A program made the translations under genes and the position numbers. Below the pieces are notes generated by a model. It made no database searches, was not told the DNA's origin, and saw only the letters and a list, made by a program, of their open reading frames with translations. A stretch of DNA of 64,000 bases from Piromyces finnis finn (lineage: Eukaryota; Fungi; Neocallimastigomycota): positions 372,001-436,000 of the forward strand of contig MCFH01000041.1 in assembly GCA_002104945.1 (NCBI GenBank), given 5' to 3'. Positions 1-64,000 of this stretch are shown one piece after another. Positions within the stretch are counted from its first letter, which is position 1, and each line of letters opens with the position of its first letter.

Positions 1-885
1 TAGATTGTCCAACATTTAGAGATATCCGTATTAAACATTATGATTCCATAGTTCAGCTATTAAATTTTTTCAGTCAACGTAATTCCAATAGTCCTATCAA
101 TAATAATGAAATTGTTAATATCAGTAGAGATAGTAATAACATTAATAGTAATAGTAACAATAGTAGTAATAACAATAGTAATAGTAACAATAGTAATAGT
201 AACAATAGTAATAATAACAATAATAGAAATAATAATATTAGTAATGATAGCAATAGTGAAGATAATAATTCTAATTTAGATAGTAATTTAGTTAATGATA
301 GTAATAGTTCTAATAATCCGGTGAATATTAATGTGTATGATTATTCTAGTGTGTACAGTAAAATATTTAAATTCCTTCTTGGGGGAAGAAGTTTTAACAA
401 TATTAATTACAATTCAAGGGAATGGAAAGAACTTTGTAAGCGTCAGATTCAATCTGATACTAACGAAGGAACACCATTCTTGACGGTAACCGCGGAACTT
501 CTAACCAAAATCATGCCTTTTGCTATTGGCCAGCAATGGTCAATGTTCAAAAGGTTTGAAGCAACATCCAAGAGCGTCAATGCTGAAGAAACAGTAAGAC
601 AGGCCAGGAGGGCCAGCGCAACCAATGGAGATCATAATTTTGTTCCATGATAAAATTTTGATCTTTGGCTCGGTGTCCCATTGGAAGTCAAATACAATTA
701 TTATACTTTAGTATGATAGTGGCTTTCTTACTTTAATTAAAATTACTAGAATACATTATACCCAATTTTTATTCATTTGTGTTTATTTAAACATATTTTT
801 TTTATTTTTATTTATTTTTAATTTTTTATTACATGTATTATAATTTTAATTAAATTAATAATAAAGTGTAAAAATATTTGATGCC

Positions 886-942
<57 letters not shown>
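1..942 (+). mobile_element. 3' end of a non-LTR retrotransposon (LINE copy 0), running off the left edge of the window
   Basis: Near-identical to the 3' ends of the copies at 47294 and 52526. Frame 3..650 encodes the same C-terminus (DCPTFRDIRIKHY...RASATNGDHNFVP*), followed by the same 3' UTR ending GATGCCGTT and a 54-nt poly(A) at 889-942. Confidence 0.95.
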
Positions 943-944
<2 letters not shown>

Positions 945-1229
945 AAAGGTGCGGACTAAGTAACCACCCACCAAATTAATTACTCTTTTTGTTACATAAA
1001 ATTTAAATGTAACAAAAAAAAAAAATAAAGATATTATTATGAATTTAATTGGATAATTTTTATAATTTTTAAATAATATATTATTATCCATTGTACAATG
1101 AAAAAAAAAAAGTACTAGAATAAATCGGTTTTTTTTTTTTTTTTTTTTTTTCTTTATCAAAAAAAAATTATATAATATAAATTCCTATTAATTTTATATT
1201 AAATGGAAAATACCAACAAAAAAAGAAAA

Positions 1230-1963
1230 ATGGCTATTGAAAAGGTTCACACTGAAAAGGCTCCAGCCGCTATTGGTCCATACTCCCAAGCTATCAAGAC
1301 TAACGGTATGGTTTACTGCAGGTGAGTGAAATAAAAGTTAAAAAGATGTTCTTTATTAAAAATTGAATTTTTCTTTTTCTTTTTTTTTTTTTTAAAAAAA
1401 TATATTTAAAAAAGAAAAATGAAAATTTAAAATTGAATATAGTATTTATATAGAGATATTTTTGAAATAAAAAAAAAAAATTAGAAAACTATAAATTAAA
1501 GTATATGTATTATTATATAATAATATTATTAGTGGTCAAATTCCATTAGATCCAGAAAAGATGGTTATTGTTGGTAAGGATGTTAAGGAACAAACTGCCC
1601 AAGTTTTAAAGAACTTATCTGAAGTTTTAAAGGCCGCTGGTACTGATGTTGATCATGTTGTTAAGACTACCGTCTTTTTAAAGGACATGAACGATTTCGT
1701 TCCAATGAACGAAGTTTACGCTGAAACTTTCAAGAGCAGTCAACCACCAGCTAGAGCTGCTGTTCAAGTAATTATTATTTTTAATTATTATATATTTAGT
1801 TATATTATATTTAATAATTATCTTTTTTAATTATTTTAATTCAAATTATTAATTATATTTTTTTATATATTTTTTTTAATTTTAAAAAAATAATATCCAA
1901 AAGGTTGCTAAGCTCCCAAAGGATGCTCTCGTTGAAATTGAATGCATTGCTGCTCTTCCATGA
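1230..1963 (+). CDS. ridA: RidA/YjgF/YER057c/UK114 family enamine/imine deaminase, 3 exons (1230-1321, 1533-1767, 1904-1963)
   Basis: The spliced product [38 protein letters not shown]...[18 protein letters not shown]...[24 protein letters not shown] carries the family motifs, including the conserved Arg. GT-AG introns keep the frame. Confidence 0.93.
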
Positions 1964-2989
1964 ATTTTTTCAAATTCATTTTAAAAAAGATAAAAAATAT
2001 CTATTAAAATCAATCATATTAATTCAACTAAATAAGAATTAAGAAGAAAATATTAATAAAATTAATATTTCTTAAAAAATATATATATATATATAAGGTT
2101 AAAAAAAAAAAAAAAAAATTACTATAAAAATATAATAAAAAGAAAATAGCAAATAGTAATGCTAAAATATAAAATGTCAACTTTTTTTTCAATTAATAAT
2201 TTAAATTTTACAATTAAATTTATTATAACTAAAAGTTTAATAAATATATGTATATGTTGTGTGTATTTGTATATATAATTTTTAATTGAAATAGTATAAT
2301 TTGATATTTCAATTATACAGACAATTTTGAAGTTTTGAAGCTTTTATTTTTAAAAATTAATATTTAAAAGATAGGAAAAGGACCATTAAAATTTTTATAA
2401 AAGAAGAAAAAAAATTTTAATTAAAAAAAAAAAAAACGAGAAATTATTTGGATTAACTGTATAGTTGCTGTAACCATGAAAAGCAAGCGTTAATTACATT
2501 CCTGATGAATCTTGTAATTTTTTTTTTTACTTTACAATTTTCATTAAAAAAAAAAAAAAATTTATTCAAAATTTTAGTTTTATATAATTTATGATGTTTC
2601 ACAAGCCAGAAAAAAAATAAAAAAAATATATATTATATATATTTTTTTTTTAATAATGTTTTATCTTTATTAAATGTAATATTTATTTTTATTATTAGTT
2701 AGTAGTTGTTGTTGGTGATGTAGCATTTAATTTATAATTTCTATAAAATATTTATTACATAAATTATAATATTTATCAAAAATATTATAATAGCGTATAT
2801 ATATCTTATATACATTTTTTTTTTTTTTTTTTATACTTTATTATTACTTTTTTTTTCATCTTTATTTTTTCAAATTATTTAAAAATAAATAGTATATCTT
2901 TAAATAGGTGTATTAAAAATAATAAATTTTTAGAATCATTAAATAATATATTATTAACAAATAGTTCAAACTTATTGTTTTTTATTATA

Positions 2990-3020
<31 letters not shown>

Positions 3021-3150
3021 TTTTTATTTTATTTTTTATTTCTTTTCTTTTCCTGTTGTTATTATTTTATTTTACTTTGATAGAGTTTAGTTTTTTTTTT
3101 TTTTTTTCCTTTTTCTAAAAATACCAATTAAAAACTATAATTTAAGAAAC

Positions 3151-6100
3151 TTATTTTCTTGATTCCGTCAATGAAGATGAAAATGAATTTCTAGAAAATG
3201 ATTGGGATTGAGAAAGGTATTGATTTTGGGATAAAGATTGCGATTGAGATGCATTATTCATCAAAGATGTCCTGTATAAACTACTCACGGATCCATATTG
3301 TCGATTATTAGAGGAATTATTACTGTTTCTAAAACTAAAGCTACTTGGCGTGGATAAACGACTAGGTTGTGGAGATCCATCTTGATAAAATTCTTTAACA
3401 CATTCATCAATAAATTTACCATAACTATCCACCATGGAAGATCCATGTTGAATGGAAAAATGTTTTCTTATGGTTTTGCTAGAAATAGGATTATCACGTG
3501 TTCCCTTTAAAAGGAAAAAGACTTCATCATGAATATCTTGAAGTAAAGAAACCAAATTACCCGATGTCGTATTGGTAGATGCAGATTCACGCCAACTTAT
3601 ATAGTCAACATCCGTAATTGAAATGATAGAATAGGTAGTATTAGATGGATTATAATCAGAACCATACGTAGTTCCAGATACAATGCGTGGTTTGTTTGGA
3701 AAGACACTAGTGGTTGAAGATGAAATGGAAATACGTGATGTTCGAGAATGGGCATACATTGGCATATTTTTTTCAGGAATTTGACCACGTTGATAACGTT
3801 GAGGTAAGGAAATTCTTGAATTACTTGAAAAGTAATCTGAATTGGAATGATAAGGATGAAGGTCCATTGAATCTCTATTATTATCAATAATACTTGGTTC
3901 ATTGGCTTCTTCATAGTCCATACTCGTGGTGAAATTTTCTAATTTATTGGAATTACTTCTCTTAATTTCAAATTTATTTTGTGAATTGATATTCAAACTA
4001 TAGGATCTTTTACGAACATGGAAGGTTGGTCTTTCGAAATTTGATTTTTGAATTGTGAATGAACTCTCATTAATTATTTCATTATTACTATTTAATTGGG
4101 CTATGACACTTTGCGATAATTCTCCACTAATATCATTATTATATAGGATATCATCACTTGATGAATGCCTACTATTCATTCTTGATTTTGCAATAATCGT
4201 AGAATCATTACCCAAGTTCTTGGTATTTAGAACATCAAAGGATAAATCATTACTTATTATAGAACTTGGTGGGTTGTTTCTATTGTAGGAATCAGCAAAA
4301 ATAACGGGTGCTGGTGGTACTAATAAATTAGCCTCATCTTGTTTAGTTAACTCTTGTGTTGGGAGCGACTTTAATTGTTCTGGTTTCTCTAAACAAAATT
4401 CATCCTTGAATAAAATCTTTTCTGAGTTAAGATTGTCCAATGAATTTTCTTTATCATTTTTAATCCTAATATCTTCCTCAAGGCGAAGATGCCTTGAATA
4501 TTCCTGTGAACCTTTTTTATTATTATCGATTCGCTTATCAATCATATCTTCCCCTCCATTAGTTGTCACAACCATAACATCCTTTTTATGCTTTGTTTTA
4601 TTTTGTAAATGTTCAAACTCATCATTCAAATCGGATGAAACTTGTAAACTCTGACTTTTTTTCAACTTTGTCTTTTTTTTCACTCCAATCTTTGGCGATG
4701 ATTTTATTTGAATACTTCCGGTTTGACTCCTTTTATCCAAAGATACAACGCTTCCTTTCTTTATTAACTTGCTTCGTTTAGAATGAGAATGCGAATATCC
4801 ACTATTACTACTAACACTATGAATACTACTAGTATCCCATGACGTCTTTATAGATTTATCCAACATAAAGGCTTGATTAATTGGATTATAATTATAATTT
4901 ATATTTTTGGCTTCTTTTTTATATTTTGATTTCACTTTTTTATTCTTTTCATTCATACTAATTTTTTCTTCTTCCAATGTTTTATTCATAATAATTGGAG
5001 AAGAGGTAATTTTAGTTTGAATATTGTTTTGGGTACTAGAAATGAAATAATCAAAGGACGGTTCTATAGTAGTAGCTTTTGCTATGTTATTTGGATTAGT
5101 TGTATTAACAAAGAGTACATTAGAATCATTAGTATTGTTGTTGTTAAAGACGACAATATTATTATCATCATTCTTATTATTGTTGTTGTTGATGTTACCA
5201 TTATTATAGTTATTGTTTTTATTTTGTAAATTATTTACAATAGTAGTACTCGATATGTTATTTGGATTTATACTTTGAATAGAATTATTAAATTTATCAA
5301 AAGTGTAGGATTGATTTGGCGTTATGCATGGTAATGTAGTATCATGAATAGAATCTGTTTTACTACTAATGAAATTATTATTTGGTTCGTTTAACTTTTT
5401 GAATTCTTTAGAATCATAAATAGTGTTCGTATTCGTTTCTTGATGGCTTTTATGATCTTTGGTGCTTTTACTTTTTGTCTTCTTTGAATCAATATCTATT
5501 TTATTGTCCTTATATTTATTTTCTTTAAATCTATTCTTAGCCACCATTTCAAAGAAATCTTGATGTATTTCTTCAGTTCCATGATTTCTTTCTGGATTTT
5601 TATTCTTTTTTACAAAAGTATCACTCCATTTTAAATTATTCATATGATAGATAGAGTATAATGGGAGATAAATGTAAAAAATAATTTTTCCAATGAATGA
5701 AAAAATAACAATGGCAGAAAGAGTATTATCTCTACCGTGAGAATGATAATTCATCGACGCTAACGCAAATATAAGTTGAATCACAAAGAAAAATAGCACT
5801 TCAATTAATATATTTAAATATTTTTCTCCTTTAATAGAATTATAAATTAAATTTCCAATTAAATAATAATAATAAGAAAATAATGCTGGATATATTAATT
5901 GCTTTAAAAATATGCTAATGGAATTTAAACGAACAATGATTGAAGAATGATTAAAAAATAATGACAATAATATATGTAATAATGAATTATAATTTCTTCT
6001 GAATTGTGCCTTAATTGATGTAAAACTTTCAGGAAGTTTTGTCCTTCCAATTAATTCAGGAATACATGCAATTTTTTCGTTATACCCTCTCACCAAAAGT

Positions 6101-9100
6101 ATTGGTAATAATTTATCTTCCCCTAATTCTAACATGGAACGAACATGCAACGTATCTCTTGAAGCATATCGACCATAGTTATAAAGTACATCATCGGATG
6201 CAACCATAATTTCACTTGTTTTCGACTTAAATATACGATAAACAATACAACAAGAACAAGGATAATAAATTAATCTACTTAAAAATATATCCGAAGTAAG
6301 TATTTGGCTTTGATATATTTTAATAAATTGATTATAAAGAAAGGCCATCAACTTATTTGTATCATATTCATGTGAGATAAGACCTGAAATAGCTAATTGA
6401 TTATCATGGTCTTCCAAGTATGTGGTCAAGGTATAAAGCGTATTTTGAAAAACACAGGTATCTGCATCAACCACAGACAAATATTTATATACTTTTGGAC
6501 TTAAACCTAATCTATCCGTTAAATGATAGTGTAATTCATACTCCGCAGGGGTAAAGGATGAGTCAATATCATGAAGTTTGTTTAAATAATTTAATAGAAT
6601 TAACAAAGAGTCACGTTTTCCTCTATTACCTGGATTTAATTCCTCATACTTATTTCCAAGTTTTGAAATAATCACATAAGGAATTTTTGTTTTTTTGTGA
6701 TATCCTGAGTAAACACGGAGGTAATTCATTTGACGTCTTCCTCTTCCTATAGAATGATAAATTACCGATTCATCATGGGTTGGATTTTCTATGCCAAGAA
6801 TCTTTAATATGTGGTTAATTGAACTGGAATTAGTATCACTAATAATACCATCACATACGATACATAATAATAATTTATTATTATCATAATTAGAGGTAAG
6901 AATAGATTGTAACGCTGCTTCCAAAATAGGATAAGGTTCACGAAACACCGACATAAACACAATATTATACGGCATAGAAAACCTTGATAATTTATTATTC
7001 TTATATTTTGAAAATCTCTTTTTTTTAAATGGAAGAAAAATTAAATTGATCAATGTAGATAAAGCTAATATACTACATATAACAATAAAAATGATATGGA
7101 CATAATCATTAGGATTTTCCATTCTTCCAATAGTGAATAACTCAGAGAGGCCTTTTAACGCACTTTCATTTTGATGTAAATATATATTTTCAAATTCTTT
7201 TGTGATATCATAATCATAATCATTATAATTACTATCCTCTATTAATTTTGTAAATTCTGGTTTTAAAAAATCAATATCTTTTGAATTTGTACTGTTGTAA
7301 TAATAATTACACAAGGCCATATACGGTTCCATATCTAAAACTATACCATTAATAACCACAATATATTTTTTTTCATTTATTAATTGGTTAAAGTCGTCTT
7401 TATTAAATGTTTTCTCTAAAGAATAGGAAAATTAAAATATTTAAATTAATATAAATAAAATGATAAATAAAGGATTAAAATATAAAATATATATATATTA
7501 TTTATAAAAATAAAAAAATAGATTAAAATTAAAATTATTTAAAAAAAAAAAAAAAGCTATAGATTAAATTTTTAAAATTAAAAAATAAATACATTATAGA
7601 AATGAATATTTACCAGTTTTATGAAGCTTTTTTATTTTATTAATATCATAGCAGGTGTAACTAAAATCTGTTTTTGGACAAATTAAACTTGGATTATTTA
7701 TTTGGGCAATATACTTGTAATCCTTTCTTATACTTAAATAATTATTTAATTTTATTTGATTATCAACGATACTATTTATATTTTCATTTTCTTTATAATC
7801 CTCTAATAATGGATAGGTTGGAAATAAGAAAGAAATTTCTTCACCCTTCTTTGTATTTAGATAGTCTTTTAAGCCTATACCTTTAAGATCACTATAGGCA
7901 TAATCATAGCCATGAATACTTATTTTTTCACGATTTAATATTCCAATTTTTGATGGGATCTTACCGATATTTAACGCTATAAAAAAACTACTCATAACAA
8001 TACAATAAAAGAAAAATATTGTTATTTTTTCTCTCCAAAGGGGTTGCGCTCTTTCATGAAGTTTAAAAAAAGATAAAACAAAATCTGGAATGAAAAAGGT
8101 TAAACATCTACATAAGAAAATCCAAAGAACTCTTAAAACTGTCACGGATTTTTGCTTTTTATTTAATCTACGACGATCTCTCTTTTTTCTTTTATTTTTT
8201 AACATTTTCAAGCGTTCAATTTCTTTGTCTTCCTCAATCTTTGGAACCTTGTTAAAATCAACAAAATTATTATTACTACCAATCGATAATCTACTATTAA
8301 ATCCATAAATTTTATGAGAATGATTACTGACATCAATAGCAAATGGATTAGTATCATCGTATATTTCTGTTTTAGTTGATGCTGAACTTTGTAAAAAGTC
8401 CTTTTCATTTTGATAGTTATGGTTTTCGTCATATCTTTCTTTATTATTTTCATGTAAACTACATAAGAAATTTACAGAATTTGAAGCAAATGCTTTTTTC
8501 TTTTTACCATCTTTAGGATCATTTTTCTTATTTTTTGACGGTGAGGATAAAGTAGCTGTAGAACTATTAATTTTTAAATCTGGTGATGAAATATACTTTT
8601 TCGTTAATATCACATTACTATTTGTATCCTTTTTAGTACTGGGTAATGCATCGGAAGCACAAACAGATAGATTATCATTATGTTTTTCATTATAATTACT
8701 TGGAAGTACTGTTATTTTATGATGTTTCAAGTATTCTAATGATTTTGCCTTTTTATATATATAATCACTCGTCTTTATATCATTAGCAATATCTTCATCA
8801 ATATAATCTTCATAGTTGGTTTCATTATTAATTATATTATAGCCATTTTTACTTTCTGAACCACTTAATTTTCCAAGATATGACTTTTTTGTAATGATTG
8901 AATTAACACTCAATGAACTATTACTACGACGTTTTGACCGACTTACACTTCTAATTATGGAATTTAATCGAGATAATGTTGATGAGGATGAACTTTCTTT
9001 ACTAAATCTATTTTTATTTTTATATTTAAAATTTAACAAACTTTCCTTTAATGGTTTTCTTTCATCATCTATTAAAAATTTTGTATAGGAAAAATCATTT

Positions 9101-10731
9101 TCATTATCGTTGTAATCCAATGGTTTCACGTTATTTATTTCATCATCCTCACTGGTTAATCCACGAGTCTTTAATTCCATAAAATGATTCTTGTCATTAT
9201 ACTCGGTTGGAAATTTTTTAAATAAATAATTATTACTCATATTATTAAAACTTGGGTTTGAGTTTATCCAATAATGGTCCTTGTTTTGTTGTATGATTGT
9301 TTGGTCTAATGAACTATTATTTTCATTGGTTAACTTTGAATCTTGGTAATACGTATTTTGAAGTTCTGCTTTGCTATTATTATCATTATTATTATTTAAA
9401 AACGCTCCGTTCATTAATAGGTTATTTTTATCACTATTATAGGATAGAGGGGTATCATTAATTTGGTATGGCATTTTTTTATTATTTGACAAAAATGGAT
9501 TTCCATTATTGATAAGAGACTCCAGCTGGGAATTCTCATTACTCGTATTAACATTATTTATAATATTAGAACTATAATTATAATTAGTATAGGGTAAAAA
9601 ATCTTGGTTATTCATTGAGAAAGGTCTTAAATTAAAATCCGAACTATTTAAATTGGTATTATTAATATTTTCGGATTGAGAATTTGTGGCGGTATTTAAT
9701 TCCTTTCCGAGACTAATATTACTTTGCTGCTTTTCAGGTTTATCTACTGAATTTTTAAAGTAATCATTAGAATTTGAATTTTGAGATATTATTGGGTATG
9801 TGTTAATATTATAGGATAATCCTTTAGAGGTTGTTAAATTTGAACTTGATAAATCGGTTGATTTATTGGAAAGTACATTAGTTCTATCTTTAATATCATT
9901 TTCAATTTTTGGATTAGTAGAATTAAATGTATTCTTATAACTATTAGAATGATGATGATTACTATCATTATTATTATGATAAGAGATATTGGGTTTCATA
10001 TTTATATTGCGTGAGGGTATAAAAGGTTTTGCATTACTTGTAGTTCTCGGTGGGACTGTAAAATTTTCATTTGAATTATTTGAAACTTCGTTGATATGGT
10101 TAATATTAGTATTATGAATTGGTAAAGCGTTGATATTATTATTATTTACTATTGGATGATGAAATGATGTTGCATGATTTGAATTACTATTTAAATTCTG
10201 ATTTATAGCTATTTCCTTTTTCGTAGTTTCAAAAATTGAATTTACCGTATTATTTGGTTCATACTGATGCCTTTGTATGTTATTAATATTACCCTTTTCT
10301 AGTTCATTGTTTTTTTCATTTATGTTAGAATAATAATAATGATTTTTCGGGTTTACTGAAGGACTTTGTATCTCAATATTAGGATTTTGATTTGTATGTT
10401 TAAAAGATATGGTATTGTTATTTTTAAATTGTGATGTAGCACTACTAGCATGATTCTTTCTTTTCATTTCTGAAATATCATTTTTTTCTATTTTTTCATT
10501 TGAAGTTGAAACTGGTATAGAACTAACAATATTGTTAATATTTGAATTGATATGAGTATGTAATTTCAAATTATCCTTAGTTATTACATTTGGGTATATA
10601 TTTTCATTAGTTTCATTATTATATAAGTAACTGGTAATTTTATCATTTTTATTATTTTTATAAAAATTTTTTGAACTATCTTTATCTGTCAATTTATTAA
10701 ACTGACCAGTATTTATATTATTCTCTACCAT
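3151..10731 (-). CDS. Chitin synthase-like protein (division 2 type): long N/S-rich N-terminus, TM pair, Cyt-b5-like segments, GT2 domain, DEK_C-like C-terminus; catalytic motifs degenerate. Two exons, 10731-7614 and 7415-3151
   Basis: The two track ORFs join in frame through a 198-nt GT-AG intron (7613-7416), giving KT-E-KTFNKDDFNQLINEKKYIVVINGIVLDM. Motifs seen are WREK..IFF, NRGKRDS, VDADT, DTLH...LGED and a DEK_C-like helical stretch (DIHDEVFFLL...SKTIRKHF...KFIDECVKEF). Confidence 0.85.
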
Positions 10732-11975
10732 AATGAAAAATATTATATATATAGTATATAATTCATTAACTATTATAAATATTAATTATAAAAATCTGGA
10801 AGTGAGATTATAAATATAAAAAATTAATATATTTATTAATTTAACAATAACATTATTATTAAAAGAATTATTGTATACAAATATTATATTTCTATTGTTA
10901 TAAGGTAGCTTATTGCTTTTAAACCTTTTATCTATATTTTGTTATTTAATAAATATACAATAATATTGATATTTTATATTTATCTATTTATATTTATTTA
11001 TTTATTTATTTTATTCTTACTGTCATTCTTTTCTCTTTTATAATAAAAAAAATGATAGTTGCTTATTCCATATTTTTAAATATTTATTTATGTTAAATAC
11101 TAAATAAAATAAATTTACTAATTATTTTGTATTATTTTGATCTAAATCTTTTTTTTTTTTTTTTTGTTATAATTTTTGTGTAATTGTTGAAAATGAAATG
11201 GTTTTTAGAAATTTTTAAAATCCTTTTTTTTTTTATCAATTGTTTCTTTTTTCGTTTTAAGGTTTTTTTTACTTTAGTTTGCTATTATTATTGCTTTTTT
11301 TTATTATTATTAATGTAGTTGTTGTTATTTTCTTTATTATATTACATTTAATATTATTATGTTTTGTTTTATTTTTCCTTTTTTTTTTAAATATTACTAT
11401 TATTATATTTATATTAAATTATTTTTTTATTAATTCATAATATATTTTAAAAAGTAATTACAATAAACATATAATAATATAATTTATTAAATTATTCTTA
11501 AATAAAAAAAAAAAAAATTCAATTTCAAATAGTTTATAAACTATAAATTTAATTGAATAAAAAGCTTTAAAAGAAAAAAGTATCACTTTTTTTTTTTTTT
11601 AATATTATTATTATTAAAAATTATTATTAAATATGGTTATAATTAGTTGGAAAAAAAAGTCGATTAAATTTTATTATATGTTAAATTACATTTTTTAATT
11701 ATATATAATATATGTTTTTTTTTTTTTTTTTTTAATAATGAAATTTTTTATTTTATAATATTAATTATTTAAATTTAAATATAATTTGTTCTTATATATT
11801 TTCAATTTAATATAATATATGATAATTATGTTTTGAAAGTTTTTCTTTAATATAAATATAAAACTTTTCAATATATTAAAATTTATTTGATATATATTAC
11901 TCATTTTATTAAATGATTTAATTAAATATTGAAAAATAATTATTAAAGTTTTCAAATGTAAAAAAGAACCTTTTC

Positions 11976-12012
<37 letters not shown>

Positions 12013-14957
12013 TATTCTTTTGTTATTAAAATTAAAAAATACTAAATAATATATTATAATATATAATAATAATGAATTTTATTCTATTCAATAAATAATA
12101 TTAAAAAATAAAAAAAGAAAATAAAGCGTTTTTTTTTAAAAAAATATTATAGAATTTAATATACTATTATGATAAGTTATTTCTTTAAAAATTAATTAGA
12201 TAAACAATTGATTTTATTATGAAAGGCTTTATTATACCACACTTTCAAAGCTCAATATATAAAAAAAAAAAGATACAAATTTCACAGAAAATTAAATTTA
12301 TTATCGAGTTACCAATAATAAAGTTAATCCTAGATTAATTGTAACCTTACCAAAAGTATAATATATTATGAGAATTTAATTTCAGTTTTAACTTTAATCC
12401 ATTCATTAACCAATAAAAAGGATATATAATAATAATATAATAATTGATTTAAAGAATATTATATATTTTTAAATTTGGTGTAACCATAAATTTTCCTTTT
12501 ATAAATTAATTTATTATATTTACTTTTATGGATAATATATTTTTATATTTTAATATTGTATTAAAAAATAGGATTTATATTAATGTAGGTTACACGAATC
12601 CAACAATCAATTTTGTCATCATTTTTATATTTTTAGAAAAAGAAATAAATAAAAAGTATATTGTAATATATAGTACAATATATTGTAATACAAAGTTTTT
12701 TTGTCTAACATTATTTTAATAATCTTCAAACAAATACAAAACTAACCTATAACAATAATAATAAATTTTAATTTTATTAGAAATAAACTTTAATTATTAG
12801 TAAATAAAAATTCAAATAATAAGTAGTATGTTTTCTATAAATAAAAGTAGTTTTGAAAAAATACGTATATACATTGATAATATTATATATAAATTATAAA
12901 AAAATAATATAATATTAAAAAAATTAATAAATATATAAAAAGAAAACTTTTTTTTAAAAAAATTAAATTTTCATAATAGTCATGATACAAAAAGTGTACC
13001 TATTTCAAACTCTTTAGTATGAATGAAAAAAAGTGTAAAAAAAAAAAATATTTTGCTGTCAAATCCTATTGAAATAAAAATGATATAAAATATACTTTTT
13101 GTTTTTAATTATTTTTTTGATACATTTTATATATTAAAAATATATAAACTTTAATTAATATCAAAAAAAAAAAAACTTATTAATTTTTATATTAAAAATC
13201 TATCAACTATGAATCATATCCATAAAAACAGCTTAAACTTAACTTTTTTTTTCTTACTTCCTTTCAATATAAAAATAGTATATGCATTTTTTTTCTTTAT
13301 TTTATACCATTGAATACAATCACTTTCTTTTATAATTCAATAAAATAATATTCAATTATAAAAAAATAAACTTTTATTTTTTATAAAGAATAGTCTATAT
13401 TCTTTTTTAATGTGGATAAAAAACGATTTAGAAAATAAAAAAAAAAAAACTATTACTATTATGAATATATTAATTTATAAATTAAAAAAAGAAAATCTAA
13501 AAAAATTTAATATTTGTAACATGTTCAATAAAAATTTAATATTGCGTTTTTTTAAATAAAAGGTCACTTTTAAAATTATATATTGAAAAGAAAAAAAAAA
13601 CAATATTCATATCAAATTATTATTACTAATATAAACTTTTTCTTACTTTAACATCTATAAAAATTATTATATATAATGATTATGTTAATTATAAATTATT
13701 TTTATTATTTTTAATAGATGGATTTGTGTAATTTGTGTGGTGGATTTAAATATTAGAATTTATAATTCTACTACAAGAATAAGTAACATTCAATAATGCA
13801 GAAAATAATTGCATATAATTACATATAGTTGACATAACATTACATTCATAATATGAAAGCATGACTAATAATAAAAAACAATACTAATACCCAAAAATTA
13901 ATACAAAAATAAATAAATCATTACCTCCTTTTAACAAAATTGTTGTACAAAAAATTAATAGATTTTCTGTTTTTTTTTTTTTTTTTGGTTGGTTGGTGGG
14001 TTGGTTGGTTGGATAGAAAAGGAAAATCGTAACAGTTTAACCACTTTTTAATAGTAGAGTTGGTTGTAATAGTTGGAAAGTAAATAAAATGAAATGAAAT
14101 AAAAAAAAAATAATTCTAGATATTTCAAAACCAAGATGAATGTAAAATAGGAAACTATAAAATTATTTATAAATAGAAAACTTAACCACGAATAAATTAA
14201 TTTTTCACTACCTTACAACTAATTCTTATTAGAATTTTTTTTTTTTTTTTTTTTTTTTTGATAATGATAAATAATTTTTCGTTATTAGACAAGTTTATAA
14301 CTATTGTTTTTTATCTCAAAAAATAGTTTTAATGGATACAAACGATCTATTAAATTATTTTTAAAAATTCAATTCATATCACAATTACTATAAAAATAAA
14401 TAATCTTGTAATAAATAACATTAAAATATGTGTGTTTTCTAAATTTTTTCATACTATAATTATTATACTATTTATACTATTCACAATAATATAAAGTTTT
14501 TTTTTAACTTTAAAAAAAAACTTTAATAGTCTATTTTGTTTCCATTATTCATAACGAATCTAATTATCCTAATTATCTTAATAATTTCTTTAAATATTAA
14601 AGTTATTATGGGATAAAAAAATAGAGCTTTTTTTTTTTAATAATTAAAATTGCATTCCATATCATATCATTTAACATTTTTATAATAATTGACTTTTATT
14701 TATTAAAATTATGAAGCATATTTCAAATTAAAATTATCATTTAAAAACTACTTTTCCTTTTTTTTTTTTAATTAAAAAATTAATAGTTACTATTTCTATT
14801 TATTATTATAATTATACTTTAAAAATCAAATATCACCTCATATTAATATATTGCCAATGACAATCCTTTTTTACTTGAATATCAATACTACTAAATTTCT
14901 TTTAAATTTTTAAGAAATATTATTAGAAAAATAAATATTATATATTATCTATTTATC

Positions 14958-14997
<40 letters not shown>

Positions 14998-15021
14998 GGA
15001 TATACCTATTATTCTTAAAAA

Positions 15022-18000
15022 ATGATATTAACAATCAAAAAATTTATATTGTGTCTTTCGAATATATTATATACCATTATAATATATAACCAAATATGGA
15101 TAGAAGATTGTCATGGTGAAACTCCGTTATATGATGATTGTTATATTCTTAAAGAAATTGACGAAAAACTAAAATTAAATATAAAAACGTGGGAAAAAAG
15201 AGAGAATAAAAATTTGTTTAATATGGATTGTTGTTCCTATGTTAATGTGGAATGTAGCAATATAGATAATAAAGAAAGAATAGTGGAATTGTATGGATTT
15301 ATTTATTTATTTTATATTCAATACAATAAAAAAAAAAAGTGGAATCAGGGTTTATTGAACGAAAAAAAAATATATATATATTATTACATATTTATATATT
15401 AAAAAATTATATATATATTGATATCTTTTATATAAAATTATAAATACTATCTTGTGTAAAAAATAATAATTCCAGTTCAATATTATATACTAATTCATTT
15501 CATAAAACAATTATTATTATTATTATTATTATCATTTTATATTTATATAGAAATATTAATAATGAAGAATTTAATGGACCATTACCAAAAAAATTTTCAG
15601 ATTTTGAACAACTAATATCACTGTATTTATTAAATATATAATAAGATAATAAGCTATAGTAGATATAAATATTATAAAATAGATATAACGTATTATTAAT
15701 ATTAAAACAAAAATGATAATAATTTAATATTTTTTTCCTATTTACTATTTCATTTAATAAATACTTATATAATAATTAATAAAATTATCATGTATTGAAC
15801 TATTGAACTCTCTATATATAGCTCATTAAAAAATAATAAAATTTCAGGAAGTTTACCAGATTTATCAAAATTAACAAATTTAAAATCATTGTAAGTCAAT
15901 TCTACATTGAAAAACATTTTGCATTCTATTATTGAATATAAAAAATACTAATGGTGACATATTTAAAAATGATTTATATTTGAAGAGATTTATCTGAAAA
16001 TAAATTTGAGGGTGATATACCTAATACCTATGCATCATTAACTAATTTAAATACATTGTAATAATAATATCAGTTATTAAGCTCCTTTTTACATACAAAC
16101 CAATACAAATATATACATTTACACCTATATATTCTTAAAAACTAATTTTAAATTACATATATAAAAAACCTATCCATAGAATATTATCAAACAACCATTT
16201 ATCAGGAACATTACCAGAATGGATTAATTCTTTAAATAATTTAGAGATACTGTAATTTTTTTTTACTAGTATATTAATTATAATAATATTATGTTATTAA
16301 TTAAAAATATCTTTATACTGAAATATATTTTAATTAATATTTTTTACTTTTTTTTTTTTCGAAAATATATATATATATATATTAACTAAAGATGGATTAA
16401 TGATAATAATTTTCATGGAGCAATGTCTGAAAGCTTTGCGGAATTAACCAAGTTACAGTCATTGTAAGTTGATAGATAAATAAATACAGAATTATTAAAA
16501 TTAACAATCATTTATTATAAATTATATATTAAATTAAAAAATGTTTGCTTATATATTTTGTCCATTATTTACAACCATAACAGAAAACTGAATAATAATA
16601 AATTTGAAGGAGATATGTCATTTTTGATGCATTTAAAGGAATTAACATTACTGTAATAAAAATAGTCTATTTACAGTATTATGGAATATATACATATTAA
16701 ATAAAAAATTATTCATACTAATTTTTATGAATATTTTTTTTTTACTCCTATTAATGTATGGTATTATTCAAACAACTAGTGATGCCTCAAATAATAATTT
16801 TTCAGGAGAAATTTTTAAAATACCAAAATCATTAATATCTTGCTATCTTTCCAATAATAATAGTACGCTTTGTATAGATACAAATGTAAATTTTGAACCA
16901 GATATTGATTATTGTCATATGGAATACATTTATGATACAGAAAGTAAGGAAGCCTTTGTCGTAAAAATTGAAATATGCCTTATTATTGGTATAGTGTATA
17001 CATTGATATCAACATGTTTATTTATGCAAACAAAACTCAAAGATTATCAATATCATTTTGAATCTTATTTTAATATGGATGAAAGGGATGAAAGAAGAAG
17101 AATGTTATATAATGATATAAACTATGATACCGCCACAGAATATTCTGTAGATATTGATACACGATCCTATCAAGTGATATATCCTAGAAATGTTAGTCGT
17201 TTATCCCATGAATCCATGGAAAGTCATCAACTCTTTGAAAATGACAAAAAAGTCTATGGTAGTTTTCAAAATATGAATAAAAGTTCAAGAAATTCTATTG
17301 CATCTCAATTTAGAAATAATCTTCCGTTAAAAATAAAAACAAATAATAATGATGAAATGGGTTCTAATTTCGCAACAAATAATTCTTTCTCTCCGGTTAG
17401 TCCACCTTATAGTCCTACACTCAATGATAAAAATGGAACCTATTCTTCAAATAATAGTATTCATAATCCTGAATTGAATAATCAAAATGGTTATATCATT
17501 AAAAATTTATTAGTTCCCATTCTAGAGAAAAATTATACAGGGAGTAACAGTTTAAAAACCCATTCTCCAAAACAAGAAAAAGAAAGCAATACCATGGACA
17601 CTCCCCAACAAGGTACTGGCGTAGATAATGATAACACTCAAAAATTAATAAATCCTCTTGATCATGAAAATGAAAATGACAGTAGAAATGAAAATGAAAG
17701 TGATGATGAAAATAAATTTGAATTTGAAGAAACCAATATGATAAATATTTCACATATTTATGATAAAAATATTTACAGTATAAATACATCAGAGAGTCCA
17801 GCCATGACAAATAATTCTAGTTATACCAATAGTCAATATAATAGTAGTCACAATTTAGGTTCAAATACTAATATGTATAATAGTAACAATAGTATTAATG
17901 TTAATGAAGAAGGTATCCATACTCCTTCTACTCATTATGAATCACATACACCCAATGATATGGAAATTGCAAATAATAATTCTAATACTGTTCCAAATTC

Positions 18001-18442
18001 TAGTAATATATATAATAATATTATACTCTGTAACAGTGAAAATTCCCCCCTAAAAAATAATAATAATATCAATAATATTCATTTGACCAACAAAAATTAT
18101 AATAATATAATAAATCGTTCTATAGAATTACTTAAAAGGAATAGCTATTTAATAGATAATAAAAGTATTGCTAGTAGTAATTTTGTTAGTGCCTATGATA
18201 AAGAACGAGATAGAAATTTTTCTGAATATTTTGATATTTCCATGAATAATAATAATAATTATCCTTCATCATCCAGTAATAAAGGAAAAATGGATAATGA
18301 AATGAAGAGAGATAACACAACCTTTGCAAGTATTGCTAATAGTAATATACATAATTATGCTTTAGAAGAGGGTGATATTCAAAATGCATCATTTTATTCT
18401 ATTCCTATATTTGATAATAAATCGAATGAAAATAAAAATTAG
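15022..18442 (+). CDS. LRR receptor-like membrane protein: signal peptide, Cys cap, plant-type LRRs, single TM, low-complexity cytoplasmic tail; 8 exons
   Basis: Exons are 15022-15290, 15551-15622, 15822-15890, 15986-16057, 16180-16251, 16392-16463, 16584-16652 and 16780-18442. Internal exons encode xLxxNxxxGxLPxxxxxLxxLxxL repeats (e.g. DLSENKFEGDIPNTYASLTNLNTL). The TM segment is IEICLIIGIVYTLISTCLFM. Confidence 0.85.
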
Positions 18443-19410
18443 TAAAAAAAAAAAAAGTTTAATAAAATACAAATATATATATATATATATAAAGTATATT
18501 TATTATAAACATTTAATATATATTATATTAATAAATATTATAAATTATAAATATTATAATATATAATATATAATTATAATTATAAATAAGAGTATAGTTA
18601 TGAATAAATAATAAAAGTTATCTATTAAAAAAAAATTATAATAAAAATTTTTCATAGAAAAAAATACTAAATCTAATTTTTTTATAATAAAGGGTAAAAA
18701 AAAAAAAAAGAAAAAGGAAAAGAAAGAGGTATATTAATTTATACTAAATGTTTATCTATTTTTTTTTCTTTTCTTTATTATTATTATTTTCATTTTATCA
18801 CTATGAATTTTGTTAAGGAAATCATTATTTTATTTTATGGAAGCAGGAAAAAAAAAAAAAAAAAGTAAAAATGGTAGTTTATAAATTAATTCTTTTATAA
18901 CTATGTTGTTATCATAGGAGATTAGTTTTATTGATATTACTACTTTATTATAATTATTATTATTAGACTATTTTATTTTGTTTCTTCATTTTCATTATTC
19001 CCAAAGATATATTAATATATTAACAATATAAAGTTCAATTCTTTTAAACCTTGGCTTTTTTAAAGTCTTCACTTTTTCTTTTATTGGGAATATTTCAAAT
19101 GAAACAAAAGAAATGATAAAACTTTAAAAAACATAAAGTTTTTTTTTTTTACCATAATCACCTCATATCACTTTTTATAGTGTCTGGAAAATGTACTAAA
19201 AAATGAAAATAAGCTTTAATATTTATTTTAATTTCTTAATTTCAATTGGAGGATTTAAAAAAAAATGACAACTTTAATACTAAAAGAAATTCATATTTTT
19301 TTTTTTTTTTTTTTACTTTTTTAATAAGGTTTTAATTCAATGAACCTTTTCTCATTTGAAACTATCAACATCTAATTCCTATTCTTTCTAATTATTATTA
19401 TTTCATAAAC

Positions 19411-19626
19411 TAAAAGTTTTAAAAAAGGTTGCTTTTTTTTTTTGTTATTATTATTATTGATTAAAGTTTTTTTTATTAAATAAATTTTTTTATTAAAAAT
19501 AAAAATAAGCCGTTAAATTATTTTTGATATAAAAATTTATTTAATATAAAAAATAATTATAATAGAAATGTAAAAAAAAAAAAAAATAAAAAATAAAAAA
19601 AAAAGCAACCTTTTTTAAAACCTTTA
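19411..19626. repeat. Fold-back (inverted repeat) element, possibly MITE-like
   Basis: A 27-bp perfect inverted repeat (GTTTTAAAAAAGGTTGCTTTTTTTTTT at 19416-19442, complement at 19595-19621) with an additional internal inverted repeat. Confidence 0.45.
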
Positions 19627-20427
19627 AGAGATGCAATAAAAATAGAAAGAGGAAGAGAGAATTAATAATAATAAAAATATAAAAAAAAAAGAGTTAATAA
19701 TGGAAAAAAAAAAAGTTGACTTTTTTCTTATTTTTTTTTTTTTTTGTTGTTTTATATTTTTTATTTTTAATATATATTATATATTATAATATATTTAATT
19801 ATTGAATTTAATATATTTATTAAATAAAATAAATTAAATAAATATATATTAGTACTAAAATTATATATATAAATTATGATTCTCGTGTTTATTATGAATT
19901 GATTGTAATTATATTATTTTATAATAAAAAATGTTTATTTATATAAAAAAAGCATAACACGATTTTTTATAAAAAAATAAAAAAAAAAAAAAAAAGAAAT
20001 CACTTGTTTAAAAAGTAACAACAAAAAAAAAACAATTAATATTTCATTATTATTTATATATAAATATATATAAAAAACAATTCATCCCTACTATATTTAT
20101 ATATAGTAAAGAAAGCATAACCAATAATAATTCCCATTTTCAATATATTTTTCTTTCTGTTTAATTGTACAAAAAAGAAAAGGAATAACAGGAAAAAAAA
20201 CACAAAAATATACAAGACATTTAGTTTAAATTTAATACCATGTAAATATATTAAAAAAAAAAAATTAAAATTCAAAATAATAAATTCTGTTGTCTATTTC
20301 TATATATTCTTCTTAAAATAAATTCTTCAAAATTATTATAATTTTTTAAAGAGATTTTTATTAATATATTATTTTTCAACTTAACATTTTATAAATTATC
20401 AAAAAAAAAAAAAAAAAAACTAATAGC

Positions 20428-21988
20428 ATGAACGTAAATTTAAATAACAATAAAGGCATTTCAACAATTATTTCAAACCTTTCATTGGTTATTTCATTTT
20501 GTTTCTTTATTGTAAGTCTATTATGAAAAGACCATATATATATTTAATATAAGATGTTTTAAAATTTTAATGAGTAATATATAATATAATTTTATATTTA
20601 TTTGTAAATCTATCATACCATTCACTATAATTTACAAATTCGATTTTTCAATTGTAATTTTGCTTATTGATTTTATCAACGATTATATTTATATTAAAAT
20701 TGGAAATGATATTCTACATGGATTATTATCATAAAAAAAAAAAAAAAATCAATGGAAATAGATTGGTTGGTTAATTTCATTTATATCATCCTTTGTATAC
20801 ACTAGTAATATACAGTATAATAGATCTTGGATATGGTGGATTGTCATTAATGGACTTATTAGTGTTGCTGTTATCTTTTTAGTTATTGACAAAGACCAAA
20901 TGAATGGTTATCGCTTTGCTGTATCCTTTTTTTTAAATAGACATAATTTGACATAATTTATATAATGAAAGAAAATTGAAATTCAATAATGAAATAAATA
21001 ATTGGCTATCATAATTTATTTACCTTAACTCTGCTATATTTTCCTTTTATATATATTAAAAAATAAACATTAAATAGCTTATGACTTATTTAGGTATTTG
21101 CATTAATTGGTCTATTGGTTTAGTTAATGTAAGCAAAATAAATATTTTTTTTATTTTTATATTTACATTTCCATTTACTAATAATAAAATAATGTAGAGT
21201 TTAATTCATGTTAATGAAGCTTCAGGAAATGCTATTGGTGTTGGTAAGTTTTTAAAAAAATAATTATAAACTAAAAAAAAGTTACTAATGTATATATTAT
21301 ATTATATGAACGAAACTAAATAATTCACACAAAAAAAAAAAATAAAATAAAATCTCTATTCATTATGTTAACTAAAGGTCAATTATTAATTTCTGTTGGT
21401 TATGTAAGCAATCTTAATTCTTAAATTTTATATGAAATAGCATAGGCGAAACAAGTAATATTAATAATGATAAATTTATAATAATATATTTAATAGTTCA
21501 TTTGGATCCTTTATTTTGGATGCGATAAGGAAACCACTATTGGAAAATTTACTGGCTACAATGGAATTTTAAAGAATAATCAGCAAGCCAATGTTAATAA
21601 CAATAACAATAATGCCAATAATAATAATAATACCAGTTTCAATTACAACATTCCAATGGCCTCTGCTGAAAACACAATACTAAGTGAACCAAGTCATATT
21701 AATACTCCACCACCACAAACTAACCTTCGTGCTGAAGCTTTATTTGATTATACAGCAAATAAGGAAGATCCAAATGAAATTTCATTTGTTCAAGGAGAAA
21801 CCATAGATATTATTGATAATAATGTAATTATATCTTTTTATCTTTATTGTCTCTTATTTAACACAATAATATATATATCATCTAATAAAAAAAATTTTTA
21901 TAAAAAAATATAGGGTCGTTGGTGGCAAGCTAGAAAAGCTGATGGTACTATGGGTATTGTACCATCAAACTTTTTCAAAGTTATATAA
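20428..21988 (+). CDS. SHO1: Sho1 osmosensor (4 TM plus C-terminal SH3), multi-exon
   Basis: Spliced exons give IGWLISFISS...WIWWIVI...YRFALMTYLG...FIWILYFGCD (Sho1-type IWIxYFG motif) and the SH3 domain AEALFDYTANKEDPNEISFVQGETIDIIDNN|GRWWQARKADGTMGIVPSNF. Confidence 0.9.
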
Positions 21989-23151
21989 ATGTAAATAAAA
22001 TCATATTGTAAAAAAAGGAAAAAAAAAGAAAAATATTTAAAAAAAAGTATTTTTTTTTCATCATATAGCCATCAAAAAGAAAAATTAAGAAAAAAAAAAA
22101 TAAAAAAAATTATTTATATAAAAATATATAATATTTATATTTTATTTATAAATTTATATATATATGTATGTAATTTTTACTGTAGTTTTTACAGTTAATT
22201 ATTTCTATATATATCAACTTTTTATATATATTATATATATACACTATATGCATATTATATAAAAAAAAAAAATATTTATTTTTATTAAACTATTTTTTAG
22301 CAAAAAAAAAAAAAAAAAAATCCTTTATATGTTGATTATATATATATAATCAATAGCAAATTCTTTAATTTTTATTTTATCTCACTATTACTATTTTATC
22401 TGATAGAAAAAAAAAAAAAAAGCTAACTAGAATTTATATTATTATAAAAGAAAAATGAAAAAAAAAATATTCTATCCTAATAAATAAAATAGTTATTTAT
22501 TATCGATAGGCTATTAATTTTATTCACGCTACTATTTTTTATTATTATCATGCTTATTTTTTTTTTTTTTTAATAAAAAAAAAAAAAAATAAAAAGAATA
22601 ATAATGAAAAAAGAAAAAGAAAAATATAAATATTGGTATATTATGTAGTATTTATTGTATTCCTAATAAAATAAAATAAAATAAAATATTTAAAAATAAA
22701 AACATTTCTGATAATTATTAATATTTTATATAGCCTAAAAGGTTTCGATGATTTATAGGGGTGTATTGTTATTATTTTATTAATATAAAATTTACAAAAA
22801 AAATAAGATTTTTTATCATAGGTATGTAGTAGAAAAAATACACAGAAAAAGAAAAAAAAAAGTTTATTTTCATTATAAAAAAAAAAAAAAAAAATACCTA
22901 AATAAGATAAACTATATAGATATATATATAGATTATATATTCATCATTATAATACTTTTATATCTATTTAGATTATCATTTTTAATCTTACAAAATATTG
23001 AAATTCCAGTTACAAAATAATAATATGATAATTTATTGTAATTTTTTCTTATCGTTAGATATAATATGATCATAATCATGTCATTTCATTTTTACATTAT
23101 AATTCATTATTTCTTTTATTAAAGTTTGTATCCATGAGCATCAGGTTTATA

Positions 23152-23208
<57 letters not shown>

Positions 23209-23217
23209 GTTATTCTA

Positions 23218-23253
<36 letters not shown>

Positions 23254-23262
23254 GTTATTCTA

Positions 23263-23295
<33 letters not shown>

Positions 23296-23313
23296 GTTGT
23301 TGTTGTTATTCTA

Positions 23314-23409
<96 letters not shown>
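23152..23409. repeat. (ATT)n microsatellite with recurring GTTATTCTA interruptions
   Basis: Read directly from the sequence; the poly-Ile track ORF here is an artefact of the repeat. Confidence 0.95.
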
Positions 23410-23410
<1 letters not shown>

Positions 23411-24242
23411 CTTTATTTTTTTTTTAACTTTTTCTCAATAAATAGAAAAAGGTCATGTTGATAGATAAATGCAATAAATATATGATTATATGGACTAATA
23501 AAATAATATTATATATAAAGTATATTCTATAAAATAAACTTTAAAGTTTTTTAATTATTATCATGTTTTTTATAATTATCCTTTGGATTTAATATCAATT
23601 TGATAATATCATCTTTTTTAGCCATTTTTATTTGAAATCTAATTTAATAATTTTTATATATTCGCCATATTTTATATTATAAAAAAAAGGGAATTTGTAA
23701 TTTGTGTTATATATCATATTATAATGTATTATAATAGATATGGATTAAATTATTTTTAAATTTATATAGTACTATTAATTTTTCAAAGTTTAAAGTTTTT
23801 GAAAAAAATAAAAAACCTTCTTTATAATTTATTATTATTATTATTATAGTTTATAGGTCAGGCCTAAAAATACAAAGCCATCTCGTGTTTCTATCTAAAA
23901 TTATTAAAATCTATTAATATTTATTTAAAATTTATTGAGGAATGACTAATGATAAACGAATAGGATGAAAATTCAATATCCTTTAATAATAATTTTAATG
24001 GCTATAATTTTTAAAATTTAAAATAAAACAAAGTTTGAGGTTTATTTTATTAAAGATCATTCCTCTTTTTTTTTTTTTTTTTTTTTAAATTAAACCTTAT
24101 AAATTAAATTGATATTTAAAATTTTTATTTTTTTATTGATAATAAATTTTATTTTTACATAATACAATTTGTTTTATATTAGAAAAAAGGTTTAAGGATA
24201 AAGAACAAAAAAAGAATAAATACATTATTCTAATTATCATTG

Positions 24243-24290
<48 letters not shown>

Positions 24291-25228
24291 TATGTTGTTG
24301 TTGTTGTTATTTTGGATATAAAACTCTCATCATTTTGTATTCTAATGATATATATGGGTGTATAGGTAAAAGGATATTGCACTTGTCACTTAAAAGCATT
24401 ATTATTATTAAAAGATATTAATATGATCTATTTTTTATATAAAAGTCTTAGACTATTTTTATTCTAATAATTTTAAAATAATAAAGAAAAATAAAACCCT
24501 TTTTCCTTTCTTTATTCATATATCTTTTTTTAAAAAAAAAAAAAAATTTTTTTATTGTCATATTCTTTTATTTTTTAATCAAAATTCTTCGTGTGAAAAA
24601 AAAAGGTAATAACCTATCTTGAGCTAATTTTTCTGTTTAAAAAAATTAATATTCTTTTCTCCTTTAATAAAAATTAAAATAATTTTTCAATTTGTATAGG
24701 ACCGACCTCAATTAAAAATATTTATATATAAATTTAAAACTATATATCATAAATTAGAATACTTTTTTCTTTTGAAAGAAAAATATTTCATAAAAAAATT
24801 TTAAAGTTTAATTATTTTTTTTACCTAAAAAGTACAAAATTAAATTTTTAATTGAAATATTAAATATTTACAATATAATGTAATATATAGAATCAATATA
24901 TGAACACATTTTCTATAGAATTAGTTTATATTAAAAATAGGTTATTATTTTTAATAGTGTTAATGTTTCTTTTTATCAATTTTTTGATGATGCATCTATT
25001 TCATTAATGATTCATCCATGCATTATATTTATTGTTGATTCATAGATATATATAAAAGGAATAGATAAATAAGATTTAATTAAATATAATATTATTGCCA
25101 TTATTATTAAACTTTATAAACTTATTAAAAATATCATTATATAGGTAAAATAATAATATAGCTTTATAATTTTCTTATAAAGTTATATATATAAATATTT
25201 TTAAAAAAAAAATATTATAATATATAAA

Positions 25229-25266
<38 letters not shown>

Positions 25267-28200
25267 TAATTATTATTATTATTATTATTATTCTAATTAT
25301 TATTATTATTATTATTATTCTAATTATTATTATTATTATTATTATTTCTATTAAAATTAATATTATTATTATTATTGTTATTATTATTTCTATTATTGTT
25401 GTTAAAATTATTATTATTATTATTTCATTGTGATTAAAATTTTAAAATTGGTTTATAGAAATAAGCTTTTTAATTATTTTTTTAATTATGTTATTAATAA
25501 TATAATTTTACTTTTTTTAATATGTTGTGTGTGAATTAGGAATATATGACATTTCTAATTAAAACAAATGTATTATATTATTATTATTATATATTTTTAT
25601 ATATTTTAAAAATAACTAAAACCTTATTTATAAACTTGACTAAAAAAAAAATAGAAAAATTAATAATCCATACATATATATAATAAAAAGATAATTAAAG
25701 TCATTCATTTCTCCTTTTTTTTAAAAAAATTTTTTAACATTTTTTCTTTTTTACCAACTTTAAAAAACACCTTTTTTAAAAAAACGTTTTCAGTGTAATT
25801 GTTGAAAAAAATAACAATTTAATAATTATTCAATAAAAACAAAAAAAAAAAAAAAAGAAATGAACTATTATAATTATATATAAAAACTAAAAAAAAAAAA
25901 AAAAAAAAATTAAAAAAAAAAGCAATAAAAAAAACTTTATATTTTATTTTCCTATAGGTTTCATAAAAAAGGAAAAAATTAATATATAAAATAATTATAT
26001 TAAAATATATATATCCTATTATACCTATTCTATTTGTACAGTTGTAACTTTTTTCTTAATAAAAGATAAAAGTTAAAAAAAAAAGTGACAAAAATATAAA
26101 CAACATCAACAAAAAAAAAAAAATACATTTATTGATATCAAATTATTTTTATCTTTATTTTGTTAAAAAAAAACGATAACTTTATTATTTCATTTAATAA
26201 TAATACCTCTATTTTTCTTTACACCATTATTTTGTTCTTTTAAATATAAATTTATCAACTTGGATAAAATAATTATTTTTTTTCTTACTTTTCGATAATG
26301 AATGAAATAAAGAATATACGTAATACTCTCAGTTACAATAAAATTATTCAACCTTTCAATTAAAAATATTTTCTTTCCTTTAATACCTCATAATAATAAA
26401 TATATTTAACCAACAAATCCTAAAACAACATATTATAAAAAAAAATGAATAACGAAAAAAAAATTATACATTCTAAACAATAAATTAATATATATATATA
26501 AATTTTTGAAAAAAGAATATTATAATAATATAATTAGTAGGAACAACCTTTTTTTATATAAATATCAACAATAGTATTTTATATATTTAATATCTTTATT
26601 TTTTAACTATTTTATTCTATTTAATATTTAATTATCAGAAAAAAAAAATGGTTATATAATTTATAATTATAAAAAAAAAAAAAAAAAAATTAACTGGTTA
26701 TATTTTTGTTTTCATCATAAACAACAACATTCAAAATTTTAATTTAAATATGGTTATATAAATATTTTATATTTTAATAATAATAAAAATAATTCAACGA
26801 TTTTTTTTTTTTATTTTATTTTAATAACATTAATATATATATTTTTTACTTTATATAAGACATATAAAAATCATTATTTAATTCAATAATATTATAATAT
26901 CTTGAAAAAAAAATAATTAATTGAAATACTCAACAAATTTTACAATATAAATTTACTTTTTATATATAATTTTTTAACTTTTTATCATAAAAACTGGATA
27001 CTTTTTATTAATATAGCGTTTCACACTTTTTTTTTTTTTTTACTTCCTTTTCATTTATTAACTATTAATTAATAAAATTTTCTCATTTCTCTTTATATTA
27101 ATTTTATTATTAATTGGTTTTGATATAAAAAAAATAGGCTTAATTAGTATTAAATAATTTATTTATTATTCTACTAATTATTAATTTATCTTTAAAAATA
27201 GCGTTAATTCACTCTTTAAATTTATAATTTATAAAATAAAAGGAAAAAAAAATTTTTTTTTTCTTAGTCTTTTATAGTAATTAATTATTAATATCATTTT
27301 ATAAATAAAAAAAATTAAAAATTTTTAACAAAGAAAACGATATAAAAGAATTTAAATTCAACATATAGAAAAAAGGTAAGTTTTTTTTTTCTTTCTTCAT
27401 TAATTTAAACCATAAAATGAAACAATTCACTTTAAATTGAAAGTTTGTAAAAGTCACTATTATGAAAGAATAAAATTTTATATATTAAAATTTTTTGGTA
27501 GTACAAATAAAAAACCAATATTATAATTAAATATTAAAATTAAATATTAAAAAAAAGGATGGTTGAAAAATAGTATAATTCTAACAAAGAATAAAACACA
27601 TTTTTATTATATCAATTGAATAAAAGATAAATGTAAAATAATAGAATGTAACTGTATTTATTTTCATTTCCATTAAAAATCATCTTCCAATGTCAATGTC
27701 AATAGGATAAAATAAAAAAAAAAATAAAAAAATAAAAACGACTTTAAGATATATAATCCATTTAAAAATAAGAAATAATAATTGATAAGAAATTTGGAAA
27801 TATATAAAGATATAATTAGTTATAAAGTCACGATAAGTTTCTATAAATAAAATGGATGATTAAAAGAGAGTCTAGACCTCTATTTATTAAATTGATAATA
27901 TTAAAATGATTTAAATTATTGATTAAAAAAAAAAAAGCACCTGTTCATCATCACATTTATATACTGGTCGACTCTAACCATAATACTAATATAACAATAG
28001 AATACCTGTCATAAGCAAATCATCTTACCTAAATACAAATAGTATTAAACTTTGAATTTACCATTATCATAATGTATACATTAATATACATTAATATACA
28101 ATAATAAATTAATTCATTTATAAATGTAAATTTTAATAATTGATAATATATGATAAGGGTTAGAATTATTGAGAGATAATCCTATTTAAAAAATTTCCTC

Positions 28201-30171
28201 CAACCACCACCACTCCTTCCAACATTTTATATTAAAATGAATTTAATATAAAAAATTAATTTTTAATATAAATTTTGATAATTTTTTTATATTAAAAAAG
28301 ATAAAAAAAAATAAAAATAAAAATTTTCTTTAGTTGATAAGCTTAATAAAAAAAGTTAAAAAAAAATAGAGATAATAGTTTTTTCAATTTTTTTTTTCAA
28401 TTTTTTATTATTATCTTTTTTCTTATTCAAAGATAATTTTATATTAAAGAGAGAAAAAATACTAAAGCAATGAAATAATAAAAAAGAATAACTTGAATAT
28501 AAAACTATAATTTATTCAAGTTTGTACACGCACATTCATTTAAAAATAATAATAGAAAGTCAATGTTATTTCAATAATTAAATTGTAAAATAAAACTCAT
28601 TAAAATTTAGAGTAACTTCACCCATACATATAGTATAATTAAGAATAAAAAATAATTAAAAAACACTATTTTAAGATTCAATTTGATATTGAATTAAAAA
28701 TAATCATAAAATCATAATCATAGAATTTTTATAGAATTATCAAAATTAGTTTCTTTTTTATTTCAAATAAACTTTCAATTTAAAGCAATTCTTTTTTTTA
28801 AAAAAAACAATTTCAATATTATAAATATTTTATATATTTCTGAAATATTAATAATATACAAATTTTCTGTAAATAATAATTTATTAATACTTTTATAACT
28901 ACCAAAAGTCGATCTTTTAACACCAACAAAGGTAATTCATTTTATATATTTTATATATTATATATATTTCATTCTTAAAAAAAAAAAGCACTATTGAAAA
29001 GAAAAAGATAATATAATCAATATGGTATGTTAACCCTAAATTTAAGCAACAAATTTACTAGTTCAATAAATTCCATACAACAAGAATTTGTTCATCTTTC
29101 AAATAAACATCATTTAAACAAACCATTTATTTAAACCCACCTCCTACACTTGTTACGGCAGCAAACAAAAATTTAAATTGTTCCTTTAAAATGTGCTATA
29201 TTAAATTAATAAATTTAGTAATAATTCTTAATTTAGTACCAACAAAATTAGCTTATAAAATTAAAGTTACACATTAATTTATTTTAGGTAGTACATGATT
29301 CAATAGTAATTTTAAATTATTTTCATTTGATAAGGCATCACCTCCCTAAATGGACAATAGCAACAGCCAAACAGGCAATAAATTCAAACTTTAAATGCTA
29401 TGATATGGGAGACACCAATCATAATAAATAGGAGATTTATCAAGTGACACTAAAGTTTAATTTATATAATTTTTATAATTTGATAAGATCATTTGCTTCC
29501 ATTTAATATAAATAAAATGAAAAATAGAATAAAGAATTCTACATAAAAATATGTAGACAGTGGAATGATCATATGATCAAATCAAAACAAAAAAGAAAAC
29601 ACTTTTTATGGAACAAAATTTTCTTTATTTACCAGCTTATCATTTTTACTATTAAAAATATTGACTGACATGATAAACCATCAATCCATAAAAAAAGATT
29701 GGGATAAAACATTAACGCCAATATATATTATTGGATTATCAGCATTTAACAACATCTATATTAAAAAAACAAATAAAAGCAAAAAAAAACTATTTCATCA
29801 TTTCAATGTTTAAAAATCACTTTATTCTATATGTAAAAACAAACGTTTATTTTTTAAAAGAGTCACATGAATATTAAAAAGATAAAAATGTTGATATAAA
29901 ATAATATATATTAAAATATATTAAAGCATATCATTTAATATATTAAAGATTTCAATAGTGTAACCATAAATTTAAGAGTATTTAATATATAATGTTGCAT
30001 ATACTAATTTTATATTATTTTATTATATATTGATAGATAGTTTTTAAAAAATTTCTAAAGAACATCAACAATATATTATCATTATATTGTAATATATAAT
30101 AGTTATTGAAAAATAAAAAAATAGAATTTAGTATACTCTATATATAAGTTTAAAAAAAGTATTTTTTTTAA

Positions 30172-31751
30172 ATGTCCAAAGTATCAAATTCTAATTCAAC
30201 GTACTTATTATCATCTTCAAATCAACAATTAAATTCGGATTGGCAATCTATTCAAACAATACAACATACTATTCCATTAATATATAATAAAATTTCTATT
30301 TTTCAAAAAGATAATTCAAATATGTTAAAAAATACTTTAATAAATAATTGTATTAGTAACTCACCTCCAAAATCCAAAATGGCCATGCCAGAAAGTAAAT
30401 ATACTATTTTTAAATTTCATTGAAATTTATTTACCAATATAGATAATATAAGCAAAAAAAAATATCTATTATTAATTAATAATATGAGATTTTATATTAT
30501 TTTATATATAATTTAAAAAAAAACTTGCTAATATAATTTTGTTAATATAATGTTGTTATTATTATTATAAAAAAAGAAAAAGTCACCATAAGTGACTATC
30601 AAGTTTTGGATACCCTAGGTAAAGGTTCCTGTGGTTTTGTAAAATTAGCAAGGAGAAAATCAGATGGCAAAAATGTTATTATAAAATATGTAGTCAAATC
30701 TTTAGTATTAGATGGTTGTTGGACACGTGAAGATAATGTTAAAATACCAACTGAAATTCATATTTTAAAATATATTACTGAAAACTTCCCACATCCATAT
30801 GTTTTAAGACTATTAAATACTTGGGAAGATAATTATTATTATTATTTAGAATTTGATTCACAAAACTGTATAGATTTATTTGAATGTATTGATAACAGAC
30901 GTTTTACAACTGAAGCTCAAGTAAAGAAAATCTTTTATCGTATCGTTCAAGGTGTTCAACACCTCCATCATATTAATATTGTTCACCGTGATATTAAGGA
31001 TGAAAATATTCTTATTCGTGATGATGATACAGTTGAAATTATTGATTTTGGTTCAAGTGCTTACGTTAAAGAAGGTAAGAAATTTGATAAATTTTGCGGT
31101 ACTGGTGGTTACGCTGCTCCAGAAGTTCTTTCTGGTCAAAAGTATGATGGTCCACCACAAGATATTTGGTCATTAGGTATTCTTTTATATACTATGATTT
31201 ATGGTAGTAATCCATTCCGTACATTGGATCAAATTATTACAAGTGAAGTTCAATTCCCAGTAATTGTTTCTAGTGGATCCCATGATTTAATGTGTCGTAT
31301 GTTAAATCGTGATTTCCAAAAAAGACCAAATATCGATGAAGTTATAAATCATTCATGGTTTAATGACTTAACCGAAGAAGATAAACAAATACCTAAAAAT
31401 ACGAATATACCTATAGAAAATAGCAATGAAGAAATTGAAAATAATAAAGAAAATGAAATAAAAAAAATAGAAAAGATTGAAATCATTAAAAAAGAAGAAA
31501 TGGATAAAGATAATAGTATATCAAAAGTACATAGTGAGGAAGAAGAAGACATAACAGAAATGGATAATATATCTGTTGAAATTTTAACTCCTATGGAAAA
31601 TGAAAAAGAAATAGAATCAATAAAATTAGAGGAGGATGATAATGAGCTTACTTCAACAACATTAAATGAAGAATTAATAAAAAAATTAGATTTACATTCT
31701 GTAGTTTCTGAAGAATGTGATGTAAGAAGTGATAGTACTTTAGTGGATTAA
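30172..31751 (+). CDS. Ser/Thr protein kinase, CAMK group, PASK/Psk-like catalytic domain; exons 30172-30394 and 30583-31751
   Basis: GKGSCGFV, VIIKYV, HRDIKDEN, DFG, GTGGYAAPE and DIWSLG are present. The VIIKYVVK..V..CW....IPTEIHIL segment resembles PAS kinases. The in-frame splice gives MPE-ITISDYQVLDTLG. Confidence 0.85.
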
Positions 31752-32880
31752 AATTTAAAATTAAATTTCTTGGAAAAATTGTAAAAAAAATTAAAAAAAT
31801 TAATTTTAAATTTGTACCCACCACAAAAGTAGAAAAAATATCAATCCAAATAGAAATAATAAGAAAAAAAGTTCACTTTAAAGGAAAATAAAAGTAAAAC
31901 TAATATATTTCTTTACTTTTATTTTAATTTATATATATCCCCTTTTAAGCTTATTAAAACAAAAATCTTAAAATAACAACTACCTAATTATTATTTAGTA
32001 AATAGAAAATTTTTTAATTTATTTCAGAAATATAAAAATCGAAAAAAAACCAACAAAAAAAAATTATTTATATAGATTATAAATAGTATATAAAGGATAC
32101 ATTAATTTTTATAAAGTATAAAAAAAAAAAAAAAGTAAAAAAAAAATACATAAAAGAAGGAATTTAAAGTAATTATCTTTAAGATTTTATAATTTTTTAA
32201 ACTTTTTTTTTTTTTTTATTTAATAATTAATTTTTTTTTAGAAGAAAAAAATTTAAAAAAAAAAAAAAAAAGAAATGAAAAAAATATTATCAAAATAATC
32301 TTTTAAAATGTCTTTTTCTATTATTAGATAAGGATAAAAAAAAAAGAGAGAGAGATATTTAAATAATATTTTGTAAAAAAAAAAAAAAAGAAAAAAAGAA
32401 AAAAAGAATAAATATAATAATAAATATATATTCTTTAAATTTTTTTTAAACTCTCAAATAATCTTTTATTTATATATATATATATATAATATATTATAAA
32501 AGTTAAAACTTTTAAAATTACAAGAAAAAAAAAAAAAAAAGATAAATATAGAAAAGAAATATATATATATATATTATTAATGTTCTTATTTATGATTATA
32601 AAAAAAAAAAAAAAAAAAAAAAGTTGAAAAATATATATATATATATAAAAAGTTAAAAACAAATGTTAATTCAATTTATAATAAACTTTTAATAATTTAA
32701 ACAAAAGCATATGACTATAATAAAATAAAATACTAAGAGTTTAAAATTTTATATGTAAAAACTTTTTTTTTTCTGTTCATTTAGTTTCTGATAGTTTATA
32801 TTTTGATATAAAATAAATAAAAAGAAAAAAAAGTTTTATTTTTATTTATTAGTGAAAAAAATTAAGAAAATTAAAATAAA

Positions 32881-33417
32881 ATGGCAGCTATACCTGCACC
32901 TTTTGCTGTTTCAGGAGTATATGGAATTCCTTATGTGCTATTGCTGGTAGTGCTATTTATTTATTATATAAATTGAATGAAAATGGTATGTCTAATATTG
33001 AATACTTCCCTGAAGTAAAGCATATAAAATTTGATGAAGGATATACTGGTATAGATGATGATGACCTTGATACAATGATTGATTGATAAAATAGAAGAAA
33101 TAGAAATGAATACTGAAGAATATAAGGCTGTGAAAGATGGTCTTAATATTCTTTTTAACAATGAAAAGAATAAAGCTTTAGATGAAATACCAAATTCTAT
33201 AAAAAGTAAGGATGGGAAAGGTGTTGATTTAGAAGAATTTGATGAAAAAGTTGAAAAAACAAAAAGGAAAAATAAAAAAACAGGATGGTATATCGAAAAG
33301 GATAAAGGAGCATCTGTTAATAAACAGGCTCATGGTGGAAGTCAATATAAATTATTTAATTTTAAAGGCCAAAGAATTGCAACCCTTTCTGCCGATGGAA
33401 AAGTCTTAAGAAAATAA
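32881..33417 (+). pseudogene. Intronless, doubly frameshifted gene ending in a bacterial polymorphic-toxin-like (Ntox21/colicin E3-like) nuclease domain
   Basis: The C-terminus GWYIEKD...HGGSQYKLFNFKGQRIATLSADGKVLRK resembles bacterial toxin tips. Restoring 1 nt near 32936 and removing one TGAT at 33076-33087 gives a continuous ORF of about 178 aa from ATG 32881. Confidence 0.7.
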
Positions 33418-33585
33418 ATAAATATATATATATATAAAATTTGTTGAAATGAAATAAAAAAAAAAATTTTTTTTTTAAATATTGAAAATAAAATAAATAA
33501 AATTAAATTTAAAATGAAAATAAAAAAAAAAAAAAATGAATAATATATATTTTATTTTATTTTTTATTTTATTTAATGGTATTTT

Positions 33586-33634
<49 letters not shown>

Positions 33635-33668
33635 TTATTTATTTATTTATTTATTTATTTAATTATTT

Positions 33669-33721
<53 letters not shown>

Positions 33722-33785
33722 TTCACTTTTAATTTATCTTTTAAAATTTTTGATTCACCACTCTTTCGCTTAAAAAAATTTTTTT

Positions 33786-36160
<2,375 letters not shown>

Positions 36161-37131
36161 AGTCTTTACTCAATTTTTTTTTTTTAAAAAAAATAATTAA
36201 AATAAAAATATAAATATAATAATATTTTGAAAGAGGTTATATTATACAAAATATATATAATTTTTGGAAACTTTTTTTTTTTACTTGATACATTATTTTA
36301 TTATTGATTAATTTTTGTATACAATGAAAAGGGAAAATTCGACGACTTTTCATCATTTGAATTTGCATTTTTTTTTTTTTTTAAAATAAAAGAATGGGAA
36401 TATGGAAATAAGAAATAAAAATAAAATAAAATGGAAATTTTTATTTTAACCTACACACAAAAAATAAAAGCTTTTTTTTTAATATGCGTTTCTATTATTT
36501 AATATGATTATTCCTATTTTTAATTGTCTCTTAATAAATTTGTTGGCTAAAGGGCTTTTTTTTTTTTTTTTTTTTTAGCTTTTCAATAAGACATCAATTT
36601 TAAAAGAAAAAATAAAAAATGATAAAAATAAAAACGGTAAATGAAGAGTAAAATGAAATTGGATAAAGAAAAAATTATTACTTTCTTTTTTTTTTTTTTT
36701 CTTACATATTAAAATATTTTATTTTAATAATAAAATTGATACAAATGACAAAATAAAACAGTTAAAAATCGAAATATATATATATATTAATATCTATGAT
36801 GGTATTAGCAGGTATACTTTAGATATTACTATAAAAAAATAAGAATAAAATAATGAAATAAAAAAAAATATAATAAATAATATTCATATTCAGAAAATCC
36901 TTTTTATATTTCCTATATTTCATAGTCTTAATTATAATCCTATTGATATTATGATAAAATAAATTAGTAATTCTCTCTATCCTATGTATATTATAATAAT
37001 TTTATTTTATTTTTCATTTTTCCTTATTTAAGTTTTAAATTAATGGAAATCCTAATGGTCGTAGTGATGAATTATAATCTTCACTATTGAAATTAATGTT
37101 TTTTTTTTTTTGTTTGTTTGTTTTTATGATT

Positions 37132-38766
37132 TTAAATTAATGGAGGGCCTAATGGTGGTGGTGAATTATAACCTTCATTATTGGAATCATTCATATTATT
37201 GTTATTATTACTATTATTGCTATTCATAGGTACACTACCATAGATATTATTAACTCCCATACGATTACCATTCATACTGCCCATTAAATTATTATTCATT
37301 CCGTTCATTGGGTTTCCATTTAATTTTTGACGTTTAATCATTCCATTATTACCATTATTCATGGCATCATTATTATTCATATTATTATTACCACGATAGT
37401 TTCTTATATCATTCATGTCAAAACGATTCCGATTATTCATCATCATTAAATGTTCATTTCGATTAGGTGTAAATTCACTATAATTAACTTGTGGTCTTCC
37501 AGGAATAATAGGTGGTTGTATATTATTGACTTGACGTTGATCTGGACGATCAACATAGTTTGGATAATAGGATGGTTGTGATGAGGATCTTAAATTATCT
37601 CTATCCATCGGTTTATCAAAATCACGATGTGGTCTAATTTTAAATTTACTAGTAATACTACGAGCATTTTCTTGAGCTTTAGCCATTTGTGGTGGCATCC
37701 AGTGTTTAATAGGTACTTCACTCATTCTTGGTTTCTATATATTTAGAAAAAAATAAAATATATATATTGATATATTGATTACAAATTAAGCAATTTAATA
37801 GTTTTAATAATATATATAAAAATATAAATGATATAAATGATAATAAATGATAGTAGTAATAATACTATTAATAATAGCTAATATTATAATTACCAAACTT
37901 TCTGAATTCCCTGATTCATCTTGTACCCATTCCATATGACTCATATTTGGGTATTCTGAAAATACCATCATATCTCTTTTTGTAAGAATATTTATATAAA
38001 ATTCCCAATAGTTATAAAAATAATAAAATAATAAAATTTAAAAAAAATAAATATATATATACATTTTAAAATTAGTTTGTTTTTTTTTTAATAATTGAAA
38101 TATATAATGAAATTTAATTTTAAATATTTAAATTTATAAAATAAATAATTACTCTCCAAGTCTTCTCACTTTACTGTTTTCTAATACAATTAATTGTAAA
38201 TAATTCCAATATAATTTTGTCGTTCTTTAAATAAATAGAAAAAAATGTATATACATACATATTTTAGTATATTTTATTTTATATTTTATATATTACTCAT
38301 GCCATAAGACAAAATATCAAAATAATACTTACACATTTTCTAAGCGTAGTACATCACCCTTATTAATATTTCTTGCACTGTCACCAAAATATGCCATTAC
38401 TACGCTTGCTGTTTTATCTGCAACATATAATGAATAAATTGGGGTCTTTAATTTACTTATAACGTAGTCTTCATCTTTATATAAGATGAATTGCATAAAA
38501 AAAAGAAGAAGAACGATATTTATAAAGTACATAATATAAATTAGAATCGGATTTCAAAAATAATAAATTTACCAAAAAAAAAAAAAAAAAGCATAAAATA
38601 AAAAGAAGAATTTACCTTTTTCTAATACAATAACTTCTAAACGAGATATTCTCATTTTAGGTACTAATTGTGAAATAGTTACAGATGAAGTATTTTTACC
38701 AAATGGGAATGTATATTGATGTGGAATTACACTTCCTCCCATTCTATTAGGTTTTTGTAAATTCAT
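37132..38766 (-). CDS. SOSS complex subunit B / NABP (hSSB1-like) single OB-fold ssDNA-binding protein with N/M-rich tail, multi-exon
   Basis: VTISQLVPKMRISRLEVIVLEK...LYVADKTASV...INKGDVLRL...LQLIV....RRLGE|DMMVFSEYPNMS matches the hSSB1 pattern (IVLE..VADKTGSI..PGDIIRL..IGEFCMVYSEVPNFS). Confidence 0.85.
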
Positions 38767-39336
38767 CTTTTTATATTATATTAAATTATAAAATTATTTA
38801 AAAAAAAAAAATGATAATGATAATAAACAGATATTTATTTATATATATTATATTCTGTTTATCTATAGTGAGAGGCGATAAATAATAAAAATACAAAATA
38901 TTAAAAATGAATAATAATATTTTTTATGGAAATAAAAAAACTTTAAACTACAGAAATTAACTTTTATCTTTTTTTTTTTTTTTTTTTGTATTATATTAAT
39001 TTGAATGTATTTTATTTAAAAAAGAGAGTAGTAATAATATTTATTTAAAATAAATAAAAAAAAAAAAAAAACTGGACTTTTAAAATAATTTTAATCAAAA
39101 AAAAAAAAAACTTAAATCATATATAAATTTAATTATATTAATAGTTAACAATTTTATTTAGACAAATATATAGTAAATCAATGCATTTAGAATACTTTGT
39201 ATTTAAAGTGTTTGATATAAATAATATTTAAAGTTAATCTTATAAAAAAATAAGATTTTGATATTTTATAATCAATGTGTAACTATTCTTTATAAAAACA
39301 AAAAACTTTGAAATTCAACTTTTTATTTATATTAAC

Positions 39337-39373
<37 letters not shown>

Positions 39374-40690
39374 GATTAATTAATTAATTAATAATAAAAA
39401 GATATTTAATCAATTTAAATTTAATAATATCATATATACATATTTTTATTCACTACGCATGATAATAACATGTGATAACCATCACTTGAATTATTTCTTT
39501 AGCTATTCATTTATTTTTTTCCATTTAAATTATCATTAATATTAAATTCAATTAAAGTTATTTACACATTAAACTTTTATTCACTAAATAATTAAAGTTT
39601 TTCATTTTTCAATAGATAATGATATGCATAATTTCGAAATAGATAAAACAATAAAAAGTATATATTCTAATAATCTAATAAATATTAATTTTCAAAGTAT
39701 CTTTTTTTCTTTTTATAAATTAAAAAAAAATATTATGATAATTAAAAGAAATCCTTTTCCATATGAAATTTATTTAAAACAATCATTTATAAATTATAGA
39801 ACAAAAAAAGAAAATATAATGAAAAAAAAAAAATAATATTCAATATTTGTTAATTTTCTTTTAAAGAAATAATATAATCACATAAAAAAAAGTTTTTATA
39901 ATAATAAGATTTCAGTATTAAAGTTATTATACAACTTTTCAAAAAAAAAAATTAATTTTAGAAATTAATTAATAATAATTATAATTTAGAATTTGCCTTT
40001 TGTTAATTTTTTGAGTAGAATTTTTTTTTTTCCTATATTTCCTATATGGAATAAAAATATTTTATTTGCAGAATCCTATAAATATATATCTATAATCTAA
40101 GTAAATAAAATAATATTTTAAAAGAAAATTGTATTTATATACTGTAGCTGTAGTGATTATTGTGATAATATAAAAATGAATATATATTCTAATTACACTA
40201 CAATAATATGAAAAAAAAGTAATTATTATTTAACATTTAATATTAAAAGCTTCTCTATATTTATCTAGATGACTAGATGATAACGAATTTTCCCTATTAA
40301 ATATCTTCCTCTTCTTTTTTTTTTTTTTTTTTTATTATACATATTTTATAAAATTTCTTTTTAAAAATATAAAGTAAATAAAATGTGAAAGGAAATTTAA
40401 TAAAAATTTTAAAATTTAAAAGCTAATAATATTTATAACTTTTTAGTTTACATGTTTTTACTTTTGTTTTTGTTTTTTTTTTTTTAAACTTTAATAAATA
40501 GAAATCAATTCACAACTCTCTTATATAATAATAAAATCAATGAAATATTTAAATTTAAATAAATGTTAAAATTTTTAATTCATTTTTTTTCTTATTCTTC
40601 TTTTTAAATCATTTTAAAAAAGAAAAAAAAAAAAGATTAATATTTGATACAACTTATCATTAAAAATATAATAATAATTAAATAACGAAA

Positions 40691-41387
40691 ATGGGATGCG
40701 GTGCATCAAAAAGTAATTATTAAGCAACATTTTATTATCATATATAAAACTATATTGTATTACAAATTATTATATTTTATCATTTATATACTATTATTTT
40801 TTTTTTAACTATTCCCAATAAAAAATAAATAATAAAATTATTTCCTATTCTTTTATCTATATAAAGATAGTGAAACAGTTACTTCAACTGATAGAGGAAT
40901 TAAATTTAATGGAAAAGTAAAAAAGGGCCCAAATGGAAAAAATAATAAAAATGGAAATTCAGGAAAAGATGAACTGAAATGTTGTCATAAAGGACCATTA
41001 ACAAAGGATGAATATTCAGCACATAAAGAAAAACCCGGCCATCCACCAAAGGGTAAGAAAGGTGACTTCCCACATCCACCAAAGGATGAGAATGGTGAAT
41101 TACCACCACCACCAAAGGATGAAAATGGTGAATTACCACCACCACCAAAGGATGAAAATGGTGAATTACCACCACCACCACCAATGGGTGAAGATGGTGA
41201 ATTACCACCACCACCACCAATGGGTGAAGATGGTGAATTACCACCACCACCACCAAAGGATGAAGACGGTGAATTACCACCTCCTCCAAAGGTTGAGGAC
41301 GGTGAATTACCACCACCACCAAAGGCTGAAGAAGGTGAAGAAGCTCCAGCTGAAGCTTCAGCACCTGAAGGAGAAAATGCCGAATAA
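40691..41387 (+). CDS. Putative N-myristoylated/palmitoylated protein (MGCGASK) with tandem acidic ELPPPP repeats; exons 40691-40712 and 40867-41387
   Basis: The 22-nt first exon splices (phase 1) in frame into the track ORF 41184..41387. The repeats read KDENGELPPPP / MGEDGELPPPPP. Confidence 0.75.
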
Positions 41388-42405
41388 TCATAGGAAAATA
41401 ATTAAAACATTATTTAATCTTTATATAGATAAAAATTCAACATTTACAATTTATTTTTAAATTTTTTTTTAAAAAAAAAAAGAGTATTTTAAAAACAAGT
41501 ATTTTACAATAATTATCATTTCAAAAAATATTTAACTATTACATTAATAAATAAATAAATAACAAAATTAATATATAAAATAAATGCTTATAATTTTTTG
41601 AAATATAGTGTCAAAAAAGAATTTTTTATATTTATATAGAATAATTTTGAAAAAAAAAAAAAAACAGCTTGAAATATATTTTATTTTTCTATTTATTATA
41701 GCAAGGATTTCTAATATACTCTCTAAAAATTAAATGTTTTTATAAAAAAAATTACTAAACTATATTTTTTATATTCTTTATATTAATACTTCTGATATTT
41801 ATAAGCTTAAAAAAAAGTATATAATTATCAAACTTATTTATTTTCATTTATAAAAAAAAGAATATCAAATTATTTATATGAAGAATGGTTTGAAATGCTA
41901 ATAATTTTAATGATGAAATTATATAAATATTATTCATACTCTAAAATAGATAGATTCATTCAGATTTTTACATTTTTTTGTTATAAATTGTTATAATACT
42001 ATTGATACAATTCAAAGAATTATAATAGAATACAATTAATGTATCCAGTTTATTTTTATTACTATTAGTCAATATTAAAAAAATAAATGAAGTAATAAAT
42101 TAGATATATTTTTAAACATAGGATTTATAAAATAATTTTTTTCTTAGCAAAACTGTTAATTTTATACATGTATTGGTTATTAATATCCTTATTTTCTCAA
42201 AAACTTTCTCCAAATTTTTTACAATTACATATATAAATTTCTTTTTTTTTTTTTTGTTTTTTTTTTTTTTTTATAACTTTATAATTTATTAATATAATTA
42301 TTATATCAATATTGTAATTATATATATATATTTTTAACATATATACATATATAAGAAGAAATAAATCTATATTCTATATTATTTTAAAAAATAAAATAAA
42401 ATAAA

Positions 42406-43088
42406 ATGGGTTGTGGAGCTTCAAAACGTAAATAATTATTGAAAAACAATAATATAATTATATATTTAATAGATATAGCTAAATTAAACATTTTATAATA
42501 TATTTCATATAAATATTTATATATATATATAATATTTAATTGCATAAAGAAAATGAAGATGTTGTAAACGAAGTTACAACAGATGCTGTTGATGAAATTA
42601 CTAATACCTCACAGAATGCTACTAGTAATACCGAAAGTAAAAACAATAATACTTCCGATAATGATATTACATACTTAACACAAAATTCTTCAGGAGAAGA
42701 AACAAACGATACAAATAATTATAATAATGAAAATATTATTACCGAGACTATCAATGAAGAAGACCACCTTTCATCTGGAAACAATTGTGAAAATGAGTAT
42801 AGTAACCCGGGAAAACCTGATAATAGTTATGGTAATTCAGGAAAACCTGGAAACAGTTATGGTAATTCAGGAAAACCTGGAAACAGTTATGGTAATTCAG
42901 GAAAACCCGGTAATAGTTATGGTAATTCAGGAAAACCTGGCAATGGGAAAAGTAATAATGGTCCTTCAAATAATTTATTCTCTGGTGGTTTCGATTATAA
43001 TAAAGTAAACTATGGAGATATTGATAATATGAATTCTCACTTTAACAATTTTCACTCATCCGGTAGAACTGGTTCCCACAGACCATAA
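42406..43088 (+). CDS. Putative lipid-anchored low-complexity protein (MGCGASK) with GKPGNSYGNS repeats; exons 42406-42427 and 42550-43088
   Basis: The same 22-nt micro-exon with a phase-1 intron splices in frame into ORF 42540..43088. Confidence 0.75.
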
Positions 43089-43365
43089 TACGATATATGA
43101 TAGCACAAAAAGATGAAAAACCTCTTAATAAATATAAATTAATTTTTAAAAGTTACATCATTGTATAATTTTCAAAATAAATTGTTAACAAAAATATAAA
43201 CTATAGATATTAAAATTATATTTTAAACTAAAAGTATAATAAATAAAAAATTTTATATTTAAATTAAATTTTTATATTATACTTTTCAAATAAAAAAATA
43301 TTTATATAATATTTAATAACAATTTTTATTATTCTCTAGTCTTATATACATATATTGTTATTTAA

Positions 43366-43690
<325 letters not shown>

Positions 43691-43934
43691 TAGAAAAAAT
43701 TTATATTATAAAATTATAAAAATTTTTAATAAACAAATTTAAATCTTATTTATAATAAATAAATTAGTTGTTATTTAAAAATCCTAAAGATTTATATAAA
43801 TTTTAATTATTTTAAGCATAATTATATAAGAAAAATTAAAAAGAAAAAAAAAGCATTATTATTATTATTAATTTATAATAATAATAATATTAATTTTATA
43901 ATAAGAAGAAAATATATAATGAAAATTGATTAAA

Positions 43935-45202
43935 ATGGGATGCGGAGCATCAAAGAGTAATTAATATGTTTAAATAAATAGTGTTAATTATATTTTTAGT
44001 TATAAATGTTATCTTTAAAACTACATCTATATGATATATTAAACAGTTATTTATAAATTTAATATTAATAATTATTCCTACTTTACTACCTATATTATAA
44101 CTATATATTTTTTATTTTTTTTATTTCTTAATAAAAAAAAATAATAATATTAAAAAAATTCAAATAAAAAAAAAAAGATGTTAATCCAGATAATACTAAT
44201 AATACCAATAAACCTCAAGATAATCAAACTACGGCTAAAAAAGAAATATTAGAATCAAAAGTAAAAAAAGCACCAAAAGAAAAAATTAATACAAATACAA
44301 ATAAAAACGTTGATACTAAAAATAGTAATCAAATTATTAATAAAAATTTATGTAAACCAAAAATAGAAATTAAAAATTCAGATTCTACAACAATAATCCA
44401 AACAGAGTTTGAACCCGCCACGATTGTAAATAATACTACAGAGAGTTCGAAAAAATCAATGATTGAAAAAAATCCCAGACTACCAACATCATCAAATGAA
44501 AAAATAGTGGAAAATTTATCATCCCCTCAAGAAAAATCAGAAATACCCCCTTCAAAAAATGAATTAGCAGTTCCACCAACAATGAAAAATTTTGAAAAAT
44601 CTTCTAGCAGTATACAAATTGATAATAATGTAGACTTTACCGTAATAAAAATGGAAAAAAATGATGATACCAATAGTAAAGCTTCTTCTAAAAAAAAGGA
44701 AAAAAAACAAAATAAAAATAAAAATAAAATAAATGATGATTTAGAAATACAAAATGTTGATGAAGAACAATTAGAAGGAAATCTATTACTTGCACAAAAG
44801 CCATTAGATTTTAAAGCAGATTATTATAACATGAATCAAGAATTAACAAATAAAAATAGTAATAATGATGATAATTCAGTAGATAGGAAAACAGAGGAAG
44901 ATGAAGATGATGAAGATGATCCAAATGAACCAAAAGTTATCACTAATTCATTTTTTACAGAAAATGAAAATCCCACCTCAAAGAAAAAGAATAAATTTTT
45001 CAGAAGTAATAGTAAAGCTAAAAAAAAGAATGATATTGTTGTGATAAAAAGTAATTCACTAGTAAATTCTCAACATAATTCAACAAATTCTCTTGACTGT
45101 GATATAAATGAAATGTCAAAGCATGGAAAACCCAATAGAAATAATAATAGTATGAATAATAACGATGAAAATATAAGTACGCATCCTTTTTCTGTTATAT
45201 AA
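43935..45202 (+). CDS. Putative lipid-anchored K/N/E-rich protein (MGCGASK); exons 43935-43956 and 44178-45202
   Basis: The same micro-exon and phase. The frame is open from 44178 into ORF 44459..45202. Confidence 0.75.
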
Positions 45203-45632
45203 ATATTGTTATCATAATATAAATAATCTCACATAGAATATATTATTTTAAATAAGAATAGTATTAAAATAAAAATAAAAAATAAAAACAAATTATACCT
45301 GTATATAATATAGTATAATATAATACATATATATATATTTTAATTTTTTCATAAATTTAAAAAATATAAAATAAAAACAGAATAGTATATATATACAATA
45401 GTTACAATTAAAAATCATCTATTTTTATACTTTTAAAGATAATAAGAATAATAATTAAATAGTAAATGATTTTGAAATATCATTATATTATAAATACTTT
45501 TTTTTTTTAATTCTATAAAAAAAATATGCTAAATAATATTAATATTAAATACATAAAAAATAAAGAATATTTATAAATATAAAATTATATACTTTAAAAA
45601 AAATGAAAATACTTTGTAAATTATAAAACTCC

Positions 45633-45923
<291 letters not shown>

Positions 45924-46071
45924 TTTGAATGGTAGTAAATAAGTTAAAGTTGTTATTATTAATTTAATAAAAAAAAAATTTTTTTTAAAAAATTAAACTA
46001 TGAAAAAAAAAAGAAATTGAAATAAACTGAATACAAGCAAATGAATAAAAAATGAGTACAATATATTCTAT

Positions 46072-46602
46072 TAAGGCGTGTCCTTAGCATACATAAGGCT
46101 TCTGGTTCGACCCCGCAGATGTCAGTGCCTGTGGATTTTCCCACTGGGTTTGCCATGGGTTGGGTTATGATATTCAGGTAAGTATAAATGAACTTTCTAA
46201 TTTACTACTATGATAATAACACTCGTCTAGCCGGCCTGAGAGGGTCTAGTGTACATGGTACATTCCAAATTAGAACTTAATAAGTGGTGACTTAGGCTAT
46301 GCCAAAAACACATAATATTCCTTAATCAATTTAAGTGTAAACATTAGGGGGCGGTTGACACGTGATCAAATTGACTATAAGAGGCTTAGCATTGTAGTTG
46401 TGAAATATCGTACAACGACATGCATCTAATGTACATGGATTAAGTGAGCGTCGAAGCTGAAGAAACAGTATGACAGACCAGGAGGGTCACAACCACCTAG
46501 CAATAGGAATGAGCCAACGTTTCTCTAAGAACCACCATTGGAGCTAACTCTGATCGATGGGAGAAAATGCACTCGGAAGTTAAAAAAAAAAAAAAAAAAA
46601 AA
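46072..46602 (+). mobile_element. SINE-like non-autonomous retroposon
   Basis: Flanked by a 14-bp direct repeat ACAATATATTCTAT (46058-46071 and 46603-46616) and ends in GTT(A)~21. It is GC-richer than its flanks and has no track ORF. It carries a B-box-like GGTTCGACCCC near the 5' end and a 39/44-nt match to the LINE 3' region. Confidence 0.85.
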
Positions 46603-46659
46603 ACAATATATTCTATATATTCTAGCCGTTTTAATTCAAAACTCTACTACTGTAAATTA

Positions 46660-47000
46660 AGCATTACTTGACTTCTAAATGGAACTCTCATTGAACAAGA
46701 TTAGAGCTTCCATTGGCCCTATCGGTATGCCTTATTGTTGAATTTACACCTTTTGAAACATTGAACTATTGTCGGACAATGACATAAAACATGTTTTTGG
46801 TAAAAAGTTCGGTAATAATAGTCAAAAATTGAGATTCTTCCTAAGTAGCAGGCTTAATTTGACACTTGCAACGTTCCTTCCATTCCTTTGATTTATCATT
46901 ACTGTTAAAAATTCTTCCTCCAAAGAAGGAATTTAAATTTTTTTTTTTTTTTTTGTAATATCATACTAGAATAATTACACATGTATTAATAATTAATATT
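46660..47000 (-). mobile_element. Old, diverged remnant of the same LINE family (3' coding end)
   Basis: Alignable patches to the LINE 3' end, e.g. TTGACTTCTAAATGGAAC, CCTTTTGAAACATTGA, TTCCATTCCTTTGA, AAGAAGGAATTTAAAT and ACTAGAATAAT, with many substitutions and indels. Confidence 0.7.
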
Positions 47001-47571
47001 CACCTATATGCTTAAAATAATCAATAACTAATTTAATATTAAAACTATCATAACCATTCAAGAACTTTGAATAATTACGTCACTTCACTATTTCTATATA
47101 AACCTTTAGCATTATTGATGAAATCATCATCGTTGTTTTATAATCTTCATTATTAAAATAAAGAATTTTGAATTTCAACCTTTTCAAATAAAATTTTAAA
47201 AACCTTTATTTATGAACTTTCAATATACTTTCATTCCAAATAATATTTTAACTTTCTTAAAAGAATTGAATTTACCCTAGTGATGATTTACTATTTTTTT
47301 TTTTTTTTTTTTTTTTTTATTTTTTTTTTTTAACGGCATCAAATATTTTAAACTTTATTATTAATTTAATTAAAATTATAATACATGTAATAAAAAAATT
47401 AAAATTAAAATAAAAATAAAAAAAAATATGTTTAAATAAACACAAATGAATAAAAATTGGGTATAATGTATTCTAGTAATTTTAATTAAAGTAAGAAAGC
47501 CACTATCATACTAAAGTATAATAATTGTATTTGACTTCCAATGGGACACCGAGCCAAAGATCAAAATTTTG

Positions 47572-50500
47572 TCATGGAACAAAATTATGATCTCCATTGG
47601 TTGCGCTGGCCCTCCTGGCCTGTCTTACTGTTTCTTCAGCATTGACGCTCTTGGATGTTGCTTCAAACCTTTTGAACATTGACCATTGCTGGCCAATAGC
47701 AAAAGGCATGATTTTGGTTAGAAGTTCCGCGGTTACCGTCAAGAATGGTGTTCCTTCATTAGTACCAGATTGAATCTGACGCTTACAAAGTTCTTTCCAT
47801 TCCCTTGAATTGTAATTAATATTGTTAAAACTTCTTCCCCCAAGAAGGAATTTAAATATTTTACTGCACACACTAGAATAATCATACACATTAATATTCA
47901 CCGGATTATTAGAACTATTACTATCATTAACTAAATTACTATCTAAATTAGAATTATTATCTTCACTATAGCTATCATTACTAATATTATTATTTCTATT
48001 ACTACTATTGTTATTATTACTATTGTTATTACTACTATTGTTACTATTACTATTAATGTTATTGCTATCTCTACTGATATTAACATTTTCATTATTATTG
48101 ATAGGACTATTGGAATTACGTTGACTGAAAAAATTTAGTAGCTGGACTATGGAACCATAATGTTTAATACGGATATCTCTAAATGTTGGACAATCTAATA
48201 ACCAATGTTTAATACTTTGAACACCACACTTGCAACATGGACAGTAGTTAGGACAAACTGGATCAACAAATTTAGCAGCTTTGGCAACTCTAGCATCCAA
48301 CTTGTATCCGCTTCTTGCTTTCAAGAGCCAGTAGAAGCCATAGGCAAACTCTGGGTACTCATAACATAATTTAATAAAATCTTTAGTTTCAATAAATTTA
48401 TTATCATCATAATATTGCGCTTTGATTGAATTTCCTTTGAGATCTTTCCAATAAAAGTTTTTAACTGCTTTAACATCTCCATGTTTCTTTAATTTTTTAT
48501 CAAGTGTCCTACTTGATTTGCACCACGTGTATTTTCTAAATTTAGGAATGTAATTGACAAGGTGTGAGATAATACAATTTGAGTTTTTCCATTTGTTAAA
48601 ACATCTAACCTGAGCTAACGCACATTTGGCTGACAATGGAGGAATATTCAAATCTTTTGAGATAGAGTATAAAGATATAAACGATACAGCTTTATGAACT
48701 CCGGCAACCCATCGTATTCCTTTGTTAACATGCTTCTGAGCAATTCTAGACCTAGCTTTGTTGGATCCAAGTAATGGTGCAAAGTATGAAACTCTGCTAA
48801 TCACTTGTGAGTTAAGTACTAGCTTTTTGAAGGGAATAGGAATATTAGGATTTCTTAAGAATTTACTGACTGAAAAAAGTCCTTTCAAAACCTTGTTATT
48901 AAGAGCTTTAATTACTGGTTTAAGGGACAGATTCTTATCAAATGGAACACCAAGATAAGTATAACAATCAGTAGTTGGAATGGGTTGTCCTGCTAAGTAA
49001 AATGTTGGATCTCTCTTGATCTGATTTTCTATTGATTCAGGACGAATCACCATCGTTGAACACTTCTGGATACCAAATTCCATTTCATTATACAATGCCT
49101 ATTCATTAACTCTTCTAAGCATCTTTTTTAAGCATCCTCTTGTTGGAGCACAAATAACTATATCATCTGCAAAAAGTCCACCACAGCATCGAGTGTCACC
49201 TAAACTGACTCCGAGATCTTCACACTCTTTAAATATATCATTAATAAAGAGATTAAAAAGAATAGGCGAAAGTGGGCAACCTTGACGGACTCCTTTCTTC
49301 ACATCAAAAGATTTCGAGAATTGTCCATCTAATTTGACATTAGCCTTAGATGTTAAATATAAATTTTTGATAAATTGTAAACTCTTACCTCGGATTCCTA
49401 AACAATCTAATTTATGGAGAATATTACCGATTGGGACTGAATCGTATGCTTTCCTGAGATCTAAAAAGGCCAAATATGTCTCTTTATTATCTAATTGACG
49501 TCTACGGCATATTTCTTGGATTGAAATGAAAAGACTGATACTTTCTTCCTTTTTTCGAAAACCAAATTGTTCAGGTCTAATGAAATTATCCTTTAGACCA
49601 TATTCTGAGATTCTAGTGGTGACAATTTTGGAAATCAACTTAATGCCATTATTGATAAGTGATATACCTCGATAGTTATCACAATCTGTCAAATCTCCCT
49701 TCTTAGGAATAGAAACAATACTGGATTCATTCCATGAGTTGGGGAAGTCTCCATCCCAAATACGGTTGAATAATTTAAGAATAAAATTTAAACCATGAGC
49801 ATCATTATCTGAAGTGGTATTACCGGAAGAATTATTATCTGTAGCATTATTAGAATCATTACTTGATGGAATTAATGCTTTGTAAAATTCAATTGGAATA
49901 CCATCCGGACCTGATGCTTTATAATTTGGAGTAGAGAGGATAGCTGACTTGACTTCATCAATACTAATATCTTGGTTGATATCCCATTCATCAAGCATAG
50001 GGAGTGAAAAACGTTTATTCGTTGGTTCTTCATACCAATGTTCTAAATCAAGACTTACACCACTTGGATCTGATGCAAGGTTTTCGAAATGATCATGCCA
50101 CACTTCTAGTCGTTCTTCTGTAGCAACAACTAATTCTCCATTTTTATTTTTAATTGGTTGAGCAATAAAGAAAGAATCTTTTCCAATTTTTGCAGTTTTC
50201 TTGATCCATTTCCAGACCTTCTTAGGATTATGACTCTTCATATACTCACATCCTGTTTTAATCCAATGAAGATATTCTTGCTTCCTAAATTCATTACATC
50301 TTTTGTGGATGTAATCAATGAGCTTACGGTAGATTTTAATTCTTTTAATAAATTCATCTATATCATAAATTCTTTCTTTTTTAAATCTCTTATACAACTT
50401 CATTTTGATTTTTTGGAGATTAAAAATTTGTTGTGAAATATGAAATGAAGACTTTATAACATTATTTGCTGAGGTAATACTGAGCTCGTCTGCAATTGAA

Positions 50501-52077
50501 AAAGCAGTTGAAGTAAACTCTTTGGAAAGTTCATCTGTAGAAACATTAGGATCGTTGAATTTTGCTGAAAGTATTTGGAATTTATTATGACTGAGAATAG
50601 ATTCCTTTTCCTCAATACATTTTAATCTATTTCATTTCAGAATTTTCTTAGGAACATTAAAGTCATTAGAAAAACCTTCCATAGGAATAATTTTACCATT
50701 AATAAGAAGTGGCTTATGGTCTGATACAGGATAAAAATTATTTATAAATGATCCTGAGTGAATAAGATCTTTCATCTTCGAATTGATAAGAGCATGGTCA
50801 ATGTCGGAAGATTGATCACCTCGAGTCCAAGAGATAGTAGACCCTCTAAGCGGAAGAATTTCCCAATCTCCTAATCCATTAGTTGATAACCAGTTGGATA
50901 ATTTTACTTTAGACATATTAAAATCACCAACAAGAATCGATGGATGGGATGAATGAGTTTGTAACCACAAGCGAACTTCTAACTTTGCATGATCAACATA
51001 GATGTTGTGATGACTATGAGGCATATAAACATTTCCAATCGAGCATTTGAATCTATTCCAGAGACTAAAAGTATAAATAGAAATAATATACTTTCCAGAG
51101 AAGTTTTCAAGTGAGGCTTGACACGAATTGTGAAAACCTAAATATAAACCTCTCATTCCAGGAACTGATTCGTCAGCTTTCTTGAAAAAGTGTCTATAGT
51201 TTCGCAAAGTAACACGACAAGGATAATCTGTATTCGATCCAGAACCATTACCAGTTTCTTGAAAACATAAAAATAATGGTTTGAAAATAGCTGTGAAATA
51301 GCTAATACTATCTCTCTTTTCGTGATTCCACCCATTGGTGTTCCAACTAAGACAAAAAGAAAAGTTATCAGGCTTGTTGGATGAGGATGAGGAAGAATCG
51401 TTGCTATTATTATTATTATTAAAGTCATCGTTATTAATGGATGATGCATCAGAGGAATAAGTAGAACTATTACTAGATGGCTGTGAAGCTGAAGAACTAT
51501 CAACTATTGAACTGTTATTTGAGTTGATAGAACTATTAGAATTAATTGTTGAATGTTGAGATTGAAATTGTGTTAGCTGTAGATCTGGAATATTTTCATG
51601 ATGGGAAACTTGTTGAAGATCTTGTTGAAGATCTTGTTGAAGATCGGATTGTTGATGAGATTGTTGAACTGATTGTTGAAATGATTGTTGAATAGAATGT
51701 TGATGTTTATTAGAAACTAAAATTTTACGTTTGAGAGTGGAAAAAGTGTATTTGTGATTCCTTCTACTACGAGCTGAAAAGGAAATTGAGGTAACTGAAA
51801 GTTTCTTCTTTAACATGTGTAAGATTTTAATACAATCTTTTGATGAACCATGAACCTTGACTAAGAAAAAGTGATCATTGAAAGTCTGAAAATATTTAAC
51901 ACTAATAACTGAATTAAATTTATCTTCTAGAATAACCTCGAGTTTTTCCCATAGCATATTTACTGACCATGATCGAATACCACGGATAAAGAAGGAGCGA
52001 ATATCATCTAAGGGGATACCATAAGACCGGGTACCACGTCTGATATAATTCTTATCTTTAATATAAAGGACTGACAT
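47572..52077 (-). pseudogene. LINE copy 1 polyprotein: RRM-like, Q/S/N linker, APE endonuclease, RT, C-terminal CxxC..H..C motif; one reading frame of 1501 codons interrupted by two stops
   Basis: Three track ORFs (52077-50632, 50403-49099, 49095-47572) are all in one frame. APE motifs are SWNTNG, FQET, NVYMP, VGDFN and SDIDH..SDH. RT motifs are KASGPDGIP, YRGISL, QFGFR, LDLRKAYDSV, GVRQGCPLSP and FADD. Stops are TGA at 50634-50632 and TAG at 49101-49099 (TGG in copy 2). Confidence 0.9.
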
Positions 52078-52521
52078 GATAATTAATTCTAATTAAAAAA
52101 AATTGAATATAAAATAAATACTAATAAAAATTATAAATATAACGTATATGGAAAAAAAATCTGTCTCTCTCTCTCTTCTTAAAAGTACTGGATAGTACAA
52201 AAATTGTTACGATGCTTTGTTTAAAGTTTCTTTTTTTGAATTCTAGTTGTAAATTTTCTTTAAAAATTCTAGTTTTGGTTTGTTGTTAGTAAATTCGAAT
52301 CGCTTTTTGACACTAAACTTGTTTGACTTTACTTTTCATTAAATATTTAAATTGGTAAAAAATTTGAATCAAGAATGTCGACACCAGAAAGCTTGTGAAT
52401 AGTATTTTTACATGATGTAGAGTGAATCAGTCTCTTACAAGAAACAATACAACAATAGCTACATGAATATAAAAATACAATGCAAATGCTAAAGTTGACT
52501 ACATTGGATTCTTACAAGAGA

Positions 52522-52525
<4 letters not shown>

Positions 52526-52569
<44 letters not shown>

Positions 52570-55500
52570 GGCATCAAATATTTTAAACTTTATTATTAAT
52601 TTAATTAAAATTATAATACATGAAATATAAAAATTAAAATAAAATAAAAATAAAAAAAATATGTTTAAATAAACACAAATGAATAAAAATTGGGTATAAT
52701 GTATTCTAGTAATTTTAATTAAAGTAAGAAAGCCACTATCATACTAAAGTATAATAATTGTATTTGACTTCCAATGGGACACCGAGCCAAAGATCAAAAT
52801 TTTGTCATGGAACAAAATTATGATCTCCATTGGTTGCGCTGGCCCTCCTGGCTTGTCTTACTGTTTCTTCAGCATTGACGCTCTTGGATGTTGCTTCAAA
52901 CCTTTTGAACATTGACCATTGCTGGCCAATAGCAAAAGGCATGATTTTGGTTAGAAGTTCCGCGGTTACCGTCAAGAATGGTGCTCCTTCATTAGTACCA
53001 GATTGAATCTGACGCTTACAAAGTTCTTTCCATTCCCTTGAATTGTAATTAATATTGTTAAAACTTCTTCCCCCAAGAAGGAATTTAAATATTTTACTGC
53101 ACACACTAGAATAATCATACACATTAATATTCACCGGATTATTAGAACTATTACTATCATTAACTAAATTACTATCTAAATTAGAATTATTATCTTCACT
53201 ATTGCTATCATTACTAATATTATTATTTCTATTATTGTTATTATTACTATTGTTACTATTACTATTGTTACTATTACTATTGTTACTATTACTATTGTTA
53301 CTATTACTATTAATGTTATTACTATCTCTACTGATATTATCAATTTCATTATTATTGATAGGACTATTGGAATTACGTTGACTGAAAAAATTTAATAGCT
53401 GGACTATGGAATCATAATGTTTAATACGGATATCTCTAAATGTTGGACAATCTAATAACCAATGTTTAATACTTTGATCTCCACACTTGCAACATGGACA
53501 GTAGTTAGGACAAACTGGATCAACAAATTTGGCAGCTTTGGCAACTCTAGCATCCAACTTGTATCCGCTTCTTGCTTTCAATAGCCAGTAGAAGCCATAG
53601 GCAAACTCTGGGTACTCATAACATAATTTAATAAAATCTTTAGTTTCACTAAATTTATTATCATCATAATATTGCGCTTTGATTGAATTCCCTTTGAGAT
53701 CTTTCCAATAAAAGTTTTTAACTGCTTTAACATCTCCATGTTTCTTTAATTTTTTATCAAGTGTCCTACTTGATTTGCACCACGTGTATTTTCTAAATTT
53801 AGGAATGTAATTGACAAGGTGTGAGATAATACAATTTGAGTTTTTCCATTTGTTAAAACATCTAACCTGAGCTAACGCACATTTGGCTGACAATGGAGGA
53901 ATATTCAAATCTTTTGAAATAGAGTATAAAGATATAAACGATACAGCTTTATGAACTCCGGCAACCCATCGTATTCCTTTGTTAACATGCTTCTGAGCAA
54001 TCCTAGACCTAGCTTTGTTGGATCCAAGTAATGGTGCAAAGTATGAAACTCTGCTAATCACTTGTGAGTTAAGTACTAGTTTTTTGAAAGGAATAGGAAT
54101 ATTAGGATTTCTTAAGAATTTACTGACTGAGAAAAGCCCTTTCAAAACCTTGTTATTAAGAGCTTTAATTACTGGTTTAAGGGACAAATTCTTATCAAAT
54201 GGAACACCAAGATAAGTATAACAATCAGTAGTTGGAATGGGTTGTCCTGCTAAGTAAAATGTTGGATCTCTCTTGTTCTGATTTTCTATTGATTCAGGAC
54301 GAATCACCATCGTTGAACATTTCTGGATACCAAATTCCATTTCATTATACAATGCCCATTCATTAACTCTTCTAAGCATCTTTTTTAAGCATCCTCTTGT
54401 TGGAGCACAAATAACTATATCATCTGCAAAAAGTCCACCACAGCATCGAGTGTCACCTAAACTGACTCCTAGATCTTCGCACTCTCTAAATATATCATTA
54501 ATAAAGAGATTAAAGAGAATAGGAGAAAGAGGGCAACCTTGACGGACTCCTTTCTTCACATCAAAAGATTTCGAGAATTGTCCATCTAATTTGACATTAG
54601 CCTTAGATGTTAAATATAAATTTTTGATGAATTGTAAACTCTTACCTCGGATTCCTAAACAATCTAATTTATGGAGAATATTACCGATTGGGACTGAATC
54701 GTATGCTTTCCTGAGATCTAAAAAGGCCAAATATGTCTCTTTATTATCTAATTGACGTCTACGGCATATTTCTTGGATTGAAATGAAAAGACTAATACTT
54801 TCTTCCTTTTTTCGAAAACCAAATTGTTCAGGTCTAATGAAATTATTCTTTAAACCATATTCTGAGATTCTAGTGGTGACAATTTTGGAAATCAACTTAA
54901 TACCATTATTGATAAGTGATATACCTCGATAGTTATCACAATCTGTCAAATCTCCCTTCTTAGGAATAGAAACAATACTGGATTCATTCCATGAGTTGGG
55001 GAAATCTCCATCCCAAATACGGTTGAATAATTTAAGAATAAAATTTAAACCATGAGCATCATTATCTGAAGTAGTATTACCAGAAGAATTATTATCTGTA
55101 GCATTATTAGAATCATTACTTGATGGAACTAATGCTTTGTAAAATTCAATTGGAATACCATCCGGACCTGATGCTTTATAATTTGGAGTAGTGAGGATAG
55201 CTGACTTGACTTCATCAATACTAATATCTTGGTTGATATCCCATTCATCAAGCATAGGAAGTGAAAAACGTTTATTCATTGGTTCTTCATACCAATGCTC
55301 TAAATCAAGACTTACACCACTTGGATCTGATGCAAGCTTTTCGAAATGATCATGCCACACATCTAGTTGTTCTTCCGTAGCAACAACTAATTCTCCATTT
55401 TTATTTTTAATTGGTTGAGCAATAAAGAAAGAATCTTTTCCAATTTTTGCAGTTTTCTTGATCCATTTCCAGGCCTTCTTAGGATTATGACTCTTCATAT

Positions 55501-55746
55501 ACTCACATCCTGTTTTAATCCAATGAAGATATTCTTGCTTCCTAAATTCATTACATCTTTTGTGGATGTAATCAATGAGTTTACGGTAGATTTTAATTCT
55601 TTTAATAAATTCATCTATATCATAAATTCTTTCTTTTTTAAATCTCTTATACAACTTCATTTTGATTTTTTGAAGATTAAAAATTTGTTGTGAAATATGA
55701 AATGAAGACTTTATAACATTATTTGCTGAAGTAATACTGAGCTCGT
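52526..55746 (-). mobile_element. 5'-truncated LINE copy 2 nested in the 5' leader of copy 1
   Basis: Poly(T) at 52526-52566 and a 13-bp TSD TACAAGAGAAGAG at 52513-52525 and 55746-55758. Identity to copy 1 starts at (A)CGAGCTCAGTATTAC. Confidence 0.93.
52805..55744 (-). CDS. Stop-free RT and C-terminal part of the LINE polyprotein in copy 2 (lacks RRM and APE)
   Basis: An open frame with all RT motifs. The first ~20 residues of the track ORF (MLLYFFLLFMYSCSTTLLLY) come from the flank and TSD, not the element. Confidence 0.85.
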   Translation of the reverse strand, partial: ELSITSANNVIKSSFHISQQIFNLQKIKMKLYKRFKKERIYDIDEFIKRIKIYRKLIDYIHKRCNEFRKQEYLHWIKTGCEYMKSHNPKKAWKWIKKTAKIGKDSFFIAQPIKNKNGELVVATEEQLDVWHDHFEKLASDPSGVSLDLEHWYEEPMNKRFSLPMLDEWDINQDISIDEVKSAILTTPNYKASGPDGIPIEFYKALVPSSNDSNNATDNNSSGNTTSDNDAHGLNFILKLFNRIWDGDFPNSWNESSIVSIPKKGDLTDCDNYRGISLINNGIKLISKIVTTRISEYGLKNNFIRPEQFGFRKKEESISLFISIQEICRRRQLDNKETYLAFLDLRKAYDSVPIGNILHKLDCLGIRGKSLQFIKNLYLTSKANVKLDGQFSKSFDVKKGVRQGCPLSPILFNLFINDIFRECEDLGVSLGDTRCCGGLFADDIVICAPTRGCLKKMLRRVNEWALYNEMEFGIQKCSTMVIRPESIENQNKRDPTFYLAGQPIPTTDCYTYLGVPFDKNLSLKPVIKALNNKVLKGLFSVSKFLRNPNIPIPFKKLVLNSQVISRVSYFAPLLGSNKARSRIAQKHVNKGIRWVAGVHKAVSFISLYSISKDLNIPPLSAKCALAQVRCFNKWKNSNCIISHLVNYIPKFRKYTWCKSSRTLDKKLKKHGDVKAVKNFYWKDLKGNSIKAQYYDDNKFSETKDFIKLCYEYPEFAYGFYWLLKARSGYKLDARVAKAAKFVDPVCPNYCPCCKCGDQSIKHWLLDCPTFRDIRIKHYDSIVQLLNFFSQRNSNSPINNNEIDNISRDSNNINSNSNNSNSNNSNSNNSNSNNSNNNNNRNNNISNDSNSEDNNSNLDSNLVNDSNSSNNPVNINVYDYSSVCSKIFKFLLGGRSFNNINYNSREWKELCKRQIQSGTNEGAPFLTVTAELLTKIMPFAIGQQWSMFKRFEATSKSVNAEETVRQARRASATNGDHNFVP

Positions 55747-55843
55747 ACAAGAGAAGAGTAGTACTACATGAATACATGAATAAAAGAAAAAAATACAGCA
55801 ACAAAATGTATTACTCTTCCAATTAAATACTATACAAACTTAC

Positions 55844-56083
55844 CTGAGTATCAAACATTCAACTTATTCATCAAATACTTAAATTCGATGAATAAAATGT
55901 TTTTTAATCGCTCAGTACCATGAGCTTAGTCCTAATAATTTTCCCTTAAAGACTAAACAAGCATCCATTGCGCAATGCTTGGATTTAATTCTTTCTACTC
56001 TCTCAGTACCATGAGCATGAGTAGACCCCCTTGATAAACTCCATTATTAAATGAATGAAGGCACGTTCCTAAGAGGGCACTAA
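55844..56083 (-). other. Structured 5' leader of the full-length LINE (five closely packed hairpins) ending at a CAG|GTAAGT splice donor
   Basis: Inverted repeats at 55853-55902, 55910-55925, 55926-55956, 55958-55981 and 55994-56025. The donor GT is at 55843-55842. Confidence 0.6.
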
Positions 56084-56791
56084 GATGATTTACTACTCTC
56101 TTTTCATTATTTCAATTTTATAACATTTTTTTTTCTTTTTATTATTATTTTTTATTATTATTAGTTTTAACTTTATTAATTTGGGAAAGCCTTTATTTCT
56201 TTTTTTTAAAAAATTTTGTTGCTTTTTTTTTTCTTCTTTTTTTTTTTTAATATTTTAATATTTTAATTTTTTTATTTTTATTAAATGATTATAACTTTAT
56301 TATTTATTATTAAATATATTTATAGAGAAAAAAAAATTTTTTATAAAAACTATACTTTATATCATATGCAAATTATTTAATATTTTTTATATTATAAATA
56401 TAATTTAGATGATGAATTTTTGTTAAAAAAAAAAAAAAAAAAAAGAAAGAAAATATTAAAAATAGTATTTATATATTAGAGATAAGTTAATAAGTTAATG
56501 GGATTTTTATAAAAGATAAAAGTTAATGTTTTTTTAAATTTTTAACTTAGTGAAGAAAAATATAGGATTATAATAAACATTTTTCCTTTATTTTTCTTCA
56601 CTATCTTTTTTAAAAAAAAATTAAATTTTAAATTGATATCATTAAATTATTTTAAAAATATATTTTTCTAACCTTGTTTTTAATTTCTTTCATTTATATC
56701 CCTTTTCCTTTTTTTTTCTTTTTATTTTATATAAAAGGATGGTTGGTGTGGTATGTTTAAATTAGTTTTATGTTTCTACAATATATTAAAT

Positions 56792-58684
56792 TTACTTTTG
56801 GTGAAGGCTCATATCTTGAATAGCCTTAGAACGGTCATTGTAGTGAGTGTGTAATAATTCGTGAGAAAGGTGACCATTTGGTTCCTTTAAGAATTCCTTG
56901 TAAAGTTGTTGAACATCTTGGTTTTCGTGAGATAAACGAAGAGTAGCTTGCTTATCCATAGTGTACATACGTTCCATCTTCTTAATAACAATGCTTGGAT
57001 CAGCAGACTTTGGTTGACCACCACCGTTAATACAACCACCTGGGCACATCATCATTTCAACGAAGTCAAATTCAACTTCCTTGTTCTTAATCTTTTCTAA
57101 GAACTTTTGAATGTTAGCACCACCACTGACAACAGCAGCACGAACGTTAACATCCTTACCATCCTTAGTCTTTAATGGAACATTGGCAGCCTTAATACCT
57201 TCAAGACCACGAACAGCCTTTAATTCACCTAATGGAATTGGGTTTTCAACACCAGTAATAATTTGAGCGGTACGAACAGCAGCTTCCATGACACCACCAG
57301 TAACACCGAATAAATTACCAGCAGAAGAACCAGTACCTAATGGACTGTCATACTTTTCATTTTGAAGTTCAGCTGGGTTAACCTTCTTAAGCTTTAATAA
57401 AGTCATTAATTCACGGGTAGTAATAACATGGTCAATATCTGGAACACCGTTCTTAGCGAATTCTGGGCGCTTAGCTTCACCCTTCTTGGCGGTACATGGC
57501 ATGACACTAACATGGATAATGTCTTCTGGCTTGGCGTTAATCTTCTTAGCGAAGTAAGACTTAATAACAGCACCAATCATTTGTTGTGGAGACTTACAGG
57601 TAGAAAGATTTTCACGTAATTCTGGGTAACTCTTTTCAACCATGTTAATCCAACCTGGACAGCAAGAAGTGAACATTGGGAACTTACCACCTTCATTTAA
57701 GCGGTTAATTAATTCAGTACCTTCTTCCATAATAGTAAGATCAGCAGAGAAGTTAGTATCGAAGACGTAATCAAAACCGAGCTTACGTAAACCAGCAACC
57801 ATCTTACCAGTGAAATCGAAATCTGGTTCAGCATTGAATTCTTCAGCAAGAGCAGTTCTAATAGCTGGAGCAGTTGAAACAACAAGGATCTTCTTCTTGG
57901 AATCTAATTGTCTTAAAACTTCGATACATTCATTTCTTTCAGTAATAGCACCAACTGGACAAACTTGAGAACATTGACCACATTCAACACACTTAGTGAA
58001 GTTCATTGGTCTATCCATTGGGGTACCAACACGTTCGTAACCAGCACGGTTGATGAAACCTAAAATGTTAATGTTTTGGAAGTGGTGGCAAGCTCTAATA
58101 CAACGACCACACTTAACACACTTGTTCATATCTCTAGCAATAGAGAAAGTGGAGTTATCGAATGGAGAGTAGCATGGTTCAGTAATACTGTGGTTAGTTT
58201 TATCAAACTTTCTCTTAAGAAGAGTTCTAACTGGGTGTTGAGCATCAATTTGATATCTGTAAATTAAATCTTGGAATTCACAGTTACCATTAGATTCACA
58301 AGTCATACAATCATTTGGATGTTCTTCACGCATCATAGCTAAACTAGATCTAACAGTTTCTCTAACAGCTGGAGTATCAGTTTCAATTTCCATACCTTCC
58401 CAAACTTCAGTAGTACAAGCAGTTAATGGCTTCCATGAACCCTTAACATCAACTAAACAAAGTCTACAGTTACCAGCAATTGGTAATCTTGGGTGGTAAC
58501 ATAAAGTTGGAATGTAAAAACCATTAGCCTTAGCAGCATCAAGAACAGTGGTCTTTGGTGGAACTTGAATCTTACGACCGTTAATAGAAATGTTAACCAT
58601 CTTTTCAGCAGCTGAAGCTAAAGTACGAGACATTGGCTTAACAGCTTGAGCTGTCTTGTTTAAAACATTTGATATTGAAGACAT
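56792..58684 (-). CDS. hydA: Hydrogenosomal [FeFe]-hydrogenase (long form with 2Fe-2S, His-ligated 4Fe-4S and 2x4Fe-4S domains), intronless
   Basis: H-cluster motifs FTSCCPGW, MPCTAKKGE and EMMMCPGGCINGGGQP are present, plus CxxCxxCxxxC ferredoxins and HPNDCMTCESNGNC. The S/A/R-rich N-terminal presequence is MSSISNVLNKTAQAVKPMSRTLASAAEK. Confidence 0.97.
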   Translation of the reverse strand: MSSISNVLNKTAQAVKPMSRTLASAAEKMVNISINGRKIQVPPKTTVLDAAKANGFYIPTLCYHPRLPIAGNCRLCLVDVKGSWKPLTACTTEVWEGMEIETDTPAVRETVRSSLAMMREEHPNDCMTCESNGNCEFQDLIYRYQIDAQHPVRTLLKRKFDKTNHSITEPCYSPFDNSTFSIARDMNKCVKCGRCIRACHHFQNINILGFINRAGYERVGTPMDRPMNFTKCVECGQCSQVCPVGAITERNECIEVLRQLDSKKKILVVSTAPAIRTALAEEFNAEPDFDFTGKMVAGLRKLGFDYVFDTNFSADLTIMEEGTELINRLNEGGKFPMFTSCCPGWINMVEKSYPELRENLSTCKSPQQMIGAVIKSYFAKKINAKPEDIIHVSVMPCTAKKGEAKRPEFAKNGVPDIDHVITTRELMTLLKLKKVNPAELQNEKYDSPLGTGSSAGNLFGVTGGVMEAAVRTAQIITGVENPIPLGELKAVRGLEGIKAANVPLKTKDGKDVNVRAAVVSGGANIQKFLEKIKNKEVEFDFVEMMMCPGGCINGGGQPKSADPSIVIKKMERMYTMDKQATLRLSHENQDVQQLYKEFLKEPNGHLSHELLHTHYNDRSKAIQDMSLHQK

Positions 58685-60542
58685 TTTCTAAATATATAAA
58701 CTAGTGGATTAAAATAATATATTAATATCTTTACTTTTTATATATTTTATATTTATACTTTAAAAAAAATACAGTATTTATATTTTATTGTTTTTATTTA
58801 TTGTTTTATTTTAAAACCATCAAATATTAATATGATCAATCATAAATTTATTTAATAATTGTTCCTTATTTTCCTTGCCATTTATTTTATAAATATTCCT
58901 TTTTTTCTGATATTTTGTTTTATATAAAATTTCTTTATTTATGTTATTTTGTTAATATTCATTCTAAATATTTCTTAATCAATCTCAATGTTCCTTTTAG
59001 TATCATTTGAATTGTACATCGTTTTACATCTATTTGGTGTTCTCTTTGTTTATTATCATTTCTTTTTACTTTTTGTTTCTTGACATTTTTAATTCCAAAT
59101 ATATTTATTTTAATTTGTATTTTTTTTACCTTTTAACTTTAAAATCTATTTAATTATTATTTGTTTGTTTTTATATATATTATTTTTTCTCTTTTTAATA
59201 ATCTTCAAAATTCAAAATAAAAAAAAATGAAATGAAAATTATAAAATTAAAAAAAAAATAATAATTTTTTGTTTGGTTTATATGGAAAAAAAATGAAATT
59301 GAAATTAAAGAGAAAAAAATTTAAAAAAAATAAATTTGAATTCTTTTTATTTTTTTTTATTTATTTTTAAATATATGAATCAATATATTTATTTTTTTAT
59401 TGTATTAAAAATTTTATATATAAAAATATTAATTATTATTTAATATGATTTTATTCTAATATATTATAAAATTTGATATTAATATATTAGTATATAAACT
59501 ATATTAAAATTAAAAAATAAGATATTACTATCCATCATCATAATAGTGATAATATAAAAAATATAAAATACTTTAAAACAGAAAGTTATTAATAAAAGTA
59601 AATTATAACTTTGATATATTTGATATATATTCGTTCAAAGGAAGAGTTTTCTTTTATAAAAAAAATGGTAGTAATTTAACAGAATAGAGCAATTACAGAA
59701 ATATTAATAATATTGATTATTACATCGACACAAATAAATGAGTAAATTATTCTTTACTCCACAAATTATATACCATAGTATCAATTAATAATAGAATACA
59801 TAAATGTGGTTAATGTAAGGAAAAAAAATATTTGTAAACCACGGAATTTAGGTAAGAATTCCAAAGTTGTTTTACTAATAAACCATTGCAATAATGAAAA
59901 TATACTTTTTTTAAATCATTACCTACGCGTAACCACCTATAACTTTTACCACCTAAATAAAATGCTATTTTTTTTTAATATTTGATATACTCTTAATAAA
60001 AATAAACCAAAATAAATATATACAAAAATATATATTTATAATATATATTTAAATATAATCTAATATATTGAATAAAAATAAATATTAGCATCCTATATTA
60101 AAAAATAATAAAATTTTTGGTGGGGAAATCTTTTTTCTCCTCCAATAGAATATATTTTCATATTTAAATTATACACCTTAACAATATATATAATGTACAA
60201 TTTTCTTAATATAAATAAAATTTAATGTAATATATGACTAATATAAAAATTATATGAGTAAAAATGTTGAATTTAAAATAGTTTTTAATATATTATGTTC
60301 TTACAATAATATATGTAAATTAATTTTTATATAACAAAATTATTCTCATTTTAAATCTTTCCTATTGGACTACACCTTCCCCGCAAAGATTGATTGGTAT
60401 AATTCAAAGGTTTTATCTTTAGTTTGTTTTCTTAATAAATCAAAACGAAAATGTAAATAGATTATATCACTATTATAATTATTATTGTATTATTTTTTAT
60501 TTTCCTTATTATTTATTTATTTATTCATTCATTCATTTATTT

Positions 60543-60594
<52 letters not shown>

Positions 60595-62016
60595 TTAATT
60601 ATATTAATAAGTATAAAATGTCTTTATAGACAAAATACTAAAGAATCTTATGAAACTTGTATTCCTTCAGGCATTATTAATAACCACTTTTCAAGTCATC
60701 CCTTGTACCTTGTACATTTAAAAAAAACAAAACTTTTTTATGAATGATTAATTAATTAATTAATTAATAAATAAATAAGCTCATATTAATTTACACCAAA
60801 AATAATAACTAAACCTTGAATAAATTTTCACCTTAATATTTTTTTAAAAAAAAGTTGTTATTTATTATATATAAAAAAGCACTCTATAATTGAAAATTTG
60901 ACATTATAACTTAAAAAAAAGTTATGGTATTCTAAATATTAAATCAAAATAAAGTCATAAATATTTTATTTAATAATGATAAATATAATACTTTTTTTTT
61001 TCATAATTTTCTAATATTTATATTGATAATATATTTTTCATTATTAAAAGTCATTTTAATGTAATGGTAATGAAAATAAAATATTGAATTGTTCTAGAGA
61101 GTATAATATTTTTCCATCATACACCTTTAATTAGGTAAAGCTGTTAATTGCATTATGAATACCCATTTTGCAATTGTTGTTATAAAGCATTCTTTTAATA
61201 AATACACTTGTTTTAAATGTTTTATCAGAAGGTTATATTACTTATCATTACATAGATTATTTTATTTTAAAATATTTAGTTATATCCACATTTTTTTATT
61301 ATTATTATTATTATTCTAAATAGGATTTTATAACTTTAATAAATATAAATTAGATATGAATAATCTTTCATGTCATATTATCATTTTATGTTTATTTATA
61401 TTCATATATTTACTTGGATTTATATAAAAAAAAAGTATTTGCGGATTATTTTAGGATTTAATTAAAAATATTTTATCTTTTACCCCACAAAAGTATTGCT
61501 AAAACTTTTCCAAAGTTATTATTTTATTCTTTAAACGAAATATTTATACAACATTTACACCACAATATTTAATAACATAGATTAATAAGAAATAAATTTA
61601 AATTATTAGTTAGGAAATAGAATATAATCATTCTAATTTTTTTTTTTTTGTTAATACTACTTTTTAAAACAAAACTAAATTTTGATGTTGATAAAAAGCA
61701 TGCTTTATCTTTTGGAGAATAATTAAAATGCATATGAAATATTAAAAAAATATTTTCATTTATTTTTAAATTTATTATTTTTTTAAAATTATATATTTAT
61801 TTATTTATATTTAATAAAATTATAGTTCGTCAAATGTTAAAATTTTGTTTGATTTTATATGGATAAATTAAATAAAATTATTTTTACATAATAGATTTTA
61901 AAATTTTAAAATTTTAAATGTAGGGGATTAAAAAAAAAAGTTAATTAAAAAATTATTATATAAAATAATTAACTAATAATATATTCTCAAGTTATTTCTT
62001 ATAAACGAATGTGTAT

Positions 62017-63117
62017 TCATTCTCTTAGTATAGTTCCAAAACCTATACCAAAACTATTCTTCCATAAGCCATATAAACCTTGAATATTTTGACTATATTC
62101 TTTAATTTCATCATCTATATTTGCTTTTTCAACCAATTCTATTTTAAATTCTATTTTTGATCTATGACATATTTTATCCATAGGAGTTTTATCATTATCC
62201 TCATATTCATAATCTTGGTCATTTGTTTTTTTGATATCGTTAATTGTTGGATTAGACGTTATTATTTCACTATTTTTAATATTATTATTACTATTTAAAC
62301 GAATTCTTGTATTCAAAAGAGCAATATCACAATTACTATTATCATTAATTTGACTATTACTATTCAAGGCACTTGGAAGACTCTCATTTTCAAAATCATT
62401 TTCATCCTCTTCAATATAATTAAATAATCGGAATTGTTCATCTAAATCGCGTTCATCATTATAACTAACATTATCAATTACTTGATAGGGAGTCATAATA
62501 GGACCAAAAGTATTTGGAGTAAGAATAGTATTGAACGGACTTTGAGTTTCTTTTTGATTATAACTGATAGATGTCTTTTTAGAAACAGGAGATAATACAT
62601 AGGATTCATCACGTTGGTTGGAAATAATATTTGGACAACTGGTACTAGAATTAAATGAAAAATTATTCTCTGCATTTTTTAAGTTTTCATTCGAAATTTT
62701 TCTTTCATCTTTCTTATTATCATCAAATAAAAGTGGTGGAGCAATATAGGGTGAGCTCTGATAAGATTGACCTATATTCATACCTGGAGATGGTACATTA
62801 GAAGAGCATGCATTAGATAGACGGCGATAAGCAATTATAGCCTGAGGATCATTTGCTTTACATATTGAGAAACGATGACGTCTTACAGGTGAATTACCTT
62901 CATTATTTTCATTAGATGTATCAATAATACCTGGAGATGGGCAATAATTATCATAATCTATTTTATCAGGAGTAAATATATATTGATTTTGGTAATTTTG
63001 ATTATCCTGGGTATAATCATCCATAAGAGTTGAATTAAAATTATCATTATATTCTCCACCAATATTGTTTTGTGGGAATTGATTAAATGTAAAAATTGTA
63101 TTTTCTAAAACAAGCAT
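62017..63117 (-). CDS. Hypothetical, largely disordered protein with SP/TP and RRxS motifs
   Basis: A 366-codon open frame in otherwise stop-rich AT DNA, with an AAAA-ATG context. No recognisable domain. Confidence 0.6.
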   Translation of the reverse strand: MLVLENTIFTFNQFPQNNIGGEYNDNFNSTLMDDYTQDNQNYQNQYIFTPDKIDYDNYCPSPGIIDTSNENNEGNSPVRRHRFSICKANDPQAIIAYRRLSNACSSNVPSPGMNIGQSYQSSPYIAPPLLFDDNKKDERKISNENLKNAENNFSFNSSTSCPNIISNQRDESYVLSPVSKKTSISYNQKETQSPFNTILTPNTFGPIMTPYQVIDNVSYNDERDLDEQFRLFNYIEEDENDFENESLPSALNSNSQINDNSNCDIALLNTRIRLNSNNNIKNSEIITSNPTINDIKKTNDQDYEYEDNDKTPMDKICHRSKIEFKIELVEKANIDDEIKEYSQNIQGLYGLWKNSFGIGFGTILRE

Positions 63118-64000
63118 TTTTTTTTTCTACAATATTCTTTTTTTTTCTTTGTTAATTTTTAATTGATAAAATGTATTATTAAATATAAAATATTTAATGT
63201 TGATATTAATTTTTATTTTTATAAATGAGAGAGAGAATATAACGCATTTAGATATTTTATTTTTAATAATATGTTAGCATGTTATTAATTAATTTTTTTT
63301 TATTTTTATTTTTGATATGAACATATTAAATATTATTATAAAAATATGTATATAATAATAATTATTCAATAAATATTTATTATAAAAAATTATTTAATTA
63401 ATAAATAAAAAATATATTAATTCATAGTTGTATTGCTTTAAGGAATATACAAACATACCAATTTATCTGCTTTAAAAAATATCTATCGGGTAATCCTTTA
63501 TTTTATATATTCCTATATAATATTATTGAAAGTTGTAATATTATTATTATAATTGAAAATATTTTTTTATTATATATATATGTCACATATCACAATACTT
63601 TTTTAACTATTTTGACAAAAACTATATTTTGTCAAATATTATTAAATCACTTTAAGCCTTTGATTTTAGTTAAAAAAAATTTATATTATATCTTTAAAAA
63701 TAAATTCAATATAATGAATATATATAAAAAATAAATGGAACAAAAAGAGAATAAGAGTGATACTACATCATTTTTATTTTATAATGAAAGAAATAGATTA
63801 AAAGATTTCTTTTATTAATAGTATGATGTACGTTTTATTTATATTATAATATCAATAATTGCCATTAAAAAATATTAATAATAGATCTTTTTAATATATT
63901 ATTTGTTATGATAATTAATTAAATAGAAGAATAATTCAATAATTTTAATTGAATAATTATTAAATTTTGGTTAAAAAAAAATATTTTAATCAATTATCCT

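Follow-up and report, generated by a model that had tools for sequence, protein, structure and literature searches.

Positions 32881-33417 of the window (the whole 64,000-nucleotide stretch of Piromyces finnis DNA analysed here) contain, on the + strand, open stretches in two reading frames. A preliminary description had taken this interval for a single intronless open reading frame of 178 amino acids. The sequence does not sustain that reading: there are two frame breaks in the 5' third, and no intron rescues them. From the ATG at 32881, frame 1 continues through 31 hydrophobic codons (MAAIPAPFAVSGVYGIPYV...) to a TGA at 32974-32976, leaving a 5' remnant at 32881-32976 (+), and it reopens only at 33079-33417 (+). 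The frame-3 stretch AIAGSAIYLLYKLNENGMSNIEYFPEVKHIKFDEGYTGIDDDDLDTMID (32937-33084, +) is without a start codon of its own; it reads ..AIAGSAIYLLYKLNENG...DDLDTMID and is terminated by two stops at 33085-33090. The first break, from frame 1 to frame 3, is placed at 32935-32945 (+) on the basis of colinear weak matches. The second, from frame 3 back to frame 1, falls at 33075-33090 (+) inside a short repeat, ATGATTGATTGATAAA, also given as ATGATTGATTGAT. No single GT..AG intron restores a frame across 32881-33417; two-intron solutions were considered and rejected, as their splice sites are poor and most of the middle would be lost. The frame pieces were used as separate queries throughout and were never joined.

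The sole open reading frame occupies 33079-33417 (+), stop codon included, and comprises 112 codons from the TTG at 33079 or 103 from the ATG at 33106. The public gene call, P0001, is the 103-residue form, starting at ATG 33106. Its length is far beyond chance: none of 20,000 shuffles of the 112-codon frame stays open (P ~6e-6), and stretches between stops in the window have a median length of 6 codons. GC content over 32800-33400 is 24-29%, as compared to 4-11% in the flanking spacers, and is similar to that of the neighbouring exons. The host-like composition noted in the preliminary description is thus borne out, as is the AAAATG context of the ATG at 32881.

Two elements can be distinguished within the open frame. 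A helical linker, EEYKAVKDGLNILFNNEKNKAL, lies at 33100-33180 (+) and aligns with the linkers of a ciliate homologue and of cassettes of the type that carries a hydrophobic segment. The toxin C-terminal domain, 86 residues long and defined by a profile family and a structural model, lies at 33157-33414 (+) and is modelled with one helix and six strands. Positions 33265-33417 (+) code for its C-terminal peptide, KNKKTGWYIEKD...HGGSQYKLFNFKGQRIATLSADGKVLRK*. The pattern first remarked in this peptide, D / HGG / K / R..T / DG, proves to consist of positions that are conserved columns of a real family (alignment A1, 118 rows). In A1, K65 is invariant, and F28, H59, G61, L66, R73 and G81 are at least 90% conserved. 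The fungal frame keeps every family-conserved residue.

This family was recovered by an exhaustive HMMER search of 1.84 billion representatives, which returned 118 non-self clusters at E<=1e-3 (best 1e-16); four of the listed matches, self included, reach E<=1e-10. The matched region corresponds to query residues ~27-112. In the matched proteins the domain forms the C-terminal end, for example residues 601-679 of 680, 916-986 of 987 and 1362-1428 of 1429. The sole exception to this position is P0085 (1216 residues), an internal match within a beta-propeller-like protein that was treated as probably spurious. Six long matches are RHS/YD repeat proteins in which the domain follows the Rhs-associated core, two matches have a HINT/intein-N domain, and many short matches begin with MKK... 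signal peptides. The domain therefore stands at the very C-terminal end of proteins equipped for delivery or encapsulation, the arrangement characteristic of polymorphic toxins, and the bacterial polymorphic-toxin assignment made from the sequence alone is upheld. The suggested link to LXG- and Rhs-type effectors is upheld in its Rhs half, given the six RHS proteins; none of the relatives observed is of LXG type.

Named carriers are Clostridium tarantellae, Caproicibacter, Eubacterium, Emergencia, Exiguobacterium, Rossellomorea, Lactobacillus and Bacillus plasmids, and further some Neisseriaceae (a sheep omasum MAG), Chromobacterium and Gilliamella. Ordinary eukaryotic proteins as best matches had been named beforehand as an outcome that would speak against a toxin; the named relatives are all bacterial, mostly Bacillota. 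The language-model neighbours in the ESM Atlas are likewise all bacterial toxin tips. Public records describe family members as 'hypothetical protein', and none of the seven members looked up (P0001, P0120, P0004, P0121, P0009, P0005 and P0015) has a Pfam family on record. Scans of the fungal frame against NCBIfam, PADLOC and PHROGs, and of the PDB with the single sequence, yielded nothing beyond coiled-coil or low-complexity noise, and no homologue was found among phage records. Judged by its sequence relatives and their architectures, the domain family is a genuine bacterial polymorphic-toxin C-terminal family without a Pfam record.

The nearest structural counterpart is the CdiA-CT toxin of Enterobacter cloacae, CdiA-CT(ECL). 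When the A1 profile was compared with all PDB sequences, 4ntq_A ranked first, at a borderline E of 0.0076 over 33 positions. The alignment places ..IekD....H..WKL...G.R.. on Y199-D227 of 4ntq_A, such that the D, H, WK and R of the family fall on D203, H207, W213-K214 and R222. A single-sequence AF2 model was mediocre (pLDDT 64) and was replaced by one built with A1 (pLDDT 89.8, pTM 0.80), which has one helix and six strands. With this model, Foldseek against the PDB again placed 4ntq_A first (probability 0.85, E 0.24). VIA-align, over 48,161 representative chains, also ranked 4ntq_A first (Z 5.1, rmsd 2.6 Å over 56 of 76 residues) and gave it as the only match with Z>=5, with colicin E3 on the ribosome at rank 6. 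In a second VIA-align comparison, restricted to the Foldseek list, ranks 2-5 were all colicin E3 RNase domains (Z 3.9-4.3 over 56-57 residues). A structure search of the ESM Atlas returned an Ntox21 cluster (TM 0.53, rmsd 2.1 Å over 55 residues). Because these methods agree, though each score alone is modest, the modelled domain appears to share the colicin E3 / CdiA-CT(ECL) rRNase fold. The structural match to toxin nucleases that had been sought is therefore present.

The alignment also suggests the likely chemistry. In CdiA-CT(ECL), the active site consists of D203, D205, H207 and K214, and the toxin cuts 16S rRNA between A1493 and G1494, as does colicin E3 (PMC9086364). In the fungal domain, Asp49 (EKD; 33301-33303, +) aligns with Asp203, His59 (HGG; 33331-33333, +) with His207, and Lys65 (YK/WK; 33349-33351, +), the residue invariant across all 118 rows, with Lys214, giving equivalents of the catalytic Asp, His and Lys. 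Arg73 (GQR; 33373-33375, +) aligns with Arg222. The family does not conserve D205, the second Asp of the CdiA-CT site, and the Asp-His loop of the fungal copy is lengthened, with low model confidence there. By inference, the protein is predicted to act as a metal-independent endoribonuclease, with the decoding centre of the small-subunit rRNA as its cleavage site. Since the family lacks two elements of the Ntox21 signature, the second Asp and RxxD, and since colicin E3 is undetectable by sequence, we file the domain as a sister family with the same fold, outside strict Ntox21 or colicin E3 Pfam membership. Of the preliminary assignment to an Ntox21/CdiA-CT/colicin-E3-like group, the fold thus stands by profile, Foldseek, VIA-align and Atlas comparison, and strict membership falls on motif details and the lack of a Pfam record.

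Upstream of the domain, 17 bacterial-type clusters and the ciliate homologue have a Gly-rich hydrophobic segment, 110-125 residues short of the C-terminus; one of these clusters is the RHS protein P0109, where it lies just after the core. Its consensus is aaGvYfIPGiGEvallATGaiivGG...aGSW. The hydrophobic N-terminus of the fungal gene had been proposed to replace a bacterial delivery module, a proposal at odds with the presence of this same segment ahead of the domain in the bacterial-type clusters and the ciliate. Within the fungal remnant, the frame-1 peptide 'FAVSGVYGIP' weakly matches the segment start (motif HMM, best of 13 frame pieces, E 0.035). The frame-3 peptide 'AGSAIY' weakly matches the segment end, at an E worse than 0.035, and is colinear with the frame-1 match. 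Between the two fungal matches lie ~11 nt, where the relatives have ~21 codons (GiGEvallATGaiivGG). We read the first break as a probable internal deletion of ~50 nt together with a frame change. From these weak matches, the fungal hydrophobic pieces may be a decayed remnant of the bacterial pre-toxin segment. The fungal segment presumably also resembles Pfam PT-TG.

These comparisons suggest a sequence of events. A single-copy cassette would have been acquired, consisting of the hydrophobic Gly-rich pre-toxin segment, the helical linker and the ~75-86-residue toxin domain. Its source may have been the cargo end of an RHS/HINT polymorphic toxin, or a stand-alone secreted or plasmid form. After acquisition, an internal deletion and frame change would have disrupted the hydrophobic segment. 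A second frame change would have struck ahead of the linker. What stays open is the 103-112-codon frame, which contains the whole toxin domain.

In bacterial loci, a small ORF lies directly 3' of the toxin gene or overlaps it (L003/L013, L008, L009, L030 and L031), making it a candidate immunity gene. L013 is a Clostridia MAG, and the same pair of toxin and small ORF occurs on L003. L008 is an RHS locus adjoining phage lysis genes, and L009 is a small rolling-circle plasmid with Rep_1 and Mob_Pre. The downstream ORFs of L003/L013 and L009 are homologous to each other (41% identity, E 1e-24); they span 355-876 on L013 and 993-1472 on L009. No small ORF lies 3' of the fungal toxin gene, where the downstream DNA has 4-10% GC and no ORF, and no homologue of the candidate immunity ORFs was found in the fungal genome.

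The third-best match in the family search is P0003, which together with six close variants occurs on 19 metagenome contigs. P0003 is an intact 130-residue protein with a full hydrophobic segment, and it is 55% identical to the family member P0070 over its full length. Repeats of (CCCCAAT)n cap the DNA that carries this gene. One such unit, L007, spans 4.7 kb from telomere to telomere and encodes a full-length ABC transporter as well; L005 and L006 have a further telomere-like tract in their interior. Rumen ciliates have gene-sized macronuclear chromosomes, with (CCCCAAT)n as their telomere repeat (bioRxiv 10.1101/2022.01.05.474053). The repeat caps therefore indicate that a second gut eukaryote, a trichostome ciliate, carries the cassette. 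There is no immunity ORF beside the toxin gene on the ciliate chromosome.

The fungal gene lies ~405 kb into a 489-kb contig. Its upstream neighbour is a eukaryotic Ser/Thr kinase exon (HRDIKDEN..DFG..APE, 30606-31751), eukaryotic-looking ORFs lie on the other side, and both sides have microsatellite-rich spacers of 4-11% GC. Protein and profile searches both show the gene to be single-copy in the fungal genome (56.5 Mb, 232 contigs). A word-based search of 5.8 billion proteins returned only the query itself, and HMMER over 1.84 billion likewise gave no second fungal protein. A related-locus scan was built on 11 close rows of the family, and the JGI metagenome scan returned only human-gut contigs of Clostridia type, with no further fungal copy. 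The best relatives are gut Clostridia, which are 62-66% identical in the toxin core and 58% identical across 81 columns; the single best named relative is from a Clostridia MAG (66% identity). The careful tree, of 66 rows, joins the fungal row to a Clostridia clade as its sister (support 88/83, unstarred). The terminal branch of the fungal row is long (0.76-1.28 against a median of 0.5). The gene is both integrated in host DNA and nested among bacterial sequences, with no vertical fungal relatives among the predicted proteins searched.

Given its place in a eukaryotic contig, between host-like flanks, the gene can reasonably have originated only by horizontal acquisition. The toxin cassette was almost certainly taken from gut bacteria, and the donor was most likely a low-GC gut bacterium, a Bacillota of Clostridia type. 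With only 86-110 columns available, the donor is resolved no finer than 'Clostridia-like Bacillota'. The horizontal acquisition proposed at the outset is supported by the bacterial relatives, the single copy among eukaryotic genes and the Clostridia sister clade.

Transcription of the locus is suggested by four probable RNA runs from three studies (the RNA label being guessed), which contain 69-85% of the words of 32750-33480 (731 nt). Because this share exceeds what the 339-nt open frame could supply, the broken part is probably also in the mRNA. The locus is therefore probably transcribed. Upstream of the ATG at 33106, the likely leader contains 11 ATGs. No signal peptide or delivery part was found on the open frame.

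Several other explanations bear on these observations. One is bacterial contamination or a chimeric assembly join, in favour of which stand the bacterial nature of the nearest relatives and the very AT-rich make-up (23% GC) of the bacterial contigs nearest to the gene. This explanation, a concern already raised in the preliminary description, is extremely unlikely. The gene has eukaryotic genes and low-GC spacers on either side deep within its contig, it has no bacterial neighbour gene and no immunity ORF, and the nearest bacterium is only ~62-66% identical at the protein level. Further, a DNA run from the probable source sample contains every sampled 31-mer over 32750-33480 (1.00 of 68), spanning the gene and both junctions, which makes contamination or a chimeric join very hard to entertain. 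The same words bear on the proposal that the two frame changes are assembly errors and that the real gene is one intact frame of ~178 codons. Long-read assemblies of very AT-rich genomes do carry indel errors, and the three frame pieces are colinear with the bacterial cassette. Against this, 68 of 68 sampled words are in the DNA run, with a ~5% chance that a given site was missed by all of them; neither break falls within a homopolymer; and the first break needs ~50 nt of missing motif rather than a 1-nt slip. As the run contains 100% of the sampled 31-mers, the breaks are probably not assembly errors, and an intact gene has only a slight chance of being correct. A further proposal is that the fungal and ciliate genes share one eukaryotic origin, either by transfer between rumen eukaryotes or from a common donor cassette. 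Consistent with this, of 126 family members only the seven ciliate variants match the fungal linker helix (E 0.003), fungus and ciliate are 43% identical in BLASTP over 106 residues that include the linker, and an AU test does not reject a fungus-ciliate clade (p 0.67), the constrained tree having scored above the quick free tree. However, the careful tree separates the fungus, in the Clostridia clade (88/83), from the ciliate, in a P0070-type group (91/70). In addition, the identities of the ciliate protein to P0070 (55%) and of the fungal core to Clostridia (62-66%) are both closer than that of fungus to ciliate, and only ~86-110 columns are available. A shared eukaryotic origin is improbable, and the two captures may have been independent.

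The broken 5' part, the upstream ATGs, and the lack of a signal peptide and an immunity gene argue against an active antibacterial weapon in this copy. Because of the 11 upstream ATGs and the missing signal peptide and immunity gene, the fungal copy is probably a transcribed, eroding relic, or at most a weakly translated remnant, and not an operating secreted weapon. Set against this, the toxin frame is fully open and all conserved residues are kept, which would also fit a functional truncated gene. In that case the 103-residue protein would be made from ATG 33106 and act as a predicted rRNase. Its targets could be bacteria, reached by release on lysis or at contact sites, or it could take part in fungal self/non-self or anti-parasite conflict; tolerance would require that fungal ribosomes are spared or that expression is tightly limited. 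In favour of a working gene are the 112 open codons where the median between stops is 6, the intact conserved residues, the probable transcription, the A at -3 of ATG 33106, the known uptake of bacterial toxin domains by fungi and animals (PMC3482391), and the ciliate, which keeps an intact homologue with no adjacent immunity gene. It is countered by the ATG-rich leader, by an open frame with neither signal peptide nor delivery part and no immunity homologue in the genome, by the lack of an orthologue in other fungi among the predicted proteins searched, by the long terminal branch, and by the lengthened, poorly modelled Asp-His loop. A functional truncated toxin is thus rather unlikely, and an eroding relic remains the preferred description of the fungal copy.

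What the fungus and the ciliate have in common invites a broader, speculative proposal. Each may have captured the same predicted rRNase cassette without its immunity gene, as a eukaryote-encoded antibacterial effector; this is conceivable but doubtful. If true, membrane insertion or export would be the role of the hydrophobic segment. The ciliate would provide the working example, with an intact copy that occurs in many samples, and the fungus a copy that is truncated but still active, or else recently disabled. The intact ciliate cassette makes the use of bacterial rRNase toxins by gut eukaryotes directly testable.

The acquisition adds an interbacterial weapon domain to the bacterial genes gained by anaerobic gut fungi, so far dominated by CAZymes and metabolic enzymes. 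The analysis also defines a sizeable toxin family of no fewer than 118 clusters at 50% identity, for which the fold and active site are credible and a family of candidate immunity proteins can be named. Its members come in RHS, HINT, secreted and small-plasmid forms. What is new here is the family, which is colicin-E3/CdiA-CT-like and has no Pfam record, and its recipients; transfer of toxin domains into fungi was already known (PMC3482391).

Among known systems, the closest is CdiA-CT of Enterobacter cloacae ATCC 13047 (4NTQ chain A; the Ntox21 prototype, PF15526), the top match by profile, Foldseek and VIA-align. Like the bacterial family members, CdiA-CT(ECL) is a small C-terminal toxin tip, and it is paired with an immunity gene. 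Three of its four active-site residues (Asp, His and Lys) and the Arg are shared, whereas Asp205 has no conserved counterpart in the family. The Ntox21 signature is K, [DS]xDxxxH, K, RxG[ST], RxxD (PMC3482391). It is partly matched here: the family has D...H, K and R-I-A-[ST] but lacks the second Asp and RxxD, and its D and H are spaced differently. The carriers are RHS, HINT, signal-peptide and small-plasmid forms, mostly in Bacillota, rather than CdiA/T5SS proteins. As compared to CdiA-CT(ECL), the present domain adds an N-terminal helix and an 'IPxxLK..VDLxKF' strand region.

The rRNase domain of colicin E3 (PF09000; 1E44, 1JCH, 2B5U, 4V5K) covers the same fold region, at Z 3.9-4.3. The single short N-terminal helix and six-stranded sheet of the model fit the layout of the E3 RNase domain. 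As with colicin E3, the family has plasmid-borne, bacteriocin-like relatives with a candidate immunity gene. Colicin E3 is absent from the PDB profile matches at E<=10, so that sequence similarity is undetectable. At the position of the E3 catalytic Glu517 the family has Lys, as does CdiA-CT(ECL), and the colicin translocation and receptor domains are absent.

A further comparison is with bacterial toxins domesticated by eukaryotes. Chou et al. are said to have described, in 2015, tae-to-dae amidases domesticated in ticks and others. As in such cases, an interbacterial toxin domain here stands alone in a eukaryotic genome, with neither immunity gene nor delivery apparatus; unlike them, the fungal copy is partly broken. 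Fungi have at least 13 polymorphic-toxin domains, and bacterial toxin domains have been taken up by both fungi and animals (PMC3482391). In the literature searched, this domain family was not found for an anaerobic gut fungus or a trichostome ciliate, and apart from ricin-type lectin modules no putative toxin is mentioned there for Neocallimastigomycota. The words 'toxin', 'colicin' and 'bacteriocin' do not occur in 10.1101/487215. The transfers reported for Neocallimastigomycota are mainly of CAZymes and metabolic genes (bioRxiv 10.1101/487215; PMC11291939). The present gene resembles these in its probable gut-bacterial (Bacillota) donor, in being intronless, and in a composition near that of the host.

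The toxin cassette has an intact homologue of 130 amino acids on DNA capped by (CCCCAAT)n repeats (metagenome contigs L007, 1-4728; L005, 1-810; and L006, 115-911), and this capped DNA is from a rumen-type ciliate, a trichostome. Contig L007, a telomere-to-telomere chromosome of 4.7 kb, encodes a full-length ABC transporter in addition to the cassette homologue. In L005 and L006, an additional, internal telomere-like tract lies immediately after the toxin gene, which could reflect either alternative fragmentation or a join made by the assembler.

Close downstream of the fungal toxin gene, the DNA carries long microsatellite tracts, (ATTT)n and (TAT)n (window 33590-33720 and 33947-34204). The (TAT)n tract falls inside a gene on the minus strand, of which one exon (33935-34100, minus strand) ends in a carbohydrate-kinase-like NPLGAGD motif. 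The mechanical ORF list contains poly-Ile and poly-Tyr 'ORFs' that are products of this tract.

A fragment of the toxin occurs in P0004, a 118-residue product (L004, 720-1076) in which a glycosyltransferase-like N-terminus is followed by the final ~50 residues of the toxin, with a sequence identical to that of the Clostridia type. P0004 is either a displaced toxin tip that cassette replacement left behind or a chimera of metagenome assembly.

Among the bacterial loci, ORFs overlap or directly follow the toxin gene in the Clostridia-type L013 (355-876) and L003 (1311-1733) and in the plasmid L009 (993-1472). Those of L013/L003 and of L009 are mutual homologues, with 41% identity (E 1e-24); no Pfam match is on record for them. 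As a group, these ORFs constitute a candidate family of immunity genes for the toxin. The downstream ORFs of the RHS locus L008 and of two other bacterial loci, L030 and L031, differ from this type.

Small plasmids bear the toxin family as a signal-peptide protein followed by a small downstream ORF, as in L009 (1-4989), a rolling-circle plasmid with Rep_1 and Mob_Pre, and in L029 (CP113384.1, 3124 bp). Bacillus paranthracis contributes three plasmids, each of 3.1 kb and sourced from bovine milk. The plasmid-borne proteins are annotated solely as hypothetical. This layout, with its signal-peptide toxin and small downstream ORF, is bacteriocin-like.

Follow-up and report, generated by a model that had tools for sequence, protein, structure and literature searches.

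A young, multi-copy SINE family in the gut fungus Piromyces finnis and its likely partnership with an L1-like LINE

We detected a retroposed non-coding element at positions 46072-46603 of a 64,000-nt stretch of the Piromyces finnis genome (hereafter the window). It is a slightly shortened copy of a young, non-coding SINE of approximately 270 copies, which we name family A. The first-pass annotation had proposed a candidate new SINE family associated with the local LINE. This is supported by the multiple copies of the element, its sharp 5' end, its target-site duplications (TSDs) and a 53-nt segment that it has in common with a LINE located 700 bp away in the window. Family A is most likely mobilised by this adjoining L1-like LINE.

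Structure, copy number and age of family A

Both the 14-bp TSD and the poly(A) tail reported earlier are seen in the window sequence. The 5' copy of the duplication (ACAATATATTCTAT) lies at 46058-46071 on the forward strand, and its final T at 46071 may be part of the TSD or, through a microhomology of 1 nt, represent consensus nt 26. The element itself (46072-46581, + strand) corresponds to nt 27-535 of the 535-nt family-A consensus at 99.6% identity, with the first 25 nt missing, one substitution and one inserted A. It ends in ...CGGAAGTT and is followed by a tail of 22 A (46582-46603, +) and the 3' copy of the TSD (CAATATATTCTAT, 46604-46616, +) with one tail A before it; the second ACAATATATTCTAT repeat spans 46603-46616, and its first A doubles as a tail A. 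What is left of a conserved head of ~145 nt covers 46072-46187 (+). The previously described CCTTA-GCATACA-TAAGG hairpin and B-box motif were both found in it, the B-box-like GGTTCGACCCC being located at 46104-46114 (+). The end of the shared head carries CAGGTAAGT (46175-46183, +), a sequence motif that corresponds to the consensus 5' splice site and is complementary to U1. Further downstream, alignment and folding delimit the 53-nt LINE-like segment (46446-46498, +), with two small hairpins (GCUG-AAGAAA-CAGU and GACC-AGGAG-GGUC).

A genome pattern search allowing up to 2 mismatches recovered ~268 tails and 183 heads of family A spread over many contigs, while reversed-pattern controls gave 0 matches. 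Besides, a genome search (849 first-look candidates) gave no fewer than 40 further sites at which the 510 nt of the window copy recur with ~100% identity. About two thirds of the copies begin at one exact 5' end, GTCGTTCC, with unrelated DNA upstream, and the remaining third, including the window copy, are 5'-truncated. Full-length copies begin with GTCGTTCCAG, 25 nt upstream of the 5' end of the window copy, so that position 46072, initially taken as the start of the element, is not the 5' end of the family. The copy check suggested at that stage thus returned a common 5' end in 183 heads against 268 tails, together with distinct TSDs. In the 42 copies sampled, an A-tail was always present (8-132 nt of poly(A)) and a clear TSD of their own, 9-16 bp long, was seen in 34; the base at position -1 of the insertion nick was a T in 28 of 32 copies. 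The absence of an open reading frame noted earlier also holds for the family, whose consensus has a longest stop-free stretch of 52 codons.

The sampled copies are almost without divergence, 37 of the 42 being identical to the consensus, which points to a very recent amplification and activity of the family. Neither family A nor a second SINE family of the same genome (family B, described below) has an AATAAA-type signal ahead of the A-tail, whereas the LINE has one, and this difference fits a templated A-tail in the SINEs.

The adjoining LINE and the sequence it has in common with the SINE

The full-length LINE of the window (47294-56083, - strand) comprises ~5.5 kb of its own sequence, including a 5' UTR, an APE domain, an RT domain, an AATAAA signal and a terminal GCCGTT(A)n, and lies between 12-bp TSD copies (TAGTAAATCATC) at 47282-47293 and 56084-56095. 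It is interrupted in its 5' UTR by a nested, 5'-truncated LINE of the same family (52527-55745, -) with its own 14-bp TSD (ACTCTTCTCTTGTA, 52513-52526 and 55746-55759). A third copy (572-894, +) is a 3' fragment consisting of the hairpin segment, the 3' UTR and GCCGTT(A)n. The three GCCGTT(A)n tails are found at 47326-47337 (-), 52561-52572 (-) and 883-894 (+). The LINE is very abundant in the genome, and its TSDs and poly(A) tails are of the same kind as those of the SINE. It has Exo_endo_phos (APE) and RVT_1 domains, and the nearest solved structure to the RT is that of the human L1 ORF2p (E = 2e-33), with R2 at E = 8e-19. The LINE may therefore be regarded as L1-like, a clade membership that is indicative since it is taken from the best matches to solved structures. 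Judging from their near-identical copies, both partners look to have been recently active.

One sequence link between the two elements is the 53-nt segment, which in the LINE lies within the final codons of ORF2 (47598-47650, -; stop codon at 47572-47574); the SINE and LINE versions have 85% identity (E = 5e-9). Further LINE versions occur in the window at 52831-52883 (-) and 572-624 (+), and the genome holds at least 664 copies of the LINE hairpin segment. When the two hairpins were compared in register, 90.6% of the cells were paired, versus 12-34% with the partner slid, and one compensatory A-U/G-C exchange was observed among four distinct sequences. The shared-hairpin score was equalled by 84 of 500 shuffles, and the fold z-scores of the segment were only -0.5 to -1.8. 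From the segment to the tail, the distance is 85 nt in the SINE and ~270 nt in the LINE. In contigs of one public sequencing run, the end of the LINE ORF2 passes into the SINE exactly at this segment (with a loose end at 1874).

A second resemblance lies near the 5' ends. The motif CAGGTAAGT has two matches only in the 64-kb window, one in the SINE head and the other in the LINE 5' UTR (55838-55846, -; ~nt 238 of the LINE), where it covers most of the motif that terminates the head, AGGTAAGTA. Around this donor motif, ~45 nt of the LINE 5' UTR are similar to the family-A head (p ~0.007 by shuffling), while the match to the family-B head is a 10-mer only; beyond these ~45 nt, no similarity between the LINE 5' UTR and the SINE head was found. 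In the LINE, the motif is followed by a plausible intron-like stretch of ~84 nt that closes with a pyrimidine run and TAG. No copy in the genome was found to have lost the intron-like stretch that follows the motif, and contigs of four public runs showed no splice joints, indicating that the RNA serving as template for new copies is not spliced at this donor. One run (X4) showed a very high k-mer depth, which may reflect either abundant RNA or DNA repeat copy number, the RNA status of the runs being a guess. As for the terminal GTT(A)n, which had been listed among the hallmarks of target-primed retroposition, it is present in both elements (GCCGTT(A)n in the LINE), but it amounts to only 3 nt and family B ends in GTCT; the common GTT is probably without meaning.

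These observations make it highly probable that family A is a SINE-type retroposon inserted through target-primed reverse transcription by the endonuclease and RT of an L1-like LINE. In the scheme that we propose, the LINE ORF2 protein would bind the SINE RNA via its A-tail plus the hairpin segment, nick a T|A site, prime on the A-tail and copy the RNA. Reverse transcription would often be completed to the 5' end and sometimes halt early; in the window copy, the halt may have occurred at nt 26, where the main hairpin of the head has its foot.

The head module and the origin of the SINE RNA

The ~145-nt head is common to family A, to family B of the same genome and to two AT-rich metagenomic contigs. 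Family B is 523 nt long, with a body and tail unlike those of family A, its own TSDs and GTCT at its 3' end. A search with its 3' 250 nt for a partner LINE gave only family-B copies (71-100% identity), and one pattern search for further head-bearing families in the genome gave only an old, decayed family-A copy. The B-box-like GGTTCGAC is invariant across the four head types and CTGGTTCGAC, within the B-box-like GGTTCGACCCC, is identical in all of them, as is the 5' splice-site-like AGGTAAGTA at the head/body boundary. Folding of full-length copies predicts a helix between the B-box region and the 5' terminus (GTCG..CCAG), a terminus that the window copy lacks. The head appears to be a conserved, structured module in which a helix of the 5' terminus with the B-box region would enclose a hairpin with constant stem and variable loop, and it probably holds the signals for the transcription of the copies or of a master gene. 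As a sequence feature, the perfect and invariant B-box suggests transcription by RNA polymerase III.

Searches for a small-RNA ancestry of the head were negative. ARAGORN with default settings found 0 tRNA genes in the window and in a full-length copy; with relaxed settings, two of the four heads were called, versus 15% of the shuffled sequences (400 shuffles), and the heads scored no better than these. Rfam searches with E values up to 10 detected no tRNA, 5S, 7SL or snRNA in any head of the window copy, the full-length copy, family B or the two metagenomic contigs, and the Rfam tRNA model did not match the 91-nt head alone, even when noise of 7-10 bits was listed. We found no convincing A-box in the SINE head. 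A tRNA origin of the head is therefore not supported, in agreement with the doubt expressed in the first-pass annotation: the B-box is real and conserved, but a tRNA is undetectable by ARAGORN and Rfam. A SINE derived from 5S rRNA (SINE3) was likewise rejected, as no head contains a 5S match and the only 5S gene associated with a head (metagenomic contig L080) lies outside and upstream of it.

The source of the SINE RNA can be read in other ways. It is possible, though less probable than not, that family A represents processed copies of one or a few highly expressed, polyadenylated ncRNAs from a Pol II master gene with an external promoter, the head being a conserved first exon that ends at a real or U1-binding splice donor; the element would then behave as a SINE without being one of the Pol III type. 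Such a single source would give the near-identity of the copies (100% in 37 of 42), and a conserved U1-complementary donor motif, which here closes the head of four families without variation (AGGTAAGTA) and recurs in the LINE 5' UTR (CAGGTAAGT), is commoner in Pol II transcripts. The undetectable small-RNA ancestry of the head is in line with this, and so is the TTTTT at nt 11-15 of family A, a potential Pol III terminator; besides, one family-A copy (L030) has 19 additional, purine-rich nt between the TSD and nt 1, which suggest a transcript start upstream of the element. However, a polyadenylation signal precedes the A-tail in the LINE and not in the SINE, the B-box position is occupied by a perfect and invariant GGTTCGAC, spliced versions were seen neither in the genome nor in contigs of the four runs, and a head common to two families with different bodies is the classical modular build of SINEs. 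A SINE derived from tRNA-Ala(AGC) (SINE2), whose tRNA part has decayed past recognition by structure tools, appears unlikely. The resemblances in its favour are linear ones. Exactly 13 nt past CTTAGCAT, which has an anticodon-loop-like AGC, stands GGTTCGA, a spacing that is canonical for tRNAs; TATCCTGGTTG begins 44 nt ahead of the B-box, at the expected A-box start, and GTTCGA is common to T-loops of the genome's own tRNAs. On the other hand, the supposed anticodon, D and acceptor stems are unpaired, the conserved fold instead joins the 5' end and the B-box region in a helix, two pattern searches of the genome gave no canonical tRNA-Ala(AGC) gene, and neither ARAGORN (0 by default, two of four heads when relaxed against 15% of shuffles) nor the Rfam tRNA model on 91 nt recognised it.

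We consider it very improbable that the SINE is driven by an upstream 5S rRNA gene, with Pol III reading through a master locus of 5S gene, purine-rich linker and SINE. This order is seen in L080, where the 5S rRNA gene is complete (106.9 bits) and has only TTT at its end, and a SINE head follows in the same orientation, 16 nt (AAAGAAGAAAGAGGGA) past the gene, a linker that the purine-rich extension of L030 resembles. It is nevertheless a single locus in a single metagenomic organism, no 5S sequence was found upstream of ~50 sampled family-A and family-B copies, and a chance insertion or a template-switch chimera, as in Magnaporthe (PMC2104539), is equally possible. It is hardly credible that the element is the 3' portion of another LINE family or a single processed ncRNA pseudogene. 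The 5' truncation of a third of the copies and the LINE-like segment inside the SINE would agree with it, yet one 5' end is seen in 183 copies with unrelated flanks and TSDs directly upstream, none of the 42 copies sampled is joined to RT-coding sequence, and there are ~270 copies. The ragged 5' ends reaching into an RT ORF and the single-copy ncRNA that had been envisaged were thus not what we found, and both a second-LINE 3' UTR and a single-copy pseudogene are refuted by the sharp common 5' end, the many copies and their own TSDs.

Returning to family A as a SINE with a conserved head, this head could be of a novel type, that is, a structured RNA module conserved across gut-fungal SINE families and species rather than a decayed tRNA, 5S or 7SL, with its terminal AGGTAAGTA acting as a U1 snRNP site used without splicing. 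We offer this combination as a speculation that is rather unlikely to hold in full. If it were true, then in a genome of ~80% A+T the U1 site could keep the SINE and LINE RNAs from being cleaved and polyadenylated too early, or alternatively retain them in the nucleus for reverse transcription. The LINE and the SINE would then have two functional RNA signals in common, the U1 site close to the 5' end and, towards the 3' end, the two-hairpin handle.

Comparison with known SINE/LINE systems

SINEs have been much studied in animals and plants, but only sparsely in fungi. The described fungal SINEs all come from the Dikarya and include MgSINE (Magnaporthe), Foxy (Fusarium oxysporum), Egr1/EGH24 (Blumeria), nrs1 and AfuSINE2/3 (Aspergillus) (PMC5063351). 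Like family A, these non-coding retroposons are short (~0.15-0.9 kb), carry TSDs, number from tens to a few hundred per genome and rely on resident LINEs, and several have a head bearing a B-box. Family A differs from them in that its head is not detectably tRNA- or 5S-like, its copies are essentially identical and a splice-donor motif stands at the end of its head. Those listed belong to the Ascomycota only, whereas family A comes from an anaerobic gut fungus of the Neocallimastigomycota, a group for which our literature search found no SINE paper.

Stringent LINE/SINE pairs with a common 3' stem-loop are known, such as the eel UnaL2/UnaSINE1 and the tRNA SINEs partnered with CR1 or RTE. As in these pairs, family A holds a short structured LINE-derived segment whose hairpins are kept by compensatory change, and it belongs to a modular family with a common head and different bodies and tails. 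Unlike in these pairs, the segment is internal (final ORF2 codons) and not terminal, the 3' ends of SINE and LINE are unrelated save for GTT, and both elements end in long poly(A) instead of short tandem repeats. The mammalian L1-dependent SINEs (Alu, B1, B2) show the same poly(A), variable TSDs of 9-17 bp, frequent 5' truncation and preference for a T|A nick, and the nearest solved relative of the partner RT is the human L1 ORF2p. However, Alu and B1 have no sequence in common with L1, whereas family A has both the 53-nt segment and the 5' motif in common with its LINE, and by Rfam its head is not 7SL- or tRNA-like.

Some features also recall SVA-type elements and processed ncRNA families, namely a possible origin from Pol II or from a polymerase of unknown identity, mobilisation by a LINE and the presence of splice signals. 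Occasional 5' extensions or chimeras are a further point in common, the WEIRD and Mg-SINE chimeras of Magnaporthe (PMC2104539) being another example of such composites. With its sharp 5' end, conserved B-box and head common to several families, family A is nevertheless closer to classical SINEs than to such non-Pol-III composites.

The fungus is anaerobic, early-diverging and extremely AT-rich, and a young and abundant pair of SINE and LINE in it broadens the picture of SINEs in fungi; the short candidate recognition element makes the choice of RNA by a poly(A)-type L1-like LINE testable. With ~270 insertions of the SINE and at least 664 of the LINE, the pair gives rise to insertional polymorphism, strain markers and mis-annotation in gut-fungal genomes, which are being mined for biomass-degrading enzymes. 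It was not expected that SINE and LINE would both have a conserved splice-donor motif and yet show no sign of splicing.

Copies, ends and age of family A

The element in the window belongs to a non-coding, multi-copy family whose members carry a poly(A) tail and target-site duplications (TSDs) and share one 5′ end unless 5′-truncated. The element adjoins an abundant L1-like LINE, with which it shares the same insertion hallmarks and a structured segment. The first-pass annotation had proposed a new SINE family partnered with this local LINE, a proposal now supported by the alike insertion hallmarks and by a 53-nt segment in common. The TSD, poly(A) tail, head hairpin and B-box-like motif described there are all present in the sequence: ACAATATATTCTAT (46058-46071) recurs immediately 3′ of 22 consecutive A (46582-46603), the element terminates in CGGAAGTT(A)n, and a CCTTA-7 nt-TAAGG hairpin and the B-box-like GGTTCGACCCC (46104-46114) lie near its start. 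The G+C content is about 42% in the SINE region vs mostly 10-30% across the window. The absence of an ORF also holds, the longest stop-free stretch in the family consensus being 52 codons.

A whole-genome search with the 510-nt body gave 849 first-look candidates, and the best 40, which were scored, lie on many contigs and each cover the full query at approximately 100% identity. Flanks were read in 30 of these 40 matches, and nearly all of the 30 copies extend 25 nt upstream beyond the start of the window copy. Their common start is GTCGTTCCAGTTTTTATCCTGGTTG, followed by the TTAAGGCG... reported previously, and the DNA directly 5′ of it differs copy by copy, with a separate direct repeat for each. 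Hence, of the element ends first assigned, the tail and TSD stand, while the 5′ end of the family lies 25 nt further upstream; the common 5′ end and distinct TSDs named as the signs to look for genome-wide were found (30 flanks, 42 sampled copies). The family A consensus measures 535 nt without the tail. Exact-pattern counts with at most two mismatches found 183 heads and 268 tails in the genome, with zero matches for reversed control patterns, and therefore put the copy number near 270, with two thirds of the copies full length.

Among 42 sampled copies, 37 equal the consensus over 534-535 nt, tails range from 8 to 132 A, and clear TSDs of 9-16 bp (10-17 bp counting A's hidden in the tail) flank 34; a T directly precedes the nick in 28 of 32 copies. 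This sample, biased to the best matches, shows a very recent burst of family A. The family predates that burst, as seen from the old copy L093:1484-1785, which has many transition differences and has lost about 200 nt internally. Besides, three head matches with a 110-bp period at G000:C150:542378-542630 (minus strand) look like a tandem array of head units, not a normal insertion.

Relative to the consensus, the window copy has one substitution and one additional A; its first base corresponds to nt 26/27, the ambiguity being 1 nt of microhomology. Truncation at this position, the foot of the main hairpin of the head, is seen again in L039; a preferred stop cannot be concluded from two cases. 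An (ATT)n microsatellite of about 120 nt (45800-45925) lies about 130 nt upstream of the insertion site.

The shared head and its ancestry

A pattern designed for tRNA-Ala genes brought up family B, a second SINE family of 523 nt with its own TSDs and poly(A), ending in GGAAGTCT(A)n. Its head occurs in at least 21 copies, with approximately 43 candidates, and some copies are only 71-91% identical, so family B is older. Families A and B share 75% identity across the first 142-154 nt and no relation beyond. With a degenerate head pattern, two more-diverged heads were found in public metagenome contigs, both AT-rich (L079 and L080). The four-way head alignment leaves GTCG..CCAGTTT.TATCCTGGTTGTTAAG, TTAGCAT, AAGGCT.CTGGTTCGAC and, at about 130-150 nt from the start, AGGTAAGTA invariant, and the sequence of the loop between GTTAAG and TTAGC varies freely. 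Contigs of one public run confirm the module boundaries independently: some switch from the SINE into family B precisely where the shared head ends, and others run from the end of LINE ORF2 into the hairpin segment.

Both single-sequence and alignment folds predict a pairing of the 5′ terminus (GTCG, CCAG) with CTGG..CGAC, i.e., the B-box region, and a hairpin GTTAAG(G)-loop-(C)CTTAGC. In L080 and in the old copy L093, the terminal helix forms 10 bp without a mismatch; the 5′ end of L093, GTCGAACCAG, is fully complementary to CTGGTTCGAC. The stems hardly vary and so offer little covariation; the fold is a prediction consistent with the data. By eye, the alignment also shows a third hairpin, its AUUUUC loop conserved and its stems different yet complementary between family A and L080; it is weak in family B.

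A tRNA origin of the head is a possibility, not a finding. Linear resemblances to a tRNA do occur in the head: 13 nt separate CTTAGCAT from the downstream GGTTCGA, and TATCCTGGTTG, a weak A-box-like motif, starts 44 nt 5′ of the B-box. The stems matching these resemblances do not pair. ARAGORN reported no tRNA in the window copy, a full-length copy or the whole window; at relaxed thresholds it called two of the four heads, and 15% of shuffled heads. Rfam searches of the four heads with E up to 10 gave no tRNA, 5S, 7SL, snRNA, vault or Y RNA match, a negative that holds for 91 nt alone, with noise of 7-10 bits listed. The doubt about a tRNA-type head voiced in the first reading agrees with these negative searches and with the weakness of the A-box-like motif. 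For comparison, a canonical tRNA-Ala(AGC) gene was sought by pattern searches and not found in the genome. Judged by its sequence, family A appears as a SINE with an unusual trait, a head lacking recognisable small-RNA ancestry.

A different, possible small-RNA connection is seen in L080, a gut-fungus-like metagenomic contig. There, a complete 5S rRNA gene (1176-1294, minus strand; Rfam 106.9 bits), terminated by TTT alone, lies upstream of the SINE-type head at L080:1000-1159, in the same orientation and with 16 nt (AAAGAAGAAAGAGGGA) between them. The family A copy L030 carries 19 extra nucleotides, GGGGCGTAAAAGAAAGAAG (L030:1455-1473; G000:C13, about 750231-750249), between a 13-bp TSD and the normal first base, and this purine-rich extension resembles the L080 linker. 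A 5S-linked master locus could lie behind both arrangements, and either a chance insertion or a template-switch chimera could explain them instead.

The searches also returned a degenerate tRNA-like motif (TTAGCAT...CTGGTTCGAGTCTCGG) in a stretch that is identical between two metagenome contigs of 40% G+C (L077:8577-8603 and L078:3056-3082); this stretch has no relation to the fungal SINE head and probably derives from a repeat of another eukaryote. tRNA-Arg(TCT) was dominant among the scored tRNA matches of the genome search. On several contigs it lies 10 nt from tRNA-Glu(TTC) in the same orientation (L045:1419-1574, L072:1419-1574, L049:1501-1655 and L053:1501-1655), which suggests a repeated dicistronic tRNA unit.

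The LINE and the segments shared with it

The minus-strand ORFs of the LINE encode an Exo_endo_phos (APE) domain and RVT_1, and the closest solved RT relatives are human L1 ORF2p structures (E = 2e-33; R2, 8e-19). Two LINE 'copies' beside the SINE are one full-length element (56083 to 47294, minus strand) flanked by the 12-bp TSD TAGTAAATCATC. A 5′-truncated copy of the same family, with the 14-bp TSD ACTCTTCTCTTGTA, is nested in its 5′ UTR (LINE within LINE, 47282-56095), just after an intron-like stretch of that UTR. At least 664 genomic occurrences of the LINE hairpin segment, the first 100 listed being free of mismatches, mark the LINE as abundant and young, and its mode of insertion is that of the SINE. 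About 700 nt from the LINE 5′ end lies an intact [FeFe]-hydrogenase ORF of 630 aa (56792-58684, minus strand; Fe_hyd_lg_C E = 3e-97); the window also encodes a chitin synthase.

In each of the window's three LINE copies, the last codons of ORF2 match SINE nt 401-450 (46446-46498) with 85% identity across 53 nt. The segment is predicted to fold into two 4-bp hairpins; in the SINE and LINE alignment 90.6% of cells pair in register vs 12-34% with the partner slid, and one pair is A-U in the SINE and G-C in the LINE. Drawn from four distinct sequences, with 84 of 500 shuffles matching the score, the conservation of the predicted hairpins is suggestive only. The last approximately 85 nt of the SINE bear no relation to the LINE 3′ UTR. 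The terminal GTT(A)n, at first taken as a link to the LINE, carries no weight, as it amounts to 3 nt and family B ends in GTCT. AATAAA is located about 25 nt before the LINE tail, and neither SINE family has such a signal. By sequence comparison, the LINE-like segment comes from the ORF2 coding end, not from the 3′ terminus, a second unusual trait.

The shared head terminates at TTCAGGTAAGTATAA, and the conserved splice-donor motif there, largely recurring as CAGGTAAGT in the LINE 5′ UTR, appears as a further unusual trait. CAGGTAAGT is found only twice in the 64-kb window, in the SINE head and in the neighbouring LINE 5′ UTR (0.17 expected). Around the motif, the alignment of family A with the LINE 5′ UTR spans about 45 nt (p ~0.007), and an intron-like stretch then follows in both elements. 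No SINE copy without this stretch was found in the genome, nor any splice joint in contigs of four runs; the motif is therefore conserved and apparently not used for splicing in the copied RNA.

Proposed mobilization and occurrence

We propose that the LINE ORF2 protein binds the SINE RNA via the A-tail, and probably also via the two hairpins, and would nick at T|A, prime on the tail and reverse-transcribe; the window copy would represent an insertion event ending 25 nt short. With less confidence, the head may supply transcription signals. Its B-box suggests Pol III transcription, a reading to be taken with caution given the U1-type motif, the lack of an A-box and the T5 run of family A.

The build is that of classical SINEs, combining head, body, LINE-derived segment and A-tail, with one head common to several families. 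The fungal SINEs described (MgSINE, Foxy, Egr1, EGH24, nrs1 and AfuSINE2/3) are all from Dikarya (PMC5063351). A full-text literature search brought up no publication about SINEs of anaerobic gut fungi, in line with the initial impression that none was known. The element occurs without differences over 161-505 nt in public runs labelled with four different coded organisms, and parts of it are also present in three gut metagenomes.
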